This document shows positions 1 through 64,000 of a DNA stretch of 64,000 bases, piece by piece (positions within the stretch are counted from its first letter, which is position 1; each line of letters opens with the position of its first letter). A program made the position numbers and the translations under genes. Under the pieces are notes generated by a model. The model had not been told where the DNA came from, did no database searches, and was given only the letters and a program-made list of their open reading frames with translations. The DNA is from Candidatus Amesbacteria bacterium RIFCSPLOWO2_01_FULL_48_25. GTDB taxonomy: Bacteria > Patescibacteriota > Microgenomatia > CAZETR01 > Amesbacteraceae. The stretch is taken from NCBI GenBank assembly GCA_001773695.1, contig MEXN01000006.1, positions 4,136 to 68,135 on the forward strand, read 5' to 3'.

Positions 1-536
1 TATCCGTTGGCCGGTACGCATGGCAAAAGGGGATCGACCTCCAGCTTAGAGCCATCGAAATGTTTAACCGGAGGATGGTAAAAAACTCTGCCCAGTTTAA
101 TTTTGTCGGCAGCGGGGAACTGGGAAAAATAATAGACGATTATACTAAAAGGCACAAAAATATAATTAATCTGAGATACATGAAATATGAAGTAATGCCA
201 AAACTTTACGCTCAAAACGACATATTCTTTCTCTGCTCCCGGGAGGAACCGTTCGGTTTGGTACTGGTGGAGGCTTGGGCCAGCGGACTGCCGGTATTGG
301 CCACCAGAACCGCCGGACCGATAGATATGTTAGTAAACGGGAAAAACGGCTGGTTTATCCCCCAAATCACCAGCAAGTCCATAAGCGATGCTCTGTATAA
401 AATCTACTTGAAACACACTCGAGACGCAAATTTTACTTATAAGATGCGAGAGCGTTGTCGGGAAACTGGGAGGATATTTAGTATAGACACCACTGCCCGA
501 AAAATGCATCAAACATTTTTTGCTTTCACCGCATGA
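1..536 (+). CDS. Glycosyltransferase family 4 (GT1/GT4 fold), C-terminal part; the 5' end lies outside the window
   Basis: The reading frame is open from nt 3. The GT4 C-terminal motif 'EPFGLVLVEAWASGLPVLATRTAGPIDMLVNGKNGWF' (E-x7-E region) is present. Confidence 0.7.
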   Translation, partial: SVGRYAWQKGIDLQLRAIEMFNRRMVKNSAQFNFVGSGELGKIIDDYTKRHKNIINLRYMKYEVMPKLYAQNDIFFLCSREEPFGLVLVEAWASGLPVLATRTAGPIDMLVNGKNGWFIPQITSKSISDALYKIYLKHTRDANFTYKMRERCRETGRIFSIDTTARKMHQTFFAFTA

Positions 537-1351
537 TGAAAACTGCTTTCTTAATAAACAAAATGCTTACGACTCTTTTGGTTAGCCATGAAATTTCCCT
601 GCATCACAAATCAGCTTTTATCATCAGGTATATATGCGACATGCTTTTCAATCTGATATTGCCTTCTCAAATAAAAACCTTTCACTTCATTGACGGCAAA
701 AAATTCAAATATTTTGGAATACATAAAAACTTACTCCTTGATCACATTTATAACCATCTCAAATATTATTCTAAATATTATTCCGGGGCTGAAGTCGTTG
801 TAGACGCGGGAGCCAGTTTTGGGACATTCTCAGCCATGGTTCACTATCTTAATCCAAATTGCGACATTTACTCAGTAGAAATGGATAAGACCAGCTTTAA
901 TTTATTGGAGGGTAATTGCACGGGAATAAAGAAAATTCATCTTTTTCACAACGCAGTTGGGGACAAGAATGCCCAGATCGGATATTACTTCAATAACCTA
1001 TACCCCGAGGGCTCGCAGGTTGGTGGCCGGAAAGAAGGGCAATACAAAAAAGTCAGCCAAGTGACTCTGGATCGTTTGGTGGAATTAAATCATATCCGGA
1101 AAATATCTTTACTGAAGATAGACACCGAGGGTTACGAAGTGCATGTATTAAAAGGCGCGCACCGGACACTCTCTATCTCTGACTGTGTTATCATAGAAAC
1201 CGACATCTTCCTTCCCAATTTAATAAGAGTCTTGCGAGTTATGGCAAAACACGGCTTCTTCCTTGTTTATTTTGGAGTCGTAAATTATGACCAAGATCGC
1301 ATCGGTTCACTGGACTTAATATTCAAGAAAAAAACCAATGCCGTCAGCTAA
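533..1351 (+). CDS. FkbM-family methyltransferase
   Basis: Contains 'VVVDAGASFGTFS' and 'LKIDTEGYEVHVLKGA', typical of FkbM-type SAM methyltransferases. ATGA overlap with the upstream gene. Confidence 0.6.
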   Translation: MMKTAFLINKMLTTLLVSHEISLHHKSAFIIRYICDMLFNLILPSQIKTFHFIDGKKFKYFGIHKNLLLDHIYNHLKYYSKYYSGAEVVVDAGASFGTFSAMVHYLNPNCDIYSVEMDKTSFNLLEGNCTGIKKIHLFHNAVGDKNAQIGYYFNNLYPEGSQVGGRKEGQYKKVSQVTLDRLVELNHIRKISLLKIDTEGYEVHVLKGAHRTLSISDCVIIETDIFLPNLIRVLRVMAKHGFFLVYFGVVNYDQDRIGSLDLIFKKKTNAVS

Positions 1352-2027
1352 ACCCATTACCGATATCGGTCTGTATTATGAAAAGAGTTGGCAGCATATA
1401 GAAGGTCTACAGATGTCAAAGGAGTTGGCCGACTTAGGCTATTCTTGGGTACGTAAAATAGGAGCGAAAAGGTGTCTCGATTTAGGTTGCGGAGACGGCT
1501 CGAACTGTATAAGCCTGAAAAAGATAGTGCCGGAAGTGAAAGGATGTGATATTTCTCCAAACGCTGTTATTAAGGCATCCAAAAAAGGAATTAATGCTAA
1601 AGTCGTTGATCTTAACCAAAAAAAATTTCCGTACAAAAAAAGCAGCTTTGACCTGGTCTGGCTTACCGACGTGATAGAACACGTTTTTTGGCCAGACAGT
1701 TTGTTATCGAATATTTACGAGATTCTCACGAAAAACGGATATCTATTTCTCACTACCCCCAACGTGTCTTGGTTCATTAACAGGTTTCAAATATTGAATG
1801 GCAATACTTTATATGATATTCATCCCCAGCATATTCATTGGTTTAACCAGAAAAGATTATTGGAAATTTTGACTAACCACGGTTTTAAAATCGTAAACTT
1901 CTCCTCCTATAAAAGGATAGTTCCATATCCACTGTCTCTAAAATTTCCATCACTCGACAAACTGAATTTCGTTGGCCCCCCTGATAACATTTTCAGCCAT
2001 ACTTATGCGGTTTTAGCCCGCAGGTAA
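1338..2027 (+). CDS. Class I SAM-dependent methyltransferase
   Basis: Motif I 'CLDLGCGDGSNC' and a downstream 'DLVWLTDVIEHV' motif. Confidence 0.6.
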   Translation: MPSAKPITDIGLYYEKSWQHIEGLQMSKELADLGYSWVRKIGAKRCLDLGCGDGSNCISLKKIVPEVKGCDISPNAVIKASKKGINAKVVDLNQKKFPYKKSSFDLVWLTDVIEHVFWPDSLLSNIYEILTKNGYLFLTTPNVSWFINRFQILNGNTLYDIHPQHIHWFNQKRLLEILTNHGFKIVNFSSYKRIVPYPLSLKFPSLDKLNFVGPPDNIFSHTYAVLARR

Positions 2028-2036
2028 GCTCCACTT

Positions 2037-3260
2037 ATGTTTCGTAAATTATTCTCGCTCCGGTGGCTGTTCCTTTTCGTTATAACGCCCATGGTGTTAA
2101 TCGCCATAGGTGTGTTTCTGTCTTTAGCTAAAATCTATCGCGAGGATGTGAGCTTTCTTACTTTGACATTCGATCACCCCATGTCCCAACTGGTCAGTTG
2201 GAAGACCGGCGAGCTTCTCTCCGGAGAAAAAATAGTAGGACAATTTACAGCCCAGGACGGCTATCTGGGGATCGTTGCCGTCAGGTTCGACAACCTCTTG
2301 AGAATAAACGACGACTGGGTGATTTTTCGGATAAGAGAAAAGGACGCATCTCGGTGGTATTACCAAAATAAATACAAGGTGGATCAATTTCAACCTCACC
2401 AACTTTTCCCCTTCGGGTTTCCTATAATCACGAAGTCTTCCCAGAAAGAATATATTTTTGAAGTCGAATCAGTATTCGGAGTTCCAGGAAATTCAATCAG
2501 CCTTGATCCAGCCTACCCAGTGTTCTCGACCAGGTACAAATACCCCAGGGATCAAATACTGGGAGAGTTGGATGAACTTGATGCATTTCTGCCCAAAAAA
2601 CTAACTAGTCTCAAAACTGACGAACAAGATCTCGCTATTCAAATCAAAACTCTAGTCGGTTTCTTGCAAAAAAAGGCCACAAATTTTGGCAAAGCACAGT
2701 CACAGCAATCCTTATTCGTTAAATACTTCCTAAGGAAAGTTGAAAACATCTTTATTAATGTCAAGCTTTCTCGCTCGGTTGTTTTTTATTTTCTACCGTT
2801 ATTCGTCTACCAATATTGGTTATGGGTTCACTCTCATGTCAAAAGGAAAATTTATTTTCCCGTTTTATTTCCGCTATTAGTAACAATTCTTGAAATATTT
2901 TACCTGCCCACCTCCGACGACTTCGTCACTTTAGAAACAATCATCTTTTGGATAATGATAGTAAGACATTACCAACTAAAAACATCCATACTCATTGGTT
3001 TAGCTTCAGTTTTTTTAATTGCCAGCCCCATTTTACTGGAACTAAATCAGGCAATTTTTGCTGAAAAAACCGGAGCATGGGCATTTCTTCTTCTGTTTAT
3101 AGGAGTGCTGTTTGTAATTGTTAATTACAAAATCAGCTTACGGCAGGAAACAAGCGTTAAGAGATTGACCTACCACCTGATATCTGAAATGAAGAAGATC
3201 ATTCGGCTTCTTTTCCAGATATTTCATCCTAAAAAATCACTTCTTTCGACAAACCACTAG
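2037..3260 (+). CDS. Hypothetical membrane protein (N-terminal TM, soluble domain, C-terminal TM helices)
   Basis: Long ORF with hydrophobic segments; no recognisable family. Confidence 0.4.
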   Translation: MFRKLFSLRWLFLFVITPMVLIAIGVFLSLAKIYREDVSFLTLTFDHPMSQLVSWKTGELLSGEKIVGQFTAQDGYLGIVAVRFDNLLRINDDWVIFRIREKDASRWYYQNKYKVDQFQPHQLFPFGFPIITKSSQKEYIFEVESVFGVPGNSISLDPAYPVFSTRYKYPRDQILGELDELDAFLPKKLTSLKTDEQDLAIQIKTLVGFLQKKATNFGKAQSQQSLFVKYFLRKVENIFINVKLSRSVVFYFLPLFVYQYWLWVHSHVKRKIYFPVLFPLLVTILEIFYLPTSDDFVTLETIIFWIMIVRHYQLKTSILIGLASVFLIASPILLELNQAIFAEKTGAWAFLLLFIGVLFVIVNYKISLRQETSVKRLTYHLISEMKKIIRLLFQIFHPKKSLLSTNH

Positions 3261-3965
3261 ATATCTTACGGGAAAAAAAGAGAATGGGATTCCTTTAATG
3301 TCAACTAATCTCCACCTACTTTCTGAGTCTTTCTTGAAACTTCTCAGGTCATAGGCCCGCAAGTGCCATTCTTCCGTCATGTCTCTGGGAATATTAGGAA
3401 AAAAATAGTTGAACAAGTGTAACTTAATTAACGCGCCTTTGAGATAATTGATCAATGGCTCATTTGGAAAGGTTATTACCATCGTCCCGTTCGGTTTTAA
3501 TACCCGGCATAACTCCTTGAGCATTTTTTTTGGACTCATAACATGTTCAATCACCTCAGAGCATTCAACTTTATCAAAATAATTGTCCCTAACCGGTATT
3601 TTTTCCAAGTCTCCAACTATAAATTTATAATTATTTTGCACTCCCAAATTATCTTTAGCCCTACGGATGGCCTCTTTTGAAATATCAATCAATGAGACCT
3701 CGCCATTTTTTAAGTATCTTTCTATATGTCCTTCTCCACTACCAGCAGCCAAAATTTTGTCCGAGTCTTTTATTGGTAACAGATGATTCAGAAGTTGCTT
3801 AACTCGCATACTTTCTACAAATCGGATTATCAAATTTGGATGATTATAAACCCGCTCGTTATTGTACTTGCAAAACATTTCTTCATTCCATCTTCGAAAA
3901 TTTCTTGTAGTTACTTTGGGATATATGGGAAACTTTGGCATAATATAGGTAATTGTACATCTCAT
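3237..3965 (-). CDS. Class I SAM-dependent methyltransferase
   Basis: Contains 'ILAAGSGEGHIERYL' and 'DKVECSEVIEHV' motifs. Confidence 0.6.
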   Translation of the reverse strand: MRCTITYIMPKFPIYPKVTTRNFRRWNEEMFCKYNNERVYNHPNLIIRFVESMRVKQLLNHLLPIKDSDKILAAGSGEGHIERYLKNGEVSLIDISKEAIRRAKDNLGVQNNYKFIVGDLEKIPVRDNYFDKVECSEVIEHVMSPKKMLKELCRVLKPNGTMVITFPNEPLINYLKGALIKLHLFNYFFPNIPRDMTEEWHLRAYDLRSFKKDSESRWRLVDIKGIPFSFFPVRYLVVCRKK

Positions 3966-5268
3966 GACTAAAAATAACCTCTCCCAATTCTGGCCGCTGA
4001 TTCCAATTGGGCTAACTCAAATTTTCGTTCTTTCCAAAATTCAGTTTACTCCTTGGCCGGAAATGCTTCTTTGGCCCTGGTTAGTAAATCATGGGTGGCT
4101 GCCGTTTTCTGACCTCATCGTCGCCCATGCCCCCTTACTATATACATCTTTAGCTCTTTGGTATCGGGTCATGGGCACAGGATTGGTGTCCTTAAAAATT
4201 TTCACCTGGAGCTATATTTTTCTCACAGCCATTATCCTTTGGGTGATTGCGGCTAAGCAGTCAGGAAAAAAAACAGCTACGATTTCAGTCATTTTCTATG
4301 CACTGCTTCAAACCGTTTATCAAGGAAACGGCATGTGGTTTGACTTAGGCCTGGCCCCCCTAATTCTTTTGGCGTATTACTTCTTAAAATCACGTCAACC
4401 GGTCTTCGCTGGCGTTTTTTTTGCAGTCGCCCTCTTTACCAAGCAAACTGCTTTCTGGCTTATTGTCCCAGTTCTTTTGGAAACAATTATCAGCCGGTCT
4501 ACAAAACGCTTTTTTGTCTCGGTGGCAGCCATATCTCTAATTATTCTTACAGGCCTAGCAGCTACAAGATCCTTAGACAATTTTTACCGTTGGGCGATTC
4601 AAGCGGGCGTGCTTAATCTATCTCGAACTCAATGGCAGTCACAATGGCCGGCGTTATCGTCGGCTACAGCATTTCTTTTTTTGCCACTGGCAGCCGCTTT
4701 TCTTAACCCCCGGTTGGCACCTTGGATCCTCTTTGCCTCCATGGGGACATTTCCCCGATGGGAACTCTTTCATTTTCAACCAGCCATTCCTTTTATAGCT
4801 CTAGGACTAGCCCAAGCCTCTATCAGAAACAAGAGGCTGTTTATTACCTTGCTTGTTCCCTTGTGTCTTTTGTACTTTAAAGTTTTAACTCGGGATTGGA
4901 ACCGCCCCGACAGATTTTTCGACGTCGACACCCTCCTTGCTGCAAAATTCATCCAAGTCTATACCCAACCCCAAGATACACTGTATGTTTTCAACTACTG
5001 GGATCATCTCTACCCCCTCTCTAATCGACTGCCCGCAACACGACCGTTTGTTCCAGGATTCCCGATTTTTTTAAACGCGCCAGGTATTCAGGAAGCTATA
5101 ATTAACAATCTCCAAGATAAACAGCCTCCGTATATAATCTTTCATCCACTTGAAAGCTCTGGTTACGGATCATATCAACCTCAACTTATTTGGAGATTTC
5201 TCACCCAGAATTATTATCTTTATAATAAAATCTCCGATCAGGTATGGGTACTCAAAAGAAACAATTAA
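3964..5268 (+). CDS. Polytopic membrane protein, probable GT-C fold glycosyltransferase (PMT/ArnT-like)
   Basis: At least 10 predicted TM helices with 'FTKQTAFWLIVPVLL'-type segments; sits inside the glycosylation locus. Confidence 0.45.
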   Translation: MTKNNLSQFWPLIPIGLTQIFVLSKIQFTPWPEMLLWPWLVNHGWLPFSDLIVAHAPLLYTSLALWYRVMGTGLVSLKIFTWSYIFLTAIILWVIAAKQSGKKTATISVIFYALLQTVYQGNGMWFDLGLAPLILLAYYFLKSRQPVFAGVFFAVALFTKQTAFWLIVPVLLETIISRSTKRFFVSVAAISLIILTGLAATRSLDNFYRWAIQAGVLNLSRTQWQSQWPALSSATAFLFLPLAAAFLNPRLAPWILFASMGTFPRWELFHFQPAIPFIALGLAQASIRNKRLFITLLVPLCLLYFKVLTRDWNRPDRFFDVDTLLAAKFIQVYTQPQDTLYVFNYWDHLYPLSNRLPATRPFVPGFPIFLNAPGIQEAIINNLQDKQPPYIIFHPLESSGYGSYQPQLIWRFLTQNYYLYNKISDQVWVLKRNN

Positions 5269-6485
5269 AAATATGTATCATCGGCGCTGGCTTTACTGGC
5301 TTGGCCGCGGCTTATTATTTATCCAAAGCTGGGCATCTCGTTGAAGTTTTTGAAAAAGAATCCCAACCCGGCGGCCTAGCCATAGGTTTTCAAGATCCCA
5401 ACTGGGAGTGGCCACTAGAACAACATTATCATCATTGGTTCGAGTCAGATTGGGCTATTCGCAACTTAGCTACCGAGATCGGTCATTCGGTAACTTTCAC
5501 CCGCCCAGTTACCTCGACGTGGATAAACGGCCGGATATCCCAACTAGACTCTCCCATCAGTCTTCTCAAATTTTCTCATCTGTCAATGGAAGCTCGCCTC
5601 CGAACCGCAGTTGGCTTAGCGGGGTTGCGTTTTAACCCCTTTTGGCAGCCTTTCGAATATTTCACTGCCAAAAGTTATATTCGGGCGATTATGGGGGAAG
5701 CTTCTTGGAAGGATTTGTGGGAACCATTGTTTGTCGGTAAATTCGATAAATATGCTGGGGACATATCTGCAGCGTGGCTCTGGGCCAGAATTTACAAGAG
5801 AAGCCCGACCTTGGGTTATCCAGAAGGCGGATTTCTCTCATTTGCCAAATCTTTAGAACTTGCAGCCATAAATTATGGAGCCAAATTCTATTATCATCAC
5901 CCAGTCAGTCACATCAACGAACTTTTGCCGCAGTTTGACAAGGTTATCTGCACCTTGCCAACGCCCCTATTCGAAAAAATTTCCGGCCTGACCTACCCCA
6001 AATTAGAAGGCATCGGGGCAGTTAATCTAGTCCTCGCCCTCAAACACCAATTTCTCACCGACGGATCTTATTGGTTAAATATCAATGATCGAAAAATGCC
6101 TTTCCTGGCCGTTGTCGAACACACCAACTTTATTGAGCCGAAACACTACGGCGGCGAACATTTGTTATATGTAGGCAACTACTTACCCTCCAATCACGAG
6201 TTTTTCCGGCTTTCAGAAAATGACCTTGTCCAAAAATTCTTGCCTTATTTAAAAATGATTAGCCCCAAATTCACCCAATCATGGATTAGAAAATCTTGGG
6301 CTTTCAAGGCTCCATTTGCTCAACCCATAATAACTAAAAACTACTCCCAGCTCATTCCTCCTCTCTCTACCTCCATCTCAAATCTCTACCTCGCGAATAT
6401 CCAGCAAGTCTACCCTTGGGACAGAGGCACTAATTATGCCGTAGAATTAGGGCGACAAGTAGCAGACTTATGTTTAAAAAAATAA
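5244..6485 (+). CDS. FAD/NAD(P)-binding oxidoreductase (amine-oxidase / protoporphyrinogen-oxidase-like Rossmann fold)
   Basis: N-terminal dinucleotide-binding motif 'ICIIGAGFTGLAAAYYLSKAGHLVEVFEKESQPGG'. Confidence 0.6.
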   Translation: MGTQKKQLKICIIGAGFTGLAAAYYLSKAGHLVEVFEKESQPGGLAIGFQDPNWEWPLEQHYHHWFESDWAIRNLATEIGHSVTFTRPVTSTWINGRISQLDSPISLLKFSHLSMEARLRTAVGLAGLRFNPFWQPFEYFTAKSYIRAIMGEASWKDLWEPLFVGKFDKYAGDISAAWLWARIYKRSPTLGYPEGGFLSFAKSLELAAINYGAKFYYHHPVSHINELLPQFDKVICTLPTPLFEKISGLTYPKLEGIGAVNLVLALKHQFLTDGSYWLNINDRKMPFLAVVEHTNFIEPKHYGGEHLLYVGNYLPSNHEFFRLSENDLVQKFLPYLKMISPKFTQSWIRKSWAFKAPFAQPIITKNYSQLIPPLSTSISNLYLANIQQVYPWDRGTNYAVELGRQVADLCLKK

Positions 6486-7723
6486 CCTCGATCGCCCAGA
6501 CTCACACTTTCAAAAGCTCCATCATTACTTCACTCTCTACCTTTTTGACAGCCGGACTGGGAGCAGTATTTTACCTTTTTGTAGCCAAAGCCCTGGGAGT
6601 TAAAGAATATGGGCTATTTTCCTTGAGTCTGACCTTTTTTACCATAGGAGTGACGGTGGGAGACGTGGGTATGGGCCAAAGCCTGATTAAGTTTGTTGGT
6701 GCCTCCGTTGATACCAATTATTATTATCCTTATGCCAAACTGGCGTTGTTTGTAAAGCTTTTCCTGGGTTTAATCATGGCTGTTGCGGCTTGGACATTGG
6801 CTTTTCCCATAGCCAATTTTTTTCGTCATCCCGAAATTTCCCCTCTTCTGCCAGTCATCGGAATAGCCATCCCTCTCCAACTTTTACTCTTTCTCGCACT
6901 CGTCATTCTCCAGGGACAACAGAGGTTTCTCCTCTGGGGAGGAATTCAAGTCGGATCGAATCTGATCCGGCTTCTTATACTTGGCGTTATCATCCTGGCC
7001 TTCACCATGTCTTCCCGAAACGTGCTCTTGGGTTTCACCTTGGCAATTTTTCTAGCAGCAGTGGTTTCCTGGGCCAGGTTAGATTACCGGTTCATTTTTT
7101 CGAAAATTAGCAGTCAACATATCAAAGATTTTTTTGACTTTAGCAAATGGACCGCCGCCTTTATGGCTCTGTCCTCCCTGGTCAGCCGGCTGGACATCTT
7201 TCTATTGGCCAAATGGAGCGGAGACCTAAGCCAAGTGGGAGTCTACTCTTTGGGAGTAACCATGGCCTCGTTTCTTCCCCAACTGGGGGGAGCATTAGGC
7301 GCTGTCACCTCGCCCAAGTTTGCCGGCTTCCAAGACGCGGCCTCTGCCTCCCGTTACTTAAAAAAATCCACCCTCTTCGTTATCTTGACTGCCGTCGGCG
7401 TTGCTCTGATTATGATCCCGGCGGCGCTACTCGTCGTTTGGTTTACTGGTCGGGACTTTCAGGCCTCTTTTAGCCCGTTTCTTATCCTATTGGCTTCTTT
7501 CACCATATTTCTGTTCACCAATCCCCTTAGAGACTGCCTGCTTTATTATTACCGTCGCCCGGACTTTTTTTGGTGGCTCAACCTGGGTCAGGGGACCGTT
7601 TTGATTGTCGCGAGCTTCTTTCTCATTCCCACATACGGCGTGGCCGGTGCCGCGTTTTCAGTACTTATTAGTCACATCTTCACACTCTTTACCAGCATTT
7701 GGTTTTTTAAAAAAGTTTCATGA
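6470..7723 (+). CDS. Wzx-like oligosaccharide flippase (polysaccharide biosynthesis protein, MOP superfamily)
   Basis: About 417 aa with 12-14 TM helices; typical polysaccharide-transporter architecture and context. Confidence 0.55.
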   Translation: MFKKITSIAQTHTFKSSIITSLSTFLTAGLGAVFYLFVAKALGVKEYGLFSLSLTFFTIGVTVGDVGMGQSLIKFVGASVDTNYYYPYAKLALFVKLFLGLIMAVAAWTLAFPIANFFRHPEISPLLPVIGIAIPLQLLLFLALVILQGQQRFLLWGGIQVGSNLIRLLILGVIILAFTMSSRNVLLGFTLAIFLAAVVSWARLDYRFIFSKISSQHIKDFFDFSKWTAAFMALSSLVSRLDIFLLAKWSGDLSQVGVYSLGVTMASFLPQLGGALGAVTSPKFAGFQDAASASRYLKKSTLFVILTAVGVALIMIPAALLVVWFTGRDFQASFSPFLILLASFTIFLFTNPLRDCLLYYYRRPDFFWWLNLGQGTVLIVASFFLIPTYGVAGAAFSVLISHIFTLFTSIWFFKKVS

Positions 7724-8526
7724 AACTGGTTGCACACTCGCTTGTTAAAAACGAAGACCAATGGATCTGGTACTCACTAAATTCAGTCATAGATTATGTA
7801 GATGAAATAATGGTCTGGGACACCGGTTCCACTGACTCGACTGTTGAAATAATAAAAACTATTTCTTCTCCCAAAATTAAATTCCAGCTTCGTCTCGCCC
7901 CGACTCCTCAGGAAATGACCCAAGCCCGCCAGGAAATGTTAGATCAGACCCGTTCCGACTGGCTGATGATTTTAGACGGCGACGAGATCTGGACTCCGCC
8001 AGCATTCGAAGAATCACTAGCCGCTATTAATTCACAAAATTCACATTATTTAATAAATTCCTACATAAATCTCATCGGCGACGTTCATCACCGTCAAGAA
8101 AATCTTGCCGGTAAATACCACATCGGTCCCCATCAGGGTTTTGTCACCATCCGATTTATCAATCTCAATAAACTTGGTCGACTAAAATATCAAAGGGGCT
8201 ATCCGAATGAGATGATGACGCTATCGACCGGCGAGCCCTTACAAAGTTTTCATCCCGGACACGCACCCAAAATTTCCCATCCCTATCTTCATGCCTCCAA
8301 TCTATCCCGTACTTCATTGTCTCGCCCCAATACTATTAAAAGATCTCATGTTTTCAAATACGAACTTGGTCAGGCCCTTCCTTACGAATTTCCATATCCT
8401 AAGCCTTTTTATTACCCACATCCCGAGATAGTTCCCTCACCTTGGACTCACCGTGCTTGGAGTTACATTGCATATGCAGCTTGGCAAACCCCCCTCAAAT
8501 ATCTAAAACGTCGCCTGTTCTCATGA
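7720..8526 (+). CDS. Glycosyltransferase family 2-like
   Basis: N-terminal 'SLVKNEDQWIWYSLNSVIDYVDEIMVWDTGSTDST', a 'VKNEE...DTGSTD' GT2 signature. Confidence 0.55.
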   Translation: MKLVAHSLVKNEDQWIWYSLNSVIDYVDEIMVWDTGSTDSTVEIIKTISSPKIKFQLRLAPTPQEMTQARQEMLDQTRSDWLMILDGDEIWTPPAFEESLAAINSQNSHYLINSYINLIGDVHHRQENLAGKYHIGPHQGFVTIRFINLNKLGRLKYQRGYPNEMMTLSTGEPLQSFHPGHAPKISHPYLHASNLSRTSLSRPNTIKRSHVFKYELGQALPYEFPYPKPFYYPHPEIVPSPWTHRAWSYIAYAAWQTPLKYLKRRLFS

Positions 8527-9389
8527 AAATCGCTTTTTTAAGCTATTATTCCGGCCAGGTACATCGCGGAGCTGAGACTTTTGTTCACGAGCTTTCCACC
8601 CGTCTTAGAAATTATAGCCATCAAGTCTCAATTCACAAAAATATCTTCGATCGGGTAAACCCGGATGTCCAAATAGTCATCTCTACCAACGGCCGCCTCG
8701 ACGTTGTCCTAGCCAAGCTCTGGTGTCTGACTCATGGGGCAAAATTAATCATATCCGGTCAGTCAGGTCTGGGCTGGGACGACAAATTAAATCTCTGGGT
8801 TTTCCCGGACGCCTTTGTTGGCCTGACCGACTATCAGTGCCGATGGGCAAGACGGATCAATCCATTTGTAAATATCGTTAAAATCCCCAACGGAGTAGAC
8901 CTGAAAACGTTTAACCCAAACATTAAGCCCTTAAAAATTAGTCTTAAAAAACCGGTTATCCTTAATGTTGCCGCCCTCGAGCCAAATAAACGCCAGAATT
9001 TATTACTGAAGGCGGCGGTCAATTTTTCGGTATTGCTGGTCGGAAAGGGAACAGGTAAATATTTCACTCATGCCCAGATGCCACACGTGTACACCGCCTG
9101 CGACCTCTTTTCCTATCCTACTTCTTCCGCCGAGTCTTTCGGCATAGTCTTGCTTGAGGCCATGGCCTCTGGTTTGCCTGTTGTAACTACCAGCGACCCT
9201 ATTCGTCGGGAAATAGTAGGTGACGCAGGACTATTTGTCGACCCTACGGACACTCAATCTTTCACCACCGCACTTAACCAGGCCTTGATGATTGACTGGG
9301 GAGACAGACCTCGTCAGCAAGCATCAAAATTTTCGTGGGACAGCATAGCTCTTAAATATCATCAGCTATGTCAAAAACTCATCTCCTAG
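8523..9389 (+). CDS. Glycosyltransferase family 4
   Basis: 'MKIAFLSYYSGQVHRGAETFVHELS' at the N-terminus and 'ESFGIVLLEAMASGLPVVTT' near the C-terminus. The start was chosen at the ATGA overlap with the upstream stop. Confidence 0.65.
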   Translation: MKIAFLSYYSGQVHRGAETFVHELSTRLRNYSHQVSIHKNIFDRVNPDVQIVISTNGRLDVVLAKLWCLTHGAKLIISGQSGLGWDDKLNLWVFPDAFVGLTDYQCRWARRINPFVNIVKIPNGVDLKTFNPNIKPLKISLKKPVILNVAALEPNKRQNLLLKAAVNFSVLLVGKGTGKYFTHAQMPHVYTACDLFSYPTSSAESFGIVLLEAMASGLPVVTTSDPIRREIVGDAGLFVDPTDTQSFTTALNQALMIDWGDRPRQQASKFSWDSIALKYHQLCQKLIS

Positions 9390-10660
9390 TCATTTCTATA
9401 CTGACTATAGTCTCTCTCTCGCCTCTATTCCGAGACGGCTTCTACACTTCTTCAGACGGCGAAAATCATCTTATCCGTATCGCCAGGTTCAGTTCCCTTC
9501 TGGCTGGAGGCAATTTATATCCGCGTTGGGATCCAGTCCTCAATCATGGCCGCGGATATCCACTATTTAATTTCACCTACCCCTTGCCCTACTACGTTTC
9601 GTCTCTTTTTCACTTTACCAATCTATCTGTCGTGGATTCACTCAAAGCAACGTTCGTTCTTTTCACTGGAGCCTCGGTTCTCTTCTTTTATCTCTGGACC
9701 AGACATTTGCCGGCAACTGTACTTTTTTTGTTTACTCCATACCGCTTCGTCAATCTTTACGTTCGGGCTGCATTGGGTGAGGTGGCTTTCTTGGGGATCT
9801 TACCATTATGTTTCTTGTGCATAGACAAAAAAAATCATCCTCTTTTAGTCATATCCTTAAGCCTTCTTATCTTTTCCCATCTTCAGCTTTCCCTCATTTT
9901 TATCCCGATTTTATTTTTATACTCTTTAACAAACCACTCTGGAAAAGCCTTTACAACCAGCCTTCTCCTATCCCTACTAGTCAGTTCAATTTTTTGGCTT
10001 CCGGCCCTCTATCTAACTGGGTTTACCAAGTATTTCTCAGTCCACCAATTTATCCCTTCACAACATCTTCCCACTTTGCGACAACTGGTCTACTCACCCT
10101 GGGGGTTTGGATTCTCTCGTTCCGGGCTGGCCGATGATATTTCGTTTCAACTGGGTTTGGCCACATGGGTTGTCTTAATTATTTCTAGTCTGAATATTTC
10201 TCACCTTAGGTCAAGTCGTAAATTGGTGTTGGTAACAGTTTGGTCGTCGCTAGTCTTCATGTCCACTAATTTATTTGGACTTTGGGATTGGCCGATTTTT
10301 CAATCCATCCAATTTCCCTGGAGATTACTGATGATCCCTCTGATTTTTATCCCCTATGTTTTTTCCGGTCTAAATACCTCTAAAACCTTTACAGTTTTCG
10401 TCATCATTCTTGCTATTTACGTCAATCGCAACCATATTCGCACCAATCTTCCCCAATTCGTTTCCATTCCGGACTCACAATTTATAACATCTCAACAAAC
10501 TGCCACAAGTACCCCGGATGAATTTATGCCCAAAGTGTTTAATTCATCCACATCATACATCTTTTCCTCATCCCCAGTTATAATTATCTCCCAGTCCATT
10601 TCGCTATTGGCAGTCGTTTTGTATGGAATCATTTTCAGTAGCCATTATCGCAGCCGATAG
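9368..10660 (+). CDS. Large polytopic membrane protein, paralog of 56612..58315 (possible GT-C glycosyltransferase or polymerase)
   Basis: Shares the motif 'NLYPRWDPVLNHGRGYPLFNFTYPLPYY' with ORF 56612..58315; multi-TM. Confidence 0.45.
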   Translation: MSKTHLLVISILTIVSLSPLFRDGFYTSSDGENHLIRIARFSSLLAGGNLYPRWDPVLNHGRGYPLFNFTYPLPYYVSSLFHFTNLSVVDSLKATFVLFTGASVLFFYLWTRHLPATVLFLFTPYRFVNLYVRAALGEVAFLGILPLCFLCIDKKNHPLLVISLSLLIFSHLQLSLIFIPILFLYSLTNHSGKAFTTSLLLSLLVSSIFWLPALYLTGFTKYFSVHQFIPSQHLPTLRQLVYSPWGFGFSRSGLADDISFQLGLATWVVLIISSLNISHLRSSRKLVLVTVWSSLVFMSTNLFGLWDWPIFQSIQFPWRLLMIPLIFIPYVFSGLNTSKTFTVFVIILAIYVNRNHIRTNLPQFVSIPDSQFITSQQTATSTPDEFMPKVFNSSTSYIFSSSPVIIISQSISLLAVVLYGIIFSSHYRSR

Positions 10661-11312
10661 GTCAGTCATTTTACCCCAATGTCTGGACACAGCCAGAAAA
10701 ATTTCCGATGACATAGTTATTGTCACCAACACCGATCATAAATTTGTAGACTTCGCCGATCAAAAAAATTACGCTATTTCTCAAACCAAATATAACTGGG
10801 TTCTCTCCCTAGACGCCGACGAATCCCTGCCCCCGGAATTAATCACAGAAATTAGCAATCTAGATTTTTCCAAAGATGCCTATTCGATGCCTAGATTAAA
10901 CTACATTTTTGGGAAGCCCATTTATCATGCTGATTGGTCTCCCGAAAACGACCGTCATGTCTGGCTATTTGACAAAACTAAATGTCACTGGGAAGGCACC
11001 GTCCACGAGCATGTCGCTGTCACCGGCTCTGTAGGTCACCTCAAAAATCCAAAAATTCATCTAAATTATCAATCAGTTGAACAATTTATACAGAAACTTA
11101 ATCTCTACACCAGTTTTGAAGCCAAAAACAAAACCTACAACCCGACCCTATTATTTATTTATCCGTTTTGGAAATTCATTCGCCATTTCATTGTCTTTCA
11201 GGGGTACTTGGACGGACAGCATGGGTTCTTCCTGAGCTATCTCCAAGCGATTTACGGTCTGACAGTTTATGTAAAATCCTGGACTTATCGTAACTTAGCC
11301 AAGTCCGCTTGA
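10623..11312 (+). CDS. Glycosyltransferase family 2-like (small)
   Basis: 'VAIIAADRSVILPQCLDTARKISDDIVIVTNTD' followed by 'LSLDADE' (DXD). Confidence 0.5.
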   Translation: MESFSVAIIAADRSVILPQCLDTARKISDDIVIVTNTDHKFVDFADQKNYAISQTKYNWVLSLDADESLPPELITEISNLDFSKDAYSMPRLNYIFGKPIYHADWSPENDRHVWLFDKTKCHWEGTVHEHVAVTGSVGHLKNPKIHLNYQSVEQFIQKLNLYTSFEAKNKTYNPTLLFIYPFWKFIRHFIVFQGYLDGQHGFFLSYLQAIYGLTVYVKSWTYRNLAKSA

Positions 11313-12304
11313 ACCATCATATTTACTAAATCTTCAAATTTCACTTTCGGTTTCCACCCCAGAGCTTTTCTGATTTTTGTATAATTTCCTACCAACGGTC
11401 CGGTTTCCGTAGGCCTTATCCATTTTTTGTTAATTACTACTCGGTCTTTCCACTTCAGTCCGGCTACCGAAAAAGCTGACTCACACAAATCCCTAACAGA
11501 GTGTGTCTCGCCAGTTGCCACCACAAAGTCATCAGGTTTATCATGCTGGAGAATCATCCACATGGCCTCCACATAGTCCCCGGCAAACCCCCAATCTCGT
11601 TTGGCATCCAAATTTCCCAGCTCCAATTTCCTGTCCTTGTTAATTACCGGAATCCCACCTTGCCCCAAAGGAATTCTCGCTCCCTTCAAGCCCAACTTGA
11701 TGGCAGCTACCGCCAAACTAACTTTTCTGGTCACAAAATCCGGACTTCTCCGCGGACTTTCATGGTTAAATAAAATTCCCGTAGAGATAAATAACCCAAA
11801 CGATTTCCGGTAAATTTGCGCGTCAAAATGTGCTAATGCCTTAGCGGCAGCGTAGGGATTGACGGGATGGAATGGAGTCTCTTCGTCTTGCGGCACAACA
11901 GTAGTATCCCCATACAACTCACTGGTACTCGCTTGGTAGACCCGGGCTTGCGGAAGCACGTTTCTCACTGCCTCAAATATCCGCAGTGCCCCCAATCCAG
12001 TTTGGTCTGCCGTCGCTAATGGTTGCGACCAGGATTCATGAACTTGAGATTGGGCTGCTAAATTATAAATTTCGTCTGGTTTAACTTCTGCCAGATACAT
12101 GGATAAACAAGCTGGATCAGCCAAGTCCCCCAGAAAGAACTCGACCTCACTTCGCAAATGTGCCGCACTCCCATAACTAGGGTTGCTGTTTCTCCTCAAG
12201 AGCCCACACACCCGGTATCCCTTTTTCAACAGCAGTTCTGCCAAATAAGATCCATCCTGGCCGGTAATTCCGGTAATGAAGGCCGTTTTTGCTTTCCTTC
12301 CCAT
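11285..12304 (-). CDS. gmd: GDP-mannose 4,6-dehydratase
   Basis: 'AFITGITGQDGSYLAELLLKKGYRVCGLLRRNS', a canonical Gmd N-terminus; SDR fold. Confidence 0.85.
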   Translation of the reverse strand: MGRKAKTAFITGITGQDGSYLAELLLKKGYRVCGLLRRNSNPSYGSAAHLRSEVEFFLGDLADPACLSMYLAEVKPDEIYNLAAQSQVHESWSQPLATADQTGLGALRIFEAVRNVLPQARVYQASTSELYGDTTVVPQDEETPFHPVNPYAAAKALAHFDAQIYRKSFGLFISTGILFNHESPRRSPDFVTRKVSLAVAAIKLGLKGARIPLGQGGIPVINKDRKLELGNLDAKRDWGFAGDYVEAMWMILQHDKPDDFVVATGETHSVRDLCESAFSVAGLKWKDRVVINKKWIRPTETGPLVGNYTKIRKALGWKPKVKFEDLVNMMVQADLAKLR

Positions 12305-12344
12305 TTTCCGGCAATATTACCGGCCAAAATAGTAAAATACAAGT

Positions 12345-13745
12345 GTGACCTTTTTTGTCCTCGCACTCGGACTGATTTTGCGCTTGATAAACCTGAACCA
12401 AAGCTTTTGGCTGGACGAAGCCTCCCAAGCTCAGCAATCAGCTCTATCTCTATCTCAAATCTGGTCTGGCCGTCCGGCCGACTTCCACCCACCACTTTTT
12501 TACACCCTATCTCATTTTTGGTTGCAATTTGGTAGATCAGAAATCTGGCTGCGCCTGTTGCCAGTCACCTTCGGGGTGGCCAATATTTATGTGCTTTATC
12601 TCTTCGCCAGAAAACTCTTTCCAGACAAAAAAATTATCATTGGACATTGGACATTGAAAATTGAACATTTGGCTGGCTTATTGCTCTCAGCGGCTCCCTT
12701 TCATATTTATTATTCCCAAGAATTTCGTTCCTACTCACTATTAGGTCTTTTGGGTACCTTGGCCATGTATTTTACCCACCAGCGCCGCTTTATATGGCTG
12801 GCCGCAACAAATCTGATACTTTTATATACCCACTACTCGTCAATCTTTATCATTTTCACCCAGCTTGCATATTTTGCAATCTATTCTCGCAAAGCCCTCA
12901 CAAAGTTCATAATTCACAATATTTTATTCTTAGTTCTCTACTTACCTTGGTTTCCTCAGTTTTCTCGCCAACTCAACGCCGGCTCGCGTATAGACGAATA
13001 TCTTCCCGGCTGGCGGAATATTTTAAGCATCTCCCCAATCAAAGCTTTCCCGGTAATCTTGTTCAAACTCATTGCCGGCCGAATCACATTTGTCTCCCGA
13101 CCGCTATACTTTGCCTACTTCGCGTCTGTCATGGTTATCACCCTGTTCTCGCTGCTAGTTGCCAGAAGCCAAGCCAAGAGTTTTCTTTTCGTCTGGTCAT
13201 TTCTCCCCATATTTATCATGCTTCTCACCTCTTTAGCATTCCCCCAAAACCAACCATTCAGAGTAATTTACGTCCTTCCGGCTTTGATTCTGCTAATTGT
13301 AACTGCCTGTCTGCGATTTCCCAAACTCTTCTTGACTTTATTTATGTATATCGCCTTGGTAGGCAACATTGCTTATTTTACTAGGCCTCGTTTGCAGCGT
13401 GAGCAGTGGAGCCAAGCTGCCATTTTTTTGCAGTCTCAAGCTGGAGTTGTAATAATTAAATTCCCAGGAAATTTTGCCCCCCTGGATTGGTATGCGCCAG
13501 ACCTATCTGTTATCGCAGCCGTCCCTACGATGCCGGCTCGTTCGGAAGAGGTTGCCATGAAGTTGTCCTCACTCCAAGCCTCGACGACACCAGTTTATTT
13601 GCTCGAATATCTCACAGATCTATCTGATCCCAATAGAATTGTAGACAACACCTTGGATCAGTTGGGTTATACAGTTTCTCGCACTTACGATTTTCCAGGA
13701 GTAGGATTCATTTACAAATATGACAAAAATGACAATAGGATTTGA
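12345..13745 (+). CDS. GT39/GT83-like membrane glycosyltransferase (PMT_2 / ArnT family)
   Basis: N-terminal 'LRLINLNQSFWLDEASQ' motif characteristic of ArnT/PMT-family GT-C enzymes; more than 10 TM helices. Confidence 0.6.
   Translation: MTFFVLALGLILRLINLNQSFWLDEASQAQQSALSLSQIWSGRPADFHPPLFYTLSHFWLQFGRSEIWLRLLPVTFGVANIYVLYLFARKLFPDKKIIIGHWTLKIEHLAGLLLSAAPFHIYYSQEFRSYSLLGLLGTLAMYFTHQRRFIWLAATNLILLYTHYSSIFIIFTQLAYFAIYSRKALTKFIIHNILFLVLYLPWFPQFSRQLNAGSRIDEYLPGWRNILSISPIKAFPVILFKLIAGRITFVSRPLYFAYFASVMVITLFSLLVARSQAKSFLFVWSFLPIFIMLLTSLAFPQNQPFRVIYVLPALILLIVTACLRFPKLFLTLFMYIALVGNIAYFTRPRLQREQWSQAAIFLQSQAGVVIIKFPGNFAPLDWYAPDLSVIAAVPTMPARSEEVAMKLSSLQASTTPVYLLEYLTDLSDPNRIVDNTLDQLGYTVSRTYDFPGVGFIYKYDKNDNRI
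12638..12672. repeat. Imperfect heptamer tandem array (cattgga x5 variants) inside the GT39-like gene
   Basis: 'cattgga cattgga cattgaa aattgaa catttgg'; 'attg' recurs every 7 nt. Confidence 0.7.
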
Positions 13746-14736
13746 TGTTTCTCAAGCACTTTACGGCACCGGCGTTTCCGACTACACCATCGAGATGGCT
13801 AAACGTCTTAAGGTGACACTATTCGGCTACTCTCTGCGCCGTCAGACAGAACTGAAAAAGCTTTTTCCCAACGCCAAAATCTTCCCCTTCCCACCCACCG
13901 CCATGCATTATCTCTGGAACAAATTCCATTTGCTTCCGGTCGAAAATTTGATCGGCACCATAGACATATACCACTCATCCGACTGGGCCCAAGCCTTGTC
14001 CAAAGCCAAAAAAGTGACCACGGTCCACGATCTAGCTCCCTTTTTATATCCTTCCGAAACCTCTTCCCAAATTGTCTCCGTCCACACAGCTCGAATGCGT
14101 TGGGTCGTGGCCGAGTGCGACAAAATTATTTGCGTTTCCCAAAGCACCGCCAACGATTTAGTCAAACTTTTTCCCTCGACCAAAAATAGAACAATAGTTA
14201 TCCCCGAAGCCCTCCCTTCCCGATTTTTACTAGAACCTAATACCCATAACCCAGAACCTTATATACTGGCCATCGGATCTCGCCAACCCCGCAAAAATAT
14301 CACCCGCCTTGTCTCTGCTTTTCTAAATTATCGCCCGGCAGAAAAGCTCATCATCATTGGCGAAAATTCATCAATCATAAATCACAAATCAATAATCTTC
14401 ACAGGTTATGTCTCCGACCAAGATCTGGTCAATTATTTAGCCAGCGCTTCTTGCTTTGTCTACCCATCGCTATATGAAGGCTTTGGCTTGCCGATTTTAG
14501 GCACCTTTCATCATCAAATCCCCGTGGCAGTTTCCGATATTCCTGTCTTCCATGAAACCGCTAGCAATGCGGCTGTTTACTTTGATCCCTACGACGAAAA
14601 ATCCATCGCTTCCGGCATCTCGGACGCAATTAATAATAAAACTAAGTTGGTAAAACTCGGAACAGAGCAATTAAAAAAATTTTCCTGGCAAAAAGCAGCC
14701 GACGAAACTATAAAAGTTTACAAATCACTATGTTAA
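13720..14736 (+). CDS. Glycosyltransferase family 4
   Basis: 'YVYPSLYEGFGLPIL' EX7E-type motif; GT-B architecture. Confidence 0.6.
   Translation: MTKMTIGFDVSQALYGTGVSDYTIEMAKRLKVTLFGYSLRRQTELKKLFPNAKIFPFPPTAMHYLWNKFHLLPVENLIGTIDIYHSSDWAQALSKAKKVTTVHDLAPFLYPSETSSQIVSVHTARMRWVVAECDKIICVSQSTANDLVKLFPSTKNRTIVIPEALPSRFLLEPNTHNPEPYILAIGSRQPRKNITRLVSAFLNYRPAEKLIIIGENSSIINHKSIIFTGYVSDQDLVNYLASASCFVYPSLYEGFGLPILGTFHHQIPVAVSDIPVFHETASNAAVYFDPYDEKSIASGISDAINNKTKLVKLGTEQLKKFSWQKAADETIKVYKSLC
14365..14397. repeat. Heptamer-period array (aatcaNa x4) inside the GT4 gene at 13720
   Basis: 'aattcatc aatcata aatcaca aatcaat aatc'. Confidence 0.55.
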
Positions 14737-15845
14737 TCGGTATCGATGCCAATGAGGCCAATTTGACCCCTAATCGAGTGGGCATAAATCAATATGCCTT
14801 CGATTTACTTCATGCCCTATACGATCTTAAAACCTCACATTCATACGTCATTTACTTAAAAACATCTCCATTAGAAGACTTGCCTAAGGAAAGAAAAAAC
14901 TGGTCGTATCGTGTGATTCCCTTTCCGATGGCTTGGACCCAAACCAGATTGCCATTCGATCTGTACACTCATAATCCCAAGCCCGATGTTTTTTTCAGTA
15001 TGACCCATTACGCCCCGCGTTGGTCCTCGACACCTACCGTGGTCGCCATTATGGATTTGGGTTTCCTGAAAACTCCGGAGCAGTTTACGCTCCAAGACTT
15101 TAACCAATTGAAATCCTGGACCGAATACTCGGTCAAACAAGCTACTCGTATCGTCACCATCTCTGAACACTCTAAAAAGGACATTATTTCGGCTTATCAC
15201 ATCGACCCATCCAAAATCACCGTCACCTACCCGGGATATGATCAAAAACTTTTTAAGCCAACTCTCAATTCCGATGTATTAAAAAAATATGGGATTAAAG
15301 AGCCGTATTTCCTGTTCTTAAGTAGCCTCAAACCCAGCAAAAATATCGAAGGGCTTATTCGCGCTTTCTATAACCTAGAACCTAGAACCTATAACCTAGT
15401 CATAGCTGGCAAAAAAGCCTGGCTCTATGACAAAATTTTCTCCCTAGTCAAAGAATTAAACTTAGAAAAAAGAGTCATATTTACGGGTTTCGTTGAAGAA
15501 TCCGAAGTTCCCGTTCTCATGACTCACGCCGCCGCTTTTGTCATGCCCAGTTTTTTTGAAGGATTTGGTATTCCGGTTTTAGAGGCTATGGCTTGCGGCT
15601 CCCCCGTCGTCGTCTCAAAAATTGCTTCTCTTCCCGAAGTTGCCGGCCCCGCCGGAATTTACGTCGACCCCCACAATATCAGCTCTATTGTCTCGGGTCT
15701 GCAAACGGCCATCAGTCCCGAACGCGAGGGATTTGTGAAGAAGGGGTTGGAAAGAGTAAAATTATTCAGTTGGGACACCTGCGCCCGGCAAACGCTAATA
15801 TGTTTACAGACCGCAACGGAAAACCACTCACCACCGAAGAAGTGA
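14730..15845 (+). CDS. Glycosyltransferase family 4
   Basis: 'FVMPSFFEGFGIPVLEAMACGSPVVVS'. Confidence 0.65.
   Translation: MLIGIDANEANLTPNRVGINQYAFDLLHALYDLKTSHSYVIYLKTSPLEDLPKERKNWSYRVIPFPMAWTQTRLPFDLYTHNPKPDVFFSMTHYAPRWSSTPTVVAIMDLGFLKTPEQFTLQDFNQLKSWTEYSVKQATRIVTISEHSKKDIISAYHIDPSKITVTYPGYDQKLFKPTLNSDVLKKYGIKEPYFLFLSSLKPSKNIEGLIRAFYNLEPRTYNLVIAGKKAWLYDKIFSLVKELNLEKRVIFTGFVEESEVPVLMTHAAAFVMPSFFEGFGIPVLEAMACGSPVVVSKIASLPEVAGPAGIYVDPHNISSIVSGLQTAISPEREGFVKKGLERVKLFSWDTCARQTLICLQTATENHSPPKK
15373..15400. repeat. Heptamer tandem array (aacctag x4) inside a GT4 gene
   Basis: 'aacctag aacctag aacctat aacctag'. Confidence 0.7.
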
Positions 15846-16390
15846 TCTATAAAGGCATCACCAGGCTTTATAACGTCGGATTGGATTTCGAATTGTATTT
15901 TCTATATTTAGTCGGCCATATCCCCTCCCACGCAATTAGGAAATTGTTTTACCGCCTGGCTGGAATCAAACTGGAAGGCACCATTCATATGTTTGCCAGG
16001 TTTTACGACCCAAAAAACATCTCCATTGGCACAGATTCGATAATTGGCGACCATGCATTTTTAGACGGCAGGGACGCGCTCACCATAGGTAATCACGTCG
16101 ACATCGCTTCCCAAGTTACGATTTATAACTCCGAGCATGATATTAACTCTGACACCTTTCACGCCACCGTCGCTCCGGTCGAAATTGGGGACTACTCCTT
16201 TATCGGCCCTCGGGCGATTATCTTGCCGGGCGTAAAGATAGGACGAGGAGCAGTAGTGGCTGCCGGTGCCGTAGTTACCAAAGACGTTCCCGATTTTGCC
16301 ATTGCAGGCGGCGTGCCAGCCAAAATCATTGGCGAACGAGAAAACAAAGATCTTCACTATCGGTTGGGCCGCGCTCGTCTTTTTCAGTAA
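15800..16390 (+). CDS. Hexapeptide-repeat (LbH) acetyltransferase
   Basis: Hexapeptide repeats 'IGDHAFLDGRDALTIGNHVDIASQVTIY...IGPRAIILPGVKIGRGAVVAAGAVV'. The start is ambiguous: ATG at 15800 or GTG at 15842 overlapping the upstream stop. Confidence 0.6.
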   Translation: MFTDRNGKPLTTEEVIYKGITRLYNVGLDFELYFLYLVGHIPSHAIRKLFYRLAGIKLEGTIHMFARFYDPKNISIGTDSIIGDHAFLDGRDALTIGNHVDIASQVTIYNSEHDINSDTFHATVAPVEIGDYSFIGPRAIILPGVKIGRGAVVAAGAVVTKDVPDFAIAGGVPAKIIGERENKDLHYRLGRARLFQ

Positions 16391-16878
16391 TGATCAAAAA
16401 AGTTGTCGTACCCGTCCTCTTACTATTTACCATTTACTATTTACTATTCCCCGTTCCCGGTTTTCCCCCGCCTCCTCCAAACTCACTGGTTTCCACCGAG
16501 CCCGCCGATACCGAAAGCATTTACCGCAAAGCTTACTATACCGACCTCTCGCGGGAACAAATAATCAATTACTACAAGACCCAATGGCGATGGCCGTTCA
16601 TTCGCCTTATTATTCCACCAGAGGATGCTCAAACTGTCATCCGCGATCAAACAAGAAGTAGCTGGCTGGAGAAGTTTGTTCATCCCATCAAAGATTCTCT
16701 CTATGTTAACGGCTTTTATCCAAACAAACCCACAGAGCAAATCAATATCGATGGTGTCCATTATCAGGCTAAAATCACGGCCAGATATATTCCCTCTCAC
16801 CCAATTACCAGGCTTACTGTCCTGGCCCTTGCAAGTGTTTCCGGTTATTTACTGATCAAAGAATATGCCAAAATATAG
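16390..16878 (+). CDS. Hypothetical membrane-anchored protein
   Basis: N-terminal TM helix and a Pro-rich segment; no known family. Confidence 0.4.
   Translation: MIKKVVVPVLLLFTIYYLLFPVPGFPPPPPNSLVSTEPADTESIYRKAYYTDLSREQIINYYKTQWRWPFIRLIIPPEDAQTVIRDQTRSSWLEKFVHPIKDSLYVNGFYPNKPTEQINIDGVHYQAKITARYIPSHPITRLTVLALASVSGYLLIKEYAKI
16419..16450. repeat. Heptamer tandem array (atttact x4) at the 5' end of ORF 16390
   Basis: 'cttacta tttacca tttacta tttacta ttcc'. Confidence 0.6.
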
Positions 16879-18151
16879 CTATTTTCTAATAGCACTCATT
16901 TTGATGCTCGTCCCCCTTTACCCTAAATTTCCCCTTCTGGGAATTTCCGGAACATTTGTTTCAGTCCGCCTAGAAGACTTTGTCTTAGCGGCGATTTTTT
17001 TATTTTGGCTAGTTTCCCGAATCAAATCACTTCGCGAACTGGCTCACCTACCAACCCACCGGGCCATATTGCTTTATTTGGGCGTGGGGGTAACCGCCCT
17101 GTTTTCGGGGATATTTTTGACCAAGACTGCCAGCACCAGCCTGGGGTTGCTGCACTGGATTCGCCGGGTGGAATACATGGCCGTTTTTTTTGTCGCTTTC
17201 GACTTCCTCAAGTCCCGAGCCCAACTCTTTTTTCTAACCCGGACTCTAATTTTGGTCTCATTATTGGTGGGCCTCTACGGGCTAGGACAACAGTTTTTAG
17301 GTCTCCCGGTAATTTCTACGACCAATACCGAATTTGCCAAGGGTCTAGCTCTTTCTTTGGGTCCAGGGGCCCGTATTAACTCAACATTCGCCGGTCATTA
17401 CGATCTGGCCGCCTATTCTGTATTCCCCCTCCTTCTTATTCTTGGTCTCCTCATCCTCCCTGGAACCAAATTCAAATTTTTGCTCATAGCCAATGGTCTA
17501 GTAATCTACTGGTCTTTGCTTTTATCCGCTTCTCGGGTTACTTTTGCAGCGTTTTTTCTCACTGCCGGCTTGTTCATTCTAGTCATGCGCAAATATTTCT
17601 GGCTTGCTCCATTGGCGGTTATTGCAGTTATTAGCATTCTGGTCACTCCCCAGCTCTTGGGCCGCTACCGCGAGTTTGTCATCAATCACCTTATCACGGG
17701 GGTCCCATCCGCTCACGCTCAAGCAGTAGACGAAGAAACAGCCGACGCACTCAAGCCGCCCTCGGTCCCGGAAGACCGTTCACTAAACATTCGTCTTAAA
17801 GCCGAGTGGCCTCGGGCTCTACGTTCGTTTTGGAAAAATCCTGTTTTCGGCACCGGATTTTCATCAGTCGGATTGGCCACAGACAATGATTATTTGCGCT
17901 CACTAGCAGAAACAGGCGCCTTAGGCTTTGCCGCTCTTGGGCTGATAATATTAAGATTCCTCAAATCCAGCTTTCGCTATCTCATCTCCCCTCCACAAAC
18001 TTTCGAATCCGTCTTTATTGCTTCCATAACTTTTGGTCTCGTCGGCCTTCTCTTAAACGCAGTGTTTATCGACGTCTTCGAAGCCAGCAAAGTTGCAATA
18101 GTCACCTGGACACTTTTAGGCCTAGCCGAAAAAACCAAAACACTCATATGA
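16865..18151 (+). CDS. O-antigen ligase-like (Wzy_C domain) membrane protein
   Basis: Polytopic protein with an 'SASRVTFAAFFL'-type Wzy_C signature loop. Confidence 0.55.
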   Translation: MPKYSYFLIALILMLVPLYPKFPLLGISGTFVSVRLEDFVLAAIFLFWLVSRIKSLRELAHLPTHRAILLYLGVGVTALFSGIFLTKTASTSLGLLHWIRRVEYMAVFFVAFDFLKSRAQLFFLTRTLILVSLLVGLYGLGQQFLGLPVISTTNTEFAKGLALSLGPGARINSTFAGHYDLAAYSVFPLLLILGLLILPGTKFKFLLIANGLVIYWSLLLSASRVTFAAFFLTAGLFILVMRKYFWLAPLAVIAVISILVTPQLLGRYREFVINHLITGVPSAHAQAVDEETADALKPPSVPEDRSLNIRLKAEWPRALRSFWKNPVFGTGFSSVGLATDNDYLRSLAETGALGFAALGLIILRFLKSSFRYLISPPQTFESVFIASITFGLVGLLLNAVFIDVFEASKVAIVTWTLLGLAEKTKTLI

Positions 18152-19497
18152 AATCTAAAAATCAGTACTTAATACTCGGAATATTGCTAGCACTGGGCTT
18201 TTTGGTCCGGCTTTACAAAATCGACAATCCAATTGCCGACTGGCATAGCTGGCGCCAAGCGGATACTTCGGCTGTCACTAGAAACTTCATCAAGTATGGC
18301 GTTGACATTTTCTACCCCCGCTATGACGACTTCACCGACGTTTCCGGCCGTGGCCTGTGGAATCCAGAAGGCTACCGCTTTGTCGAATTCCCAATTTTTA
18401 ACCTTATACATTATTCCTTATACGTTATACGTCCTTTTGGCACCCTTGAACTCTGGGGTAGAGTAACAAGCATCCTAGCAGCTTTGACTTCGGCAACTCT
18501 ACTTTTCTTCATAGTCCGCCGTCGTACAAAACCAAAAATCGGCCTCCTGGCATCACTTTTCTATCTTTTCCTTCCCTATAATATCTATTTCACTCGGGTG
18601 ATTTTGCCCGACCCCCTGATGGTTACCCTCTTTCTGGCCGCCCTCAATTTCCATGACCTGAAACGTCGGTTCGTGACTCTAATATTTGGCTCACTGGCTA
18701 TTTTAGTCAAGCCAGTCGCAATTTTCTTTTTATTACCGATTTATTTAAGTAATCTTTGGCTGGGCCTGCTTATGCTCGCCCCTTTTGGGCTATGGCGGCT
18801 CTGGTCCCATCGCTTTCCTCAGGGCATCCCGGCAAGTTTATGGTTATTAAACGGCAATCGTATCCGCTTTCGTCCAGCTTTTTTCCGCTGGATCTTTGGT
18901 GAAAGGTTGGGAAGCATGATTTTAGGCAAATGGGGGATTTATCCGTTATTGACGGGGCTGATGAATTTACAAGGCTCGTTTACCATTTGGGTAATAGGAG
19001 CTTTATTATATTTGTTTACTTTTGCGACGGGTAACGTCCAGCATGATTACTATCAAATACCCATTATCCCGATAGTTAGCATTTTATTGGCAGTAGGTGT
19101 TTCAAAACTGTGGGCCTCTCTGTCAGGAAAACTAATTGCCGTTATCTGCATAGGCTTCATGCTCTTCTTTTCTTGGTATGACATCCGGGGTAATTACCAA
19201 GTCAACCATTGGGAGATAGTCGAGGCGGGCCAAGCCGTAGATAAAATGACTCCGAAAGACGCCATCGTCGTTGCGCCGTATCAAGGAGACACCGCGTTCT
19301 TATATCAAACAAATCGCCGCGGCTTCCCATTTATGTATATGCCCATCAAAGATTTTATCGATCGCTTTAATGCTACCTATTATGTATCGGTAAATTACGA
19401 CGACGACACGAATAAAATTATGGAGAAATACACAGTGATCGAAAAAAATCCCAAATTCGTCATCGTCAAACTCATCGAACCGATTCGCCCGTTATGA
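18148..19497 (+). CDS. GT39/GT83-like membrane glycosyltransferase (PMT_2 / ArnT family)
   Basis: 'LVRLYKIDNPIADWHSWRQADTSAVTRNF', an ArnT-family N-terminal signature; multi-TM. Confidence 0.55.
   Translation: MKSKNQYLILGILLALGFLVRLYKIDNPIADWHSWRQADTSAVTRNFIKYGVDIFYPRYDDFTDVSGRGLWNPEGYRFVEFPIFNLIHYSLYVIRPFGTLELWGRVTSILAALTSATLLFFIVRRRTKPKIGLLASLFYLFLPYNIYFTRVILPDPLMVTLFLAALNFHDLKRRFVTLIFGSLAILVKPVAIFFLLPIYLSNLWLGLLMLAPFGLWRLWSHRFPQGIPASLWLLNGNRIRFRPAFFRWIFGERLGSMILGKWGIYPLLTGLMNLQGSFTIWVIGALLYLFTFATGNVQHDYYQIPIIPIVSILLAVGVSKLWASLSGKLIAVICIGFMLFFSWYDIRGNYQVNHWEIVEAGQAVDKMTPKDAIVVAPYQGDTAFLYQTNRRGFPFMYMPIKDFIDRFNATYYVSVNYDDDTNKIMEKYTVIEKNPKFVIVKLIEPIRPL
18401..18434. repeat. Heptamer tandem array (cttatac x4) inside the GT39-like gene at 18148
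   Basis: 'accttatac attattc cttatac gttatac gtcc'. Confidence 0.6.
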
Positions 19498-20693
19498 AAA
19501 TCCTCATGCTCACTCCCTATCTTCCCTACCCGCTTCTCTCTGGCGGACAAATACGCTCATACAATCTCATAAAAAACTTAAGCCAGAAACACGAAATAAC
19601 GCTTTTTTCCCTGATCAAAGACGAGTCCGAAAAGCAACATTTACCAGAACTAAAAAAATATTGTCACAAAGTCCAAGTGTTCAAGCGCACTTTTTCCCCT
19701 TGGCATCCCAAAAACATACTCCAAGCTGGTTTTAGCCTCTATCCATTTCTTGTTACCAGAAATTTAGTTAGCGGAACGAAGGAGGCAGTAGAAACCGAAA
19801 TTAAAAACTCTCACTACGATCTCATTCACGCAGAGACTTTTTACATGATGCCCAATATTCCCAAAAATCCCGTCCCAGTCATTTTGGCGGAACAAACTAT
19901 TGAATATCTGGGCTATCAAAGCTATGCGGACAAAAGCCAGTTATTTTATCTAAAACCATTATTTTTTATCGACATTCTTAAAATAAAACTTTGGGAAAAA
20001 CATTACTGGGAAAATTGCAATTTTCTTATCACCATGAGCGAAGACGACAAACAATTTATCAGTACCGTTGCCCCAGATGTAAAAAACATCGATGTTGTAG
20101 CTAATGGTGTAGACATTGACTGGTTTAACCAAACCAAAAAACATCTGCCCTCCGACCCGACCATTTTATTCGTCGGCACTTTCAAGTGGTTACCAAACTC
20201 TGAAGCAGTCGATTTTTTGGTCAACGATATTTGGCCATTAATTAAAACAAAAATGCCGTCGGCAAAACTTTTGATTGTCGGTAATAGCCCAACTGCAAAA
20301 GCTCTTTCTTATCAACAAAAAGACAGTTCTATTACCGTCATTGGAGGGATCCCGGATATCCGTGATGCATACGCCAAAGCACATGTCCTTCTAGCGCCCG
20401 TTTTCAGTGGCAAGGGAACTCGTTATAAGATTCTGGAGGCTATGGCTACGGGGACCCCAGCAGTTGGAACTAAAATCGCTTTAGAAGGGCTGAATATCAC
20501 ACCCGGAAAACAGGCGATAGTAGCCAACACAGCCGAAGAAATGGCCACGGCTGTCCATAATGTTGTGTCTCATCCCAAGCTTCAGCAACAACTGGCGCAT
20601 AACGGAAAAAAATTTGTGTCAGAAAAATACGATTGGAAAACAATTTCTACCAAATTAGACAAAATTTACCGCCAAGTTGGCGGTTCGTCATGA
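19494..20693 (+). CDS. Glycosyltransferase family 4
   Basis: 'MKILMLTPYLPYPLLSGGQIRSYNLIKNLS' GT4 N-terminus. Confidence 0.65.
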   Translation: MKILMLTPYLPYPLLSGGQIRSYNLIKNLSQKHEITLFSLIKDESEKQHLPELKKYCHKVQVFKRTFSPWHPKNILQAGFSLYPFLVTRNLVSGTKEAVETEIKNSHYDLIHAETFYMMPNIPKNPVPVILAEQTIEYLGYQSYADKSQLFYLKPLFFIDILKIKLWEKHYWENCNFLITMSEDDKQFISTVAPDVKNIDVVANGVDIDWFNQTKKHLPSDPTILFVGTFKWLPNSEAVDFLVNDIWPLIKTKMPSAKLLIVGNSPTAKALSYQQKDSSITVIGGIPDIRDAYAKAHVLLAPVFSGKGTRYKILEAMATGTPAVGTKIALEGLNITPGKQAIVANTAEEMATAVHNVVSHPKLQQQLAHNGKKFVSEKYDWKTISTKLDKIYRQVGGSS

Positions 20694-21529
20694 CCCAACT
20701 CTCCATCATTATTCTTAGTTATAACGTCGAAAGATTGTTACTCGGCTGTTTAGCGTCCCTATATGGCGCCAAAAAGCGCTCGGATGACTGGGAGATCATC
20801 GTCATAGACAATGCGTCTTCAGACAATTCAGTAGCCCAAGTCAAAAAGCACTTCCCCAAAGTTAAGCTTATCGTCAATAAGACCAACACCGGTTTTGCAG
20901 CAGGAAACAATTTCGGCATCAAAAAAAGTTCCGGAAAATATGTCTTACTTCTCAATCCAGACACCTTGGTTTATGCAAATTCAATCTCGTCCGTATTAAA
21001 TTACATGCAGTCCCACCCCAAAGTCGGGGCGGCCACTTGCCGGGTAGAACTACCGGACGGATCTTTAGACTATTCATGTCACCGGGGATTTCCAAATCCC
21101 ACAAACTCCTTCCTTCATTTCGTAGGTTTCAAAAAACTGTCCTCCTACACTTCTCAATACATCCCCAACTATCCGCACGAAATAGACGCTCTCACCGGAG
21201 CCTTTGCCTTCATCCGTCGCCAGGCGGGGCGGCAGGCCGGTTGGCTGGATGAAGATTATTTTTGGAACGGTGAAGATATCGATTTCTGTTACAAACTCAA
21301 AGAGAATGGTTGGCAGGTAGTATACATTCCGGAAATTAAAATAACTCACTACAAAGGGGCATCTGCCATGGCCACTAAAGATACCCGCCTAGCCTGGGCC
21401 AAAAACTCGACTGGGGTCATGTCATTGTTTTACCGCAAACATCTAGCTCAAAAATATCCGTTTTTTGTAAATTGGTCAGTATATTTGGGAATTTGGATTT
21501 TGAAATTATTTAGGTTAATTAGAAGTTAG
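20690..21529 (+). CDS. Glycosyltransferase family 2
   Basis: 'LSIIILSYNVERLLLGCLASL...IIVIDNASSDNS' followed by DXD. Start set at the ATGA overlap. Confidence 0.7.
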   Translation: MTQLSIIILSYNVERLLLGCLASLYGAKKRSDDWEIIVIDNASSDNSVAQVKKHFPKVKLIVNKTNTGFAAGNNFGIKKSSGKYVLLLNPDTLVYANSISSVLNYMQSHPKVGAATCRVELPDGSLDYSCHRGFPNPTNSFLHFVGFKKLSSYTSQYIPNYPHEIDALTGAFAFIRRQAGRQAGWLDEDYFWNGEDIDFCYKLKENGWQVVYIPEIKITHYKGASAMATKDTRLAWAKNSTGVMSLFYRKHLAQKYPFFVNWSVYLGIWILKLFRLIRS

Positions 21530-21561
21530 GCTTGCCCTGAGCGCAGTCGAAGGGTCAATTT

Positions 21562-22576
21562 ATGAAGGTCATTTGCATTGATGCTCGGTTCTGGGGAATA
21601 GGGGATACCGGTATCGGCAGGTACACCGAAAATTTAATCGACAATTTACCCACCGCAAACAATATACGATTAATTTTACTCGTTTCTGCCAAAGCAGTCA
21701 CGGAACCCAAACTGGAAAAATTTGAAAAATATGTTATTTATAACCATCCATATTCCATCGCTTCGTTTATCGAAACCCATCTGGCGCTTTTCAAAATAAA
21801 ACCCGATTTATTTCACGCCACCAACCTATCCGTTCCGGTCCTTTGGCCTGGGAAAATTGTAGTCACCATTCACGACCTGATTAAACATTACTCCCGGGGC
21901 TTAGCCAATACCACTCGCCACCCGGCCGTTTACTGGCTCAAATATTTAGAGTACTTAATCTTGGTTCGTCTGGCCATTTTTCGGGCCGCCCATATCATCG
22001 TCCCAGCCAATTACTGGAAAGATATATTAATCGGCAAGTATAAGCTTGATCCCCAAAAGGTCAGCGTCACATATGAAGGAGTATTTAATCTACGTGGGTA
22101 ATTTATACCCACACAAAAACATACCAGTTCTGATTGCTGCTGCCGAAAAGCAGAAAATCGACGTCAATATTGTCTGTGCCCGTTCTGTTTTCGCCGACCG
22201 CTTACCTAAATCCAAATACGTCCATTTTCTGGGCCAAGTTTCCGACAGCCAACTCGTTAAGATCCTTCGCGGTGCCACCGCCTTCGTCTTTCCATCCCTA
22301 ATTGAAGGTTTTGGCCTTCCGGGCTTAGAAGCTATGTCTGTCGGTTGTCCAGTTATTGCGGCGCGCGCCTCATGCCTTCCCGAAATTTACGGTGATGCAG
22401 CCATTTATTTCAATCCTCATAGCCCTCAGGATTTGGCAGATAAAATCAAGTATCTATTGAAAAATCCCCGAGCGCGTCAAGAATATATAAAAAGAGGAAT
22501 TGCTCAAGCCCAAAAATATTCCTGGGGTAAAATGGCCAGAGAAACATGGCAGATCTACCAAAAAAAATTGCAATAA
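21562..22576 (+). pseudogene. Glycosyltransferase family 4 disrupted by a +1 frameshift near 22046-22101 (two ORFs, 21562..22101 and 22046..22576)
   Basis: An N-terminal GT4 domain ORF and a C-terminal GT4 domain ORF ('EGFGLPGLEAMSVGCPVIAAR') lie in adjacent frames. The junction is near a C4/A4 homopolymer stretch 'ccccaaaagg'. Confidence 0.55.
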
Positions 22577-23667
22577 TCTACGACCGGGTGAATAAGTGGG
22601 GTGGGGCGGAGAGGGTACTTTTAGCTCTTCACGAAATATTTCCCCAGGCCCCTCTTTTTACTGCCGTCTATAACCACGAATCAGCCAGATGGGCTAAAAT
22701 TTTTCCTCAAGTCATTCCTTCTTTTCTGCAAAAGTTTCCCTACGCCAAATCTCATCACGAACTTTATCCTTGGTTGACACCGCTAGCATTCGAGTCATTT
22801 AATTTTAACCAATATGACGCAGTTATCTCTGTAACCTCCACTGACGCCAAGGGCATAGTTACCCAACCTAAAACTTTCCACCTCTGTTATTGTCTCACGC
22901 CCACCCGTTATTTATGGAGTCACGAGCAATTTTATAAGAGTCAGCTCGACCCAGGCACAAGATTTATTACATATCCTCTGTTTAATTATTTAAAGTTTTG
23001 GGATCGGATTGCCTCGACTCGGCCGGATATTTACGTCTCCATTTCTCAAACAGTTTCCGGGCGCGTTAAAAAATATTACGGGCGTGACAGCCAGGTTGTT
23101 TATCCCCCAGTAGACATCGATGTTTACTCACAACCATCTCCCCCACCATCCATCAAAGACTTCTTCCTATATGTGGGACGTTTAGTGGGATACAAACAAC
23201 CGGAAATTATCATAAACGTTTTTAATCGGTTGGAATACCCGTTAGTCATTGTGGGATCGGGATCAGAAGAAAAAAAATTGAAGAGGTTGGCCAAACCCCA
23301 TATTTACTTCGCTGGTCATGTCTCCCAGTCACAGTTGGTAAGTTTCTACCAACACACCAAAGCTGTCATTTTCTTTCATGAGGAAGATTTCGGGCTTGTT
23401 CCGGTGGAGGCCCAGGCGGCCGGAAAACCGGTGATCGCCCTCAACCTAGGGGGAGTAACCGAGACAGTTATTCATGGGAAAACGGGTATATTAATTGACG
23501 ATAACTCGGAAGAATCGCTATACAGCCATATTTACAATTTTGACCACAGATTGTTTGATCCGGGTATAATCCGGTCAAACGCGGCCCGGTTTTCCAAACA
23601 GCGTTTCCAGCGTGAATTTGTTAAAGTATTCACATCCGGCTGGTCTAAATACAAAGAGAAACTATGA
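22546..23667 (+). CDS. Glycosyltransferase family 4
   Basis: 'KIAIIYDRVNKWGGAERVLLALHEIF' and a C-terminal 'FGLVPVEAQAAGKPVIA'. Confidence 0.65.
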   Translation: MADLPKKIAIIYDRVNKWGGAERVLLALHEIFPQAPLFTAVYNHESARWAKIFPQVIPSFLQKFPYAKSHHELYPWLTPLAFESFNFNQYDAVISVTSTDAKGIVTQPKTFHLCYCLTPTRYLWSHEQFYKSQLDPGTRFITYPLFNYLKFWDRIASTRPDIYVSISQTVSGRVKKYYGRDSQVVYPPVDIDVYSQPSPPPSIKDFFLYVGRLVGYKQPEIIINVFNRLEYPLVIVGSGSEEKKLKRLAKPHIYFAGHVSQSQLVSFYQHTKAVIFFHEEDFGLVPVEAQAAGKPVIALNLGGVTETVIHGKTGILIDDNSEESLYSHIYNFDHRLFDPGIIRSNAARFSKQRFQREFVKVFTSGWSKYKEKL

Positions 23668-24722
23668 TACCTGTAATCATCTCAGGTGGATTTGGTACAA
23701 AGCTATGGCCCTTGAGCCGGAAGCTACGACCCAAACAATTTCTTCCCCTGATTCGGGGAAAATCTCTATTCCAGACAAACTATGAGGACCTGAGGCTCAA
23801 ATTTAACCCTGGTGAAATCTATGTCTCTACGAATTCGGACCAAGCCAAGATAGCCCAAACTCAGGCCCCTGAAGTTCCACCAGAAAACTATATTCTCGAA
23901 CCGGAAATGCGAAACCAAGGACCAGCCACAGGTTTGATAGCCGCCACACTGTTTAAAAAAGGCTTTCCGGACGAGCCGTTCATGTTAGTTCAGGTAGATG
24001 ACTTACGTGAACCGGCCGAAGATTTTCTCAAAATGATCGACATTTGTGATCGTTTGGCCAGGTCAGAAACCAAATACATTACAGGTGGATTTAGGCCCGA
24101 TTTCCGGATTCAAGGAGTGGATTATTTGATGAAAGGAAAAAGAATCACCGGAGAAGACGAGGTGGGAGTGTTTGAGGTCGCCAGGTATATTTGGAGAAAA
24201 TCGGTTGAAGAAATTGAATCCCTCATTAAGGAAGGATCATTACTTGTCCACACCAATCATACCTGCATGACTCCAAGAAACTTTCTTAACATGATCAAAA
24301 AGTATCGGGATGATTGGTACTCACCACTAGCAAACATCATAGAAGGAGCAGACGTTATGACCGAATATTTAAAAATGCCCCCTGGACCGATAGAAGAAGT
24401 CACTGAATTAGTTCATGCCAATAGCGAGTCGCTTGTGGTGGAGCTACCCTTCCGCTGGGCAGATATTGGGACATGGGAATCGCTCAGTCGCTATTATAGG
24501 GAGAATAATCTTTATCAGGTCTCAAACCCAAGTGTAGATCTGGGCGGGAAAAATAATTTCATAAATATAGAAAACAAAGACAAGGTGATTGCCTTGGTGG
24601 GAGTGGACAACTTGGCAGTAATCGATACTGGAGACGCCTTGCTGATTTGTTCATTAGACCAAAGTGGGAATGTGAACGAAGTCGTTAAAGAAATAAAAAA
24701 TAGAGGATTAAATGTCATATGA
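23664..24722 (+). CDS. manC: Mannose-1-phosphate guanylyltransferase (GDP-mannose pyrophosphorylase)
   Basis: 'MIPVIISGGFGTKLWPLSRKLRPKQFLPL' nucleotidyltransferase N-terminus typical of ManC/CpsB; fits the co-located gmd. Confidence 0.7.
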   Translation: MIPVIISGGFGTKLWPLSRKLRPKQFLPLIRGKSLFQTNYEDLRLKFNPGEIYVSTNSDQAKIAQTQAPEVPPENYILEPEMRNQGPATGLIAATLFKKGFPDEPFMLVQVDDLREPAEDFLKMIDICDRLARSETKYITGGFRPDFRIQGVDYLMKGKRITGEDEVGVFEVARYIWRKSVEEIESLIKEGSLLVHTNHTCMTPRNFLNMIKKYRDDWYSPLANIIEGADVMTEYLKMPPGPIEEVTELVHANSESLVVELPFRWADIGTWESLSRYYRENNLYQVSNPSVDLGGKNNFINIENKDKVIALVGVDNLAVIDTGDALLICSLDQSGNVNEVVKEIKNRGLNVI

Positions 24723-25387
24723 CTGGATGGCAATATTCCCATCTCAAACGAGCTATTGATATAGTATCAGCGCTAGTTCTGGGAATACTATCCCTCCCCA
24801 TCTGTGTAATGACAGCAATTGCCATCAAATTGGAATCTCCCGATGGCCCGATTTTTGCTGATATTCCTCTCCGCATGGGTCGGAATGGTCTTAGATTCCG
24901 GCTGTATAAATTTCGCTCCATGATTCCCAATGCCCACGCTCTTCTTCGTACCGATCCCAAATTCAAGCAACTATTTGAAGAGTACAAAAAGAGCAGCTTT
25001 AAACTTCACAATGACCCCCGCGTCACCAAAATCGGTAAACTAATTCGCAAATACTCGATAGACGAAATTCCCCAATTTATCAACGTGTTAAAGGGTGACA
25101 TGAGTATTGTCGGACCCCGTCCCTATTACCCCGACGAGATAGAAATTCAGCAGGAAAAATATCCCCATACCAAGGGTTTAATCAAAAATGCCCTTTCAGT
25201 CAGGCCGGGAATTACCGGTCATTGGCAAGTTAATGGTCGTAGTGATATCAATTTTGATAAGCGGATTGAAATGGATGCCCAATACGCCAGTATTATTTCC
25301 AATTCACTTTGGTCTGCCCTGTGGTATGATTTAAAAATCCTATTTAAAACGCCCCTCGCCGTGCTTTCCGGTAGAGGCGCCACATAA
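24719..25387 (+). CDS. Initiating polyprenyl-phosphate sugar-1-phosphate transferase (bacterial sugar transferase family, PglC/WbaP-like)
   Basis: 'KRAIDIVSALVLGILSLPICV...LYKFRSM...GPRP' motifs of PF02397. Confidence 0.75.
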   Translation: MTGWQYSHLKRAIDIVSALVLGILSLPICVMTAIAIKLESPDGPIFADIPLRMGRNGLRFRLYKFRSMIPNAHALLRTDPKFKQLFEEYKKSSFKLHNDPRVTKIGKLIRKYSIDEIPQFINVLKGDMSIVGPRPYYPDEIEIQQEKYPHTKGLIKNALSVRPGITGHWQVNGRSDINFDKRIEMDAQYASIISNSLWSALWYDLKILFKTPLAVLSGRGAT

Positions 25388-25392
25388 ACTCC

Positions 25393-27369
25393 ATGCTGCC
25401 CGAACAAAATAACAGCTCTTTGGTACACCAATTAGATGAGTTAAATGACCAAAGTCCAAATCCAGTGAACCGAAAAAATAAGAAAATATTACTCAAAATT
25501 TTATTGTTCATCACAGTCATTATCGGCGCGGCGGGAATTTTTGGATACTTCTCCCTTTACCTACCTGTTCTCAAGATTCGCGCATCGTTTCTGGCTCTGG
25601 AAGAGTCTGGTCGTCTTATAGCCCCTCATATCAAAGCTCAGGATCTAGAAGCGACCCAAAACCAATTGGGAGATATAAAAACCAAGCTCGAAGCTTTCAA
25701 GTCCGATTATCAACGCCTGTCATGGCTGAATATAGTTCCAATTGCCAAAAATTACTTTCAGGACGGACTTCACGGAATCGTGGCCGGGGGAGAGGTACTG
25801 TCAGCAGCCGAGGTTACGGTTAAATCCATCGCCCCATATGCCGATGTTATTGGCCTTAAAGGTCTGTCAACAACCGGCGATGGAGCCAAAACCGCTCAAG
25901 ACCGGATTAATTTTATAATCAATACTCTAGACAAGCTCAAGCCTCAACTATCCCAGATCGGATCCCATCTCGAAGCCGCCCGTAAAGAAGTAGATCAAAT
26001 AAATCCCAATCGATACCCCAAAGATTTTAGAGGCCTCCCCATCCGAGATCGTTTAACTTCCGGTATCAACCTCCTAGACCAATCAGCAAGCGTTGTTAAC
26101 GACGCAGGTCCTCTTTTGGAATCTGCCCCTTATATCTTAGGCTTGGACTCTCCCCGCAAGTACTTGGTGATTTTCGAAAACGACGCCGAACTTCGTCCCA
26201 CCGGGGGCTTTATGACCGCTTATGCCATTCTTTCAGTCAACAAAGGCAAGATTAGTATCGTTCAATCTGATGACATTTATGCCCTGGATGCCAAATTTAC
26301 CAAGAAAATTTCTGCTCCGGCACCCATCAAAAACTATTTGCCCAAAGTCCCGTATTGGAATCTCAGAGATCAAAATCTCTCCCCAGATTTTCGCGTGTCC
26401 ATGGAAACTTTTTACCCCAATTACGTCACCACTGGTTCGCCAAAAGTGGACGGAATCATTGCCCTAGACACCCAGGTTCTAGTCGATCTTCTCAAAGTCA
26501 CGGGTCCTATTGGAGTGCCGGGATTTGGCAACTACAGCGCCGATAACGATCCTCGCTGCAATTGCCCGCAAGTTTTTTATGAGTTGGAATTGTTTGCCGA
26601 TGTCGAAGGTCCAGTTGTGTGGGACTCGGTTTCCGGTCAGATTATTGTCCAGCCAAAAAACTACCAGGCCCGCAAGTCGTTTATCGGCCCCATGATGTAT
26701 TCAGTCTTAGCTAATGTCATGGCCCAGCCCAAAGCCAGAATGGCCCAACTTTTCAACACCAGCGCGGCCCTTTTCCAAGCCAAACACGTTCAGTTCTACT
26801 TTACCGACCCCAACATTCAGACTAGTGTAGAGACCTTTAATCTGGCTGGCCGGGTGCGCGAGTTCGAAGGCGATTATTTATTTATCGTGGACACCAATTT
26901 TGCTGGGGCCAAAACTAATGCCTGGGTAACCTATACTGCCGACCAAAAAATTGAAGTGTCAGGCGACGGCACTGTAACTAAAACTCTCACTCTGACATAC
27001 AAAAACCCTCAACCCTATTTCGAGGACAAAACTACCAAACTCAAACTCAACGGCATTTTCAGAGATTGGCTGCGGGTTTACGTTCCCAAAGGCAGCAAGC
27101 TCATTGAAGCCAAAGGTTTTGAAACCGGCCAGGTAACCGGTGAAGATTTGGACAAAACAGTCTTCGAAGGATTTTTCACACTCACCCCCTTAAATGTCAA
27201 GACCATTAGTCTCAAATACGAGCTCCCGATCAAATTAAAATCTCCTTATAAGTTTTTGATTCAAAAACAAGCCGGAGCCAAAAACTTCCCTTACACCATC
27301 TCGCTCAACAATCGCAAGCACCCCGAGATTATTCTCTCCGCCGACCAGGAACTATCATTAGCGTATTAA
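25393..27369 (+). CDS. DUF4012 domain-containing membrane-anchored protein
   Basis: N-terminal TM helix and the hallmark 'KYLVIFENDAELRPTGGFMTAYAIL'. Confidence 0.65.
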   Translation: MLPEQNNSSLVHQLDELNDQSPNPVNRKNKKILLKILLFITVIIGAAGIFGYFSLYLPVLKIRASFLALEESGRLIAPHIKAQDLEATQNQLGDIKTKLEAFKSDYQRLSWLNIVPIAKNYFQDGLHGIVAGGEVLSAAEVTVKSIAPYADVIGLKGLSTTGDGAKTAQDRINFIINTLDKLKPQLSQIGSHLEAARKEVDQINPNRYPKDFRGLPIRDRLTSGINLLDQSASVVNDAGPLLESAPYILGLDSPRKYLVIFENDAELRPTGGFMTAYAILSVNKGKISIVQSDDIYALDAKFTKKISAPAPIKNYLPKVPYWNLRDQNLSPDFRVSMETFYPNYVTTGSPKVDGIIALDTQVLVDLLKVTGPIGVPGFGNYSADNDPRCNCPQVFYELELFADVEGPVVWDSVSGQIIVQPKNYQARKSFIGPMMYSVLANVMAQPKARMAQLFNTSAALFQAKHVQFYFTDPNIQTSVETFNLAGRVREFEGDYLFIVDTNFAGAKTNAWVTYTADQKIEVSGDGTVTKTLTLTYKNPQPYFEDKTTKLKLNGIFRDWLRVYVPKGSKLIEAKGFETGQVTGEDLDKTVFEGFFTLTPLNVKTISLKYELPIKLKSPYKFLIQKQAGAKNFPYTISLNNRKHPEIILSADQELSLAY

Positions 27370-27372
27370 ACC

Positions 27373-27918
27373 GTGAATTCGTACTCGGACGAGGGGATTA
27401 TCATTAAAAGGTCTAACTTCGGCGAGGCGGGCAAGCTAATTACAGCATTTACCTCAAATCATGGCAAGGTCACGCTCAAAGCTATTGGCATTCGCAAGAT
27501 CTCGTCCAAACAGGCGGGTTCTCTGGAGCTATTTAATCACATTAAATTTCACGCTGTTCAAGGCAGGGGAGAACTGGAAGTTCTAACCGAAGTTCAACTT
27601 ATCGAATCCCACCCTTCTTGGCGAAAGCACTTAGGGCGCATCACCCTCGCCTTCCAGCTTTGTGAAGTTATCGATAAACTTACGCCCGACCACCAACCCC
27701 ACCCCGAAATTTTCGAAATCCTGAAAAGCTCCCTTTTGGAAATTGGAAATTTAAAAATTGACTGGAAATTGAAAATTGAAAATTGGAAATTAGAGATACT
27801 CCGGGAACTCGGTTACTGGTCGAAAGAGCAGGAGTTTCAAAGCGACATCGATAAATATATGGAGGAGTTGATAAACCGCCCTCTCCACTCCCCCAAACTC
27901 CTGTCTAAGCTAAAGTAA
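27373..27918 (+). CDS. recO: DNA repair protein RecO (short form)
   Basis: 'EGIIIKRSNFGEAGKLITAFTSNHGKVTLKAIGIRK', a RecO N-terminal OB-fold pattern. Confidence 0.6.
   Translation: MNSYSDEGIIIKRSNFGEAGKLITAFTSNHGKVTLKAIGIRKISSKQAGSLELFNHIKFHAVQGRGELEVLTEVQLIESHPSWRKHLGRITLAFQLCEVIDKLTPDHQPHPEIFEILKSSLLEIGNLKIDWKLKIENWKLEILRELGYWSKEQEFQSDIDKYMEELINRPLHSPKLLSKLK
27738..27795. repeat. Heptamer tandem array (gaaattg/aaattga, about 8 copies) inside recO
   Basis: 'ggaaatt ggaaatt taaaaat tgactgg aaattga aaattga aaattgg aaattag'. Confidence 0.7.
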
Positions 27919-28315
27919 ACACCGTTTTGAAGTTTTCGAAGCAGACTTTGATTCTTTCTATACAATGCAATCTTCCCAAGAGTGGTGGGACAAAACTGTC
28001 ATTCAAAAAACCCAGCCTAATATTGCTTTCCCAATCTCCCAGTTTTACTTTCCATAACTCTTTTAGTACAAAAACCAGTTGTTTACCTCCCACACCGCTA
28101 GTAAAAAAACGATTACAGTCCTTTTTAACATCCACCCCTAGTTTCGAATACAACCACAATGGCAGCAAGGTGTAATCCGCACCCGTATCCACAATCATTT
28201 TCACCGGTACCCAATCGTTTAGTGTCTCTGACCAAAAACCAACATCGGCCACTGGACGCCTGATTGTCCCCAAAATTCCCGTTTGTTGCACTTCAAACGG
28301 AAAACTTATTTGCAT
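27905..28315 (-). CDS. Retropepsin-like (clan AA) aspartic protease
   Basis: Catalytic 'MIVDTGADYTLLP', flap 'TSGVGGKQ', and a C-terminal 'LLGRL' matching the retropepsin GRD/GRN motif. Confidence 0.7.
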   Translation of the reverse strand: MQISFPFEVQQTGILGTIRRPVADVGFWSETLNDWVPVKMIVDTGADYTLLPLWLYSKLGVDVKKDCNRFFTSGVGGKQLVFVLKELWKVKLGDWESNIRLGFLNDSFVPPLLGRLHCIERIKVCFENFKTVFTLA

Positions 28316-28503
28316 ACCAAAATCAGAGATTGTGCTTTGGGTACAAATGTCACAGTGGGTATCATCCCAGTCTCTTTGACCAACTTGTCAAAAAGCCTCG
28401 ATGCTTCATTAGCCGTTTTAACTGCGTAAACATTTTGGTTCACCACCAACACATGCTTTCCTTGGTACTTGGGATTGTTAAACAACGACTTTGTTCCTTT
28501 CAT
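28306..28503 (-). CDS. Small hypothetical protein (65 aa), translationally coupled to the downstream protease
   Basis: Its last 10 nt overlap the protease start ('ATGCAAATAA'). Confidence 0.35.
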   Translation of the reverse strand: MKGTKSLFNNPKYQGKHVLVVNQNVYAVKTANEASRLFDKLVKETGMIPTVTFVPKAQSLILVCK

Positions 28504-28552
28504 AACTTTATCTTACCACGCCTCCTCCATTCCCCCAAGCTTCTTGACAAGC

Positions 28553-28984
28553 TCAAGTGAGTTTCTTCATCAGCTCAGCAGCCGCTGGAAGAATTGCTTG
28601 AGCTAGTGATAATCGTTTGATTTCGCCTGCTTCACGCCAAAGGATATAGGGCGCACCTGTTATCACCCCAGTGAGCGTTAGTACGGTCAGCTCGCCCACA
28701 GCCTCCACACCAACTCCTCTTTTCTGAGCAAGTTCAATTAGTTGATTATGTGTCGTGACCACATCTTTCACCGCGGCTTTACTTTCTCCGTCCATAGCCT
28801 GCTCCTCCAATTCCGCCTCAACCCTTCTGGGAATCGATTGCCCCAGAGTGGCATATGCTATCGCCAACACTTCAGCAACGGTGGGAGACCCCGACTGCCT
28901 TGGGTGAATCTCTTCTCCCAGTGGCCTATCCAAGAATTTCCTTTCTTCAACTGCCATGACCCGATTATAGACCAGGTTCATCAT
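28553..28984 (-). CDS. Hypothetical protein (143 aa), first gene of the minus-strand island
   Basis: ORF with no recognisable motif; local GC is slightly higher than the flanks. Confidence 0.4.
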   Translation of the reverse strand: MMNLVYNRVMAVEERKFLDRPLGEEIHPRQSGSPTVAEVLAIAYATLGQSIPRRVEAELEEQAMDGESKAAVKDVVTTHNQLIELAQKRGVGVEAVGELTVLTLTGVITGAPYILWREAGEIKRLSLAQAILPAAAELMKKLT

Positions 28985-29010
28985 CTGTCAAATTCTGGTA
29001 GAATTACTCT

Positions 29011-30315
29011 GTGGATTTAATGGAAAAAATCGTTAGTCTGTGCAAGAGGAGGGGATTTGTGTATCCCGGCTCCGAAATCTACGGCGGTCTCAACGGGACT
29101 TGGGACTTGGGGCCTCTGGGCACATCATTGGCCAGAAACATTAAGCACGAATGGTGGAAGAGTACTGTAACACAACGAGATGACGTAGTAGGCCTTGACT
29201 CATCGATCCTTCATCACCCTAAAGTCTGGGAAGCTTCCGGCCACATAGCATCTTTCACTGACCCACTAATAGAATGCAAAAAATGCCACAATCGATTTAG
29301 ATTTGGATACGATCCTATAACAATATATCTCGACAAAGAAAAAGGTAAATATTGGATATGTCCCACATGTCATGAAAACAATTCCGGCGAACCAAGAGAT
29401 TTTAACCTGATGTTCAAGACATCATTGGGATCGGTCGAAGAAACAGCAACGGAACTATATCTAAGACCGGAAACAGCTCAGGGAATTTTTATTAATTTCC
29501 TTAATGTTATTAACTCTACCCGAGTGACAATCCCATTTGGTATCGCCCAAATTGGCAAGGGTTTTAGAAACGAGATTACCACTGGTAACTTTCTCTTCCG
29601 GGTCCGTGAATTTGAGATGATGGAACTGGAGTTTTTCGTCAAGCCAGGAACCGACAGCGAGTGGTTCATAACCTGGAAACAAGAAAGGCTAAATTGGTAT
29701 CTAAATCTGGGTGTGAATAAATCTAAAATCAAATTGGTCGATTTACCCAAAGAAGAAATAGCTCATTACTCCAAAGGTACGTCGGAAATCTGGTATGACT
29801 GGCCATTCATGGGTTGGGGAGAGCTCGAAGGTATCGCCAATCGCGGCGACTATGACCTGACCCAACATTCAAAACATTCCGGAAAATACCTAGTCTACGA
29901 CGACTACACTCCTTATGTAATTGAACCTTCGGTCGGTGTTGGCCGCGCCATGTTGGCCTTTCTTGTGGACGCCTATTCCGAAGTAGGGGATCGGGTCATT
30001 CTGAAACTCCACCCCCGGCTCGCCCCTCATAAAGTCGCGGTATTTTCCCTAGTCGCCAACAAAGAGGAACTAGTCCAAAAAGCCAAATCTCTCTATCTCT
30101 CTCTCAAATCTCAGTTCCCCGCAGTCTGGGACGACCGAGGTAATATTGGCAAGCGTTATTACGCCCAGGACGAAATCGGCACCCCCTGGTGCGTTACCGT
30201 CGACTATCAGACACTTGAGGATGATACTGTCACTGTTCGTGACCGCGACACCGCCCAGCAAGAACGCGTTTCAATCTCCCAACTTGACACTTATTTTGCT
30301 CAAAAGTTAAAGTAG
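29011..30315 (+). CDS. glyQS: Glycine--tRNA ligase (alpha2 dimeric type)
   Basis: 'MEKIVSLCKRRGFVYPGSEIYGGLNGTWDLGPLG', a canonical GlyRS N-terminus. Confidence 0.85.
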   Translation: MDLMEKIVSLCKRRGFVYPGSEIYGGLNGTWDLGPLGTSLARNIKHEWWKSTVTQRDDVVGLDSSILHHPKVWEASGHIASFTDPLIECKKCHNRFRFGYDPITIYLDKEKGKYWICPTCHENNSGEPRDFNLMFKTSLGSVEETATELYLRPETAQGIFINFLNVINSTRVTIPFGIAQIGKGFRNEITTGNFLFRVREFEMMELEFFVKPGTDSEWFITWKQERLNWYLNLGVNKSKIKLVDLPKEEIAHYSKGTSEIWYDWPFMGWGELEGIANRGDYDLTQHSKHSGKYLVYDDYTPYVIEPSVGVGRAMLAFLVDAYSEVGDRVILKLHPRLAPHKVAVFSLVANKEELVQKAKSLYLSLKSQFPAVWDDRGNIGKRYYAQDEIGTPWCVTVDYQTLEDDTVTVRDRDTAQQERVSISQLDTYFAQKLK

Positions 30316-30319
30316 TTAA

Positions 30320-30817
30320 ATGCCTAAAAAATACTTTCTTGCTGTCGGGGTTCTAATCGTCCTATTGATTTTAGGCTTCGTTTTTAAATCATCTTTTTTA
30401 AGTCGCAAATCAGTCCCCACCCACACACCCACTTTAGGCTTTGCCGAGCAGCTTCCGTCGGAAAAACATCCCAAAGTCAGCTTGGATTTTAGTTCAGACG
30501 GCCATTATGTCACCGTCAACATCACAAGCATCCACTCGGATCAACTGGAATATAATTTGATTTACGACGCTACTGTCAAAAAAGACCGCATTCAAACCGG
30601 TGTCAACGCCTCGGCCAAATTAAACGGCAAAAACGAATATTCTTACCGGCAACTTCTAGGCTCAGAGTCATCGGGCAAATTCACATATCACGCCAATATT
30701 CAAAATGCCGTCATGGAACTGACTCTGCGCGACTCCGCCAATCGTTCCATTTTCACCGCCACATACCCCTTCACCGTCACCCCAGGCTCATCAGCTAACT
30801 TAGCCGTTTCCCAATAA
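30320..30817 (+). CDS. Hypothetical membrane-anchored protein
   Basis: N-terminal TM helix; no known family. Confidence 0.4.
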   Translation: MPKKYFLAVGVLIVLLILGFVFKSSFLSRKSVPTHTPTLGFAEQLPSEKHPKVSLDFSSDGHYVTVNITSIHSDQLEYNLIYDATVKKDRIQTGVNASAKLNGKNEYSYRQLLGSESSGKFTYHANIQNAVMELTLRDSANRSIFTATYPFTVTPGSSANLAVSQ

Positions 30818-30882
30818 ATAACCCCCCTACTCTTACCCTTCGCATTTTATTTGTCTTGACAGCTCCGTGAAAATGGAACATA

Positions 30883-30907
30883 GTGGTACATGGTGGTAAG
30901 AAGTGGT
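30883..30907 (+). promoter_or_regulatory. Putative MraZ operator: three GTGGT boxes at exactly 10-bp spacing upstream of mraZ
   Basis: GTGGT at 30883, 30893 and 30903 ('gtggtacatggtggtaagaagtggta'). A TTGACA -35-like hexamer lies at 30856-30861. Confidence 0.6.
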
Positions 30908-30918
30908 ATATATCAACC

Positions 30919-31344
30919 ATGTTTATTGGACAGTATGATCATTCACTCGAAGCTAAAGGCCGCCTCTCAATTCCGAAAAAATTCCGTTCCCAACTTGAAG
31001 GTGGTGCCATTTTAAGCCAAGGCTTAGACGGCTGTTTGTTTCTGTACCCGAAAGCCGCTTGGGAACAGCTCATTTCCAAATTGTCCCAGTTGCCATTAAC
31101 CCGGACTGACGCCCGCGGATTCACTCGTGCCCTGTCCTACGGGGCTACAGAGGTCGAAATTGACTCCCTTGGTCGGATTCTCATGCCGGACTACCTCCGC
31201 CAGTTCGCTAGTATCACCAACCACTGCATAGTGGCAGGAGCAGTCGACCGGATCGAAATCTGGGACAAATCCAAGTTTGAAATCTACACTTCCCAAATTA
31301 ATTCCAAAAGGGAAGAGATAGCTGAAAAACTTGAATTACCATAA
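30919..31344 (+). CDS. mraZ: Transcriptional regulator MraZ
   Basis: 'MFIGQYDHSLEAKGRLSIPKKFR', a canonical MraZ start. Start moved to the internal ATG at 30919. Confidence 0.85.
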   Translation: MFIGQYDHSLEAKGRLSIPKKFRSQLEGGAILSQGLDGCLFLYPKAAWEQLISKLSQLPLTRTDARGFTRALSYGATEVEIDSLGRILMPDYLRQFASITNHCIVAGAVDRIEIWDKSKFEIYTSQINSKREEIAEKLELP

Positions 31345-32119
31345 TCCTGTACTTTTACAAGAAGCTATCGCGTTTTTAGCCGTTCAACCGGGTAAAAGGT
31401 ACATCGACTGCACCTTAGGTGGCGGCGGCCACACGGCCGAAATTATCCGTCGGGGAGGTCTTGTTCTCGGCCTGGATCAGGACCCTGAAGCTCTATCTGC
31501 TTGCCCTGAGCTTGAGGGTCTTACCAAGGTCCAATCCAACTTTATTCATCTGTCCGAAGTCGCCAAAAAATACAACTGGTATCCAGTATCAGGTATCTTA
31601 TTTGACTTAGGAGTTTCATCGCATCAAATAAATTCATCCCAAAGGGGCTTTTCTTTCCAAACGGACGGCCCTCTCGATATGCGGATGGACAAATCGTTGC
31701 CAAACACGGCCGCAGATCTAGTCAATCAGTTGCCAGTTAGCCAGTTAGCGATTTTATTTAAAGATTTCGGCGAAATTCCCGTCGCCAAAATGTTGGCCGA
31801 AAAGATTATTTCGACCAGACCACTTTCCACCACCATGGACTTAGCAAAAATTACTAAGAAATGGTCCCAGCAAGCATTCCAAGCCTTACGCATGGCCGTC
31901 AACGACGAGTTGAATGCTCTGAAATCAGGACTTCCCCAGGCATATGAATTGCTTGAACCCTCCGGTCGGCTGGTTGTTATCAGCTTTCATTCACTAGAGG
32001 ACCGCGTAGTCAAGCAGTCTTTCAAAAGTCTGGCTGACCAAAAATTAGTTACTATTCTCACTCCAAAACCGGTGATCGGGACCAAAAACGCCAAGCTTCG
32101 AGCCTTGTCTAAAATATGA
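31331..32119 (+). CDS. rsmH: 16S rRNA (cytosine1402-N4)-methyltransferase RsmH (MraW)
   Basis: 'HNPVLLQEAIAFL...YIDCTLGGGGHTAEII...GLDQDPEAL'. Confidence 0.85.
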   Translation: MNYHNPVLLQEAIAFLAVQPGKRYIDCTLGGGGHTAEIIRRGGLVLGLDQDPEALSACPELEGLTKVQSNFIHLSEVAKKYNWYPVSGILFDLGVSSHQINSSQRGFSFQTDGPLDMRMDKSLPNTAADLVNQLPVSQLAILFKDFGEIPVAKMLAEKIISTRPLSTTMDLAKITKKWSQQAFQALRMAVNDELNALKSGLPQAYELLEPSGRLVVISFHSLEDRVVKQSFKSLADQKLVTILTPKPVIGTKNAKLRALSKI

Positions 32120-32400
32120 ATCATATCCACAAATCCCGCCTATTACCCATCTCGATTTTCATCAATGTAGCCCTGTTGTTGGGCCAATTTGTATTGTCCT
32201 CGGTCCGTTCCTCCCAAGGCCAGTTGGTTTGGAGTTTGGAAACCCGCCAAGAATTCCTCCAAAACCAAAATAAGGAGCTCCAAAGTCAAATTTACCATCT
32301 GTCGTCAGTCCAGTATCTGTCTCAATCCGCCCAAAGCCGGCACCTGGTCCCCATCAGGACCGAAACCATCACCCCCCCCTCTATGGCTTCCTTACCATGA
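32116..32400 (+). CDS. ftsL: Cell division protein FtsL-like (small bitopic coiled-coil protein)
   Basis: 94 aa with one TM helix and a Gln-rich coiled coil; sits between rsmH and ftsI. Confidence 0.5.
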   Translation: MNHIHKSRLLPISIFINVALLLGQFVLSSVRSSQGQLVWSLETRQEFLQNQNKELQSQIYHLSSVQYLSQSAQSRHLVPIRTETITPPSMASLP

Positions 32401-34085
32401 CCGGTCGTATCCGCCTTCTGCAAGTTTTCTTTTGCTTGATAAGCGTTATCGTTATTCTGCGGCTGGGCTATTGGCAGATAATAAAAAGCCCAGGATTATC
32501 TAGACAGGCTCAGCTTCAATACCAATCATCATCCGCTCTACCCGCGCCCAGAGGCCGTATTTTAAGTGCAGATGGACATCCACTGGCAGATAACCATCTC
32601 CAGTTCAACTTGATTTCGGACCCAATGGTGCTCACCCGTGATTTTTCCTTGCTAAACCAGCTTCTTGAGCTGCTACCCCAGCCATCTTCAGCAGCCGCGT
32701 CACTTAAAAGGGCCCAGGACAAAAAATCACGTTGGTTAACTCTGGCTACCCGCCTGAACTGGGAAGATTTGAAAAAAATAGACAAGTTAAATCTTTCAGG
32801 TTTAAGCTCCGAAGCCGTACCAGTACGGGTATACCCCGAGGGCAGCTCTAGCGCCCATCTTTTAGGATTTGTGGGCAAAAACGATTCCGGACAACCCCAG
32901 GGATACTTCGGTTTGGAAGGCTTCTACAATCGCGAGCTTTCCGGCCGGCCCGGCTTGTTGTTCCAAGAACGTGACGCTTTCAACCGCCCTATACTCTTGA
33001 GGAGCGAAAACAAAATTTTTGCCCAACCAGGTCGTGATCTGTCAACATCAATAGACCGCACGGTCCAATTTATTATCCACAATCGACTCTTGACCGGCCT
33101 TTCCAAATACCAGGCTTCGGCCGGAACCGTTTTAGTCATGGATCCCAATTCTGGACGTGTCTTGGGTATGACCGCACTCCCAAACTACGATCCCCTTGAA
33201 TATTATTCATTTCCTTCCCACCTCTATCGCAATCCACTCACTTCAGAAAGCTACGAGCCGGGCAGCACGTTTAAAACCATTGTTATGTCTTCGGCCCTAG
33301 ACGCCCGCGCCGTCACCCCCGAAACCGAATGCACCATTTGCACCGGACCTGTGAATATTGGGGACATGGCAGTCAGGAGTTGGAACGACAAGTATTACCC
33401 AAAAAGTTCCATGACGGACGTTATTCTTCACTCGGACAATGTAGGCATGGTGTTTGTTGGTCGAAAATTAGGTAAGACCAAACTTTTGGACTACATCCGT
33501 CGGTTTGGCTTTGGCGCTCCCACAGGAATAGACCTAGAAGGTGAAATTGCCCCACCTCTGCGGGATGATAACCGGTGGGCCGAGATAGACCTGGCCACGA
33601 TTTCTTTTGGACAGGGCATAGCCGTAACTCCACTCCAGATGGTCACTGCCGTCTCGGCCATTGCCAACGGTGGAAAGTTAACCGCCCCCCGAGTAGTAAC
33701 GTCGATAGGTGACGCGAAAAACCCCAAAAATGTTCCTCAGACCAAACCAATCCAGGTTATTTCCAGGTTGACTGCCTCTCAAATTACTCAAATGATGATC
33801 AACGGCGTAAACCGCGGGGAGGTCCGATATTATAAACCTCAAGGATATCTGATCGCCGGTAAAACCGGCACCGCCCAGGTACCCATAGAGGGCCATTATG
33901 ACAAGGAAAAAACCATCGCCTCATTTATTGGTTTTGCCCCGGCGGATGATCCTAAATTCGCCATGCTGGTTACACTTAACGATCCTCAGACTTCGCCCTG
34001 GGGGAGTACTACTGCCGCCCCCTTATGGTTTGACATCGCCCGCGACCTCTTTCGTTACTTTGGTCTTGGACCGTCAAGGGAGTGA
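32397..34085 (+). CDS. ftsI: Peptidoglycan D,D-transpeptidase FtsI (class B PBP)
   Basis: SxxK 'STFK', SxN 'HSDN' and KTGT 'KTGTA' motifs. Confidence 0.85.
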   Translation: MTGRIRLLQVFFCLISVIVILRLGYWQIIKSPGLSRQAQLQYQSSSALPAPRGRILSADGHPLADNHLQFNLISDPMVLTRDFSLLNQLLELLPQPSSAAASLKRAQDKKSRWLTLATRLNWEDLKKIDKLNLSGLSSEAVPVRVYPEGSSSAHLLGFVGKNDSGQPQGYFGLEGFYNRELSGRPGLLFQERDAFNRPILLRSENKIFAQPGRDLSTSIDRTVQFIIHNRLLTGLSKYQASAGTVLVMDPNSGRVLGMTALPNYDPLEYYSFPSHLYRNPLTSESYEPGSTFKTIVMSSALDARAVTPETECTICTGPVNIGDMAVRSWNDKYYPKSSMTDVILHSDNVGMVFVGRKLGKTKLLDYIRRFGFGAPTGIDLEGEIAPPLRDDNRWAEIDLATISFGQGIAVTPLQMVTAVSAIANGGKLTAPRVVTSIGDAKNPKNVPQTKPIQVISRLTASQITQMMINGVNRGEVRYYKPQGYLIAGKTGTAQVPIEGHYDKEKTIASFIGFAPADDPKFAMLVTLNDPQTSPWGSTTAAPLWFDIARDLFRYFGLGPSRE

Positions 34086-34106
34086 AGCGGGGTATAATTA
34101 AGACCA

Positions 34107-34457
34107 ATGATCAAAAAACACGTCATCTCAGTGAGTCACGCCCTAGCCGGTCTGGCTTACGGACTGAGTACTCAACCCAATTTTCAGGTTCACTTAACAT
34201 TATCCATTCTCTCGATAATTGCCGGAACCATATTAAAATTATCGCCTGTCGAGTGGACAATATTGTTTTTGGTCATAGGCTGTGGACTGGCTGTCGAGTT
34301 TATAAACACTTCCATCGAGTCAGCGGTTGATCTTATAACCGATAAATATCACCTGCAAGCCAAAATAGCCAAGGATACGGCAGCCGCCGCCATGCTCATC
34401 TACGCCATAACCGCAATAGTAGTTGCATTCTTCCTATTCATCCCGAAAATTGTATGA
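34107..34457 (+). CDS. dgkA: Diacylglycerol kinase / undecaprenol kinase family (DgkA)
   Basis: 'VEFINTSIESAVDLITDKYHLQAKIAKDTAAAAMLI' matches DgkA 'E..NSAIE..VD....H..A..AKD.GSAAV'. Confidence 0.65.
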   Translation: MIKKHVISVSHALAGLAYGLSTQPNFQVHLTLSILSIIAGTILKLSPVEWTILFLVIGCGLAVEFINTSIESAVDLITDKYHLQAKIAKDTAAAAMLIYAITAIVVAFFLFIPKIV

Positions 34458-35485
34458 CGCTTTTTTTAGGAATTCTTCTTTTCTCTTTTATTATCAACAG
34501 TCTAGCCATAGTTCCATTTATTAATTTTCTCTACCGCATCAGACTAATCTATCATCCTAAGTATTCAGGTCTAACCCGGGATAACACCACCCATTCGCAC
34601 CTTTTACATCGGCTGCATGCCTGGAAAGCCGGTACTCCCATTGGCGCCGGCCTACTTTTGCTTACCACCACTTCACTTCTTTGTGCCGCCATCTACCCCG
34701 CAATTACCCGGGCTGGAATCGCAATTACCTCACTTTTCCCCAAACACGAAGAATTAAATGTGGTTTTTTTTACTTTTCTCTCTTTCGGTCTGCTCGGCTT
34801 ATTTGATGACCTGGCCAAAATTTTCCCCCATACAGGTATTCCACAAATATCTCTACGGGTCAAAACTTTTCTGCAAATGTGTCTAGCCGTAATCTCCGCT
34901 CTTCTTCTTTATAAGAATCTTGGTCTGTCTGGAATAAATCTGCCTTTTATGGGCAGTTTATCTTTGGGGTGGGCATATGTCCCCGCATCAGCGTTAGTAA
35001 TATATATTTTTTCCGCCGGCTACGATTTCACGGACGGACTTGATGGCCTAGCCGCCGGAATTTTGTTAATTGGCCTCTTTGCTTTTTGGAGCATTTCGGC
35101 TAGCCATCTAGATACAATCCTATCAGTTTTTATTTCACTTTGGATCGGCGGCTTACTGGCTTTTTTGTACTTCAATATCTATCCCGCTCGCCTTTGGCTG
35201 GGAAACAGCGGCTCATTGGCCTTCGGGGCCACATTCGCAGTCATCGGCCTATTACTGGGTAAAACTACTGCTCTTTTAGTAATCGGCTTCATATTTATTG
35301 CCGAAATAGGCAGTTCCATCCTCCAATACCTTTCTTTAAAATTACTAAAGTTTCGTTTATTTCCCATCACCCCGCTCCACCACTGGCTTCAGGTAATCGG
35401 CTGGCCGGAACCAAAAATTGTTCTTCGGGCTTGGATAATAACCATTATGTTTTCGGTTTTTGGACTGTGGCTGGCTCAAATCTAA
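34454..35485 (+). CDS. mraY: Phospho-N-acetylmuramoyl-pentapeptide transferase
   Basis: Polytopic protein; 'DDLAKI' and 'DGLDGLA' MraY motifs. Confidence 0.85.
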   Translation: MTLFLGILLFSFIINSLAIVPFINFLYRIRLIYHPKYSGLTRDNTTHSHLLHRLHAWKAGTPIGAGLLLLTTTSLLCAAIYPAITRAGIAITSLFPKHEELNVVFFTFLSFGLLGLFDDLAKIFPHTGIPQISLRVKTFLQMCLAVISALLLYKNLGLSGINLPFMGSLSLGWAYVPASALVIYIFSAGYDFTDGLDGLAAGILLIGLFAFWSISASHLDTILSVFISLWIGGLLAFLYFNIYPARLWLGNSGSLAFGATFAVIGLLLGKTTALLVIGFIFIAEIGSSILQYLSLKLLKFRLFPITPLHHWLQVIGWPEPKIVLRAWIITIMFSVFGLWLAQI

Positions 35486-36549
35486 ATCGGCTGTCTCACC
35501 TAATTTGGCTGTTGACATTCATACTGGCAGCTTTTGGCCTGCTAACTATAGGAAGCGCTTCTACAGCAACCGCCCTGGCGGACTTTCAAGACCCCTGGCA
35601 CTATGTGAAACTTCAGGCAATCTGGGTTGCATTGGGCGTTATCAGTTTTGTTTTAGTTCGTAAATTGCCCATGAGTTTTTTTAAAAAAAATTCTCGCTGG
35701 ATATATTTAGGCGGTCTTATAGCCCTAGCTCTCGTTTTTATACCAGGACTGGGACTAAAAATTGCCGGTGCCAGAAGATGGCTTGGCCTCGGCTGGTTTT
35801 CATTCCAACCAGCTGAGTTTGCCAAACTAACGCTGGTAATTTATCTCAGCCGGTTTTTTACCGATGTAAATTTCAAAATACCGGCATTTCTCTGGGCGGT
35901 AGGACTTTATTGTTTGCTGGTTATATCCGAGCCGGATTTGGGTACCACCCTGGTCTTGTCCGGCATCGGCCTCCTCATGTTCTATGTCTGCTCCGGGAGA
36001 ACTAAACAATTGTTGCTTTTAGCTCCGCTTGGGCTAATACTCTCCCTGTTACTTATAGTCATCTCCCCTTACCGCCTCTCCCGGCTTAAAACATATCTTA
36101 ACTCCTCCCACGATCCTCAAGGTTCCTCGTACCAGATTCGCCAAGCGCTTATTGGCTTGGGGTCAGGCGGGTGGTTGGGTACCGGGTTAGGCCAATCCCG
36201 CCAGAAATATGAGTTTCTCCCCGCGGTCACCACAGATTCTATCTTCGTCATAGTCGGTGAAGAGTTCGGCTTCGTCGGATCGGTGATAGTGGTATCAGCT
36301 TTTCTTTTTCTAGTGCTTATCGGATTGGAAATTTCCAAAGTCGCTCCTGATAAATTCACTTCACATCTTGCAGTGGGCATCACTGGCTGGATTGGCTTGC
36401 AAACCTTTTTGAACTTGAGCGCAGTTACCGCCCTGGTACCGCTTACTGGTGTCCCACTGCCTTTTATCTCCTACGGCGGATCGTCCGTAATATCTCTGTT
36501 TATTGCCTCGGGTATTTTAGCGAACATTGCAAAAGGGAACACATGCTAG
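35431..36549 (+). CDS. ftsW: SEDS-family peptidoglycan glycosyltransferase FtsW
   Basis: SEDS signatures 'EPDLGTT' and 'LPFISYGGSS'; dcw position. The start is uncertain: the ORF overlaps mraY by 55 nt. Confidence 0.8.
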   Translation: MDNNHYVFGFWTVAGSNLNRLSHLIWLLTFILAAFGLLTIGSASTATALADFQDPWHYVKLQAIWVALGVISFVLVRKLPMSFFKKNSRWIYLGGLIALALVFIPGLGLKIAGARRWLGLGWFSFQPAEFAKLTLVIYLSRFFTDVNFKIPAFLWAVGLYCLLVISEPDLGTTLVLSGIGLLMFYVCSGRTKQLLLLAPLGLILSLLLIVISPYRLSRLKTYLNSSHDPQGSSYQIRQALIGLGSGGWLGTGLGQSRQKYEFLPAVTTDSIFVIVGEEFGFVGSVIVVSAFLFLVLIGLEISKVAPDKFTSHLAVGITGWIGLQTFLNLSAVTALVPLTGVPLPFISYGGSSVISLFIASGILANIAKGNTC

Positions 36550-37592
36550 TCTTTACCGGCGGACACCACACCAGCGCTCTCGAAGTAGCCAAATCTCTCC
36601 AAAAACAAGGATACTTTATAATCTGGTTTGGGCACAGACACTCAATGTGGGGGGACCAAGCGAACTCGGCCGAATACCTTGAAGTTACAAGCCAGGGCGT
36701 CCCTTTTTACGATCTTCAGGCGGGTAAGTTCTATCACACCTTTCACCCTCTCAAACTTTTACGGCTTCCCTGGGGATTTATCCAGGCTTTTTATTGGCTA
36801 GCTAAAATTCACCCCAAGGGAATTGTTTCATTTGGGGGTTATTTGGCGGTGCCTACAGTGATTTGTGGCTGGCTCTTGGGCATTCCCTCCATCACCCACG
36901 AACAAACACCAGTCTTCGGCTGGGCCAATAGCTTAATTGCCCTATTTGTCAAAAAGATCGCCCTCACCTGGCCCCAAAGTTTATCCCATTATCCCAAATC
37001 TAAGGCCGTACTTACCGGCCTCCCTATCCGCCCGGAAATTTTAAAAATTGCTAAAAATAAACTTAGCACTTCGCACTTAGCACTTAGAACTATTTATATT
37101 ACCGGCGGGAAACAAGGTTCGCACATTTTAAACCAAACAGTATTTGATTCAAGGGATCGACTTTTATCGGATTACAAAATTATCCACCAAACAGGGTCTC
37201 ACAGCCACGTTTCAGATTTCGAAACGGCAGCGTCTATTCGTCATTCAAGTTATTCTTATTTCGATTACGACTCTCAGAAAGCAGTTCAAGCACTCAGATC
37301 GGCCGATGTAGTTGTGAGCCGGGCAGGTGCACACACAACCTATGAACTTGGACTCTTGGGTAAACGCTGTGTTTTAATTCCTCTTCCCTACACTTCAAAC
37401 GACGAGCAAATAGCCAATGCCAAAATCCTAGAGTCAGCTAATCTGGCGGTGATTTTACCCCAGGAGCAACTGCAATCCGACTCGCTCATTTCTGCTATCG
37501 AATCGGCCATGAAATTAAACCCCGTTAAATTAAACTTACCTAAAGACGGATTGGAAAGATTAGTTCAATTAATTAAACAGGAGTTGGCTTGA
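36543..37592 (+). CDS. murG: Lipid II synthase: UDP-GlcNAc--undecaprenyl-PP-MurNAc-pentapeptide GlcNAc transferase MurG
   Basis: 'MLVFTGGHHTSALEVAKSL' N-terminus; GT28 fold; dcw position. Confidence 0.8.
   Translation: MLVFTGGHHTSALEVAKSLQKQGYFIIWFGHRHSMWGDQANSAEYLEVTSQGVPFYDLQAGKFYHTFHPLKLLRLPWGFIQAFYWLAKIHPKGIVSFGGYLAVPTVICGWLLGIPSITHEQTPVFGWANSLIALFVKKIALTWPQSLSHYPKSKAVLTGLPIRPEILKIAKNKLSTSHLALRTIYITGGKQGSHILNQTVFDSRDRLLSDYKIIHQTGSHSHVSDFETAASIRHSSYSYFDYDSQKAVQALRSADVVVSRAGAHTTYELGLLGKRCVLIPLPYTSNDEQIANAKILESANLAVILPQEQLQSDSLISAIESAMKLNPVKLNLPKDGLERLVQLIKQELA
37061..37090. repeat. Heptamer tandem array (acttagc x4) inside murG
   Basis: 'acttagc acttcgc acttagc acttaga'. Confidence 0.7.
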
Positions 37593-38260
37593 TGAAGAAA
37601 AATATCGGCTTGATTTTAGGCTTCAGTGCTTTATTAATAATTTCAGCCAGACTCGCATTTATAGCCAAAAAAATCGAATGCTTTTCCCAGTACGGCCCTT
37701 GCCCATCCGACTTGATCGCTATTTCTCAGTCCTTGGTGGGCACAAAGCTATTTTGGCCACTTCCCAAAACATATGCCCAGAATCTATTTTCGAAAAATTC
37801 ACAGGTCCAATCAATTAATCTCGATAGGCTTCTTCCCTCGACCCTGATCGTCCGGCTGACGTTCCGTCGGCCCGCTGGCATCGTTGCCTCTGTCCAGGGG
37901 CAGGGGGTCGTTGTTGATGATTCCGGATATGCATTTGCGTCAGCGTCGGGGGTATCACTCCCAATTTTGTTTTCCGATCACGTTCCGGCCCTTGGGACCA
38001 AATCTCCCTGGGAAGTAACCCAAGCCCTTGGTGTTTTAAGTCAAATTAGGGCCATGTATCCAACTATCTCACAAAGCAAACTCTCCGGTTCCCGGCTCGA
38101 TTTTTCACTTCCCCCAATTAATTCTGTTGTCATCGACTTAGACCGACTGGACAGCAATTGGTATACTGCTTTACAAGTAATTTTAGCAAGAAGTAAAATG
38201 ACAGGGAAGATACCGCGAAAAGTAGACCTCCGGTATTCACGTCCAGTCTTGGAATATTGA
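37589..38260 (+). CDS. ftsQ: Cell division protein FtsQ/DivIB-like
   Basis: N-terminal TM helix and a POTRA-like region; sits between murG and ftsA. Confidence 0.55.
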   Translation: MMKKNIGLILGFSALLIISARLAFIAKKIECFSQYGPCPSDLIAISQSLVGTKLFWPLPKTYAQNLFSKNSQVQSINLDRLLPSTLIVRLTFRRPAGIVASVQGQGVVVDDSGYAFASASGVSLPILFSDHVPALGTKSPWEVTQALGVLSQIRAMYPTISQSKLSGSRLDFSLPPINSVVIDLDRLDSNWYTALQVILARSKMTGKIPRKVDLRYSRPVLEY

Positions 38261-39504
38261 CAATGGCGAAAAACAAAATAATTTCTGCAATCGACATTGG
38301 TACCACAAAAATCACGGCCCTCATGGCTCAAATCAGGGACGAGGATGAGACACGTTTGCACGTCATCGGTGTAGCCACTACACCCTCCAAGGGCATCAGA
38401 AAGGGCCAAATAGTCAATATCGACGAGGCAGTAAGCTCAATAGTCGAAGCAGTCGAAGCCGCCGAAAGGATGGCCGGCTACAACCTGTCCCGCGCCTGGA
38501 TATCAGCCGGCGGTAGTCACATCGGCTCCCAAAATAGCCACGGAGTAGTAGCCGTCAGTCAGCCTCACGGTGAAATTAGGTCCGAAGACGTCCATCGGGT
38601 GTTAGATGCAGCCCAAGCCGTATCCTTGCCCTCATCTACCGAGATCATTCATGTCATTCCCAGAAATTTTAGTGTCGATAGCCAAGAAGGCGTCAAAGAT
38701 CCGATTGGGATGACCGGTGTCCGCCTGGAAGTGGATACCCATATCGTTACTGGATCCACAACGGGTATAAAAAATTTAAGCAAATGTATCTCGGAAGTAG
38801 GTTGTGATATTGCTGGCCTGGTATTTTCCGGGTTAGCCAGCAGCACTGCAGTGCTTACCGACACCGAAAAAGAGTTGGGCGTAATATTGATCGATGTCGG
38901 CGGCGGAACCACGGACATAGCCATTTATACTGACGGCGCCCTATCTTATTCCAGCGTCCTGCCGATAGGCGCCAAAAACGTGACCAACGATCTGGCTATT
39001 GGCTTGCGGATTTCTTTAGAAAGCGCCGAAAAAATTAAATTGTACCTCAGTCAACAAAAAACTCCCGCTGATGAATTGGACTTAGAAAAACTTAACCTTT
39101 CCGAAGAAATCAAATCTGTCTCCTTCAAGACCGTAGTTGAGGGCATTATCCGCCCCCGGCTCAATGAGATTTTCCAGTTGGTCGCCGGTGAAATAAAAAA
39201 AAGTTCCTTAGCCGGCCTGACTCCCGCCGGGGTAGTCTTGTGCGGCGGTGGAGCCATGACTGTCGGAATTACAGACTCGGCTAAGCGAACCTTAAGCATG
39301 CCGGTGCGCATCGGCACACCGGGAGGTATTTCTGGTCTAATCGACGATATCGAGACTCCGGCCTTCGCCACGTCCATCGGACTACTCAAATACGCAGTTT
39401 CCCAAGGGGAACAAGTCCAAATCAAGGGCCCGTCACTAGATACAATTCCTGGTCGTGGGTTCATTGGTAAGGTTACGGACATGATTAAATCTTTACTGCC
39501 CTAG
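38257..39504 (+). CDS. ftsA: Cell division protein FtsA
   Basis: '[18 protein letters not shown]' actin-fold phosphate-1 motif. Confidence 0.85.
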
Positions 39505-39562
39505 ACACTACTGCTACAATCAGCCCTGTTCTGCCCAACGTACCTTACTCTTTAGTTTATTT

Positions 39563-48476: not shown

Positions 48477-49169
48477 ATGTTATCCAAAATTCTGGGCCTA
48501 CTAATGGCCCTTTTTAATCTCTCTACTCCTGTTCCACTTGTTACTCCCACTCCCTTTCCTACCCCGACTCCAACCGTCAAATCAGTTTATATAGAAAATG
48601 TCCCTTTCACGGCCCAAGCCCCATTTGGCGAATGGTCAGACCCCAGGCAGCAGGACGGCTGTGAGGAAGCCTCGTCTTTAATAGCCATTTCCTGGGCCAG
48701 AAACCAGACTCTTACCCCACAAAAAACCCTGGACGCAATTCTCAAAATTTCCCAATTCCAAACTGACAAATACGACGAATATCGAGACACTTCTGCCTCC
48801 GATACGGCCAACAGAATTATTCACGACTATTTCGATTATCTCCAGGCCGCGGTCAAAAGCATTTCCTCACCAGAAGAAATAGTCTGGGAACTGGCCCAGG
48901 GCCATTTAATTATTGCCCCTATGGACGGCCAAAAGCTCAAAAACCCCTTTTACACTCCCCCCGGCCCCGAAAGACATATGCTGGTTATCAAGGGTTACGA
49001 CAAGGAAAAACGGCAATTTATTACCAACGATGTAGGTACCCGCCGGGGGGAAAACTACCGCTACCCCCGTGACGTATTATTCTCTGCTATCCGTGATTAC
49101 CCCACCGGCTACCACGTTTCCATCACCTCAGTAATCAAAAGAATAATCGTCATTTCCAAGCCTTCCTGA
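48477..49169 (+). CDS. Secreted papain-fold cysteine peptidase-like protein (Peptidase_C39_2-like)
   Basis: Signal peptide and a Pro/Thr linker 'TPTPFPTPTPT'. Candidate catalytic residues are Cys in 'QQDGCEEAS', His in 'ERHMLVIKG' and 'ITNDVG'. Confidence 0.45.
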   Translation: MLSKILGLLMALFNLSTPVPLVTPTPFPTPTPTVKSVYIENVPFTAQAPFGEWSDPRQQDGCEEASSLIAISWARNQTLTPQKTLDAILKISQFQTDKYDEYRDTSASDTANRIIHDYFDYLQAAVKSISSPEEIVWELAQGHLIIAPMDGQKLKNPFYTPPGPERHMLVIKGYDKEKRQFITNDVGTRRGENYRYPRDVLFSAIRDYPTGYHVSITSVIKRIIVISKPS

Positions 49170-51038
49170 GCCGATTTCCTGCCAATCGAATCTTCCGTCT
49201 GGCAAAAACCTCCCGATCATCATTACCCCCTCTTCTTTCGATTCCCTCCTCACGACTCTCCTTCCTGAAACCGGGCTGAACAAAACCGCTATTCCATTTT
49301 CACTTTTAATCACTTCCCCGTCTACATCCACAACCTCAAATTCTCCCGGATAAGTGGCCACAACCAAAGCCGAGTTTGGCCGAAACAACGGGGAAACAAC
49401 ACTAGAAAAACTATCAATATCCAAAAAACTCAATATCGCATCAATTCCTTCGGTGCTGTTAATAATCCCAATGTGGTCTTGGTTGATTATGCTATTTTGA
49501 GTCGCGTCGGGAAGCATACTGCTTATATTCAGTACAGCCCCGTCCCCCGCGGTTGACTCATATCTTCTAGTCGGCCTGCCGTCCGCCCAGTCGCCCACCC
49601 TTACGTCTCGAGGATTAGCCCCTATGACATCCAACTCGGCCAAAGTGGGCTCACCAGTCCCGGACAATGTTCCCATATTTACATTAAAAAACGGTGTTCC
49701 AAAAATCGAATTCATTAGCCACAAGTTACTAGCCGTCATCCCACCAACGTCTATGTAATCCCCAGTCTTCTTATCTCGCAAATAATTAAACACCGGCAAT
49801 ATGTCCTGGACTGATGGAAAGTAGTTCTCAACTGTTGCCCGGTCATCTTCATGAAAAAATTGACCGCAGCTTTTCAAAAGCAAGCTCAACGCAATTCTTT
49901 GAATCAAGTCGCTATCCCATATTTCCCCTGCCGACCACGCCGGGTAAGCATTTACAGCCCCCATGTGTGGTGAGCCCACTGTAATCATTTTATCTACCCT
50001 ATTAGCATTCTCCACCAACTCTAGATATCTTCTCGAAACCAATCCACCCATACTATGGCCCACCACATCGACCCTTCCCGACGCGGCTACCGAACCAATA
50101 TGCGACCCCAGCCCGACCCCGTTTAGCGTTACCGGGATCCTCCAGTCATAGTAATACGGATGAACCTCCACATTTTCAGTGACCCCCAATCTATCCAACA
50201 ATGGACTATAAGCAAACTCCGCAAACGGCGCCAATGTCCATTCACCCTCGTAATCTTCGGGATCCAGCTTGCAATTTAATATGGCATCCGCATTCCAACT
50301 CGCCTCCATCCCCGGCACAAGCACTACCTTTTTAACACTCGATGTGGGAGAAGGGATCGGCGTGCCCGTTAGCGCCGGAGTCACAGTCGGACTAGGGGTC
50401 GTAGTGAAGTCTGACACCTCAAAGCGAGTAAGATCACTTGTATTAATGTGTTGATTGATAATAATGTGACGAGGTATGAAACTTGCGTCCGAAAAAGTAA
50501 GTGTCACAATGCCATTTATTGATGCAACATAGTTGCCTGAATCATACTCGACGCTAATGGTATTGTTTTCTGTAAAGTTGAATACACCAGTAGTTGAATA
50601 TTGGTAAGGTACACTTCCCAAACTTTCTAACTTTACACTTGGTAGCGAAGGATAAAATCTGAAAAGAGCCGAGTTATTGTCGGTAGCATCGTTAAGCCTG
50701 ACATCCATAAATGCTTCGTTACCGTCAAACGAGATATCAGAACTAATGTTAAAGTTTTGTGTAACGATAAAATGAGAGGGAAGATCAATATTGTCTAGTT
50801 GATTTACATCATAAACACTACCTGCTCCATCCCCCGCAGTATTATTAAAAATTACATACTCTCCCCACTTCGGAGGGCTAGCAAACGAAGGAGTAACCCA
50901 ATGCGAATCATGAACAGAAAGAATAGTGTCATTCTCATCTTGAAAATCATCCAAGAACAAGGTGACTGCTTGTGCTTGTTGAGCAAAAAAGAAGAAACAA
51001 AGTAGTCCTACAAAACTCAACGCACGCACCGGCTTCAT
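49128..51038 (-). CDS. Secreted alpha/beta-hydrolase lipase/esterase (GHSMGG nucleophile elbow) with an N-terminal beta-rich domain
   Basis: Signal peptide 'MKPVRALSFVGLLCFFFFAQQAQA', PT-rich linker, and 'VDVVGHSMGGLVSRRYL'. Confidence 0.65.
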   Translation of the reverse strand: MKPVRALSFVGLLCFFFFAQQAQAVTLFLDDFQDENDTILSVHDSHWVTPSFASPPKWGEYVIFNNTAGDGAGSVYDVNQLDNIDLPSHFIVTQNFNISSDISFDGNEAFMDVRLNDATDNNSALFRFYPSLPSVKLESLGSVPYQYSTTGVFNFTENNTISVEYDSGNYVASINGIVTLTFSDASFIPRHIIINQHINTSDLTRFEVSDFTTTPSPTVTPALTGTPIPSPTSSVKKVVLVPGMEASWNADAILNCKLDPEDYEGEWTLAPFAEFAYSPLLDRLGVTENVEVHPYYYDWRIPVTLNGVGLGSHIGSVAASGRVDVVGHSMGGLVSRRYLELVENANRVDKMITVGSPHMGAVNAYPAWSAGEIWDSDLIQRIALSLLLKSCGQFFHEDDRATVENYFPSVQDILPVFNYLRDKKTGDYIDVGGMTASNLWLMNSIFGTPFFNVNMGTLSGTGEPTLAELDVIGANPRDVRVGDWADGRPTRRYESTAGDGAVLNISSMLPDATQNSIINQDHIGIINSTEGIDAILSFLDIDSFSSVVSPLFRPNSALVVATYPGEFEVVDVDGEVIKSENGIAVLFSPVSGRRVVRRESKEEGVMMIGRFLPDGRFDWQEIGSGRLGNDDYSFDY

Positions 51039-51255
51039 ATAGAAAACATACCCCCACTAAGAACGACAACTGCTAATAAGGAGAGAATGGACGAGAAAAA
51101 ATAAAAAGTCAAGTAACTGTATCAGTAGGTCAAACCGGTTTAATGAGAAAATCAATTAGAATACAAAAACATATTAAAACTTTCACCCCACACACAGTTT
51201 CATCGATTTTAGTAAAATAAGAACACTCAATAATTATTGTATTAAAATACGAGGA

Positions 51256-52029
51256 ATGAAAATCAATCCCTTTAAAATTGAAAAAATTCGACATACACTC
51301 GCAACTAATAGAAAGTTTGACCAGCTAGTTAAAACTTATCGGAGTACGAACTCGTACCCCGAAATTTTTGATCTTAACACCTCAGTACTTTGGGACAAAT
51401 TGAACTGGAAATCCCCACTTACTCCAGAACAGAATCCCATGGCATACGACAGGGTAAAAATCGTGGCAGGATTAATCCCTATCGGATACCAAAGAATTCT
51501 TAACATCGGTTTCGGGTCTGGGGACCTGGAAAATGAAATATTTAAAAGCCAAGCCGCAAACTATGACTGGGAGGGCATAGATATTTCTCTAAAATCAGTC
51601 AAAAATTTGCAAAGAAAATATCCTCGGAGAAAATTCATGATAGGGGACGTCACGAAACTCAAAACACCCCAAAACCCATACGATGGAGTAATAATAATGG
51701 AAGTCTTAGAGCATATCAGACCGTCCAAAATTCTTTATGTTTTGGCCAGAATATATAGTCAGCTTAAAAATAGTGGCTGGCTTATCCTGTCCGTCCCTCT
51801 AAACGAAGGCTTGGAAGAAATGATGGCTAAAAATTACAACCCCAACGCCCATGTCAGAATTTACTCTCCGGGATTAGTTCAAGCTGAATTGGAAATTTCC
51901 AAGTTTCAAGTTCAAAAACAAATTAATTTATATGCTTTTCATAAAAACTACTATCTCAAAAAATTTCTTCTCAAATTTTTTCCATGGCTCAAAGCTCCAA
52001 ACAATTTAATTATTTTAGCAACCAAATGA
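51256..52029 (+). CDS. Class I SAM-dependent methyltransferase
   Basis: 'ILNIGFGSGDLE' and 'DGVIIMEVLEHI'. Confidence 0.6.
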   Translation: MKINPFKIEKIRHTLATNRKFDQLVKTYRSTNSYPEIFDLNTSVLWDKLNWKSPLTPEQNPMAYDRVKIVAGLIPIGYQRILNIGFGSGDLENEIFKSQAANYDWEGIDISLKSVKNLQRKYPRRKFMIGDVTKLKTPQNPYDGVIIMEVLEHIRPSKILYVLARIYSQLKNSGWLILSVPLNEGLEEMMAKNYNPNAHVRIYSPGLVQAELEISKFQVQKQINLYAFHKNYYLKKFLLKFFPWLKAPNNLIILATK

Positions 52030-52946
52030 AAGTACTTTTTCTGACCAGACTATTCTTTCCTCATGTAGGTGGAGTGGAAAGGCATATATCAGGACTGATA
52101 AACACTTTGTCCAAAAAACATAAGTTTACAATTATCACTGAGCAATTCTCACCGGACCTCCCTAGGCATGAAGTTATAAAGGGCGTCTCTATTTTTAGAA
52201 TCCCCTTAGCCAACGCATCTGAAAAACACAAAAAATGGCTGATATGGAAATGGCTACTCAAAAACTCTTATCTGATTTTCTCCGCGGACATAATTCACAT
52301 CCACGACGTTTTTTTCTGGATCTTGCCTTTCCTACTCTTTACAAGAAACAGGATATTTATAACATTTCACGGATACGAAGGTGTCAACGCCCCCGTCTGG
52401 AAACAAAAATTCTGGCACAAACTAGCCGAAAGGTTAACTCGCGGAAACATCTGTATCGGTGATTTTCATAAGAAATGGTATGGCACCAGGCCGGACATAG
52501 TCAGCTACGGCGCAGTGGATCAAATATCTACACCCACAACAAAAAGGGCAGGAGCTATTTTCATAGGCAGGCCAACCACAGATGCAGGACTCGAAGAATA
52601 CAAAAAACTAGCAAAAATCCACAAAATAAAACTAGATATCCACACCCACACTCCCAATGCCGCCCGGCTTATTCCCAGATATAAATATGCCTTCGTATCC
52701 AGGTATTTAGCCATTCTCGAAGCACTCATTACCAAAACTCCGGTAATTGTTCACTACAATAATGCCATCAAATACGATTATTTGGCTCTCGCCCCCTTTG
52801 CTAAATTCATTAGTCAGTTCAACGATTACCGGCTTGCCGACGTCTTCTCCATAACCCCAGACAAGATACAAAAAGGCTACAAATGGGCGAGAGAGCAAAC
52901 TTGGGCTAAGCTAGCTGGAGAGTACGAGACATTATGGCAAAAATAG
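52026..52946 (+). CDS. Glycosyltransferase-like (GT-B, GT4-related, degenerate)
   Basis: 'MKVLFLTRLFFPHVGGVERHISGL' GT4-type N-terminus. Start set at the ATGA overlap. Confidence 0.5.
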   Translation: MKVLFLTRLFFPHVGGVERHISGLINTLSKKHKFTIITEQFSPDLPRHEVIKGVSIFRIPLANASEKHKKWLIWKWLLKNSYLIFSADIIHIHDVFFWILPFLLFTRNRIFITFHGYEGVNAPVWKQKFWHKLAERLTRGNICIGDFHKKWYGTRPDIVSYGAVDQISTPTTKRAGAIFIGRPTTDAGLEEYKKLAKIHKIKLDIHTHTPNAARLIPRYKYAFVSRYLAILEALITKTPVIVHYNNAIKYDYLALAPFAKFISQFNDYRLADVFSITPDKIQKGYKWAREQTWAKLAGEYETLWQK

Positions 52947-53803
52947 CCCTGGTCATCACCGTCTACAACGAGAACCGCACCATAGATTCACTTCTAGCAT
53001 CTCTCAAATCTCAAACTCTCCAACCCTCAGAAACAATAATAGTCGATGGGGGATCCAGTGATAGCACATATTCCAAACTTCAATCTTATTCCAAGTCATA
53101 TCTCAAACTTAAAGTTTTCCAAAAGCCAGGTAATCGCTCAGTTGGCAGAAATTACGCAGTATCAAAAGCTACATCTCCCATAATAGCTTTCACCGATGCC
53201 GGCTGCATTCCCGAACCCAACTGGCTAGAAGAGCTGATAAAACCATTCTCAAATTCACAAGTCAAAATAGTTAGCGGTTACTATAAGGGACTGCCAGAAA
53301 ATCCATTCCAAGAAGCTCTGGTTCCGTACGTTTTGGTAATGCCGGACAAGGTCCAAAAACAAGAGTTTTTTCCCGCCACCCGTTCCATGGCCATTCGTAA
53401 AGAGGTATTCATCACGGCCGGAGGCTTCGATCCGAACTTGTCCCACAACGAAGACTACGCCTATGCTCATAAGTTAAAAAAAATGGGTTATAACTTTACG
53501 TTTGCCCCACATGCCGTGGTCGGGTGGATCCCCAGAAAAAATCTCATCAAGGCTGCAAAAATGTTCTTCCGTTTTGCTCTAGGGGACATCCAGTCAAAAA
53601 TCATTCGTCCTACCGTAATCACCCTTTTTGCTCGGTATATTCTGTTTTTATTTTTTCCATTTATCTTTCCACTTTATTTGTTTTGGCCAATATTAAAAAA
53701 TTCCCGCTACGTCCATTCAGTCAAGGCTATTCTTTGGCTGCCGGCAATCCAATTTACAGCCGATATTTCCGTTATGATTGGTACACTGTATGGGTTACTT
53801 TAA
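52934..53803 (+). CDS. Glycosyltransferase family 2
   Basis: 'IALVITVYNENRTIDSLLASL...IIVDGGSSDST' and 'FTDAGC'. Confidence 0.7.
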   Translation: MAKIALVITVYNENRTIDSLLASLKSQTLQPSETIIVDGGSSDSTYSKLQSYSKSYLKLKVFQKPGNRSVGRNYAVSKATSPIIAFTDAGCIPEPNWLEELIKPFSNSQVKIVSGYYKGLPENPFQEALVPYVLVMPDKVQKQEFFPATRSMAIRKEVFITAGGFDPNLSHNEDYAYAHKLKKMGYNFTFAPHAVVGWIPRKNLIKAAKMFFRFALGDIQSKIIRPTVITLFARYILFLFFPFIFPLYLFWPILKNSRYVHSVKAILWLPAIQFTADISVMIGTLYGLL

Positions 53804-55013
53804 ATCGGTTATCCGCGGTTTGTCTTGGTCATTTACTCTCCGGTTCTTTATCCGTGGATTTACAGTTGTGCGTACAATTGTCCTGGCCAGGATACTTCTT
53901 CCGGCTCAATTCGGTGCCTATGGTGTGGCCTCTCTGACCTTGGCAATTTTAGAAGTCTTTACAGAAACCGGCATAAACGTATTTCTTATCCAAGAGCGAA
54001 AACTTGAACCGCATTTAAACACGGCCTGGTCCGTTTCAATAATTCGTGGCTTAGTCATTGGTGCAGTCATGTTTTTTGCCAGTCCGATAATTGCCACTTT
54101 CTTTCGCTCGCCCAGCTCCCTTATTTTGATACAGTTGATTGCCCTAGTAGCCATCGTTCGCGGCTTCATCAATCCGTCTATAGTCAAATTTCAAAAAGAT
54201 TTACAGTTTCACAAAGAATTTATCTTCCGTGGAGTAATTTTGGCCGCTGAAGCGGTTATCGCTATCAGCCTGGCCATTATTTTGCGCTCCCCCATCAGTT
54301 TGGCGATCTCCCTTCTAATTAGCGCCTTTTTCGAAGTCGTCTTATCTTTATATTTCATTCTGCCCCGGCCCAAATTAATCTTTAACAAAAAAGAAATTCA
54401 CTTGATAGTTCAACGAGGGAAGTGGGTCACCGCCGCAGGTATTTTTAACTATCTTTATCACAACGCGGACAACATCGTAGTGGGCAGGATGTTGGGAGTT
54501 ACCTCACTAGGGCTATATGACACAGCCTACAAAATATCAGGACTTCCGGTTACCGAATTGGCCGAAGTATTTTCCAAAGTGACCTTTCCGGTGTTTGCCC
54601 AAATAAAAGGAGACAAAGTTCGTCTTTGGCAATCTTTTATCAAATCCACCCTAGCACTTTCAGCCATCGTAGTACCTTTTGGAATCTTTTTGTTTTTCTT
54701 CCCCCAGATTATCGTTTTTCTTCTTGGGCCCAACTGGGCACCGGCCATTCCCGCACTCCGTTTATTATCAATTTATGGCGTGATCAGGTCGATCTCCGGT
54801 TTTTCCTCGGCTTTATTTCTCGCCGTCAATAAGGCCAATTTCGTCACTTACGTCACCCTAGCCAGCATCCTTGGGCTGACAGTTTCCATTTATCCGTTGG
54901 TGTCGCGCCTCGGTCTTGTGGGGGCCGCACTATCAGTTATCATCGGCTCTCTCACTGCTTTACCAGTTGTTATTTACTATACCTACAAGATTTTTAATAA
55001 CCTCTCATCATGA
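53778..55013 (+). CDS. Wzx-like oligosaccharide flippase (MOP superfamily)
   Basis: 411 aa, about 12 TM helices, polysaccharide-biosynthesis-protein architecture. Confidence 0.55.
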   Translation: MVHCMGYFKSVIRGLSWSFTLRFFIRGFTVVRTIVLARILLPAQFGAYGVASLTLAILEVFTETGINVFLIQERKLEPHLNTAWSVSIIRGLVIGAVMFFASPIIATFFRSPSSLILIQLIALVAIVRGFINPSIVKFQKDLQFHKEFIFRGVILAAEAVIAISLAIILRSPISLAISLLISAFFEVVLSLYFILPRPKLIFNKKEIHLIVQRGKWVTAAGIFNYLYHNADNIVVGRMLGVTSLGLYDTAYKISGLPVTELAEVFSKVTFPVFAQIKGDKVRLWQSFIKSTLALSAIVVPFGIFLFFFPQIIVFLLGPNWAPAIPALRLLSIYGVIRSISGFSSALFLAVNKANFVTYVTLASILGLTVSIYPLVSRLGLVGAALSVIIGSLTALPVVIYYTYKIFNNLSS

Positions 55014-55330
55014 AAGCAATCACTGTTCTTATTACCTTGTGGTTTATTCTCAGTGTCTCTCGGCTTGGATATAACTATTTGAGAGCTTTTACTTCGGAGA
55101 AGAATTGGATATTTATGATCGATTATCAAAAAAAAACTCGCCTTTTGGGAGATGACTTTATCTTTTTGTCCAATATCGCATCGTCTTGCTCGATTTCGTC
55201 AACGGTGAATATTTTCAATCCCTTCCCAAAATCAGACCAAAAGTTATTTTATCTGAGCTATTACTACCTGTATCCGAGAAAATTAATATTTAGTCCATCA
55301 AATGTCCTTTCCTACAAGTGCAATGAATGA
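55010..55330 (+). CDS. Small hypothetical protein (N-terminal TM)
   Basis: 106-aa ORF between the flippase and a membrane protein. Confidence 0.3.
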   Translation: MKAITVLITLWFILSVSRLGYNYLRAFTSEKNWIFMIDYQKKTRLLGDDFIFLSNIASSCSISSTVNIFNPFPKSDQKLFYLSYYYLYPRKLIFSPSNVLSYKCNE

Positions 55331-56615
55331 GTTAATAGTGGTTTTGGTACTAGTCTTCATTACTCTTTTTGGAGTGGCCTTCCTTTACCTCTTTCAATTT
55401 TTGTCAGATCTAAACTTTTGGGAAAAGATCCCCTATGGATTCGGCCTGGGTTGTGGTCTTTTAGCCATATATATGTTTGTATTGGGAAGAATCGGTCATT
55501 GGCAATATCCAGTCATCATTACTCCCCTACTTCTCTCAATAATTCTTGCCATTTTCCTCCGTTTCAATCAAATTAAGCAAGATGTTATCTGGAGGTTTTC
55601 ACTTGATCCTTGGGACAAAATGCTTCTAGCACTAATATTTCTTCAGGTAGCCTATACTGGATTTGAGGCCTGGTTGCGGCCACTTTCTGCCTGGGACGGC
55701 TGGGCCATTTGGCTTCTCAAGGCCAAGATGTTTTACCAAGACGGGTTTGTGAATCCCGAAATTTATCACCTGACCATCAGCCAGTATCCCTACGTCGTTA
55801 ATCTTATTGGCACCTTTATCTATCAAACACTCGGAGTTGTTGACGACAGGGCAGTTCTTCTTTTTTTCTTCTTTGTCTATTTAATGTTAGGCCTATCCTT
55901 TTTTAGTTTTATCAAATCCAAATTTTCTATTACCCGCTCCATACTTTTTACTTTCCTCCTTCTTTCTTTACAAAACATCATTCGTCACGGGGGTCGATTT
56001 GAAGCGGGATATGCAGATCTAACTCTCGGATTTTACTTATTTCTCGGCTTTACTTTATTGCAAAGATATCTTACCCATTCAAAAATATCCACCCTTATCC
56101 CCCTTTCACTATTAATGGGCATCTCCAGTTTAGTTAAAGAAGAAGGGTTTGTGTTCACCGCCATCTGTCAGATAATCATTTTTTACCATTCAATTTTTAG
56201 GCACAAAAACTTCAACCACTTTCTCATTTCACTCATCTGGTTATTACCCTATATCGATTGGCAGATATTCAAATCTCTAAACTCTATATACATCAACCCC
56301 TATTCCGGAGGGATGCTAGATTTAGCTAGGTTTTCCCAAATAGTGATATTAATGGGCAAAGAGCTGGCCAAAATCCAAAATTGGAATTTCCTTTGGCCAA
56401 TATTTTTCCTTGCTTTGATCTTCAATAAAAAAAATCTTAAGCCAGATGCTAAACTGGCTCTTCTTTTACTCAGTCTCCAATTTGCCTCCTATTTAGCAAT
56501 CTTTCTCATCACCCCAATACCGATTCAAGTCCAGGTTCCCAACTCCTTCGATCGCCTGCTTTTGCATTTGGCACCATTGGCTCTTTACACCATAGCCGCA
56601 TCAGCAAAGAAATGA
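55302..56615 (+). CDS. Polytopic membrane protein (possible polymerase / GT-C-like)
   Basis: 437 aa, more than 10 TM helices. Confidence 0.4.
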   Translation: MSFPTSAMNELIVVLVLVFITLFGVAFLYLFQFLSDLNFWEKIPYGFGLGCGLLAIYMFVLGRIGHWQYPVIITPLLLSIILAIFLRFNQIKQDVIWRFSLDPWDKMLLALIFLQVAYTGFEAWLRPLSAWDGWAIWLLKAKMFYQDGFVNPEIYHLTISQYPYVVNLIGTFIYQTLGVVDDRAVLLFFFFVYLMLGLSFFSFIKSKFSITRSILFTFLLLSLQNIIRHGGRFEAGYADLTLGFYLFLGFTLLQRYLTHSKISTLIPLSLLMGISSLVKEEGFVFTAICQIIIFYHSIFRHKNFNHFLISLIWLLPYIDWQIFKSLNSIYINPYSGGMLDLARFSQIVILMGKELAKIQNWNFLWPIFFLALIFNKKNLKPDAKLALLLLSLQFASYLAIFLITPIPIQVQVPNSFDRLLLHLAPLALYTIAASAKK

Positions 56616-58315
56616 CTCCTCACTTACAAGCATTTGTCAATTTGGCAATTGCCTCGATAACCTTCTTAACTCTTTATGCTCTATCTCTCCGCTTTAAAAT
56701 TCCCCAAGTAATCACTTTACTCTTCCTAAGCTTACTTCCCCTGTATTCCCTCTTAAACAAGGGCACATTCGAAAGCGGCGATTTATCCATAAATGTCGTT
56801 AAATCTATGATCTTTTATAAATCTTTGTCGGAAGGAAATCTGATTCCCCGCTGGGCTGGCGATCTCAACGCCAAATACGGTTATCCGCTGTTCATTTTCA
56901 CCTACCCTCTGCCTTACTACACAGTCAGCCTTTTTCACGGGCTTGGATTTAGTTTTATAAGCAGTGTCAAGGCCTCCATGGCCGCTTACTTCCTCTTATC
57001 TGGGTTAGCCTTTTATCTTTTTGCTCGTCACAAATTCGGAAACCGAGTCGGACTAATCTCGTCAATCTTTTATCTATTCGCTCCCTATCACCTTATAAAT
57101 TTGCACTTTCGAGTTGCATTGGGCGAGCTGGCCGCTTTTGTGTTTGTCCCCCTGTCAGCATTCCTGGCGGAACTAGTGTTAGAAAAAAGACAGGCGAAAT
57201 ACACACTCTTTTTGGGAATCAGTCTTGCGTTTCTTATCTTATCTCACCAAGCCATTTCTTTAGTTTCCTTGCCATTGCTTGCACTTTACTGCTTCATCAA
57301 ATCAAGAAGATTCGTAATCTTGCCATTTGTCTTAGCTTTGTCTCTCTCTGCATATTATTGGATACCTGTAATCTTTGAAAGTAAATACACTCATCAACCA
57401 GAATCTGCCAAAACGGTTGCCTTTTGGCCTCTTAGTAGCTATTTTTATTCTCCTTGGCGATATGGCTGGCTTTTTCAGGGTCACTTTGGCGAATTAGTAT
57501 TTCCCATAGGTTACATTCATCTACCACTTATTGGTATTGCTTCATATCTTATTCTCAAAAACAAAAATAGAGATACTACATTTTGGTTAATAAGTTTTGT
57601 TTTGTTATTTATTTTGATGCAAAAATTTTCTTCACCCCTCTGGCAAGCCATCCCTTTCCTTAGCAATTTCCAGTTCTCCTACAGATTGATGGTAATTTTG
57701 AGTTTTATTTCTGCACTCTTAGTAGGGCACGTCTTCGCAGCCGTTCGGATACCGACATCACTTCAAAAGGCACTCCTATTTATAGTTGTAATTACTACTG
57801 TCTTGAATTGGAGCAGTCGTAAATTTTTGCCGGAAGTTACTGACGAAACACTAGCCCGTTACTTACCGCTCGCAACAGCCCGTGAGGAAGGTTTTTCACC
57901 GGCATCTCCCACTTGGACACCCAAAGATAACCCTTGGCAATTCCAAATACCCCTTGCTCCTGCCGAAATTCTTGAAGGAATAGGAACTATCATTCCACTA
58001 ACCAGGACCAGTACCAGTCACACATATGACGTCATCGCCCAAATCCCAATTAAAATTAAGGAAAACACCCTTTACTTCCCCGGATGGCAACTATACGTGA
58101 ACGACAAGCCCTCTCCTCTTCCATCCCCGTCACCCCAATCTCAGGGAATAGTCGAATTTTCCATCAATCCTGGTTATCATAAAATTGCTCTGAAATTTGT
58201 AGATACTCCGGTTAGGTTATTTGCCAAGACCCTAAGCAAGCTCTCTTTGGCTCTCGTGCTTCTCACCCTTTTCCACTCGTCGAGACTAAATTTGTTTAGT
58301 AAAAATAGAGATTGA
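56612..58315 (+). CDS. Large polytopic membrane protein, paralog of 9368..10660
   Basis: 'NLIPRWAGDLNAKYGYPLFIFTYPLPYYTVSLFHGL' shared motif; a C-terminal soluble domain. Confidence 0.45.
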   Translation: MTPHLQAFVNLAIASITFLTLYALSLRFKIPQVITLLFLSLLPLYSLLNKGTFESGDLSINVVKSMIFYKSLSEGNLIPRWAGDLNAKYGYPLFIFTYPLPYYTVSLFHGLGFSFISSVKASMAAYFLLSGLAFYLFARHKFGNRVGLISSIFYLFAPYHLINLHFRVALGELAAFVFVPLSAFLAELVLEKRQAKYTLFLGISLAFLILSHQAISLVSLPLLALYCFIKSRRFVILPFVLALSLSAYYWIPVIFESKYTHQPESAKTVAFWPLSSYFYSPWRYGWLFQGHFGELVFPIGYIHLPLIGIASYLILKNKNRDTTFWLISFVLLFILMQKFSSPLWQAIPFLSNFQFSYRLMVILSFISALLVGHVFAAVRIPTSLQKALLFIVVITTVLNWSSRKFLPEVTDETLARYLPLATAREEGFSPASPTWTPKDNPWQFQIPLAPAEILEGIGTIIPLTRTSTSHTYDVIAQIPIKIKENTLYFPGWQLYVNDKPSPLPSPSPQSQGIVEFSINPGYHKIALKFVDTPVRLFAKTLSKLSLALVLLTLFHSSRLNLFSKNRD

Positions 58316-59878
58316 CAAAGGAGTGGCAACAAGTCCTGAGAGGTGAAAATTAATATCCTTTACAAATATTTTATTTATTTCTCTAGGGGTGTCAATTTTG
58401 GTTTCATTAAATCCTTCCTTTCTCAATCGAAGAACAAGATCTTTCTTTGGTGATTGCTTAAAATATCTTATGGCCACATCGGGGTCGCTCACAACCACAG
58501 TTTGGGGCAATTGGCGAATGTTGCTGTCAATAATTTCATATTTATAAATAGTATCAGTCCAAGCCCCATAGCTTTTACTTGAATAGAACTCTTTTAGAGT
58601 AATGTCTGGTAGCATCTGGTAGATTGGTATATTTTCAATACCAATAATACTTCCAGGCCTAATATTAGAAGTCATCCATTCAGAAGAAATTGCGCGGGGG
58701 TCTCTATTTAATTTGATTGTCACCCATGAGTAGGTCTCTACGAGTTGAAACGCTGTGCCAATCAAAAAAAAGGGGAGTATTAATTTTTTTGTCATTCCTG
58801 ACATCGATTTATAGAGACGATCAAGAGCTACAACTGCAAGAAGCGAAAGATACGGCAACAATACAAGTAACCGATTTCCCGTTGCGGACAGTTTTAAAGG
58901 AACAAGACTCAATAAAATGATTATTAAAGAAACAAGGAGAAACACAGCTTCCTTATCTCTAAAACCTCTGAAATTAAATATCAAAATAAAAAAACAAAAG
59001 ACGAAAACCAAATACGTAAAATGTCCAAAGACCACAGACAGCTCAGATGTCAGAAGAAATAGCCACCATGAAGACCCGAGAACGTAATTATCGCTAGCGC
59101 TAGGCCCACTAACCAAATTAGAATGAAGGTATTCGTAATAGCTTCCCTTGCCGAGAACAACATCAGGTATTCCCAAAAGAACAAACACTGAAATAAACGC
59201 TATAAGCCCCAAAACAAGGGCCTTAACCGACATGGTTTTCCTGGGAGTAAAATAATAAAATGAAAACAAATAAATCAGAAGTAATGGAATACCACTAACT
59301 TTAACTGCCAGGGCTAACGCATTTACAACGCCCAACAAAACATAGTTCTTTAAAGTAGGACTCCTCGCAAATTTAAAAGTAATATATATCGATAGGGTAA
59401 TCCAGAAGACCAAAGACACGTCATATTTAAAGTAATTACTTAACATTAACCATATGGGTGATATGGTGAAAAAGAAAGTTGCCACCCAAGGATTTACCTT
59501 AAAGTGCTCCTTAGATATCTTGGCTATTAGGATTATCGAAAATATTCCGTAAAGTAGAGTATTCAATCTAAAAACAACAAACAACTCATGCCAAATTGGC
59601 AATGACGAGACCGATGACTTAATCAAAAATGGATTAACTTGACCCATAAGATTAAAAGGAATCAGCCACACCCCAGCTTGAATGAAAAAAAACATAGTAC
59701 CATTTGCTGCTCCAGGTATATTAGGAGATCCATATCTAAAAACTGCCCTCACAGCTTGCAATTGATGCCACTCATCCATGTGGTAAGTAAAAGGATGATC
59801 AGGTCCTGGCAATCCCCAGGGCAAGATTTTCAACATTAAAACCATATACACCAAAATAATGCCTACAAACACCTTCAT
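58286..59878 (-). CDS. GT39/GT83-like membrane glycosyltransferase (PMT_2 / ArnT family)
   Basis: 'LPWGLPGPDHPFTYHMDEWHQLQAVRAV', an ArnT/PMT-type N-terminal loop with DE; multi-TM. Confidence 0.55.
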   Translation of the reverse strand: MKVFVGIILVYMVLMLKILPWGLPGPDHPFTYHMDEWHQLQAVRAVFRYGSPNIPGAANGTMFFFIQAGVWLIPFNLMGQVNPFLIKSSVSSLPIWHELFVVFRLNTLLYGIFSIILIAKISKEHFKVNPWVATFFFTISPIWLMLSNYFKYDVSLVFWITLSIYITFKFARSPTLKNYVLLGVVNALALAVKVSGIPLLLIYLFSFYYFTPRKTMSVKALVLGLIAFISVFVLLGIPDVVLGKGSYYEYLHSNLVSGPSASDNYVLGSSWWLFLLTSELSVVFGHFTYLVFVFCFFILIFNFRGFRDKEAVFLLVSLIIILLSLVPLKLSATGNRLLVLLPYLSLLAVVALDRLYKSMSGMTKKLILPFFLIGTAFQLVETYSWVTIKLNRDPRAISSEWMTSNIRPGSIIGIENIPIYQMLPDITLKEFYSSKSYGAWTDTIYKYEIIDSNIRQLPQTVVVSDPDVAIRYFKQSPKKDLVLRLRKEGFNETKIDTPREINKIFVKDINFHLSGLVATPLSISIFTKQI

Positions 59879-60936
59879 AAGTAGTACCTACTCCACATCC
59901 TTCCGAAGTTTGTCTCCATCATTTTCCTCACGTACTTAATTCCTACAAGTTGATACCATATATCATAATACGCTTTCGCCGTCCATCTGAATAGAAATAA
60001 AACCGGAGACTTCGAGTTAAACATCAGCCATTCAATTTTTGGTCCCAGGTGACGCAACCGCATCTCTGTCCCCATAACAATATTAGACCTGTCAGCTCTT
60101 TCAAAACTATACTTTGGCATAGCATCTCCCACCACCTTAACTTTCATAGATCCCAACCCGATTCTTTGGGATTTGACTATATGCTTGACGGAATATGGGT
60201 CAATCCCCATAACCGTTGCAACGACAGTATCCAGACCAACTAGGTCAGAAGATGCAAATATGTAACCAATCTTTCTTGGTCGGCCAGTTTTTGGCCCTTT
60301 TCCCTCCATACCAAATAATCCATCCATCAACGCAAACCGAATTTTACCTTTAAAAAAATTATTGACATCCGGTATTGCGTCATTCAAGACCATATGAAAA
60401 TTATGTCTCAAGTCGTGAATACACCCCCATTGATTTTTTAGGGCTCCAGTCAATTGGGAATACGAATGAGTCTTCAAAACCGGGACCGTAATAATTGTGT
60501 CTGCATCCAAAAGCACTTTGCTGACTCTCAATTTTTTTAAAACCACCCCCTTCTCAAATTTTATGTCCACAAACTCAGTGTTACTCAAATTCACAACTTC
60601 CACCCCATATTTATTAGCCATTTTTTCTATACCCTGAATCTTAAAGGAAACGTCAGCCCTAACTATTGCCGCTGTATCTGTGTCCACAATCGTTATTCTA
60701 TTTGGTCTTATCTTTTTTGATGACAAAACCGTCTTTAGTATTCCCTCGATTACCATGGGAGTTGTAGTGCAAGAAGGATAAATTTTGTCCCAGACAACAT
60801 TCACCTTAAGTACTAGATTTTTTCCACTGACTCTCTTCTCCCATCCAGCCAATCGCATAGCTTTATTAACAGCCCTAAAGACCGTTTCAGGGTCGACGGA
60901 TTTGTCATCAACCTTAACCACAGAAACTACACTCAT
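59875..60936 (-). CDS. DUF362 domain protein
   Basis: 'VPVLKTHSYSQLTGALKNQWGCI' matches the DUF362 core 'LKTH..AG.T.ALKN.FG'. Confidence 0.55.
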   Translation of the reverse strand: MSVVSVVKVDDKSVDPETVFRAVNKAMRLAGWEKRVSGKNLVLKVNVVWDKIYPSCTTTPMVIEGILKTVLSSKKIRPNRITIVDTDTAAIVRADVSFKIQGIEKMANKYGVEVVNLSNTEFVDIKFEKGVVLKKLRVSKVLLDADTIITVPVLKTHSYSQLTGALKNQWGCIHDLRHNFHMVLNDAIPDVNNFFKGKIRFALMDGLFGMEGKGPKTGRPRKIGYIFASSDLVGLDTVVATVMGIDPYSVKHIVKSQRIGLGSMKVKVVGDAMPKYSFERADRSNIVMGTEMRLRHLGPKIEWLMFNSKSPVLFLFRWTAKAYYDIWYQLVGIKYVRKMMETNFGRMWSRYYL

Positions 60937-61658
60937 GACTCAAATTTATTAGCTATTAACCTGAAATATTGTTTCACATTACGGACAATTTTCATCCCAC
61001 TCGTCCCTTTCTTTTTTCCATAGTCGTACACAAATGGCACCTCTTCGATTTTGTCAGTGAATTCCATACATTTTACCAAAAGTTCCGAATTGGCTGTAAA
61101 ATATTTGGTTTTTATTAAATCTGATTTATACTCTTTTATCGTTTTTTTTATCACTCTCATCTTATAAGCTCTGTAAAAAATTGTGTAGTCTTTTACCCCA
61201 TCTTTCGGGAAAAACAGTCCCAATGTCAAATTCGCCAACCTGCTCAACGCCAGTCTCCTCAAAGGAAAATTTCTATATTCTCCCCCTGGGACATATCTTG
61301 AGGCAATTACCAAATCTGCCCCACCTCTTATTTTATCTGTAATAACCCTGATCAACTCCGGAGTAGACGTGCCGTCACCCTCCATAATTATTAAAATATC
61401 CTCATCTCGCCCATCACGTTCCAACTCCCCCAAGCCGGTTTTTAGCGCCTCCGCCACACCCCTGTTTGATGCGTGACCCAAAACCACTGCAGGTAATGTT
61501 CTCGCCAACTCATTTAAAATCTTGCGACTTTTATCTTTGCTTCCATCATCGACCAGGTAAAATTTATGGCGATCATTTTTCAAAATCTTATGAATTTCTA
61601 GTACGCAACCTCGGATGTTTTTTTCCTCATTGTAAACTGGGATTAAGATTCTAATCAT
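60933..61658 (-). CDS. GT2 polyprenyl-phosphate glycosyltransferase (Dpm1/ArnC/GtrB-like)
   Basis: 'IRILIPVYNEEKNI...FYLVDDGSKDKS' and 'IMEGDG'. Confidence 0.7.
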   Translation of the reverse strand: MIRILIPVYNEEKNIRGCVLEIHKILKNDRHKFYLVDDGSKDKSRKILNELARTLPAVVLGHASNRGVAEALKTGLGELERDGRDEDILIIMEGDGTSTPELIRVITDKIRGGADLVIASRYVPGGEYRNFPLRRLALSRLANLTLGLFFPKDGVKDYTIFYRAYKMRVIKKTIKEYKSDLIKTKYFTANSELLVKCMEFTDKIEEVPFVYDYGKKKGTSGMKIVRNVKQYFRLIANKFES

Positions 61659-61660
61659 GG

Positions 61661-63088
61661 CTATTTATACAGCCTTATGTCAAATATCTCACCATAGGAT
61701 TCACATTGGCCAATCTTTTCGTAATCAGCATAGCTTAAATAATTTTCTATTTTCCCACAAGACGTCATTTTTCTAGTCAGCTCGTTTTCTGGTTGGTGAT
61801 CTCCCTCTTCCAAGAAAGCCAGCATGGGTCTTTTGGCGGTATATAAATATTGCCCAATTTTTTCTCCAAACTCACAGGTATTTTGTATCCCCGGCTCTTC
61901 CATGAGATTTGGGGTAGCGGGAGGAACGTCTGGGTAAAGCAAGTACAGCGATGCGACGTTATACAGAAATCTATTATAAGAAACACGTCCCACAAATATC
62001 GAATTAATTTTAATATTTTCAGTTTTATTTTTACACTCCGCTAACTCTCGATCCAAAACTACTTGAGCGTAGTTAAACTTAGGATTAAAAGATTTAACTC
62101 CCTTTACGTACCATCCAACCAGCGGCAAAAAGAACAGTGGGATAACGGCCTTAGGTAGCCAATTTACATGATCGCCATCGATAAACACATCTATCATAAC
62201 CCAAACCAAACTAGAGGCTGCCCATACTCCCAAAAAATGTGGCCAATCTGATCTTGCCAAAGCGTAAGGAACAAAAGTGACGATAAAGACAAGTGCAGCC
62301 GGAAAAAAATTTCTTACATTCTCATTAGACCAGGTTTTGATAGCTCGAAATATCAAGACAACAAACACAGCCCCAGCCAAATACACTAGTCCGTTGGGAT
62401 GAATAGGGAGGGTGGGTGGGGGCAGTGGCAAATGCCGGTATGACCCTTGCATCACTATCGGTAAGTAAATCATATATAAAAACGCATTTTTTAGCGTCCC
62501 ATTTAAAAGCAAGTAAACAGTCAAAGTCCCTAGTCCGATTAGATAGCCAAGCAATGGGAGTTTGGTTGAACTCCATCTGCCACTTGCAAAAAAAAGTAAC
62601 CAATCCCACCTCAACCACACATATGCCAACGAAAGAAGCATCAACGCTTTTTTGGCCGGAGTAAGGGATATTAAAAATATGACCTCCATCAAAATATATG
62701 GCAAACTCCCACTTCCCCCAAAAACCCGCAATATTATTCCCGACACAGCTAAATGCGTGGCCAAAACAAAATATTTGCCAGAATAGTTTTGAAAGACCTT
62801 CAAAATTAATACTGAAGCATAAACTACGAGTAAGGATTCTAAAGCTGTATAAAACAAATTGGATATAAAAACAGATTTAAAAGGAACAATCTTTCCTGCC
62901 AGCAAATACTGTCCTGGAGAGTAGATCAGAGAAAAATCCTTAAAAGGCACTAGACCACCCGCTACATAATTTTGGGCGGCAATTTGAATAGCCCCATCAA
63001 AATAATTGATCTCATAACTTCCAATTGCTTGTAAGAAAACGTTATAAATAAAGAAAAGAATACCGCACCAAAGGATTAGTTTTCTCAT
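61661..63088 (-). CDS. Polytopic membrane protein (hypothetical)
   Basis: Multi-TM. Start set at the internal Met 'MRKLILWCGILFF', because the 81-aa N-terminal extension in the ORF track overlaps the divergent gene. Confidence 0.4.
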   Translation of the reverse strand: MRKLILWCGILFFIYNVFLQAIGSYEINYFDGAIQIAAQNYVAGGLVPFKDFSLIYSPGQYLLAGKIVPFKSVFISNLFYTALESLLVVYASVLILKVFQNYSGKYFVLATHLAVSGIILRVFGGSGSLPYILMEVIFLISLTPAKKALMLLSLAYVWLRWDWLLFFASGRWSSTKLPLLGYLIGLGTLTVYLLLNGTLKNAFLYMIYLPIVMQGSYRHLPLPPPTLPIHPNGLVYLAGAVFVVLIFRAIKTWSNENVRNFFPAALVFIVTFVPYALARSDWPHFLGVWAASSLVWVMIDVFIDGDHVNWLPKAVIPLFFLPLVGWYVKGVKSFNPKFNYAQVVLDRELAECKNKTENIKINSIFVGRVSYNRFLYNVASLYLLYPDVPPATPNLMEEPGIQNTCEFGEKIGQYLYTAKRPMLAFLEEGDHQPENELTRKMTSCGKIENYLSYADYEKIGQCESYGEIFDIRLYK

Positions 63089-63902
63089 GGTGTATACTTT
63101 ACCACTGATGAAACCGGGTTTAACCGCAAAGTCCGCCATTGACCGTTTTTTTCCAGATTTCTGGTGCAATCCAGCAGATGTATTGCTCCGCGCATCTGAA
63201 GTTGTCATCTGGTCTCGCCAAAAGCTGGAAGCCCCTATTTTAGATATTGGCTGTGGAGATGGTAGTACCGGCGCTCGCTTGTTTGCAGGACGCAAAATAG
63301 ATATGGGAATTGATCTGGTGGGGTCAGACATTCCTTTGGCCCAGGCCTGTGGCGTTTACAAAAAAGCTATCCAAGCCGATGCCACTCACATGCCATTTAA
63401 AAATGCTTCTTTCGCAACCGTAACTTGCAATAGCACCATCGAACATATCGAAAAAGATATCAAAGCCATATCCGAGTTTTCCCGCGTTCTCAAACCCAAT
63501 GGGCGCTTACTGATTACTACCACCAGCACGCGTCTTCTGGAAACACTCAAACAGTTGCTTACTCCTGACGAAGTCGAAAAACTAAACAATAGGCTCGCCC
63601 ACTTTCACTACCGTTCAAAAGATGAGTGGCGAAAGATCCTTAGAAAACATGGCCTGACCATGGTCGAACATCACTATTACTTGCCCCCGGAAAAAATTGC
63701 CGCGTGGCTAAAGATTTTCAAAATTTCAACTGCCAGAATTTACCATCGGGAACTCTGGTCGTACTTGCGCGATTCGCCCTACGGCAAATTAGCCCCCAAA
63801 AACCTAATTACTAGATTCCTTAAATTCTATTTACCCAAACACATTGCTACCGATTTTTCCGAAAATGGCACCTGGCAATATATAATTGCCAGAAAGTCAT
63901 GA
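63087..63902 (+). CDS. Class I SAM-dependent methyltransferase
   Basis: 'ILDIGCGDGSTGARL' and 'ATVTCNSTIEHI'. Confidence 0.6.
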   Translation: MVYTLPLMKPGLTAKSAIDRFFPDFWCNPADVLLRASEVVIWSRQKLEAPILDIGCGDGSTGARLFAGRKIDMGIDLVGSDIPLAQACGVYKKAIQADATHMPFKNASFATVTCNSTIEHIEKDIKAISEFSRVLKPNGRLLITTTSTRLLETLKQLLTPDEVEKLNNRLAHFHYRSKDEWRKILRKHGLTMVEHHYYLPPEKIAAWLKIFKISTARIYHRELWSYLRDSPYGKLAPKNLITRFLKFYLPKHIATDFSENGTWQYIIARKS

Positions 63903-64000
63903 AGATCGCCCTTTTTCACAATTTACCCCCCGGAGGCGCCAAAAGAACCGTTTACGAACAAGCCAAATATCTTTCCCAAAATCACGAGCTTCATCTTTTT
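63899..64000 (+). CDS. Glycosyltransferase family 4, N-terminal fragment; the 3' end lies outside the window
   Basis: 'MKIALFHNLPPGGAKRTVYEQAKYL' GT4-type N-terminus. ATGA overlap with the upstream stop. Confidence 0.5.
   Translation, partial: MKIALFHNLPPGGAKRTVYEQAKYLSQNHELHLF

Follow-up and report, generated by a model that had tools for sequence, protein, structure and literature searches.

Retropepsins classically process their own polyprotein neighbors, and single-lobe retropepsins must all dimerize to build one active site. To our knowledge, no toxin-antitoxin family uses an aspartic protease as its toxin; none was found in the literature searched, and nothing was found there on a pair formed by a retropepsin and a DUF5678 protein. 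Among the characterized bacterial enzymes, APRc (RC1339) of Rickettsia conorii is membrane-embedded (PMC4140852), and the Rlo retropepsins of Pseudomonas have a role in stress tolerance (PMC11957051). Some stand-alone prokaryotic retropepsins are linked to defense loci, as is the CRISPR-associated Asp_prot of Sulfolobales (PMC3973734). In addition, PADLOC includes the phage-defense candidate PDC-M08, a cassette with the layout FAM_03167>>FAM_00414 (Payne et al. 2024, bioRxiv 10.1101/2024.01.29.577857). Here, we analyzed a retropepsin-like protease locus of a groundwater Amesbacterium within a 64-kb stretch of DNA, referred to as the window. The features of the locus are as follows:

27373-27918, plus strand: recO (TIGR00613, E = 1.2e-27), whose 3' end is the likely insertion point
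27877-27918, plus strand: direct repeat copy 1 (RPLHSPKLLSKLK*), the functional recO 3' end, overlapping the last protease codons
27905-28315, minus strand: retropepsin-like aspartic protease gene (136 aa), the presumed effector of the cassette
28306-28315, minus strand: the 10 nt (ATGCAAATAA) shared by the end of the DUF5678 gene and the beginning of the protease gene, suggesting translational coupling
28306-28503, minus strand: DUF5678 small partner gene (65 aa)
28510-28515, minus strand: -10-like hexamer TAAGAT, read from the sequence, 6 nt before the DUF5678 ATG
28519-28560, plus strand: direct repeat copy 2 (RLLHSPKLLDKLK*), a relic recO 3' end overlapping the stop codon of the orphan
28553-28984, minus strand: orphan ORF, 143 aa as an open frame; the likely gene is 28553-28957 (134 aa)
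28964-28991, minus strand: sigma-70 promoter TTGACA-16-TATAAT (12/12 consensus), ending 6 nt before the ATG at 28957
29011-30315, plus strand: class II glycyl-tRNA synthetase gene (glyS), a flanking housekeeping gene

As claimed in an earlier note on this DNA, three minus-strand ORFs are present between recO and the glycyl-tRNA synthetase gene, both of which are on the plus strand. The recO product is 181 aa, a length kept across Amesbacteria, and the last 14 nt of recO lie within the protease gene. The slightly elevated GC content that the note ascribed to the island as a whole was not borne out: the value was 0.452 for the three-ORF region and 0.442 for the window, but the protease pair was low (0.409) and only the 143-aa ORF was high (0.505).

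Profile matches, motifs, and predicted fold identify the 136-aa protein as a true member of the retropepsin-like aspartic proteases of clan AA. Its scores exceeded the gathering scores of two Pfam families, PF13975 (gag-asp_proteas; 32.9 bits, GA 28.2) and PF13650 (Asp_protease_2; 32.7 bits, GA 24.3), and it contains the motifs MIVDTGADY, SGVGGK, and PPLLGRL. Among 59 relatives, D43, G45, A46, D47, G74, G76, G77, G114, and R115 were invariant, T44 was at least 90% conserved, and P110, P111, and L112 were invariant or nearly so. The AF2 model (pLDDT 94.4, pTM 0.85) was matched by Foldseek to Rickettsia APRc (5c9d_B, TM 0.67/0.74) and, at a probability of 1.0, to the HIV, SIV, FIV, and HTLV proteases (HTLV-1 2b7f, TM 0.60/0.68). 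There were 206 PDB matches at E ≤ 0.001, and the best 50 of the 206 were all APRc or retroviral proteases. The retropepsin architecture proposed earlier was thus confirmed together with the fold, except that the third motif, given as GRD/GRN, is G-R-L with a leucine after G-R. The invariant catalytic motifs and the high-confidence predicted fold suggest that the protein is an active enzyme and, because it is a single DTG lobe, it would form a homodimer with one active site.

With APRc and the retroviral retropepsins, the window protease shares a single-lobe fold, a D-T-G-A psi-loop, a glycine-tipped flap hairpin, a G-R motif, and, presumably, obligate dimerization. It differs from them in its additional beta-hairpins at the N-terminus (strands 2-6 and 8-12), its lack of a polyprotein context, its low identity to them (only 14-23%), and its membership in a family that is paired with a DUF5678 gene. 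No signal peptide, membrane anchor, or hydrophobic segment was found in the sequence or the AF2 model; the N-terminus, MQISFPFEVQQTG..., was modeled as beta-strands from residue 2 (pLDDT 96). By contrast with APRc, the protease is predicted to be cytosolic and lacks an anchor. The TIGR02281 and TIGR03698 families and the Sulfolobales Asp_prot (Saci_1895) are likewise small stand-alone retropepsin domains of ~100-140 aa. However, the suggested membership in the two TIGR families was not upheld, as the protein scored 13.5 and 13.1 bits against NCBIfam cut-offs of ~57-58, and the best E-values among the 59 relatives were 7.6e-6 and 4.8e-7, respectively. These scores are far below the cut-offs, and the protease family is a separate subfamily. 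Nor are bacterial clan-AA proteases rare and functionally uncharacterized, as had been stated: this family alone comprised 325 protein clusters and 215 metagenome loci, and both APRc and the Rlo enzymes have been characterized (PMC4140852 and PMC11957051).

We compared the gene neighborhoods of the protease across its relatives. In 81 of 84 homologous loci, a same-strand small ORF (65-89 aa) ended within a few nucleotides of the protease start, and the three loci without such an ORF include contig ends. Homology to the 65-aa protein of the window was detected by phmmer for 80 of 82 upstream small ORFs. Across 43 modules, the pairwise identities of the two proteins were correlated (r = 0.79; Mantel 0/2000), indicating co-divergence, with mean identities of 41% for the small partner versus 52% for the protease; the partner evolves faster. 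Around ~50 loci, 148 flanking proteins fell into 139 Pfam families, none seen more than four times and most of them housekeeping; no recurrent third partner, defense island, mobile element, recombinase, or export or modification gene was found among these 148 proteins. The 64-kb window contained no second copy of the module. These results indicate that the conserved, exchangeable unit is very probably a DUF5678 gene followed by a protease gene, and that the region is composite.

The assignment of the 65-aa protein to DUF5678 (PF18929) was a marginal pass (E = 5.8e-5; 23.3 bits versus GA 23.2), and the same profile was matched by 21 of 28 orthologous partners (best E = 3e-8). The protein has a basic N-terminus, a beta-beta-alpha-beta core, and a conserved hydrophobic C-terminal tail (..P.(A/S)..LIL..). 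The core derives from an AF2 single-sequence model with a pLDDT of 79, in which tail residues 59-64 were below 50. This model had no significant structural neighbor in the PDB or among viral structures. A Ddi1-like split system consisting of a ubiquitin-like domain and a retropepsin was rejected, as there were no beta-grasp matches.

Translational coupling of the protease to the small partner, proposed earlier from the 10-nt overlap, was supported by the recurrence of overlaps across the 84 loci. An overlap of 10 nt was the commonest, overlaps of 1, 4, 7, and 11 nt also occurred, and gaps reached up to 26 nt. A Gag-Pro-like programmed frameshift that would fuse DUF5678 and protease was ruled out by this variation in frames and overlaps between loci, and no DUF5678-protease fusion occurred among the 120 homologues listed. 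Upstream of the pair, the TAAGAT hexamer is probably the cassette's own leaderless or near-leaderless promoter, as read from its position. Comparable geometry was seen at L040 (TAAGAT-N6-ATG), L038 and L032 (both TATCAT-N6-ATG), and L113 (TTGACA-17-TATCAT-6-ATG). A strict consensus promoter scan did not call the TAAGAT hexamer.

The strict linkage and co-divergence of the two genes would also be expected of a protease and its substrate, with DUF5678 as a precursor or pro-peptide that is cleaved to an active small product. Because the DUF5678 tail is conserved, hydrophobic, and predicted to be flexible, it could be the cleavage site. However, the partner (~65-75 aa) is one compact domain with no obvious cargo peptide, and no export or modification genes are associated with the pair. 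Moreover, in loci L032 and L041, the protease is interrupted by a nonsense mutation and has lost N-terminal sequence, whereas DUF5678 is intact; such a loss of protease with retention of partner is unexpected if the partner is useless without processing. We therefore regard a maturation pair as unlikely.

The third ORF had been included by the earlier note in a functional three-gene island, as a partner or substrate of the protease. The three genes share one strand and are closely spaced, and with no predicted terminator in the intervening sequence, transcription from the strong promoter at 28991-28964 could run through all of them. Nevertheless, the 143-aa gene was absent from all 84 other protease loci, and its family had only two members in 1.84 billion cluster representatives. 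Its sole homologue, P0235, is a 134-aa gene (L020 5452-5856) that adjoins glyS in a locus without any protease module. No Pfam, NCBIfam, PADLOC, or PHROG match was obtained for the orphan product. In the window, a relic recO end separates the orphan from the pair, and their GC contents differ (0.505 versus 0.409). The sigma-70 promoter falls within the 5' part of the 143-aa ORF as annotated; its position and the 134-aa length of the homologue suggest that the gene probably starts at ATG 28957 and encodes 134 aa, in which case the transcript from this promoter would be leaderless. The orphan, with its own promoter, is an unrelated, lineage-specific gene outside the protease cassette, and the three-gene island, largely refuted by these results, is very improbable.

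The relic recO end is the second copy of a 42-nt direct repeat. Each copy corresponds to the last 13 codons of recO plus the stop, the two are identical at 31 of 42 nt, and the second is situated 16-55 nt upstream of the DUF5678 start. The duplicate, which brackets exactly the two-gene pair, was missed by the earlier note. Within the 64-kb window, the 31/42 match was the best on both strands; the next best was 24, and the maximum in 300 shuffles was 25. Six of the eight changed codons in the relic are synonymous, and its divergence from the window's recO end is approximately that of the recO ends of other species. An equivalent bracket was found in a distant Amesbacterium (L040), where the relic at 2724-2765 matches at 34 of 44 nt.

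In four other Amesbacteria loci (L021, L022, L024, and L026), recO directly abuts glyS, and other relatives hold different cargo at this site. At L117, similarity to the window is lost exactly between 27917 and 29012, and the site is not cleanly empty but holds 313 bp of unrelated filler. Because relatives keep the recO-glyS synteny, the proposal that the region was inserted relative to the ancestral arrangement was supported; that the insertion took place at the recO end is likely. The recO-terminus bracket has the appearance of a signature of site-specific or single-crossover integration at a recO-glyS hot spot. As in integrative elements that enter gene 3' ends, restore them, and are flanked by attL and attR, the insert is bracketed by diverged recO-end copies, in two divergent lineages, and the site accepts other cargo. 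Unlike such elements, the cassette spans just 0.64 kb and lacks an integrase gene: the repeats enclose only two ORFs, and neither is a recombinase. Neither an excised form nor a cleanly empty site was seen for the recO-end cassette, and no convincing flanking direct repeats were found at modules elsewhere (L007, L011, L013, L016, L035, and L036).

Next, we considered the turnover and distribution of the module. In one lineage, a ~750-bp block, represented at L016-L019, is shared at >99% identity by at least four different contexts and ends abruptly on both sides, 52-56 nt upstream and 77-110 nt downstream; some of these joins could be chimeric because the near-identical copies come from metagenome assemblies. 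One of the relatives belongs to Candidatus Ratteibacteria. No relative was found in IMG/VR (one search pattern), among INPHARED phages, or among PLSDB plasmids, and there was no PHROGs match; an origin from a phage, plasmid, or virus was rejected on these negative results. The distribution on a rough recO tree is patchy. At least six Amesbacteria lineages have the module between recO and glyS, where it is under purifying selection. More distant Amesbacteria (recO identity 60-73%) carry it, with protease identities of 70-83%, whereas the closest recO relatives, L117 (81%) and L020 (79%), lack it. At L037, an intact module lies in tandem with a decayed one.

Retention at one locus under purifying selection, with this level of protease identity, would suit an ordinary accessory protease that works with a small regulator or adaptor, for example in stress proteolysis, and is inherited mostly vertically in a variable intergenic region; the cellular roles of APRc (PMC4140852) and Rlo (PMC11957051) offer precedents. 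Such a protease would, however, not be expected to be missing from the closest relatives, to be pseudogenized in one lineage with a new copy in tandem, or to occur as identical cassettes in unrelated contexts, and the window protein, unlike APRc and Rlo, has neither a signal peptide nor a membrane anchor. We consider this explanation rather improbable.

A relationship to PDC-M08 was also evaluated. Both systems have a two-gene A>>B layout with the retropepsin-like protein second. The window protein matched the PDC-M08B HMM (E = 5.5e-7), as did all 59 relatives (best E = 1.4e-10), and nine of these matched PDC-M52B. The locus might then be an anti-phage system in which a protease activated by infection degrades phage or host proteins, with DUF5678 as sensor or regulator. 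The embedding of PDC-M08 in known defense systems, the presence of small retropepsins at type III CRISPR loci of Sulfolobales (PMC3973734), and the patchy distribution and rapid turnover of the module are consistent with such a function. However, PDC-M08 is itself a candidate, and the PADLOC match covers only the generic catalytic core (residues 39-97). None of 28 DUF5678 partners matched PDC-M08A at E ≤ 0.1, and no other PADLOC model was matched. In contrast to PDC-M08, the modules described here are outside defense systems, flanked by housekeeping genes. A defense system related to PDC-M08 is accordingly about as improbable as an accessory protease.

The module also resembles type II toxin-antitoxin systems in several respects. 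The two genes are small, co-oriented, and overlapping, and the smaller and faster-evolving one comes first; the unit has a putative promoter of its own and a patchy distribution, with self-contained copies in unrelated contexts, and in one lineage the effector has decayed while the partner was kept. Unlike type II antitoxins, DUF5678 has no HTH, RHH, or AbrB-type DNA-binding domain, and Pfam gave only DUF5678. Among the options offered by the earlier note, a toxin-antitoxin-like unit or a defense element is our best inference from the sequence evidence. We assign a probability of roughly 0.45 to a two-gene protease cassette that is a toxin-antitoxin-like or abortive-defense-like module, accompanied by a separate orphan gene.

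The cassette occupies ~0.64 kb (27917-28558) and comprises a probable short promoter of its own, DUF5678, and a translationally coupled, predicted cytosolic protease. In the proposed mechanism, which we hold somewhat more tentatively, the protease would homodimerize to form its one active site, and the co-translated DUF5678 protein would bind and restrain it, the hydrophobic C-terminal tail plausibly acting as pseudo-substrate or contributing a strand to the interface. Together, the two proteins would act as an addiction module with an aspartic protease as effector. Against an addiction module stand the lack of a recognizable DNA-binding antitoxin fold in DUF5678, the housekeeping rather than defense-island neighbors, and the failure to find phage, plasmid, or viral copies in the databases searched; in addition, its persistence at one site in several Amesbacteria lineages would equally fit a useful role in the cell. 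A broader version, in which the module represents an undescribed, widespread toxin-antitoxin or abortive-defense family with an aspartic-protease effector, is more doubtful. In that version, cassettes of 0.65-0.75 kb, each extending from a promoter of its own to a point shortly beyond the protease stop codon, would be spreading among CPR and other uncultured bacteria; those of Amesbacteria would integrate into the recO 3' end through a recombinase acting in trans, regenerating the recO terminus.

If the locus encodes only an accessory protease, its annotation would still be corrected to show a unit of two genes, a leaderless orphan of 134 aa, and the relic of a recO end. If it is an addiction or defense module, aspartic proteases would join the effector repertoire of such systems, and a function would be provided for DUF5678 and for a large, as yet unannotated family of retropepsins in prokaryotes. 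The broader version, if true, would make this the first toxin-antitoxin or abortive-defense family with a cytosolic aspartic-protease effector. The module is very compact (~200 codons) and easily testable in E. coli. The biology of mobile elements in CPR bacteria is poorly known, and the recO-end duplication, together with the nested cargo at one intergenic site, may reflect an unrecognized site-specific route by which cassettes are acquired in these bacteria.

Three minus-strand ORFs lie between recO and the glycyl-tRNA synthetase gene (glyS), arranged with a short repeat as follows.

Features of the recO-glyS region
27373-27918, plus strand: recO, left flank
27877-27918, plus strand: repeat copy 1, codons of the recO C-terminus, 42 nt, RPLHSPKLLSKLK*
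27905-28315, minus strand: 136-aa ORF (protease)
28306-28503, minus strand: 65-aa ORF (DUF5678 partner)
28519-28560, plus strand: repeat copy 2, putative relic recO terminus, 42 nt, RLLHSPKLLDKLK*
28553-28984, minus strand: 143-aa ORF
29011-30315, plus strand: glyS, right flank

The 65-aa and 136-aa ORFs overlapped by 10 nt (ATGCAAATAA), as had been noted earlier, and the 136-aa ORF shared 14 nt with the 3' end of recO. Many Rifle-aquifer metagenome contigs carried the same genes in the same order. The recO homologues with a source name were from Candidatus Amesbacteria or unclassified Microgenomates/Patescibacteria (CPR), the nearest being from an Amesbacterium (79% identity). Inside recO, at 27736-27790, three copies of TTGGAAATTGGAAAT form short imperfect direct repeats that encode a WKLKIENWKL segment.

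For both gag-asp_proteas and Asp_protease_2, the 136-aa protein exceeded the Pfam gathering threshold. When it was aligned with 58 relatives, DTGAD (43-47), G74/G76/G77 and PPLLGR (110-115) were invariant or nearly so. The AlphaFold2 model built on this 59-sequence alignment had a pLDDT of 94.4, and among its best PDB matches in Foldseek were the Rickettsia retropepsin APRc (5c9d_B, TM 0.67/0.74) and the HIV, SIV, FIV and HTLV proteases, each with a probability of 1.0. These results agree with the retropepsin architecture described in the earlier note and indicate that, by profile, motif and fold, the protein belongs to the clan-AA retropepsin-like proteases. Its scores were far below the cut-offs of the NCBIfam profiles TIGR02281 and TIGR03698, two families that had been put forward, and it is a member of neither. 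Because neither a signal peptide nor a membrane segment was found in the protein, it should be cytosolic, in contrast to APRc. Retropepsins with a single DTG lobe must dimerise for activity, and the same is expected of this one-lobed protease. From its motifs and model, the protease is predicted to be catalytically intact.

The family comprised 325 protein clusters in a word-indexed search, and one peptide pattern yielded 215 confirmed metagenome protease loci. Of 84 loci examined, 81 had a small ORF (65-89 aa) on the protease strand that ended no more than a few nucleotides from the protease start, most frequently with a 10-nt overlap; the three loci without it include contig ends. Almost all upstream small ORFs (80/82) were homologous to the 65-aa protein of the window. 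The Pfam family DUF5678 was reached by 21 of 28 partner proteins, the window protein scoring just at the threshold, and the small partner is thus a DUF5678 protein. Across 43 modules, pairwise identities of DUF5678 and protease were correlated (r=0.79, reached by 0 of 2000 permutations), with faster divergence in the small partner. The protease is thus obligately co-encoded with DUF5678, co-diverges with it and is translationally coupled to it. The 148 flanking proteins from ~50 loci fell into 139 Pfam families with at most four occurrences each, mainly housekeeping (gyrase, DnaB, tRNA synthetases, PBPs), and therefore no conserved third gene, recurrent recombinase or defence-island context was found among them. 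These results indicate that the real unit is two genes rather than the three-gene island proposed earlier. In the called gene tables, just one neighbourhood was noticed that looked mobile- or toxin-like: in metagenome locus L013 (4364-4732 and 9791-10411; 2308-3243), one protease module has T4SS-pilin-like genes and a gene for a Fic domain next to it. Because a -10-like hexamer precedes the small-ORF ATG by 6-9 nt in most modules, the pair probably has its own (near-)leaderless promoter; TAAGAT-N6-ATG was present before the DUF5678 gene both in the window (hexamer at 28510-28515, minus strand) and in the distant locus L040.

The 143-aa ORF is unrelated to the pair. It matched nothing in Pfam, NCBIfam, PADLOC or PHROGs, in line with the lack of a recognisable domain noted before. 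Its sole relative among 5.8 billion clusters, found again as the only one when 1.84 billion representatives were scanned exhaustively with HMMER, was a 134-aa protein from another Amesbacterium. The gene for this relative (L020, 5452-5856) adjoins glyS with no protease module, and its neighbour in the gap is a different gene encoding a 295-aa protein (4568-5455). Because a perfect sigma-70 promoter (TTGACA-16-TATAAT, 28991-28964, minus strand) lies within the annotated 5' end and its -10 stops 6 nt short of the ATG at 28957, the same geometry as at the DUF5678 gene, this ORF is most likely a leaderless 134-aa gene starting at 28957. The elevated GC ascribed to the whole island was confined to this ORF (0.505), whereas the protease pair (0.409) was below the window mean (0.442).

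Seen from recO, the putative relic lies directly beyond the pair, 16-55 nt upstream of the DUF5678 start. It matched the recO end at 31/42 nt; no other site on either strand of the window exceeded the next-best score of 24, and 300 shuffles gave a maximum of 25. Since 6 of 8 altered codons, stop-to-stop counted, were synonymous, and since the relic was as distant from the window recO end as from those of other Amesbacteria species (27-32/42), it resembles a recO terminus that was still coding as it diverged. The same bracketing was revealed by a six-frame motif search in a distant lineage, L039/L040 (recO 60% identical); its relic (SPLHSPKLLSKLK*) is located 33-74 nt upstream of DUF5678 and matches the recO end of the same genome at 34/44 nt. 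A second relic kind, KIQKLLSKLR* (I(K/E)FKIQKLLSKLR*), was found downstream of recO in four loci and also in L037, whose contig ends before recO.

KIQKLLSKLR* relics
L032: 4500-4541
L033: 4726-4767
L037: 4296-4337
L038: 3710-3751
L041: 830-871

Chance matches to the relic motif in the sequence searched were roughly estimated at ~0.03. Because this second kind, where recO is on the contig, directly follows an inserted gene of ~100-133 aa (L032, 4103-4504; L038, 3863-4168), different gene cassettes may repeatedly have inserted at the recO 3' end in Amesbacteria. The pair resembles integrative elements only in its bracketing repeats and encodes no integrase.

The ancestral synteny is DUF4012-recO-glyS-orf165. 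In line with the insertion noted earlier, recO directly abuts glyS in L021, L022, L024 and L026; in L027 the gap holds a 181-aa PaaX_M/Cas2-like protein (4614-5159; PF20803 E=3e-19, PF09827 E=9e-7). The nearest relative found was L117, which comes from the same aquifer; its recO protein is 81% identical to that of the window, and the end of the gene is 92% identical in nucleotides. Collinearity with the window extends to 27917 and resumes at 29012, the two stretches being separated in L117 by 313 bp of unrelated filler. A 93-aa ORF over the L117 recO end (4038-4319, minus strand), at the island position and unrelated to the 143-aa ORF, may be spurious. At least six other lineages of Amesbacteria carried the pair at recO-glyS (recO 60-73%, protease 70-83% identical), and these were scattered over a rough recO tree. 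In L032 and L041, the proteases shared a nonsense codon (W95) and a lost N-terminus, with DUF5678 intact. L037 carried two modules in tandem (3001-3402 and 3629-3988), an intact one (77% identical) and a decayed one, which is that of L032/L041 but in L037 has DUF5678 also truncated at its 5' end. Furthermore, a ~750-bp block was >99% identical in at least four unrelated contexts (another lineage; metagenome assemblies), the identity breaking off sharply 52-56 nt before the small ORF and 77-110 nt beyond the stop codon of the protease. This patchy presence, decay, tandem copy and exchanged block therefore indicate a discrete cassette that is gained, lost, replaced and exchanged, with the caution that the contexts come from metagenome assemblies. 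The ~70-nt right flank of the block is the same as the sequence that follows a tRNA-Ile(GAT) gene, and L016 has it a second time near a serine-recombinase (Resolvase) gene; it may represent an attachment sequence or a repeat element.

Coordinates noted for the right flank
L017: 1255-1395
L016: 5453-5521 and 8112-8204
L019: 5453-5521

We tentatively propose, with a probability of about 0.35-0.4, that the pair is a toxin-antitoxin-like or abortive-defence-like module. The protease homodimer would be a potentially harmful effector, which co-produced DUF5678 would bind and restrain; because the C-terminal tail of DUF5678 is conserved, hydrophobic and predicted to be flexible, it could plausibly serve as a pseudo-substrate or as a strand of the interface. 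The pair is autonomous, patchily distributed and subject to turnover, with one case of effector decay in which the partner was kept. It is like type II toxin-antitoxin modules in layout and evolutionary behaviour but has no canonical antitoxin domain, and its toxicity is hypothetical. The proposal is supported by the match of 59/59 relatives to component B of PADLOC candidate PDC-M08. PDC-M08 is a candidate cassette of two genes (A>>B) put forward because of its embedding in known defence systems (bioRxiv 10.1101/2024.01.29.577857), and type III CRISPR loci in Sulfolobales are accompanied by small retropepsin proteins (PMC3973734). However, the likeness to PDC-M08 is through the protease only: no DUF5678 partner matched the PDC-M08A models, no antitoxin DNA-binding fold or structural neighbour was recognised for DUF5678, and the flanks are housekeeping. 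No phage, plasmid or viral copies of the module were found in IMG/VR (one pattern), INPHARED or PLSDB. All these results count against the proposed module. Alternatively, the two genes could encode a strict defence system, a protease-substrate maturation pair or an accessory protease of an ordinary kind together with its regulatory subunit. Our literature search found no published account of DUF5678-retropepsin pairing. The pair itself is genuine and its family occurs widely, but the function given here is our inference.
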